A DNA stretch of 28,191 nucleotides from Paramicrosporidium saccamoebae KSL3 (lineage: Eukaryota; Fungi; Cryptomycota). A program made the position numbers and the translations under genes. Positions 1 through 28,191 of this stretch are shown in pieces. Numbering within the stretch: position 1 is the first letter of the stretch; every line of letters begins with the position of its first letter. The notes beneath the pieces were generated by a model, which saw only the letters and a list, made by a program, of their open reading frames with translations, was not told the origin of the DNA and did not search any database. The DNA lies in the NCBI GenBank assembly GCA_002794465.1, contig MTSL01000161.1, positions 1 through 28,191 on the forward strand, read 5' to 3'.

Positions 1-167
1 CTGCATGAGCCCGCCTTCCAGCACATCATAGCCGAGCCTCTCAGCTCTACATAGCATCGGACCCATTCGCTCTTTTTCCTCCGGCCATCCCGGTCTTCGT
101 AAACCCTCCTATGAACAAACCCCGACTGGTAAAGCTTTTCCTGAAACACTGCGTAAAGGTCGTCCAT
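1..167 (-). CDS. 5' fragment of a PH-domain protein, resembling the Skg3/Caf120-type PH N-terminus; runs off the window edge
   Basis: My translation from the ATG at 167 reads MDDLYAVFQEKLYQSGFVHRRVYEDRDGRRKKSEWVRCYVELRGSAMMCWK. The pattern G(F/Y)...DG...W..(C/Y)Y..L.G..(L/M)..W fits PH strands beta1-beta3. Not in the ORF track (too short). Confidence 0.55.
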   Translation of the reverse strand, partial: MDDLYAVFQEKLYQSGFVHRRVYEDRDGRRKKSEWVRCYVELRGSAMMCWKAGSC

Positions 168-371
168 GCACAACCCGGCGCTGCGCTTGATTAAATGGCG
201 TTCGAAGCCACTGATGTATACTTGCTTGACACGATATGGTTGAAATGAGCACGAATTTGGTGATATGGAGATATTAAGAAGTATCACAATATTTGTTTAT
301 CTAATTGACCAATCAGCGTCTCCAATGTCTTATATTGCTTGTCGGCTATTCGGCAGTAAGATGACCGTAGG

Positions 372-1586
372 ATGATGGTAGGACTATTTATCCTGTGGTT
401 GGTGCTATCAGGAATGGCTACCAGTGAAAACCAGACTTGGAATGCCTTCCGGAAGGCAATGGATGAACAGTTCCCTGATGCTTACGTTGGGACACTAAAA
501 CTGCCGAACAATGTGCATAGCATTCTCCCATCTAAGCTCAGGGATACTGAGGATCTATCCACACTTGATCGATTCGCCTCATACTTTACAAAGAGCGATG
601 CTGGGTTGGCCGCTGTTCTTCTTCTGGCAATAAGTGAAAAGTTTAGCTCTGGCCTGTTCCAAAGACTGCTAGTCCCTCGAAGGGACTGGGTAACACCGGA
701 TCTGTGGGGTCGCATCTTGTCCAAAATCCGGGAAAACTCTGGAGATAGGTTTGCAGAGTACTATTTAGCTGTGCTCAAGTGCATATCATATGTAGAGGTC
801 CTGGCTTCCTATTTCTCACCTGCATTTGACGGAATTACTGACGAGCCTGTCGCCACAATAGTCCGTCTGACGCCCTTCTATTATATTATCAAGAAACCTG
901 ACAAGCACAGCGAAAAGCTTCGTAAAGAGTTTGTATCAATTCTGGTGCCTACAACGACTGAGCCCGTTTCCAAGTACTTGCCAGTGCTGGAGTTGTATCT
1001 CCAGAATAGTGGGTATCTGAAACGTGCCATGTCCAACGAGCAAGACTACTTTAATCTCAACAAATGGGTCCACTCTACATTTCTCAATTCTTCAGATGCT
1101 GTTGGATTCATTATCGAAAATGACTTGCACAATCTGGCATATATTGCCTTCTTGCCCGGGTTCTTAAGTGAGCATCTTGATGTTGCTCTGAAAAAGTGCG
1201 CATTTAAGATTCTGTCAACTTTTCTTTCCAGAAATCGTCCCGACAGTATCAAAAGCAGAACAAAGCCGTGTTCACGAATAGCGCACTTGCTCAATCTCTA
1301 CTCCAGCCTGTCAGTTGTACCAAATGTAGTGCCATGTCGTCCAAAAGAAGCGTTGTCAAAGCTGACCGAGTTGAAACTGGATTTTACATTTTTACGGAAA
1401 TTCAAGGACACTGAGGATATTTACACGGCATGTCACTTGCTTATGGGTCGTTTATTTGAGATGCCCATGGACTTTATCTCGTTCGAAGCTTGGATTACAG
1501 AAGTGGACTATCCGGCGAGTCTCAATGATATGCTCGAGAGCTACTGTGACGTCTACGAGATGGAACCGAATTTCAAGATTGTCTAA
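372..1586 (+). CDS. Hypothetical 404-aa protein with a probable N-terminal signal peptide; no recognisable domain
   Basis: Long uninterrupted ATG-started ORF. Hydrophobic N-terminus MMVGLFILWLVLSGMA, followed by a Leu/Phe/Tyr-rich, helical-looking body. Confidence 0.7.
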   Translation: MMVGLFILWLVLSGMATSENQTWNAFRKAMDEQFPDAYVGTLKLPNNVHSILPSKLRDTEDLSTLDRFASYFTKSDAGLAAVLLLAISEKFSSGLFQRLLVPRRDWVTPDLWGRILSKIRENSGDRFAEYYLAVLKCISYVEVLASYFSPAFDGITDEPVATIVRLTPFYYIIKKPDKHSEKLRKEFVSILVPTTTEPVSKYLPVLELYLQNSGYLKRAMSNEQDYFNLNKWVHSTFLNSSDAVGFIIENDLHNLAYIAFLPGFLSEHLDVALKKCAFKILSTFLSRNRPDSIKSRTKPCSRIAHLLNLYSSLSVVPNVVPCRPKEALSKLTELKLDFTFLRKFKDTEDIYTACHLLMGRLFEMPMDFISFEAWITEVDYPASLNDMLESYCDVYEMEPNFKIV

Positions 1587-1604
1587 ATTATTGTGAGACT
1601 GGTC

Positions 1605-1716
1605 GTAGCGACCAAGGGATCTTGATTCGTAGATAGAGTGGTAGCCACTGAGGAGCCTTGATCCATAAATACTGCGAGGCCATTAGCCGTGACCGAGGGG
1701 CCTTGATCCGTGATAT
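1605..1716. repeat. Three imperfect copies of a ~25-bp motif (approx. GACCRAGGRGCCTTGATCCGTRRAT), spaced 36 and 45 bp
   Basis: gaccaagggatcttgattcgtagat / cactgaggagccttgatccataaat / gaccgaggggccttgatccgtgata; the cttgat core starts at 1621, 1657 and 1702. Confidence 0.7.
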
Positions 1717-1868
1717 TACCTCTTAGTTTAACTCACGCTATACCATCGTGCTGATCTACAGTGTACTCTCGTAATCTAGGCAATATAATTAATAGACAAG
1801 TTTATTGCTTCAGTCTGACCGAGCGAAAAGAAAATTTAGTTTGATGAATTTTTAGAACAAGAGGAAGG

Positions 1869-2798
1869 ATGAACCCACCAAACAATGAAGACGCTCTCAA
1901 GGAGGTAAAGGCGTCTGTCTATGCACTGCTCAGTTGGCCGGTCGAATATGTGGGCTCATTTTTTGGTGACGGGAAGAATCTTTCTACTGACTCTATTTCA
2001 TCAACGGCAGGTCGCGACTATGAGGACCCTCTGGTGGCACGAAGCAAACTTGTCGACCGACATGGACGTTTTAGCGAGAGCTTTGAAGAGCAATTTACAT
2101 TGCTGTCATTTTCTTCCGGGCTTGGGGCCGCTGCTGATGCCAGTCCTCCCGAGCACTCATTGCATGGAATCTTTGTACCTACAAACATTGATGATTGGAG
2201 CACGTTTGCGGCTTCATTGCCCGATGCTTCCTTTCCTCGATACAAAATGGTCTTGCCAAAAAAGACCAAGATTTTGGCACTCGACCTGGATGAGACACTG
2301 GTACATTCGACCTCGAGAAGCTCTGGCGATTGCGACTTTTTTGTCGAAGTGCTGGTGGACCGTAGCTCGTGTCTTTATTACGTGTTCAAAAGGCCACATA
2401 TTGAACAATTTCTGGAAACGGTGGCAAACTGGTACCACCTTGTCATATATACTGCCAGTCTAAAGGAGTATGCAGAGCCCGTGGTTAACTGGCTAGATAG
2501 GGGAAGACAGATTTTCAAAAAAAGGTTATTTCGTGCAGCTTGCACAGAGAAAATGGGAATGTTTGTCAAGAACCTCTCCCTTGTAGATCCAGATTTATCA
2601 CGTGTCTGTCTTATTGACAATTCTCCAGCGTCATTCCTTATGCACCCAGACAATGGGATTCCAATTGAAAGCTGGACACACGACCGATCCGACACTTGTC
2701 TTCTTGACATGCTGCCTTTTCTTGATGCTCTCCGATTTGTAGATGACGTGCGTTGCATCTTGTCGCTCCGTAGGATCCAGTCCCACACTGGCCCCTAA
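1869..2798 (+). CDS. NEM1: FCP/SCP (NIF) family HAD phosphatase, Nem1/CTDNEP1 (Dullard)-like lipin phosphatase
   Basis: LDLDETLVHS catalytic motif, YYVFKRPH, YTAS..EYA.PV..WLD, DNSPASF, GIPIESW, and the C-terminal LLDMLPFLDALRFVDDVR typical of the Nem1/CTDNEP1 branch. Confidence 0.85.
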   Translation: MNPPNNEDALKEVKASVYALLSWPVEYVGSFFGDGKNLSTDSISSTAGRDYEDPLVARSKLVDRHGRFSESFEEQFTLLSFSSGLGAAADASPPEHSLHGIFVPTNIDDWSTFAASLPDASFPRYKMVLPKKTKILALDLDETLVHSTSRSSGDCDFFVEVLVDRSSCLYYVFKRPHIEQFLETVANWYHLVIYTASLKEYAEPVVNWLDRGRQIFKKRLFRAACTEKMGMFVKNLSLVDPDLSRVCLIDNSPASFLMHPDNGIPIESWTHDRSDTCLLDMLPFLDALRFVDDVRCILSLRRIQSHTGP

Positions 2799-2908
2799 CT
2801 GTCTTGCTGTGTGAGATGGGGATAGAGAAATTATGTGCTATGATGTACTTGAGAGCCCGGGATAAAAGGTCTGTTAGTAAATAGAAAGAATCTGTAAGAT
2901 GTGATAAA

Positions 2909-3078
2909 GGATCTCTGAGAGGCAGTATGTCTAAAAATCCCAGGAGGGTGGGTATCTGAGAGGTAGCAATGTCTACAAACCCAGGAGGGTGGATCTCTGA
3001 AAGGTAGCATAACTATAAACCTCAGGAGAATGGACCTCTGAGAGGTATTATGCCTATAAACTCCAGGAGAAGGAATCT
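2909..3078. repeat. Degenerate 41-bp tandem repeat (minisatellite), 4 full copies plus a partial fifth
   Basis: caggag starts at 2941, 2982, 3023 and 3064; ctga(g/a)agg starts at 2915, 2956, 2997 and 3038. The period is exactly 41. Confidence 0.9.
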
Positions 3079-3119
3079 TTGTAAAATGATACATTTATAA
3101 TTCCACATGCTTCATTTTA

Positions 3120-3864
3120 TTAATTCGAACGCGCAATCTCTCTTATCCTCTCAGCGACCCATGTCATGCCGTTAGTAGATGATCCCAAGAGTATGTTTGC
3201 AATCCGGATTACATCAATCGGCTTGTTAGAATTGAGGACAAATCGGCCATTGGCGCCAACAACTATTTCAAAGGCGAGGTTTTTCCCCAGCAACTCCAAA
3301 ACTGGATTATCAAATACTTGCAAACTTTGCGAAAGATTGCAGGAACAGGCGTACATCATTCCACCTGCCACCTCGCCAAATCCCTCCGACCTGTTTTCTG
3401 AATCAAAGCACACCAGCTCTGGCTCCATATCCTTGTTGGCCACACTGACGCGAGCAAAAACAACATCACCAATGGCCAGATTTGGCCGATTCTTCTTGGT
3501 TGTACCATCAAAACCAGTAAAGTTTAGCATGGCCGGACTGCTGGACCCCAAGTCTACTTTGTAGGCATCTGCTAGTCGGGCACTTATGACTCCAACAACC
3601 AAATCATTGGGGGCTGGTATGTACTAAAGCGTAAGGAGAGAAAGATGGACATACGCGCTTCTGGTGTCCCTCTATCCAAAATTTGTTCGGCTTGGCATAG
3701 TGCAGTAGGCCAGCACGGGCGGCCAGGATACTGTCTCCTGATTGTATCAGGCCAGTACCCAGCTTAATAACGGGCAACTGGTCATCGCCTCGCTTCTCTG
3801 AAAACACTCTTTCTACAATTGGCGTAATATTGGTTCCAGGAATGACGACTCCCAACGCAGACAT
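3120..3864 (-). CDS. RRP40: Exosome cap subunit Rrp40/EXOSC3; join complement(3120..3623,3655..3864), 237 aa, one 31-nt intron at 3624..3654
   Basis: Splicing GTATGT...TTTAG gives ...QKR|YIPAPNDLVVGVI...YKVDLG...F.GTTKKNRPNLAIGD.V.ARV...DMEPEL.C...FEIVVGANGR (S1 + KH domains). Confidence 0.93.
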
Positions 3865-3985
3865 TAAACAGAAGCTTAAACTTGTGAGGTAGTATATTTA
3901 CGGACCAGGGATAATGGGCCTTTGTTATGAGTACCGCATAGTTGGAATAATAACACGTACTTTGTTAGGCGGGAAGAGATGGATT

Positions 3986-4075
3986 AAGACGAGACGAGAC
4001 GAGGTGAAGTGAAATGAAATGAAGCGCGACGAGATAAAGTGAAATAAGGCGAGACGAGATGAAACAAGATGAAAA
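3986..4075. repeat. Phased degenerate purine-rich pentamer array (18 units, consensus approx. RARRY)
   Basis: aagac gagac gagac gaggt gaagt gaaat gaaat gaagc gcgac gagat aaagt gaaat aaggc gagac gagat gaaac aagat gaaaa, with no phase slips. Confidence 0.85.
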
Positions 4076-4294
4076 CTCGTTCGCTATTAATCCAACGGCC
4101 TAATTCAGGCGAGAAGAAAACATGCTCACTGCTTGTTGCTAATCTTAGGATCGTAAAAATACAAATCTCATTGCTCTCAAATACCCAACTAAGCAATTCT
4201 CTACGTCGTAGCTATATGCCGGATTAAAGGCGCCAGATACTTTAATAACTCGCACATCAGCCGATCCTCTTGCCTTTACTCTCAACCTCACAAT

Positions 4295-5586
4295 TTACTC
4301 ATTTTTGGTCTTTGTACCGAACAATTTGTTGCGCAGCCAGAACTGCCAAACGGGGAAAAGAATGAGGAGAATCACAAGACCTGTCCAAAACCGGATCACA
4401 TAAAGAGGCGCAGGTTGCGGGAACTGATGGCGGCCAAACTTGATGCAAATAAGAGTCTCAATGACAATGACGGCTACTGTGAGCCATGCTTGAGTACCAA
4501 TTTTTTTGCAGTTAGGATCGGTAAAGTACTGATATGCTTCACGAAGTGCTACGGCTCCCATCAAGGCATGCAAAATAATGCGCGCTACATTAATGAAATG
4601 TGCCGGCGGGATCCATAGGAGATATTTGAGATAAAAGGCATTCATTTCGCTTGCCAGGAACTAGAGAATAAGAACGCAAAGGAACTGTTACAAATATGGT
4701 GACAATCAGGACGACACAATACCCTTTGAAACTCTTTGCAGCAGCCCAGTCAAAGGAAACCCAACTGTGAGGGGTAAACTGCCCAAATGTTCTCCTCATC
4801 TTTCCCGACATGCCTGGGATATCCCGGATGCTGCGCCAATTGTAAGTCTTCATTGCCAAATACTTGCAGGTCTTCATCCCGGCCCAAATCCCCAGCCAGT
4901 TACAGATAAGCACGTCCAGAATCCAATGGTCCCACCAGCATTCCGCAAAGTTTGGCAACTGGTGCTGCAAAGAGTACTCCATCACTTCAAACATTACCGA
5001 AACAATCCAGCAGAGCCATTCGTCGCGGAGAATGAGAGCCTTACCGAACCATCCAAAGGTATGGGCGGCCACAAATACATCCAGTTGCTGGTAAATGGAG
5101 GACCATTTGAGTCGACAATCGTCGGCATAGGCTCGCTCTTGCAAGGGAACCCCAAGGGCTGGATCAATGAATGCCACAAGCTTTCGGGCATCATTCAGAT
5201 TTTGGAAAAAGATGTAAATCAAGAACATTAGGTAGATTACAGAGATGGCTTGAACAGCACGCCAAAAGACGGGGTGGGGACGGATAAATGGTCCGTCTCT
5301 CAGCTGAGTCATACCATAAAAGACAAAGAACAAGGCTGCCACAGCAATTCCACTACACATTAACACTCGGTAAGAAAGAGTACCGAACAGAGTTGTAAGA
5401 GGTAGCATGGTCGGCTGTCCCAAAGAGGGCAACATGGAGAAATCCCGCAAGCATTAAGAACAAGACAGTCAAAGTGTGGGGCTGATAGAGAAACCCAATA
5501 GTTGGGTCAATGGGGTCGCGGTAGGTGTACTCATTAAAGTCGAGTTGCGAAACAGGTCGCTTTCTGGGAGACTTTCGAGATTGCAT
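4295..5586 (-). CDS. PTDSS: Base-exchange phosphatidylserine synthase (PTDSS1/2, PSS family); join complement(4295..4660,4692..5352,5384..5586), 409 aa, two 31-nt introns
   Basis: DGPFIRPHPVFWR, YADDC, DVFVAAHTFGWFGKALILRD, FEVMEYSLQHQLPNFAECWWDHWILDVLICN, and SEMNAFYLKYLLWIPPAH after splicing. Summed exons (1230 nt) stay in frame. Confidence 0.93.
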
Positions 5587-5623
5587 TTCCGAATCCCCTG
5601 TAGTGCCCACCCCCAAACCAGTC

Positions 5624-5641
5624 TGTAGAATGTGTAGAATG
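5624..5641. promoter_or_regulatory. 9-bp direct repeat TGTAGAATG x2 (two CATTCT TEA/ATTS-like sites on the minus strand) in the 202-bp PSS/FAS divergent intergenic region
   Basis: The minus strand reads cattct aca cattct aca. Function is inferred from motif resemblance only. Confidence 0.3.
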
Positions 5642-5788
5642 TAACTTAACTAGTTCAATGAACGCCCTAATTGAGACCATGTTGATTTTGGCCTCGAAAG
5701 CTATTGGCAATTTACCGATTAGAGTGGCATCCAATCATACCAAACTCTGGGGTGATTCCAATCGATAATTTAGCCAGTGTCCCAGATA

Positions 5789-8700
5789 ATGAGTGCTCCT
5801 CAAAGCAACATGTTGCGTTATCCGTCTCCCGAAAGCATTCGTGCCATCTCTCAGGATAAAACCGGCCGACCCTTGGTCATCCGCGGCCCCAAATCTGAGG
5901 TAGTGCTGTACATTTCGGCAGACCTGTGGAACACTGCGGAGCGCGTACGTGATGATTACAAACTTCGTACCGCCCGCGAGACAATAGTGGAAGAGTATAA
6001 TGAGATGGAATTGTTATTAGCTTTCATGCGACACACTAGGCTTTACGTGTCTATGCACTCGGAAGACTTTCCGATTCGGTCACTGTACAAGCAGCTGTTT
6101 ATGACCCTGCATCTAAAGTACCTTGGGGGCTGCGAGCCGCACTCTTGTATAAAGGAGCAACTGGAAACCCTGGAATTGCGTGACTCTCTTCGGATTTACT
6201 ACGAGGCGTTTGTGGAGCTGCGCGATCATGACAAGTCTGAAGACATTGCGAACTTTTCTCCAAAGTCTGCCCTCTTTGGGGAAGTTAGGGAAGAGCGTGC
6301 AAAACTGCTGTGCGTCTTTGGCGGGCAAGGGAACACTGAAGATTTGCTAGAAGAGCTCGTGGAGCTCGAGTATACTTATCAGCCGCTATGTAGACCATTT
6401 TTGAAAACCGTCTGCCGCAATCTTGTAAATTTGAGTCAGGATCCTGCCGCCATGGAGTATCTTTCCAAGGGATTCGATATTCTACATTGGATTGATGAGC
6501 CTGATTCCAGGCCCCCAAGACAATATCTCTTCTCGGCTGCTGTGAGCCTGCCTCTGGTGGGACTGATTCAGATTCTCAATTACTATATCACTTGCCAGAT
6601 TCTGGGAAAAACTCCCGGACTGCTCCGGGAAAGCTTGACGGCTACTACTGGACATAGCCAAGGCATTGTTTCTGCCTCTGTCATTTCAATGTCGACGACC
6701 GAGGAGGAACTGATGGAGAACACTAATAATGCCCTGCAGATTCTATTTTGGATTGGACTACGATCTATGCAGGAATATCCCGAAGTGACCTTGGATCCCA
6801 AAATCCAAGCTGACTCGACTGCCAACGGAGAGGGCGTTCCCACTCCTATGCTTGCTGTGACAAACCTCACCCTCCAAGATTTACAGACTCAGGTGGATAT
6901 TTCAAACAAATTTTTGGCTCCCACTGAAAAGATTGAAATTTCGCTTCATAATGGACCACGAGCCTTTGTCTGCTCAGGCCCGCCAAAGTCACTCTATGGA
7001 CTGAATTTGCTTTTGCGTAAGCTGAAGGCAGGATCGTCTCTAGACCAGAGCAAGATTCCCTTTTCTGAGCGCAAATTAAAGTTTAGTACCAAATTTTTGC
7101 CAATATCATCGCCATTTCACTGCTCGTACTTGTCAAAGGCCGTTGACAAGATTATGAATGACTTTCAAAGAAACAATTTGAAGCTTTCACCGAGTTTTTT
7201 TTCTATCCCAGTCATTGCCACAGACTCCGGTAGACTATTTAGTGTTTCTTATTCCTAGGATTGCCAATCGACGCTTCCAACAATCTACTGAGAGCTTTGG
7301 TCGAACAGATTTGTATTAGGCCCGTGTATTGGATGGTTGCGATAACGGCCAAACCGACCACGCACATTTTGGACTTTGGACCGGGTCATGCATCAGGAAT
7401 TGGTGCCTTGACGCACAGAAATGTGGACGGATCTGGTGTACAAGTTGTTTTAGCCGGTACTATTGAAACTCCCATTTCGCATCTTCAGTCTCGTCGACAT
7501 TTATTTGGATCATCAGCATCGTCCGTTCGGTATGGGGTCAACTGGGGTGCAAAGTTCCAGCCCAAACTGGTTCACAGTAAGGCTGATGGGAAGATTTATG
7601 TGGATACTCCCTACAGTCGCCTGTTAGGTACGACTGCGTTAGTGGATCTAATTGTGTAGGAAAGCAGCCCATTATGGTTGCTGGAATGACACCATCCACG
7701 GTTGATGGTGACTTTGTTGCAGCATGCATTAACGCGGGGTATCACGTGGAGCTCGCAGGAGGAGGCCACTACAACGAAAAAGCACTCCGCGACAAGGTCA
7801 AGATGATCTCGGCAAAAGTGAGCGCTGGGAGCGGAATAAGTCTCAATGTGCTATTCATCAACCAGCGTCAATGGGGATTCCAATTTCCGCTGGCCCAGGT
7901 TTTAAGAAAAGAGGGCGTCCCGATTGATGGATTCACGGTGGCTGCTGGAGTACCTTCATTAGAGTTGGCTACAGAAATCATTGCGGCCCTCCTTGCTGTT
8001 GGGATTCGTCACGTCTCATTTAAGCCGGGTTCGATTGAAGGAATCATGCAGGTCGTGACGATTGCCAAGCATAACAGTGACTGTCCCATTATTCTCCAAT
8101 GGACCGGAGGAAGGGCAGGTGGCCATCACAGTTATGAAGATTTTTACCAGCCCATCCTGGACGCTTATTCAGCCATTAGATCGTGTGAGAACATTTACCT
8201 AGTAGCTGGGAGCGGGTTTGGAGATGGCGAGGGCACTTTTCCATACATTGATGGATCGTGGAGTCACGAGTTTAATTTTCCGTCCATGCCATTTGATGGT
8301 ATTCTCTTGGGATCACGTATGATGGTTGCCAAGGAAGGCAAGGCATCAAAGACAGTCAAGGAAACCATTGCTTCGGTTGCTGGTGTTGACAATGAGAAAG
8401 AATGGGTAAAGTCCTACAAGGGTCCTGCTGGAGGTGTTGTGACTGTGATATCTGAGCTGGGAGAGCCCATTCATAAGATTGCCACCCGTGGCGTGTTGCT
8501 ATGGAAAGAGCTCGATGAGACAGTATTCAAACTACCCCGAGACAAGCGTTTGGAGTATTTGATGAAACACAAGAGCCGCATAATACAGCGCTTGAATCAG
8601 GACTCTCACAAGGTCTGGTTTGGAAAGCTGGGTTCTGGGGCGGCTGCTGATCTCGACGAAATGACTTATTATGAGGTCCTTGACCGAATGGCCGAGCTAC

Positions 8701-11700
8701 TCTATGTGGCCCATCAAAAGCGCTGGATTGACAAGTCTTATCATAGACTGTTCTTTGACTTTGCCCAACGTGCAGAAGAACGTTTAGCTAACCGTCCTGT
8801 CCCATCTTGTATCCCTAGCAACATTGACTTGAGCCTGAACCCAGACATTGATCCAAAAGAATTTCTCGCACATATGAAGACAAATGCTACCTTTAGTCTT
8901 GATCATTTACTGAGTTCTGATGACCGTCTCTACTTCATTGCTCTCTGTCGTCGTCCTGGACAAAAGCCTGTTCCTTTCGTCCCCCTATTTGATGAGAATT
9001 TTGATAATTGGTTTAAGAAGGACAGTCTGTGGCAATCGGAGGATGTCGATGCAGTTGTGGGCCAAGACGCCCAACGCGTCTGCATTCTTCAAGGGCCGGT
9101 CGCAGTGAAGCATTGCAAAAAGGTGGATGAACCGGTAAAGGTCATACTTGACGGAATCATGGATTTTCACGTGAAAAAGATTCTGGAGACCAAATATGGC
9201 GGGAGTGTCAAGCAGGTGCCGGAAGTACCGTGGTTCGGTAATCTAGGCAATGTTGAATGCAAGGACTTTGCTAGTCTTGGTGCGATTGTAGAGGAGACTT
9301 CATGGGGTAGAACCGTTTCATTGCTCCGCGATGCACCTACACCCGATGAAGGAGAATGGCTAAAGTGTCTAAGTGGTGGAAAAAAGACTTGGCTCTCGGC
9401 ATTGCTATTGAGCGAAAATATAGTCCAAGTTAAGAATGCTATTGCCAACCGTGTTCAAATCGACGAAACTGTTCAGATCAATGACAGTGTGCAAGTCGAT
9501 GGCAGCCTTCAGGCCAAGAGTATCGTTGACAACACTGTCAAAGCCCTGTTTGCTCCACGTGCTGGATATGCATATCACTTGGACAACGCTTGCAAGTCGG
9601 CTCGCATATCATCTAATGGCAAGGATTTGGTGCACGCCGTCTTCAACAATGACATTATCGACATTGATTTATCATATCATGGATCACAGGGACTATCCGT
9701 GCTGAAATTGCAATTCAAGTTTGTCCCAAGCTGCCCGAATTATATGATTCACGAAGTCATGGAGGGACGAAATGATCGGATCAAGCAGTTTTACTGGGGA
9801 CTTTGGTTCCAAACAGAATCTGAGGCTGAATTCAAGTCCACCCTCGACCATGATCCGTTATCCGTGTTGTTCAAATCGGAATCCACTGTCTCTGCTGAGC
9901 TTGTTGGACGGTTCTGTCGAATCGTTGGCAATCATGCTGCTGCATATTCGGACAATACAATTGCCCCTATGGACTTTGCCATCGTCGTGGCTTGGAAGGC
10001 AGTTATCAAATGTTTGTTTCCGTCTAAGATCGATGGCGACTTGTTGAAGCTTGTCCATTTATCAAATCAAATTTCCTATGTAGGTAGCGCAGGCCCCCTG
10101 GTGGCTGGCCAGAAAGTTGAATCAGAAGCACACATCTCCAGCATCAAATGGACGCCTACTGGAAAGATTGTCGAAGTAGAAGCTTTGGCGCGCGTTGCAG
10201 GCAAGTCTATTCTCAAGGTTATCAGCAAGTTTATGTATCGCGGCGTGTTTGATAAGAACGATTTGTACTTTGAAAAGGGAAGCGCACTGTTAAAGAAGCT
10301 CATGATAGCGTCCAGTGAGGATTTAGCCGTCTTGAAATCAAAGAACTGGATCAACTGGACAACTGACAAGGCAATGGACCAAGTGCGAGTTGGCTCTATC
10401 CTTCTCATTGAACTTGACTACTTGCACTTGCAAGATGTCTCTAAGAATGTCTTAAAGGCCATCGAGTGCAATGGAAAGATATTATTAAAGACAGACACTA
10501 AGGAATATTCACTCATCGGAAAGGTGAATTTCCAATCAAAAGAGTCAATGAAGGCCAATCCCATATTGACTTTTTTGGAGCGACACAGTTATCCTTTGGA
10601 GGTTCCCACAATGTTTGGCAGCGGAATTCCGATTGCTGAAGATTCAGAAATAATACTGACTACCAGCAGCACCAACCAAACCTACTCTGACAATTCTGGC
10701 GACCACAACCCAATCCACACTGATCAGCTGATTGCGGATTTTGCCGCTCTGCCTGGCACCATCACTCATGGAATGTGGACCTCTGCAGCGGTCCGATCGG
10801 TGGTGGAAACTTATGCCGCTGAGAACCAGCCACTGCGAGTGCGGGACTATGAAGCAGTTTTTGACGACATGGTCCTGCCCAGTGACAAGCTGCAGGTTCG
10901 ACTATACCATGTGGGAATGAAAGATGGTCGCAAACTTATCAAGATTGAGACTACTAATCAGCAGGGCGTGGTCGTCATGCACGGCGTGGCCGAAGTAGAT
11001 CAGCCGCGCACTGCATTTGTTTTTACCGGACAAGGATCGCAGGAAGTAGGGATGGGAATGGACTTGTACCAGACCTCAAAGATTGCCAAGGATCTGTGGG
11101 ATATGGCTGATGAGCATTTCTTCACGACTTATGGCTTTTCGATTATTGATATTGTCCGAAATAATCCAAAGAATTTGACAGTCCATTTCGGAGGGCCACG
11201 TGGACAGGAAATCAAGGCCAACTACCGATCAATGACTTATGAGACTGTGGATGCCCGTGGAGCCACTAAATCTGTAGCTCTGTTTCCGGGAATCACCGAT
11301 GCTAGTACCTCTCATACATTTTCGTCTCCAAATGGATTACTTTCTGCCACTCAATTTACCCAGCCCGCCCTTACATTGATGGAGAAGGCTGCGTATGAAG
11401 ACATGAAGCAACGTGGATTGGCTGGACCGGAAACCTCTTTTGCTGGCCATAGTCTCGGGGAGTATGCTGCGCTTGCCTCGGTGGGTAACGTCTTGTCCAT
11501 CGAGACACTCTGTGACGTGGTATTCTACCGTGGACTGACTATGCAAGTTGCGGTGGAGAGGGATTCCTTGGGCCGATCAAACTATGGGATGGTGGCGGCT
11601 AATCCCACTCGGGTCGGATCTGGATTCGACGATCATGCACTACGCGAGCTTGTTCCCCTGATAGCCACGACATGTCAAAAACTGCTGGAGATTGTAAATT

Positions 11701-14700
11701 ACAATGTTGAAAACTGGCAATATGTGGTTGCGGGTGAACTCGAAGCCTTGGAGACTTTGACTAGCGTTCTAAACTACATTGCCACGCAAAAGTATGATAT
11801 TCAAAAGTTGATATCAGAGATGGGAATTTCCAAGATTCAAGAAAACTTGAAATTGATGATCAAAGAGGCCTATAACCGTACGATGGATCGCAAGAATACT
11901 AACGGATTCCTTACACTTGATCGCGGCATTGCGACAATCCCACTTGCTGGAATTGATGTGCCATTTCACTCATCGTTTCTACTTGGCGGTGTAAAGTCGT
12001 TTAGAAAGTGTCTGGAAGCCAAGATCAAAACAGTGTCCGTGGATCCCAACATCTTGCGCGGCCATTATATCCCCAATCTCACCGGTGTTCCTTTTGATAC
12101 GTCTCTGGAATACATTAAGCTGGTACTTGAGAGGTGCGATAGTTTGGTTCTGAACGATATTGTCAAGAATTGGAGCAAAGCGCCAAAGAGTGCGGCCGAA
12201 TTACAAATCATTGCAAGATCTATATTGATTGAGCTACTTGCTTTCCAGTTTGCCTCTCCGGTTCGATGGATTGAAACCCAAGATGTCTTGTTCAAATCGC
12301 TCGCAATCGAGAGACTTATTGAAATTGGCCCTACTCCCGTTCTGAGTGGAATGGCTGAACGGACCTTGAAAATCAAGTATCAAGAATACGACGATGCACT
12401 TTACCAGAGCCGCACCCTATGGAGTTATGTAAAGAACAAGTCTGAAATTTATTACGAATACTTGCCAAAGGAAGAAGTGAAAGAAAGCGCCTCTAAGCCC
12501 GCACAGCTCACACGGCCCGCCCAACTAAATGTTGTGCCGAAATCTGCGACCCCAAAAAAGAGACTTGAGTACCCTTATATAGTATTCTGACATTTAGTGA
12601 ACTTCCCTTTGAGGCGGAGGAACTTTTGAGAATTATTGTTGCTTTGAAGACTAAGAAGACTCTGGAAGAAGTTTCTCCGACCAAAAGCATCAAGGATTTG
12701 TCGGGCGGCAAGAGTACACTGCAAAATGAAATTCTGGCCGACCTGCAGAAAGAATTTGGCGAAGGGGTTCCCGATCGTTCAGAGGAATTATCGCTAAAGG
12801 ACCTTGGTGCGCATATCAAGCCTATTTTCACCAAACAACCAGGCAAATTTACCTCCACCTTGCTGGCTAAAATGTTTGCAGGAAAGATGCCTGCTGGTTT
12901 CACCGCTGGCGCTGCCAAAGATTTGCTTGATAAAGAGTTTGGACTAGGGCCAAAGGCAGCTGATCAACTTTTCCTCTTCAGGTAAAACATCTTCCCTTGC
13001 CCATCATACTCATCCTTAGTCTTCACATGGAGCCCACTAGCAGAATTGCTGCTGATGACGCCGCGCGGACATGGCTCCGAGATGCTGCAACAAAATTCTT
13101 CTCATCTCATCAGCTGGATCTGCCGAGCGGTGGCTCACAGGATGGTCAGCAAGAAGTCTCGGTAATTTCCAGTGCAGAGCTCGAAAAGATGCAGTCAAAG
13201 CATAAGAGACTTATCCGCCAGCAAATTGAATTATTTGCCAATTATGTTGAACAAAACTTGCTAGAGTTTCATAATGCCGCTGCGGATAAATCTGAACAGA
13301 TTGCTGCTCTTCAGAAAGATGTCGATCTCTGGCTTGCCGAGTTTGGGCAGGGATTCCAGGATGGCATCCGACCAATGTTCTCATCGCTCAAGACACGTCG
13401 CTACGACTCGTACTGGAATTGGTCTCGTCAAGACGTTTTCATGCTGTACTATGACATTATATTTGGGCGATTGGTCAATGTGGATCGTGATGTCACTGCC
13501 AAATGTCTGCATGTCATGAACCGTTCGTCCCGAGAGCTTGTGGATTTCATGGAATACCACATTTTCAAGTCTCCAAAGGTTGTTAATGACGAAGTCTCTC
13601 TGGAGTCGTATCAACTCTTGAGACAATATGGTGAGATGCTTGTCAGCCAGGTCAAGGAATCGCTGAACCGACCCCCAATGTACAAGGACGTTTCGAGTCA
13701 CACCCGACCTCAAGTGCAGATTTCGTTTGATGGTTCCATCGAGTATAGCGAGATTCGAAGGTCGGGAGTCGGTAGCTTCGAGGCCTATGTCAACGAAATG
13801 CAACAAGGATCCGAACTTTTGGGCAAATCGGGACGGCCTCTGGTCTTTATCCGCGAGCGCTCCCAAGAGGACCATAACCAATGGACGTTTAGTGACCTCA
13901 AGACCAAAGTGTACATGGCTGCCATTTCCGACATGGCAAGCAATGGTGTCTCATATGAAGGCAAGACTGCATTGTTGACGGGATGTGGCAAGGGGTCCAT
14001 TGGATGCGAAGTACTAAAGGGATTGCTCTCGGGTGGAGCAAAGGTGGTTGTGACAACATCGTCCTTTACCCGAGGCACTGTGGATTATTTCCGGTCCATT
14101 TATGAAAGCCATGGTGCCCGATCAAGCTGTCTCATTATTGCGCCATTCAACCAAGCATCCCTCCGAGATATTGAGTCGCTGATCGAGTACATTTACAATC
14201 AAGATGGCAGCAAGGGACTTGGCTGGGACCTGGACTATATTGTCCCATTTGCAGCGATCCCGGAGAACGGAAGAGAAATGACCGACATTGATTACAAGTC
14301 GGAACTAGCTCATCGCATCATGTTGACCAATGTGCTGCGTCTGGCTGGATTGGTGGCCAAGGCCAAGAAGGATCGTCGCATTGAAACTAGGCCTGCCCAA
14401 GTGGTGCTTCCCCTCTCCCCTAACCATGGTATATTTGGAGGTGATGGCTTGTATGCAGAATCCAAGCTTGGATTGGAGACTTTATTTAATCGTTGGAGTT
14501 CTGAGAGTTGGGGAGATTATCTGTCCATTGTAGGAGCGGTAATTGGATGGACCCGTGGAACAGGCTTGATGAATGAGAATAACATGATTGCGGAAGCTAT
14601 GGAACGGGCTGGACTGCGTACGTTTTCGTCCAACGAGATGGCCTTTAATATCCTTGGTCTGATGCACCCTCAAATGGTGAGAATGTCTGAAGAGGGACCC

Positions 14701-17621
14701 GTCTATGGAGACCTTAACGGCGGCTTGGACGTCATAAAGAATCTTGCGCAGTTCACCAAGGATATACGACAAAAGATGACGGATGGTGCCCAGATCAGAC
14801 GGGCGCTAGCTAAGGAGCGCCTGATGGAGGCATCTTTGGAAGTCAATCCTGTCGAGCGTGTCCCTACTGTTAAACCTCGCGCCAATATGGAGTTTAAATA
14901 TCCCAAACTGTCTACTGTCAAGACTGACAAGGTGTTTGCTGATCTGCTGGATCTTTCCCATGTTGTGGTCGTGACAGGGTTTTCTGAAGTGGGTCCGTGG
15001 GGCAATAGCCGCACTCGCTGGGAGATGGAGGCTGAAGGTGAACTTTCCCTGGAAGGATGTATTGAGATGGCCTGGATAATGGGACTCGTAAAATATCACA
15101 ATGGCGTTGACACGGCGGGAAAGGTGTACGCTGGATGGGTTGATGCCAAGAGTGGTGAGCCTGTGCAAGACTATGATATCAAGCCCAAATATGAGAAGCA
15201 AATCTTGGAGCATTCAGGAATCCGTTTCGTGGAGCCAGAACTGTTCAACGGATACGATCCCAACAAGAAGCATCTCAGCCAGGAGATTGTCATTGACTAC
15301 GACATGGTTCCGTTTGAGGCTAGCAAGGAGGAAGCGGACCAGTTCAAGCTGATGCACGGGGAAATGGTTGATGTTTACCAAAATGACAATGGAAGCTGGA
15401 ACATTAGATTGAAACGTGGCGCTATAATTTATGTTCCCAAGGCGCTACGGTTTGACCGTCTGGTTGCGGGCCAGATTCCCACGGGATGGAATGCCGAACG
15501 TTATGGGATCCCCAAGGATATCGTCCAGCAGGTCGATCCCCTCACTCTGTACACTCTCGTGGCTACGGTGGAGGCTCTTGTCTCGGCAGGCATCACTGAT
15601 CCCTACGAGTTTTATCAATATGTCCATGTTTCGGAGGTTGGAAACACATCAGGTGGTGGTGAAGGTGGGATGGTCAGTAATCGGGGCATTTTCCTAAATC
15701 GTTTCCTTGATAAGCCAACTCAAGCTGATGTTCTCCAGGAATGCTTCATCAATACTATGCCTGCCTGGGTAAATCTGCTATTGTTGAGCTCATCGGGTCC
15801 CATCAAGACGCCCGTGGGTGCCTGTGCAACCGCAGTGGAATCGGTGGAAATTGGAGTGCAGACAATTTTGGATGGAAAAGCACGAGTGGTAATTGTCGGG
15901 GGCTACGATGATTTCCAGGAAGAGAGTTCCTATGAATTCGCCCAGATGAAGGCAACAAGTAACACTGTGGATGAGATGGCCAAGGGACGCCAGCCCGATG
16001 AAATGTCGCGTCCCACGACGACCAGCAGAGGCGGTTTTATGGAGTCGCAGGGTTCAGGGATACAGATTTTAATGACGGCCGAATTAGCCTTGCAGATGGG
16101 ATGTCCAATTTATGGCATTGTTGCACTGACAAACACCGCCACTGACAAGGAGGGAAGGTCGATTCCAGCGCCTGGCCAGGGAATCCTTACCACAGCTCGC
16201 TCGGTACGCCCACTGGGATACAAGCCTAGAATTCTCGACGTTAAACATCGCCATGCTCAGTTAATGAAAGCACAACAGACGATTAAAGAATGGTTCGCAG
16301 ATGAAGTCAAGGCACTACATGAGGAGGCCGAGATGATTGGAGACGAGACTGAGCGCAAATTGTTCATGTCCAGTAGATCTAAAGACATTGAGCTCGAATG
16401 TGCACAAAGGGAAAAGAAGGAAAAGGTATTGTGGGGATTCGATTTCTGGAAACAAGACAGCCGCATATCTCCCATAGAAGGCGCCTTGGCAGTGTATGGC
16501 TTGGACATTGACGACATTGGGGTAGCCTCATTCCATGGAACGGGCACCAAGGCAAACGACATAAACGAATCAGAGGTGATGAACAAGCAGTTGAAGCACC
16601 TGGGCCGATCCAAAGGCAATCTTATGCCCTGTGTGTTCCAAAAGTATCTTACGGGACATCCCAAAGGCGCAGCAGCAGCGTGGATGCTAAACGGGTATGA
16701 TATAAATAGTCTTTACTGACATTTAGAGCATTGCAAATTTTGAACACGGGAATAATCCCTGGAAATCGGAATGCCGATAACATTGACGAAAAGTTGACCG
16801 ATTTCAACTGTTTACTCTTCCTGAGCCGCACAATTCGCACCACCGGCATTAGAGCGGCCATTCTGAAGAGCTTTGGATTTGGACAGGTTGGAGGCGAGGT
16901 CTTGGTGATTCATCCCGACTATCTCTTCCGGGCCATTGATCAGGCTGTGGCAAGGGAATACGTCGAAAAGCGGGTAAAGAGACAGGCCAAGACTTTCCGG
17001 TATTTGCAAGATTCGTTGATCGGAGTGGCCCCACTGGTGCAGGTGAAGAATGAGCCGCCATATTCGGCCGACTTGGAATCAAGTGTTTATCTTAATCCCG
17101 CTGCAAGGGCAGAGTATGATGCGGCCAAGAACAGCTGGACATTCAAGGCGGCATCTATGGAGAAGACAGAGGCGGAAGCCTTATTTGACACCAAGCCGGA
17201 TGGGATAAGCGCCATGGTCCAAGCGACGCTCTCCACTGTAAGCAATGTGTGTGGAGTTGGAGTGGATGTGCAGTTAGTGTCGGAAATCAACATTGATGAC
17301 GAGACATTCCTCCAACGCAACTTTACCGAGGCGGAGCGTCAATACTGCGCCAAGCAGCCCGACGCCAAGGCCAGTTTTGCAGGTCGATGGGCTGCCAAGG
17401 AATCAGTGCTCAAGGCCCTTTGTAATGCCTCTGATCGTCGACCCGATTGGCTGGAGGGGGCGGGCGGAGCCTTGTGTGGAATAGAGATTATGCCGGATGC
17501 TTCTGGCGCGCCCACAGTCCTCTTTGGGGGGAATTTGGCGGGAAAGATATCTGCAGCACCAAAGGTCAGCATTAGCCACTCTGGAGCATACGCAGTCGCA
17601 ATTGCCGTTATTACTAAATAA
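5789..17621 (+). CDS. FAS: Single-chain fungal type I fatty acid synthase (fused beta+alpha: AT-ER-DH-MPT-ACP-KR-KS-PPT); join(5789..7229,7259..7627,7660..12568,12598..12981,13020..16694,16727..17621), 3,890 aa
   Basis: Six track ORFs are joined in frame by five introns of 29, 32, 29, 38 and 32 nt (11,673 coding nt). Motifs: AT GHSQG, ER GGRAGGHHS, DH DHNPIH, MPT GHSLGEY and PFHS, ACP GGKSTLQNE, KR TGCGKGSIG and YAESK, KS PVGACATA, FHGTGT and GHPKGAA, PPT GVGVD, WAAKES and SISHS. Confidence 0.95.
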
Positions 17622-17671
17622 TGAGACTCGATAAACTTTTGCATGGATCGGTACAAAATAAAGGGAGTGTA

Positions 17672-18395
17672 TTACAGAGTCATAAGATTACCTTGGGCCT
17701 CGGGGAATGGGTTTGACAGCTTTGGAGGGGCGCTCAGCTGGATCGACTGATGCTCTGGACTGGCACTGATCGCATCCTCCACCTCCATTTCGCTCTCATT
17801 GTCCTCATCTAACTCTTCACCATCCAACATCCCAGCTTCTCCCTTGGGCGCCTCCAATTCGTCACAGCCATCCCACCTAATTGGAAACCTCGTCACCCTC
17901 GGCTTATCGGCGAGAATATTCCTCAGCAGCTTGCCTATCACTGGCACTGCAGGCGGCTCTGCCCTCAGCTCCTCCTCCTCGTACTCGTTATTCACATAGT
18001 ATCCGACGCGCACAAACTCTTGTCCACGATAGCCGCAGGTGATGAGGACGACGGTGACGCCGGTAATGTCTGTGGCGGGGATGAGCGACGGATTCGGTGC
18101 GTCAGCCTACAGTTGGGATTCTGTGTCAGAATGGATTACCTGGTAGACAAACTTGTTGACACCCACGGGAACGGGTCCTACCATGATGCAGTCGAGGGTC
18201 TGGTCGTATTGTTCGTCTTCCGCACTGCCCACATACACCACCTTCCATTCCAAGTCTAAATCGTTCAGAATAGTGCTGCAAGGTACCGTCCTGCAGGGCA
18301 CTGGTACATTCAAAAGTAATTTCAAATTGGAATGGGTTGGTAAACCGGGTCGGGTTGTCGAGGACCTGGATGTTGAGGATATTGACGATGCTCAT
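17672..18395 (-). CDS. ASF1: Histone H3-H4 chaperone Asf1; join complement(17672..18106,18140..18255,18287..18395), 219 aa, introns of 31 and 33 nt
   Basis: [26 protein letters not shown]...LQD|[28 protein letters not shown]...F..Q|ADAP...[25 protein letters not shown], followed by an acidic tail. Confidence 0.96.
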
Positions 18396-18412
18396 GGGCT
18401 GGCGCCTGGTCA

Positions 18413-18945
18413 ATGGTATGCGCGTATATTATGGCTGATTGGTAGGCAAAGGGTTCGGCAAAAAAGATACATGCGGCCAACGCTACGGTGCTCCGTAGAT
18501 TGCGTTTATTTATGCTAATCTCTACTGTAATTCTGGAGGGCTGGTTGAGACTGTAGGCATTGTTCCTGTTGGGAAATGTGGCGTTTGTCAAGAGCATCCA
18601 TGTAAAGTCGCTGGTTGCCTATGGAGTCAGTCAGACTGTTTCTTTGCTGTTCTACCTCACACTTTCCGGTATGGCCGCCTCAAAGATGGTCAATGGTCGG
18701 GTGGAAGAGTCGGGTTCTGACCTGGACGCTTCTGGTCTCCACCAGTATTCGCACATGATGTTTTAATTGTAGTTACATGATGGATTACATTTACATCTGC
18801 AGCATGGTACATGCCTTTGGTGGGTGTACCGTAAAGGCGTGGATGCTGTTTTGGCTGGTAAGCATGGTTTGGGTCAGGATTGTTGACAAAGTAGTTTCCT
18901 ATCTATGGAATGTTCAAGCTTTTGCAATATCTATCCCGTCGATAA
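18413..18945 (+). CDS. TMEM208: TMEM208/Snd2 (DUF788) ER-targeting membrane protein; join(18413..18415,18446..18526,18557..18744,18773..18857,18895..18945), 135 aa, ATG-only first exon
   Basis: The spliced product MAKGSAKKIHAANATVLRRLRLFM...SGSDLDASGLHHYMMDYIYI...WMLFWLFPIYGMFKL matches the family pattern (A.K...N; G.DL...GL..Y..D.IY; W..P.Y..KL). Four introns of 30, 30, 28 and 37 nt, all GTA...TAG; intron 2 is 3n and ends in an in-frame stop. Confidence 0.82.
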
Positions 18946-19058
18946 TAAACTTTGCTAGTGGATGGCGAGTGGTGGGTGGCGTAATGGATTGTATATTAGC
19001 TTGTCTGATGAATTATATGTATGTCGGGTTGTCTGCAGAGGCTGGCCGCTTTCCAGGC

Positions 19059-19570
19059 ATGCGATGGTGGTGGGCAGTCTTGCTTGCATGGCCCGCCACA
19101 GTCCCCCGAGTCCCCGCCGAAACTCATCTTTGTAGACTTTTATATTGGCTGACTGTCTAGTTGAGCTGCCAATGACCAGATTAATCGGTCTCAATGTTCC
19201 CATCTCTGATGGCTCGCTGTACAAGGTATTGCGACTTGGTGCTACCCACGCGGCCGAACTGCGGCTCAATCGTATTTTCTGCGAAAAACCTGTCCGACTC
19301 TGCGTCTGGCGTGAGGGGGCAGTGTTTCTAGATGTTGAAAAGCTCGTCTTTGAGAAAGGTTGGGAGGGCGAGGTACGGGTGTGGGCAGAGGTGGAGGGTG
19401 TTTCAAGGCTGGGCAAGATTGAGGGTATGGCAAGGGCGGCAGCAGTGTTTGAGCGCACTTTTTGGGGTATTCCCAGTAGTTGTCTGCCGATCATCCTACT
19501 GATCATACTCTGTCTGGCCGCAATTCCCATCTTGACATTTAAGTATTTGATTTTTCTGTCTCCGTTGTGA
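19059..19570 (+). CDS. Small type I membrane protein (putative signal peptide, lumenal domain, C-terminal TM); needs one intron ending at 19135 (donor 19101 or 19110)
   Basis: The ORF from 19136 contains LDVEKLVF...EVEGV...FWGIP followed by a hydrophobic helix (CLPIILLIILCLAAIPIL). This recalls a plant/fungal uncharacterised family (LNTEKLIF...EPEGV...LLGIP). The upstream MRWWWAVLLAWPAT looks like a signal peptide. The 5' model is uncertain. Confidence 0.55.
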
Positions 19571-19687
19571 TTTAAACGTCAAACGCTTCGTTCCCCGCTC
19601 ACTGTACAAATTGTTGATCCTCACACGGCACAACTCGACATTGTCTCTATTATAAATTCAGACATCATCTTGCTTTATAAATTTTAA

Positions 19688-21934
19688 TTATGCTGTGCTC
19701 GTTAGTGCAGTAATCTCTTGCTTGAATGCCTCGTATTTGGCCTCGGCCACCTTGTTCAACAAGTCGTATTTTTTATCAGCCTTTTCAAGTAACTTGGCGC
19801 TCTCCACAGCACGCAGCTGTGCTTCTTCTAGTTCTGCCGCGAGCTTGATGCGTTCAGTTTGCGATGCTTGCAATGAAGATTCAAGACTGGCAAACTTTTC
19901 GTCAAATGTAGCAATCTTTTCCTCGAGCTCCTTGGATAGGGAGGTCATTGAAGAAAAGGCCGACTCTAGACGCTGATTTTCAGCTTCAAATTCCTTCACC
20001 TTGGCGTTTTCAATGGCCTGGGACTCGGTAAGCGATGCTTCAAGCACGGCAATCTTGTCCTCAAAATCTTTGGATAACAAGGTCATTGAGGAGATTGCCG
20101 ACTCTAGACGCTGATTCTCTGCTTCGACTTCCTTCAATTTGGAGCTGTCAGCGGTCTGGGACTTGGCAAGCGATTCCTCAAGCACGGCAACCTTGTCTTC
20201 AAGCTCCTTGGATAGCGAGGTCATTGAGGAGATTGTCGACTCTAGGCGCTGATTCTCTGCCTCGACTTCCTTTACTTTGGAGCTTTCAGTGGCCTGGGAC
20301 TCTGCAAGCGATGCTTCAAGCACGGCAATCTTATCTTCACACTCCTTGGATAGCAAGGTCATTGAGGAAATTGTCGACTCTAGGCGCTGATTCTCTGCCT
20401 CAACTTCCTTTACTTTAGAGCTTTCAGTGATCTGCGACTTGGCAAGCGATTCCTCAAGCGCGGCAATCTTTTCCTGAAGCTCCAACGAGGACGAAGCCTG
20501 GGCTTTCATAGTGGTAATAACTGCTTGGAGACGGTGATTCTCACCCTCGACCTCGGTCACTTTCTTTTCTGCAATTTCTAACTTTGCGCTAATGGCTTGT
20601 AATTCTTCGGTGCGATCTTCAAGTACTTGGATTTGGCCTTTTAGCTCTCCGATCTGGGCTGCCTGCTCACTGTTTGACGACTCGAGCTTTGCAGCCAACA
20701 CATCCTTCTCAGAAAGAACCTTTTGCGTTTCTTCAATAGAGGCGTCAAGCTTTTGTTGCAAATCGGCAATTATGGTATCCGTCTTGGTGTTATTTTGGCT
20801 GGTCACTAATTCATTCTCCAAATAGCGAATATTCTCCTTCAATTCGGTCTGAGATAGTTTTGATTGTTCCAGTTGGGCCATGAGATTGTTGGCTTGTTCA
20901 TTGATTGCAATACAATTGTGCTTCAGCTCTGCCAAAGAATCCTTCTCGGCAGCCAAGTGGGCCTTGACCTGCCCCAACTCTGAACGGGTCTTGGACTCTT
21001 GCGTCGAACTTGCGTTCAAAGCCGTCTCCAAGGAGGTAATTTTTGCTTCTTGGGCTTTGATAGTCTCGCTATGCGCGGTAAATTCCGACGACACTGACAG
21101 CAGTTCATCAACCTTACTCATCAAACCAGCTTTGGAGTTTTTCAGACTTGAAATCTCAGACTCCATTTCAACCCAGCGGATCTGGAACGAGCGACTGCGA
21201 TCCTTCAACTCCCTCTCCGCCTCCATGGCACGCTTCTCTTCTCTTTGCACCAAAGACTTGAGCTCGGCCGACTCGGATGTTGAAGCTTCTAGTTGTCTTG
21301 TCAAGTTGGCAACACGGGTCCTAAGGGTGACAGCAATCTCTTCCTCCTTAGTGGGAACGCGAGTCCAACCTTCATCTTCCTTTCCATCAGAAGCGACTTC
21401 GATGGCGGCAGTGGTGGGTGACTGGACGTCTGAAGCAGTGACAGGGGACTGGCCGCTCGAAACAACAGCCGCAAAGGTGGGAGGCTCGACGCTTGAAGCA
21501 GTGGCGGAGGACTGAACGTTTGCAACAACGGCAGCAAAGGAGGGAGCCTGGATTTTGGAGGCAATAGGGTTCTTTTCAGACTTTAGTGGCTTTTTGGTGG
21601 CCTGAGCCTTTTTCTCTTGCATCCTGACCAACTGCGAAAGCTTTTCATCCTCGTTTAACGACTCGGTGGAGCTTTCCTCGGATTCTTCCTTGGCCACATC
21701 CTTCTTAACAGCCTCTCGTTTCACCTTTTTCTGCGCCTTTTTCTTGTTCTTGCCAGCTTCGTCAGCAGTAAGCTCTTCGAGAAGACGGTTTGGGTCCTCG
21801 CGCATAACTAGCTGGGAGACTGCATGCGGATAAACAATTACAACTACGGCAGCTGCGAGGGGCAGGACAAGTAGAATAATGCCGGTCAGTGTCTTTGGAA
21901 CCAAAGAGTGAAGTAGCTTGCTCAAGACACCCAT
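19688..21934 (-). CDS. N-terminally membrane-anchored long coiled-coil protein with a Lys-rich juxtamembrane patch (kinectin/p180-like architecture), about 748 aa
   Basis: The likely start is MGVLSKLL at 21934. TM segment GIILLVLPLAAAVVVIVY, basic KNKKKAQKKVKR, then an E/K/L/S-rich heptad region to the C-terminus. Confidence 0.85.
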   Translation of the reverse strand: MGVLSKLLHSLVPKTLTGIILLVLPLAAAVVVIVYPHAVSQLVMREDPNRLLEELTADEAGKNKKKAQKKVKREAVKKDVAKEESEESSTESLNEDEKLSQLVRMQEKKAQATKKPLKSEKNPIASKIQAPSFAAVVANVQSSATASSVEPPTFAAVVSSGQSPVTASDVQSPTTAAIEVASDGKEDEGWTRVPTKEEEIAVTLRTRVANLTRQLEASTSESAELKSLVQREEKRAMEAERELKDRSRSFQIRWVEMESEISSLKNSKAGLMSKVDELLSVSSEFTAHSETIKAQEAKITSLETALNASSTQESKTRSELGQVKAHLAAEKDSLAELKHNCIAINEQANNLMAQLEQSKLSQTELKENIRYLENELVTSQNNTKTDTIIADLQQKLDASIEETQKVLSEKDVLAAKLESSNSEQAAQIGELKGQIQVLEDRTEELQAISAKLEIAEKKVTEVEGENHRLQAVITTMKAQASSSLELQEKIAALEESLAKSQITESSKVKEVEAENQRLESTISSMTLLSKECEDKIAVLEASLAESQATESSKVKEVEAENQRLESTISSMTSLSKELEDKVAVLEESLAKSQTADSSKLKEVEAENQRLESAISSMTLLSKDFEDKIAVLEASLTESQAIENAKVKEFEAENQRLESAFSSMTSLSKELEEKIATFDEKFASLESSLQASQTERIKLAAELEEAQLRAVESAKLLEKADKKYDLLNKVAEAKYEAFKQEITALTSTA
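19915..20560 (-). repeat. 138-bp (46-aa) coding tandem repeat, 4 close copies plus one degenerate upstream copy
   Basis: tctag(a/g)cgctgatt starts at 19965, 20103, 20241 and 20379 (period 138). Unit: SSKVKEVEAENQRLESTISSMTLLSKECEDKIAVLEASLAESQATE. Confidence 0.92.
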
Positions 21935-22128
21935 CGTTGACCGGGGATATCGAAAGCCCCGTCTGTGTTTCATCTGCCATTGTGAGCACTTTCCTCTCAA
22001 TGTTCCTCCGTTATCTTGGCATCAGTAAATGCTTCTAAATCGTGTTAACAGGAAAATGTCCAACGAATTTCCTAATAAGGAAACATATATGTTCTTGCCA
22101 TTTATAGATTGCAGGACCGCCCCTATTC

Positions 22129-23337
22129 ATGCAGCGCGGCAAGTCACGAGGGGTGCGTCGGACCGTCCATAGACAACGCATGACACCCGCCAAGAATGTT
22201 GAAGAAAGGGTCCCATCATTCATCCGACGCCGCATCCTCCCAATCGTCTTTGGTGTCGCTTTAATTGTCGGAGTGATAATCTTGGCAACTCTCATATTGC
22301 TCAGGCGTCCAAAGAACGACAAGCAGCAACTTGTAAACCGCTTTTTCGCGTCATCTCCGGAATGCTTTCATGCGCCGCCTGTGCCGGGAGATAGGAGAAG
22401 GGACAAGAGCCAGTTGAAAATTGCCAACTTCAATGCCGAATGGCTGTTCCTTTATGGCGGGCGGGGCGGAATTCGTTGTCCGGCCGAGTCCTGCCCTTGG
22501 AGTACGACCTCGGAAGCCTTGAGACACTTGTCTGAAGTTGCAGATATGATTGCCAAGATTGATGCGGATATAGTTCATTTGTCCGAAGTTGAAGATTGTC
22601 GAGTGTTAGAGACTTTAATTCAACTCATTCCGGGCGACCATGGCTATCGACCTTATCTTGTTACTGGGAAGGACCACGCTACTGGACAAAACGTTGCCAT
22701 GTTGACCCGAGTAGACCCATATGGGAGTTTATTGCGCACTGAAAAACGTGGACAGTATCCTGTTCCAGAGTCCATCTGCGTTAGAAAGAACGATCTTGGC
22801 ACTATGGGTATAACCAAACATTACTTGGCCCCAATCAAGATTGAAAATGGACAAGGAAAAGAATATGACTTTATGTTCGTGGGTCTTCATTTACTTGCTC
22901 GACCATCAGACAAATCTCGGTGCAACCAACGTGAGGGCCAGGCCAGCGTTCTACGTGACCTAGTAAAATCAAAAACTCAGGGGGGCCAGTACGTAGTGAT
23001 GATGGGCGACTTTAATGACTATGATCCGCACGTACTTGGGACAGATGGAAGAAAACCCGTCTCGGCCGTACTGCCAATCCTCCATGGCAGTTCTGGATCT
23101 GGATTTTCAATGTACAACGCGGCTGGGCTGGTTCCCGTCAAAGACCGATACTCGTGCTGGTTTGATGTGAACCAGAACTGTCGTGTCGACGGAAATAAGG
23201 AGCGTGTTCTAATTGACCACATTTTGCTGGATTCCCGGTTGAATGTTAAAGAGGCAAAATTTCATCACGACTACAATCCCACCTGCAACGATCGAATTTC
23301 CGACCACTGGCCGTTTTCAGTGACAATCAAGCTTTAA
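22129..23337 (+). CDS. Endonuclease/exonuclease/phosphatase (EEP, DNase I-like) family hydrolase with a type II membrane anchor
   Basis: NFNAEWLF, DIVHLSEVE, GLHL, MGDFND, IDHIL and ISDHWP form a complete EEP catalytic set. TM segment ILPIVFGVALIVGVIILATLIL follows a basic N-terminus. Confidence 0.88.
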   Translation: MQRGKSRGVRRTVHRQRMTPAKNVEERVPSFIRRRILPIVFGVALIVGVIILATLILLRRPKNDKQQLVNRFFASSPECFHAPPVPGDRRRDKSQLKIANFNAEWLFLYGGRGGIRCPAESCPWSTTSEALRHLSEVADMIAKIDADIVHLSEVEDCRVLETLIQLIPGDHGYRPYLVTGKDHATGQNVAMLTRVDPYGSLLRTEKRGQYPVPESICVRKNDLGTMGITKHYLAPIKIENGQGKEYDFMFVGLHLLARPSDKSRCNQREGQASVLRDLVKSKTQGGQYVVMMGDFNDYDPHVLGTDGRKPVSAVLPILHGSSGSGFSMYNAAGLVPVKDRYSCWFDVNQNCRVDGNKERVLIDHILLDSRLNVKEAKFHHDYNPTCNDRISDHWPFSVTIKL

Positions 23338-23636
23338 ATGACGCTGTGTATTAAAATTAATGTATATGTGAGGTTAGAATTTATAGAGATTGCCAGTGTA
23401 TTGAATAATAAAGTCCCATCGTTCTGTAAGATGTGTATATATTACAGTGTAATATCCAGTTTATCTGGTTTATATATTCATAAAGCTTCTAGTCCCGACA
23501 GCATCTGGTTTATAGATTTGTAAAACTTTTAGTACAAACGGGTTTATAGAGGTGCTTGGGATTGATTGCAGGTCATATAGTATTGTATCGCATCCATCAA
23601 CAACTGTGTACCACGTTGGATTATAGAGAATTCGGT

Positions 23637-24863
23637 TTATTGCTGATGGCATTGCACACCCGGTCCACCGCGCTCCTCCTCTTCATCGTCATCATAGGCG
23701 TTCCGTTGCTGACGCCTATCTTGCTCGCGAGTGCGTCTCCGTGGATCCACCTTTTTCAATGTCACAGGGAGGGCATCTTCGGCTTCCACTTCCATGGCCA
23801 TGCGCGGTGGGAGAATGGACTCCAGCTTGGCAATAGTCTCGGCATCGGCCCAGTTGGCCGGGGGGAAGACGAGCTCAAATTGAACGTACAGATCACCCTT
23901 GTTAAAGGGTCGCTTGTATTCGGGCATTCCCTCGCCATCAATACAACGCACCTCTTCTGGCTTCATGACCTCACCTGGCTTGATGGTGCCTTCCAGAATA
24001 CGGTCGTCCAAATGTTTAATGGTAAACGAACCACCGGCCAGGGCCGTCAAAAGATCAATTTTAACTTTGCAATGAAGATCCTTTCCATTCCGTTTGAAAA
24101 ATGCATGCTCTTTCTCGTTCAGAATCACAACAACGTCGCCAGCTACAACACCAGGCGCCTGGTCAGCCTCACCGGCAAACTTGATGCGCTGTCCATCGGC
24201 CATCCCCTTTTCAATGAATACTTCGTGCACCTTTTTCTCTGAACTGACCTTTTTGCCATGGCAAGAGGTGCAGCGATCCTTTTCCTTGATGATTTCACCC
24301 TCACCATTACATTCGTTACATGCGCTCTGCATCTGTTGGATCATTGGACCCATCTGTCGGATAGTTACCCGGACACCAGTTCCCTGACACCCGGGGCAGC
24401 TCTTTACAGAATCAGCCTTTCCGCCCTTTCCACTGCACTTGACACACACAATTTGCCGCTGCACGGCAATCTTGGTCGTTTTTCCTTTGTACAGGTCCTC
24501 AAGAGTCACACCCAAACTAAAGTCCATGTCGGCACCACGACGTGGACCTCTTTGACGCTGGCCATGGGGGAATCCGCCGCCAAAAAATCCACCTCCAAAG
24601 AACTGGGAGAAGATGTCCTGTGGGGACATGCCGGGACCATCGCCATTCAGACCTTCCTCTCCGTACTGGTCATAAACTTCACGCTTGTTAGAATCGGAGA
24701 GGACTTCATAGGCATGACTAATCTCTTTGAACTGGTCGCCAGCGTCGGGATTCTTATCTGGGTGGTACTTGAGAGCCAGTTTTCGGTAGGAGCTCTTTAG
24801 TTCGCTCTCGGAAGCACTAGGCGACACACCCAGAAGGTCGTAAAGTTTCGTTGTTTTTACCAT
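23637..24863 (-). CDS. YDJ1: Type I Hsp40/J-protein Ydj1/DnaJA, 408 aa, intronless
   Basis: J-domain with HPD, G/F-rich linker, four CxxCxGxG-type zinc-finger repeats, peptide-binding domain and a C-terminal CaaX-like CHQQ. Confidence 0.96.
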
Positions 24864-24948
24864 CTTTGCGATGCAAAGTCGATGGGACAGGCAGTGACTG
24901 CTTACGGGGTCTGACCGGGCCTGGTGGGCGCATAAATGGTGGCCCTAC

Positions 24949-24957
24949 GCTGATTGG
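24949..24957 (-). promoter_or_regulatory. CCAAT box (GGCCAATCAGC) upstream of YDJ1
   Basis: Matches the NF-Y/HAP consensus RRCCAATCAG, about 86 bp upstream of the ATG. The same 9-mer occurs at 309..317 (+) and 18434..18442 (-). Confidence 0.5.
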
Positions 24958-24973
24958 CCAGTGTCCGAAGAAT

Positions 24974-24988
24974 AGAAGTTTCCGGAAG
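24974..24988. promoter_or_regulatory. Perfect three-unit heat shock element upstream of YDJ1
   Basis: aGAAg tTTCc gGAAg (alternating nGAAn units), 110 bp upstream of an Hsp40 start codon. Confidence 0.7.
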
Positions 24989-25346
24989 TTATAGGTCTAC
25001 AATCATCCACACGAGCATGGAATAGAGGGATACCATTATACAGTTTTATATATAGTATAGCTATCTAGCGGAATGCAGCGTCATGCAGCGTTGCCATAGG
25101 ACTAACCACTGAACCGAAAGAAATTTGATTTTTTCATTTAGTGAAATGTCACCACATTGACGAGCACTGTAGCCTACGGCGCATGAAGCGCAGACTTGAG
25201 TGTAGATATAGTGGCGAGGTATCTTCTAGGCCCCATGGCGTTCGTACAGCTGCAGAAGCCGCACGGTTCGCCACAGAGGCCATCGAAAGTTGTCCCTACC
25301 ACCCTGGCCGCCCATTTAACTGCGAAATTTGGCGCCTCTCGGTGGG

Positions 25347-26661
<1,315 letters not shown>

Positions 26662-27126
26662 ACATCTCTGCTCTGTGTATTGAAAATTATTAATAGCCTG
26701 CATTGCAATTGGACTAATTGTAAAGTTGGCAGTAAGTAAAGACTCCATTATTAGTCTATTATATACAAGTTGAAATTCTGGGTTAGTAAAATCAGGATAC
26801 CAATATATATATGATGTAGAGGTACAACCAGAGTCTAAAATCTCCAATTGTCGAAATCCTTTGCTATAGAATTTCAAAGGCCGCTTCTTGCGCGGATTGG
26901 TGCATAGTTTCCTACGGTTATTCAGATTCTATTGGTTTGATCAGAACGAAACTTGTTTCAATCTCATTGGATCTCTGGCTCATTGGTGCGCGTCATCTAT
27001 TATCTTTCGTGATTGGATAGCAGCAGGACGTATGTCCCATTCGATTGGTGCTGCCCATTCGGCACCTATTTGAAACCCGTTTCGCCAATGCGATAAGTAT
27101 CCCCACTGCACACACACAGACTCATA

Positions 27127-27876
27127 ATGCCCAAGATTGATGCACACTATATGCGAAGGGTGGCGGCCGAATTCCTGGTCACCTATCTCTTCATCTTTAC
27201 CATCTGCTGCAACGGCTTGAACGATGCCCGCAGCGGTGGTGTGGGCGGAGACGTGAGAAGCGGTGTGTCTACTGGCTTTGCCGCGGTGGCCCTGATCTAC
27301 TGCTTTGGGGGATTGAGCGGTGCTCATTTCAATCCAGCTGTTACGGTTGGCGCAATGGTTGGCCAAAAGATGGATTTCCTCACTGGGTCTATATACATTG
27401 GAGTACAGACGCTGGCAGGGATGGCAGCGGTCGCTTCATTGATTGCCTTGTTCCCCGAGGCGAAGGGTGCCACGCTCAAGGCGCTTCAACTGAGTGTTCC
27501 GGAGGGTGTAAGCACTTGGCAAGTCGTTGCTATGGAGTTTGTGCTGTCATTCATGCTGGTCATGGTCATCTACGGATCTGCCATGGGCCTCAAGACGGTT
27601 ATCACTGACACTGATATTGAGTCTCAGGATGAAAAGGCCGAGTTGATCTCCATCAACAAGATGCGCCTTAACTTTGCTCCGATTGCCATTGGTCTTGCAC
27701 TCGGATACCTCTGTTTTTTGGGAGGCTCTATCTCTGGTGGAGCCTTCAATCCTTCCAGAGCAACAGCCCCCGTTATTCTGGAGGGCAAGTTTACTGGACT
27801 CTGGATGTACTGGATTGGAGATTGTGCCGGAGGAGCCGCCGCGGCCCTCGTGTACAACTATGTGCTGACAAACTGA
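27127..27876 (+). CDS. Aquaporin (MIP family), NPA/NPS motifs, long acidic loop D
   Basis: AEFLVTYLFIF, SGAHFNPAVT, MEFVLSFMLV, APIAIGLALG, GGAFNPSRA; six TM segments. Confidence 0.95.
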   Translation: MPKIDAHYMRRVAAEFLVTYLFIFTICCNGLNDARSGGVGGDVRSGVSTGFAAVALIYCFGGLSGAHFNPAVTVGAMVGQKMDFLTGSIYIGVQTLAGMAAVASLIALFPEAKGATLKALQLSVPEGVSTWQVVAMEFVLSFMLVMVIYGSAMGLKTVITDTDIESQDEKAELISINKMRLNFAPIAIGLALGYLCFLGGSISGGAFNPSRATAPVILEGKFTGLWMYWIGDCAGGAAAALVYNYVLTN

Positions 27877-27918
27877 GTGTAGATAAACCTGTAAATAAAT
27901 TTCAGTCCCAAATTCAAA

Positions 27919-27965
27919 GTGAGGTGAGGTGGGTCGGAGGCGTAGGCGTAGGTATGGTAGGTGGC
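27919..27965 (+). repeat. G-rich low-complexity tract (GAGGT x2, CGTAGG x2, further GG runs)
   Basis: gtgaggtgaggtgggtcggaggcgtaggcgtaggtatggtaggtggc, just downstream of the aquaporin stop and an AATAAA at about 27894. Confidence 0.6.
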
Positions 27966-28191
27966 AAAAGTAGTTTCAAAGTCGAGACGCTAGTGACCAT
28001 AAAGGTTTTGGATTTAGAATGAACAGAGGCAATTCTTAATCAAGACACTGATTGGACATTGAGGGCAATGCATAATTCATTAGTATTAACGCATGATTGT
28101 ACGGATTCGTGGAAAGACCGGTGTGGCCAGGATAGAGTTGTCTGAGACGACGTCTTTGCAACAACTTTACGAGGCTACGAGTAGGGAATCA

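Follow-up and report, generated by a model that had tools for sequence, protein, structure and literature searches.

The window analysed here is a stretch of 28,191 nucleotides whose positions 1-28191 carry the same coordinates in record GCA_002794465.1 MTSL01000161.1 (33,980 nt) of Paramicrosporidium saccamoebae. This organism lives as an intranuclear parasite in Saccamoeba and has a genome of 7.3 Mb with 3,750 predicted genes, annotated by MAKER and Augustus trained on Rhizopus (PMC5701793); it is a rozellid sister lineage of Microsporidia, not a microsporidian itself. Stranded poly(A) RNA-seq of P. saccamoebae was produced by Quandt et al., 2017. The minus-strand gene considered here is ASF1, which encodes a histone chaperone (best match to the ASF1 protein query, PSACC_02445 of P. 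saccamoebae). Its spliced model matched PF04729 over the full-length core domain from Met1 (E = 3.9e-73, 244.9 bits, profile 1-154/154), and identity to fungal and animal ASF1 was 60-74%. An in-frame TAA lies at 18431-18429, 12 codons upstream of the start, with no intervening ATG, so that the ASF1 start is secure.

Head-to-head with ASF1, a plus-strand gene starts at 18413 (Table 1). Its spliced model encodes 135 aa with the N-terminus MAKGSAKKIH and matched PF05620 TMEM208_SND2 (E = 5.4e-29, 101.6 bits; cut-off 22.9), residues 1-131 aligning to profile positions 1-133 (of 167), i.e. from profile position 1. Hydrophobic stretches are visible in the model. The protein resembles the TMEM208/Snd2 family (PF05620) in matching from the first profile position and in being small, hydrophobic and of similar length, but it is divergent. 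A word-index protein search with the P. saccamoebae protein as sole query returned no homologue, a PDB search gave no match, and three relatives only were found (L009, L011 and L002), all uncultured. TMEM208/Snd2 is a component of SRP-independent targeting to the ER. We conclude that the plus-strand gene at 18413 is TMEM208/SND2, a predicted membrane protein and ER-targeting component. An earlier note on this DNA had named both genes and placed their starts at CAT 18393-18395 and ATG 18413-18415; the Pfam matches of the two spliced models bear out the names, and the positions, with 17 nt between them, are exact to the base.

Table 1. Features of the divergent ASF1-TMEM208/SND2 locus and of the recurrent 8-mer in the window
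Feature	Position	Strand	Remarks
ASF1 gene	17672..18395	-	219 aa when spliced
ASF1 exons	18395-18287, 18255-18140, 18106-17672	-	spliced model
ASF1 introns	18286-18256 (31 nt), 18139-18107 (33 nt)	-	spliced model
ASF1 start codon	18393..18395	-	CAT on plus strand; N-terminus MSIVNILN common to homologues
Three plus-strand ATGs	18370, 18388, 18394 (18370..18396)	+	inside ASF1 codons, out of frame with TMEM208
Spacer between start codons, GGGCTGGCGCCTGGTCA	18396..18412	.	17 nt
TMEM208/SND2 exon 1, predicted	18413..18415	+	start codon alone; splice model, Pfam, comparison with L009 and L011
TMEM208 intron 1, predicted	18416..18445	+	30 nt, phase 0, GTATGC...CTGAT...TAG
A/T octamer TATATTAT (ATAATATA on ASF1 strand)	18425..18432	.	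30-37 nt upstream of ASF1 ATG
CCAATCAG, candidate CCAAT box	18435..18442	-	40-47 nt upstream of ASF1 ATG
CTGAT, putative branch point	18435-18439, A 18438	+	complement of CCAATCAG
TMEM208 exon 2 (AKGSAKKIHAANATVLRRLRLFMLIST)	18446..18526	+	codon comparison with L009
TMEM208 intron 2	18527-18556	+	30 nt
TMEM208 exon 3	18557-18744	+	
TMEM208 intron 3	18745-18772	+	28 nt
TMEM208 exon 4	18773-18857	+	
TMEM208 intron 4	18858-18894	+	37 nt
TMEM208 exon 5	18895-18945	+	stop included
CCAATCAG copy, ORF372			56-63 nt upstream of ORF372
CCAATCAG copy, ASF1			40-47 nt upstream of ASF1
CCAATCAG copy, DnaJ			87-94 nt upstream of DnaJ
CCAATCAG copy, NPL4		antisense	38-45 nt upstream of unannotated NPL4 N-terminal exon (ATG 28093)

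In the model adopted here TMEM208 would be expressed from the ATG at 18413-18415 and spliced over 18416-18445 to the GCA at 18446, across an intron (GTATGCGCGTATATTATGGCTGATTGGTAG) of the form GTATGC...CTGATTGGTAG that ends in a TAG sharing the frame of the downstream ORF. The N-terminal residues that depend on this splice belong to the family profile: the first 33 aa alone scored 27.5 bits against PF05620 (cut-off 22.9; profile 1-33). Comparative evidence came from L009, a 130-kb JGI metagenome contig located by a search with exon 3 (protein P0121), which shares with P. saccamoebae the gene order FAS-ASF1-TMEM208-...-Exo_endo_phos-DnaJ and has its ASF1 start at 4722 (-) and its TMEM208 start at 4835 (+). 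There, ATG/GTAT at 4835-4838 opens a 38-nt intron (GTAT...TTTAG) that is followed by GCAAAAGGCTCG, giving M/AKGSAKRIH (slash, exon junction), and all four intron positions as well as the sizes of exons 2, 3 and 4 are the same as in P. saccamoebae. Among the 27 codons of exon 2, 6 are identical between the two, 15 differ by synonymous changes only and 6 are non-synonymous; the three codon positions have identities of 0.81/0.81/0.33, and stops interrupt the other frames. By this signature exon 2 is predicted to be coding from its first codon. The N-terminal 15 residues are the best conserved of the protein (14/15 identical to L009, against 60% overall).

In the other two relatives the intron is missing. 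L011 has ATGGCAAAGGGA contiguous at the TMEM208 start, its ATGGCAAAGGGATCAGCTAAGCGG encoding MAKGSAKR and continuing as MAKGSAKRIH, and L002 has an ORF (MANAAEKR...) divergent from an intron-less ASF1, likewise without intron 1, that matched TMEM208 profile positions 1-33 (E = 1.8e-4). The site thus holds an intron in one relative and lacks it precisely in two, and from the M-A-K-G N-terminus of the relatives the mature N-terminus should be exactly the one that the splice model predicts. Alignment of the spacer and intron 1 DNA between species gave no usable conservation. Two metagenome scans for further relatives, the first with peptide patterns straddling the splice junctions, found nothing, and the contigs L003-L008, which also bear ASF1, come from no close relative and lack a TMEM208 adjoining ASF1. 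Four independent lines (the L009 intron, the contiguous junction in L011 and L002, the coding signature of exon 2 and the N-terminal Pfam score) indicate that the predicted start-codon intron is conserved and that it is needed for the N-terminus, the latter as the earlier note had proposed with its ATG/GTATGC...TAG model.

The main alternative to this intron is that the 30-nt stretch is not spliced and that TMEM208 starts at ATG 18512 (Met24), the similarity upstream being fortuitous or a relic; a start there had been named beforehand as an observation that would tell against the intron. This ATG is in frame, most of the first hydrophobic segment would remain, and a protein begun at Met24 still scored 70.8 bits against PF05620. 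Relative to the 101.6 bits of the full model, however, ~31 bits are lost, and codons 2-23, which account for them, exceed the Pfam cut-off by themselves. The N-terminal identity of 14/15 to L009 came with DNA changes that are mostly synonymous, and L011 and L002 have an ATG directly before the same TMEM208 residues. The codon equivalent to ATG 18512 in L009 is ATT (Ile), so the rival start does not exist there. Because of this lack of conservation and the cost in Pfam bits, we regard unspliced initiation at 18512 as extremely unlikely.

The predicted start-codon intron was compared with 13 other introns of the window (in FAS, ASF1, TMEM208, PSS and RRP40), namely those required by long or homology-supported ORFs. 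An ab initio intron census by ORF merging was dropped, decoy dinucleotide pairs having matched as often. The fused FAS ORF of 3,890 codons, for example, stays open only with five GTA...TAG introns of 29-38 nt. All 13 are 28-38 nt long, start with GTA and end with TAG, and TMEM208 intron 1 (30 nt, GTATGC...GGTAG) is within the class in both length and boundary consensus. A strict yTRAy motif is present in 7/13, its A lying 6-8 nt from the 3' end in six and 19 nt from it in ASF1 intron 2; the other six have, on a by-eye reading, near-variants at about the same place. In TMEM208 intron 1 the A of CTGAT is 7 nt from the 3' end, and the branch-point reading given to CTGAT before agrees with the 6-8 nt seen in 6/13 other introns. 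By these sequence features TMEM208 intron 1 is typical of the local class and predicted to be U2-type. A composite of ATGGTA, a 24-42-nt stretch ending in TAG with a branch-like motif and an ORF of at least 25 codons was found twice in the window against 0.065 expected per Markov-simulated 28-kb sequence; the pattern at TMEM208 is more than chance. The second occurrence (25036, -) falls between genes, beside a TATA box that precedes DnaJ, and looks fortuitous. DnaJ's own ATGGTA is plain Met-Val codons.

A further possibility is that the acceptor of intron 1 is the next AG (AAG 18449-18451), giving a 36-nt intron and a product MGSAKK..., either as the main or as an alternative form. In P. saccamoebae the reading frame is kept with this acceptor as well, and the branch A would be 13 nt away from the 3' splice site, as is more usual in other eukaryotes. 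Against it, TAG closes every one of the 14 introns examined in the window, and any strict yTRAy near the 3' end has its A at 6-8 nt; the corresponding downstream AG is out of frame in L009, and the contiguous genes of the relatives encode M-A-K-G. Use of the AAG is thus very unlikely, and we retain the TAG at 18443-18445. The TMEM208 introns measure 30/30/28/37 nt in P. saccamoebae versus 38/41/46/38 nt in L009, so that P. saccamoebae would be the more compacted lineage. With 14 uniform 28-38-nt GTA...TAG introns in ~28 kb, P. saccamoebae appears intron-rich.

The divergent orientation of ASF1 and TMEM208, with less than 1 kb between the starts, is kept across the relatives, the ATG-ATG spacer measuring 17 nt in P. 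saccamoebae, 112 nt in L009 and 466 nt in L002. The starts of the remaining divergent pairs in the window are separated by 202 nt (PSS/FAS), 245 nt and 319 nt, which makes the ASF1/TMEM208 pair an outlier. The spacer might be an assembly artefact, an intergenic region collapsed or deleted in the draft: the P. saccamoebae assembly is a metagenome-derived draft, and the spacers of the relatives are much longer. Yet on either side intact in-frame coding sequence reaches the start codon, the intron signals are intact, and the introns too are shortened relative to L009, which makes an artefact extremely unlikely. We therefore take the 17 bp as real. The locus is very probably a conserved divergent ASF1-TMEM208/SND2 pair of the Paramicrosporidium lineage with a 17-bp spacer, an exon 1 consisting of the ATG, a 30-nt intron and overlapping promoters, the intergenic spacer having presumably shrunk to its present size in P. 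saccamoebae.

With 17 bp between the ATGs, the core promoter of each gene would have to overlap the other gene. A TMEM208 transcript begun upstream of 18394 would carry a uORF overlapping the start codon. The three out-of-frame upstream ATGs thus suggest that TMEM208 has a 5'UTR of at most ~18 nt, or else is translated inefficiently; initiation within that distance of the ATG is the probable case, and the TMEM208 promoter would then occupy the opening codons of ASF1. The 76 nt upstream of ASF1 contain no ATG on the minus strand, and the ASF1 leader may therefore extend over exons 1 and 2 and intron 1 of TMEM208. Given this ATG-free stretch together with CCAATCAG (-40 to -47) and the A/T octamer (-30 to -37), the latter a possible TATA-like element to judge from its composition, the ASF1 promoter probably lies in TMEM208 intron 1. 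The two transcripts would then either overlap antisense or carry very short leaders. That the regulatory DNA of each gene lies inside the other, as had been suggested, follows from this geometry and from the pattern of upstream ATGs, and we infer it on those grounds. Short leaders are no general rule in the window, since DnaJ seemingly has its TATA box ~180 nt upstream of the ATG.

On the plus strand, GCTGATTGG at 18434-18442 contains the branch-point motif and reads CCAATCAG at 18442-18435 on the minus strand. At the site CTACCAATCAG, four of five flanking positions fit the NF-Y consensus. Each copy of CCAATCAG in the window (4/4) is placed 38-94 nt ahead of a start codon (Table 1), one of them before the unannotated N-terminal exon of NPL4, which matched UN_NPL4 (E = 3e-4). 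Placement was tested in the 120 nt before each of 12 start codons: CCAATCA was found near starts in 6/10 cases against 0.49 expected (~12-fold, p = 2.5e-6) and CCAAT in 12/78 against 3.8 expected (p = 4e-4), and CCAAT ranked first among its 30 permutations for start-proximal placement. The statistics on CCAATCAG were drawn up post hoc with the ASF1 copy as seed, and they cover 12 start codons only. Across the window CCAAT is not enriched (78 observed, 80 expected); it is its placement that is non-random. Upstream of the aquaporin gene, seven CCAAT motifs cluster within 200 nt. The consensus CCAAT box ~40 bp upstream of ASF1 that the earlier note pointed out gains support from the four start-proximal copies and the ~12-fold enrichment of CCAATCA, and on this sequence evidence ASF1 plausibly has a CCAAT-type promoter element upstream.

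Among the relatives, L002 carries CCAAT in sense orientation 41-45 nt before its ASF1 ATG. L009 intron 1 also contains a CCAAT (4854-4858), 132-136 nt from the ASF1 ATG and with different flanks (CCAATCT); the motif is frequent across L009 (45 observed, 31 expected), and the intronic copy lends weak support for conservation. The single copy of CCAATCAG in L009 lies in coding sequence, leaving the sharing of the extended motif with L009 without support. The CCAAT of L009 intron 1 is not its best branch motif, and the two are separate, so that dual use, if there is any, would be confined to P. saccamoebae.

Such dual use would put one 8-mer (CCAATCAG, with CTGAT in its complement) under two constraints, promoter and branch point; on one strand a transcription factor would recognise it as DNA, and on the other the spliceosome would recognise it as RNA. 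This is the least certain step, and we offer it as possible rather than probable. The overlap of CCAAT and branch point may equally well be coincidental, the 8-mer serving only splicing or only the promoter and ASF1 being driven by other sequences. CTGAT followed by TGG is a modest coincidence (~1 in 64), the CCAAT statistics come from a small post hoc sample, and L009 has its CCAAT and its best branch motif at different places and an extended motif that differs. Against coincidence stand the four exact CCAATCAG copies, all 38-94 nt upstream of starts, the sense CCAAT of L002, almost as far from the ASF1 ATG as in P. saccamoebae, and the branch geometry of TMEM208 intron 1, which is the modal one. 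A wider proposal joins the dual-use reading to the history of the spacer: its collapse (466, 112 and 17 bp) would have put the ASF1 core promoter into TMEM208 intron 1 and the branch point into the CCAAT box, in a genome where ~30-nt introns are pervasive and undescribed. As a whole this proposal is rather unlikely to hold.

The NCBI record has no gene called from ASF1 to window position 19172, and the protein collection has no annotated copy of P. saccamoebae TMEM208, which is thus new to annotation; the spliced products of both the ASF1 and the TMEM208 models are likewise absent from that collection. GenBank PSACC_02445 (ASF1) reads through intron 1 and has a frameshifted middle. The annotation of the 28-kb window thus lacks TMEM208 and has an ASF1 model that is shown to be wrong; in addition, the NPL4 model appears truncated and FAS is of differing length. 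These faults are evidence that the published annotation systematically misses or mishandles ~30-nt introns. A full-text literature search found no paper giving Paramicrosporidium intron lengths, and the word "intron" is absent from the main text of the P. saccamoebae genome paper.

The analysis adds TMEM208/SND2 to the gene catalogue of P. saccamoebae, corrects the ASF1 model, and shows ~30-nt introns, missed by the published annotation, to be the norm in the window. Arguments on gene loss in the fungi-to-Microsporidia transition rest on this catalogue. If ~30-nt introns are pervasive and could not be modelled by the Rhizopus-trained Augustus, both the catalogue and the losses inferred from it need revision. 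The spacers of 466, 112 and 17 bp represent very different compaction in one gene pair, and they suggest how promoters can come to lie inside neighbouring genes. Should the 8-mer indeed have a dual use, it would illustrate, in a compact natural case, how DNA-level and RNA-level codes can overlap.

Close parallels come from Encephalitozoon cuniculi, in which most genes have CCC just before the ATG, 5'UTRs are <7 nt, the S16/L13 genes are head-to-head 35 bp apart, and signals are occasionally inside neighbouring coding sequences (PMC2803860). As in these pairs, the genes are divergent with hardly any spacer, signals are forced into or next to the neighbours, and the ASF1/TMEM208 leaders are probably very short or the transcripts overlapping. 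The ASF1/TMEM208 spacer, with its 17 bp between ATGs, is shorter still than in E. cuniculi, and the microsporidian CCC-like and AAATTT signals are not evident at P. saccamoebae starts. The CCC that had been remarked on before does precede the ASF1 ATG, but it does not hold as a microsporidian-type signal, as only ASF1 has it among the 12 starts in the window (1/12) and L009 ASF1 has TCAA before its ATG and no CCC. The candidate signals here are instead the CCAAT(CAG) box and the A/T octamer, both inside the intron of the partner gene.

Introns near the start codon are known from ribosomal-protein genes of yeast. Microsporidia have miniature introns with an extreme 5' bias (PMC6349667). TMEM208 intron 1 is like both in being a short GT-AG intron after an exon 1 that is little beyond the ATG; TMEM208, however, is no ribosomal-protein gene, and unlike the handful of relic introns in Microsporidia, P. 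saccamoebae has many uniform introns of 28-38 nt. Bidirectional promoters with CCAAT boxes bound by NF-Y are known in animals and fungi, and in typical bidirectional promoters the starts are ~100-1000 bp apart with nucleosome-free DNA between them. The ASF1/TMEM208 locus resembles the CCAAT/NF-Y type in its divergent pair, in an orientation-independent CCAAT near the starts and in a pairing that is kept in relatives, but it leaves no room for two pre-initiation complexes outside the genes. On this comparison, ASF1/TMEM208 would be an extreme but recognisable case of genome compaction, of a kind already known from Microsporidia.

Intron 1 of the histone-chaperone gene ASF1 (31 nt) is left unspliced in the GenBank model PSACC_02445 (window 18107-18395, minus strand), and the resulting read-through frameshifts ~45 residues; the corrected model regains the complete ASF1 domain. 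The fused fatty-acid synthase gene is split by five introns of 29, 32, 29, 38 and 32 nt. Since the NCBI product has 3,836 aa, as against the 3,890 codons found here, some of these introns were probably mishandled in the NCBI model. At the 5' end of NPL4, the N-terminal exon matched UN_NPL4 (E = 3e-4) and OTU1_UBXL (E = 5e-5), and it lies ~300 nt upstream of position 28395, where the NCBI model begins.

Features of the window, with coordinates
Feature	Position	Strand	Remarks
Fatty-acid synthase	5789-17621	plus	one fused gene; 3,890 codons
Intron-like 29-mer	19132-19160	plus	GTAGAC...CTGACTGTCTAG; just upstream of 132-aa ORF
132-aa ORF	19172-19570	plus	annotated; function unknown; conserved in L009
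CCAAT/ATTGG cluster	26893-27089		n = 7; <=200 nt upstream of aquaporin (MIP) start 27127
Intron-like 31-mer	27852-27882	plus	GTACAAC...CTGAGTGTAG; overlaps annotated MIP stop
NPL4 N-terminal exon	28093-28191	plus	unannotated; encodes MIVRIRGKTGVARIELSE...; matches UN_NPL4, OTU1_UBXL

Two further annotated models have intron-like segments at or near one end. For the aquaporin (MIP) gene, the 31-mer overlaps the stop as annotated, and the C-terminus of the present model may for this reason be wrong. The position of the 29-mer suggests that the gene of the 132-aa ORF may possess an additional 5' exon; this ORF has a same-strand counterpart in L009, a contig from a relative described below (tblastx, E = 2e-21). 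Three of the seven CCAAT/ATTGG motifs upstream of the MIP gene read ATTGGTGC, and a repeat finder detected no tandem repeat in the cluster.

In the intergenic DNA upstream of DnaJ, an ATGGTA on the minus strand precedes an intron-like 37-mer (25036-24997). This combination is adjoined by a TATATATAAAA box (25040-25055) ~180 nt upstream of DnaJ. The ATGGTA and 37-mer combination is probably fortuitous. The arrangement suggests a long leader for DnaJ, in contrast to the head-to-head ASF1/TMEM208 pair.

Another relative, represented by L011 (ENA ERZ27247376, 1-566), lacks introns 1-3 of TMEM208 and retains a ~64-nt insert at the intron-4 site; L011 derives either from an intron-poor genome or from a partly spliced transcript assembly. 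L009, a 130-kb contig (JGI 3300037657, Ga0401392_0000501), belongs to a close relative of P. saccamoebae that is uncultured, and a 2.2-kb contig from sample 3300037044 (L010) is identical to L009. Gene order is common to L009 (1-10189) and P. saccamoebae over at least 10 kb, with longer introns and spacers in L009, which makes a helpful comparison genome in re-annotation.
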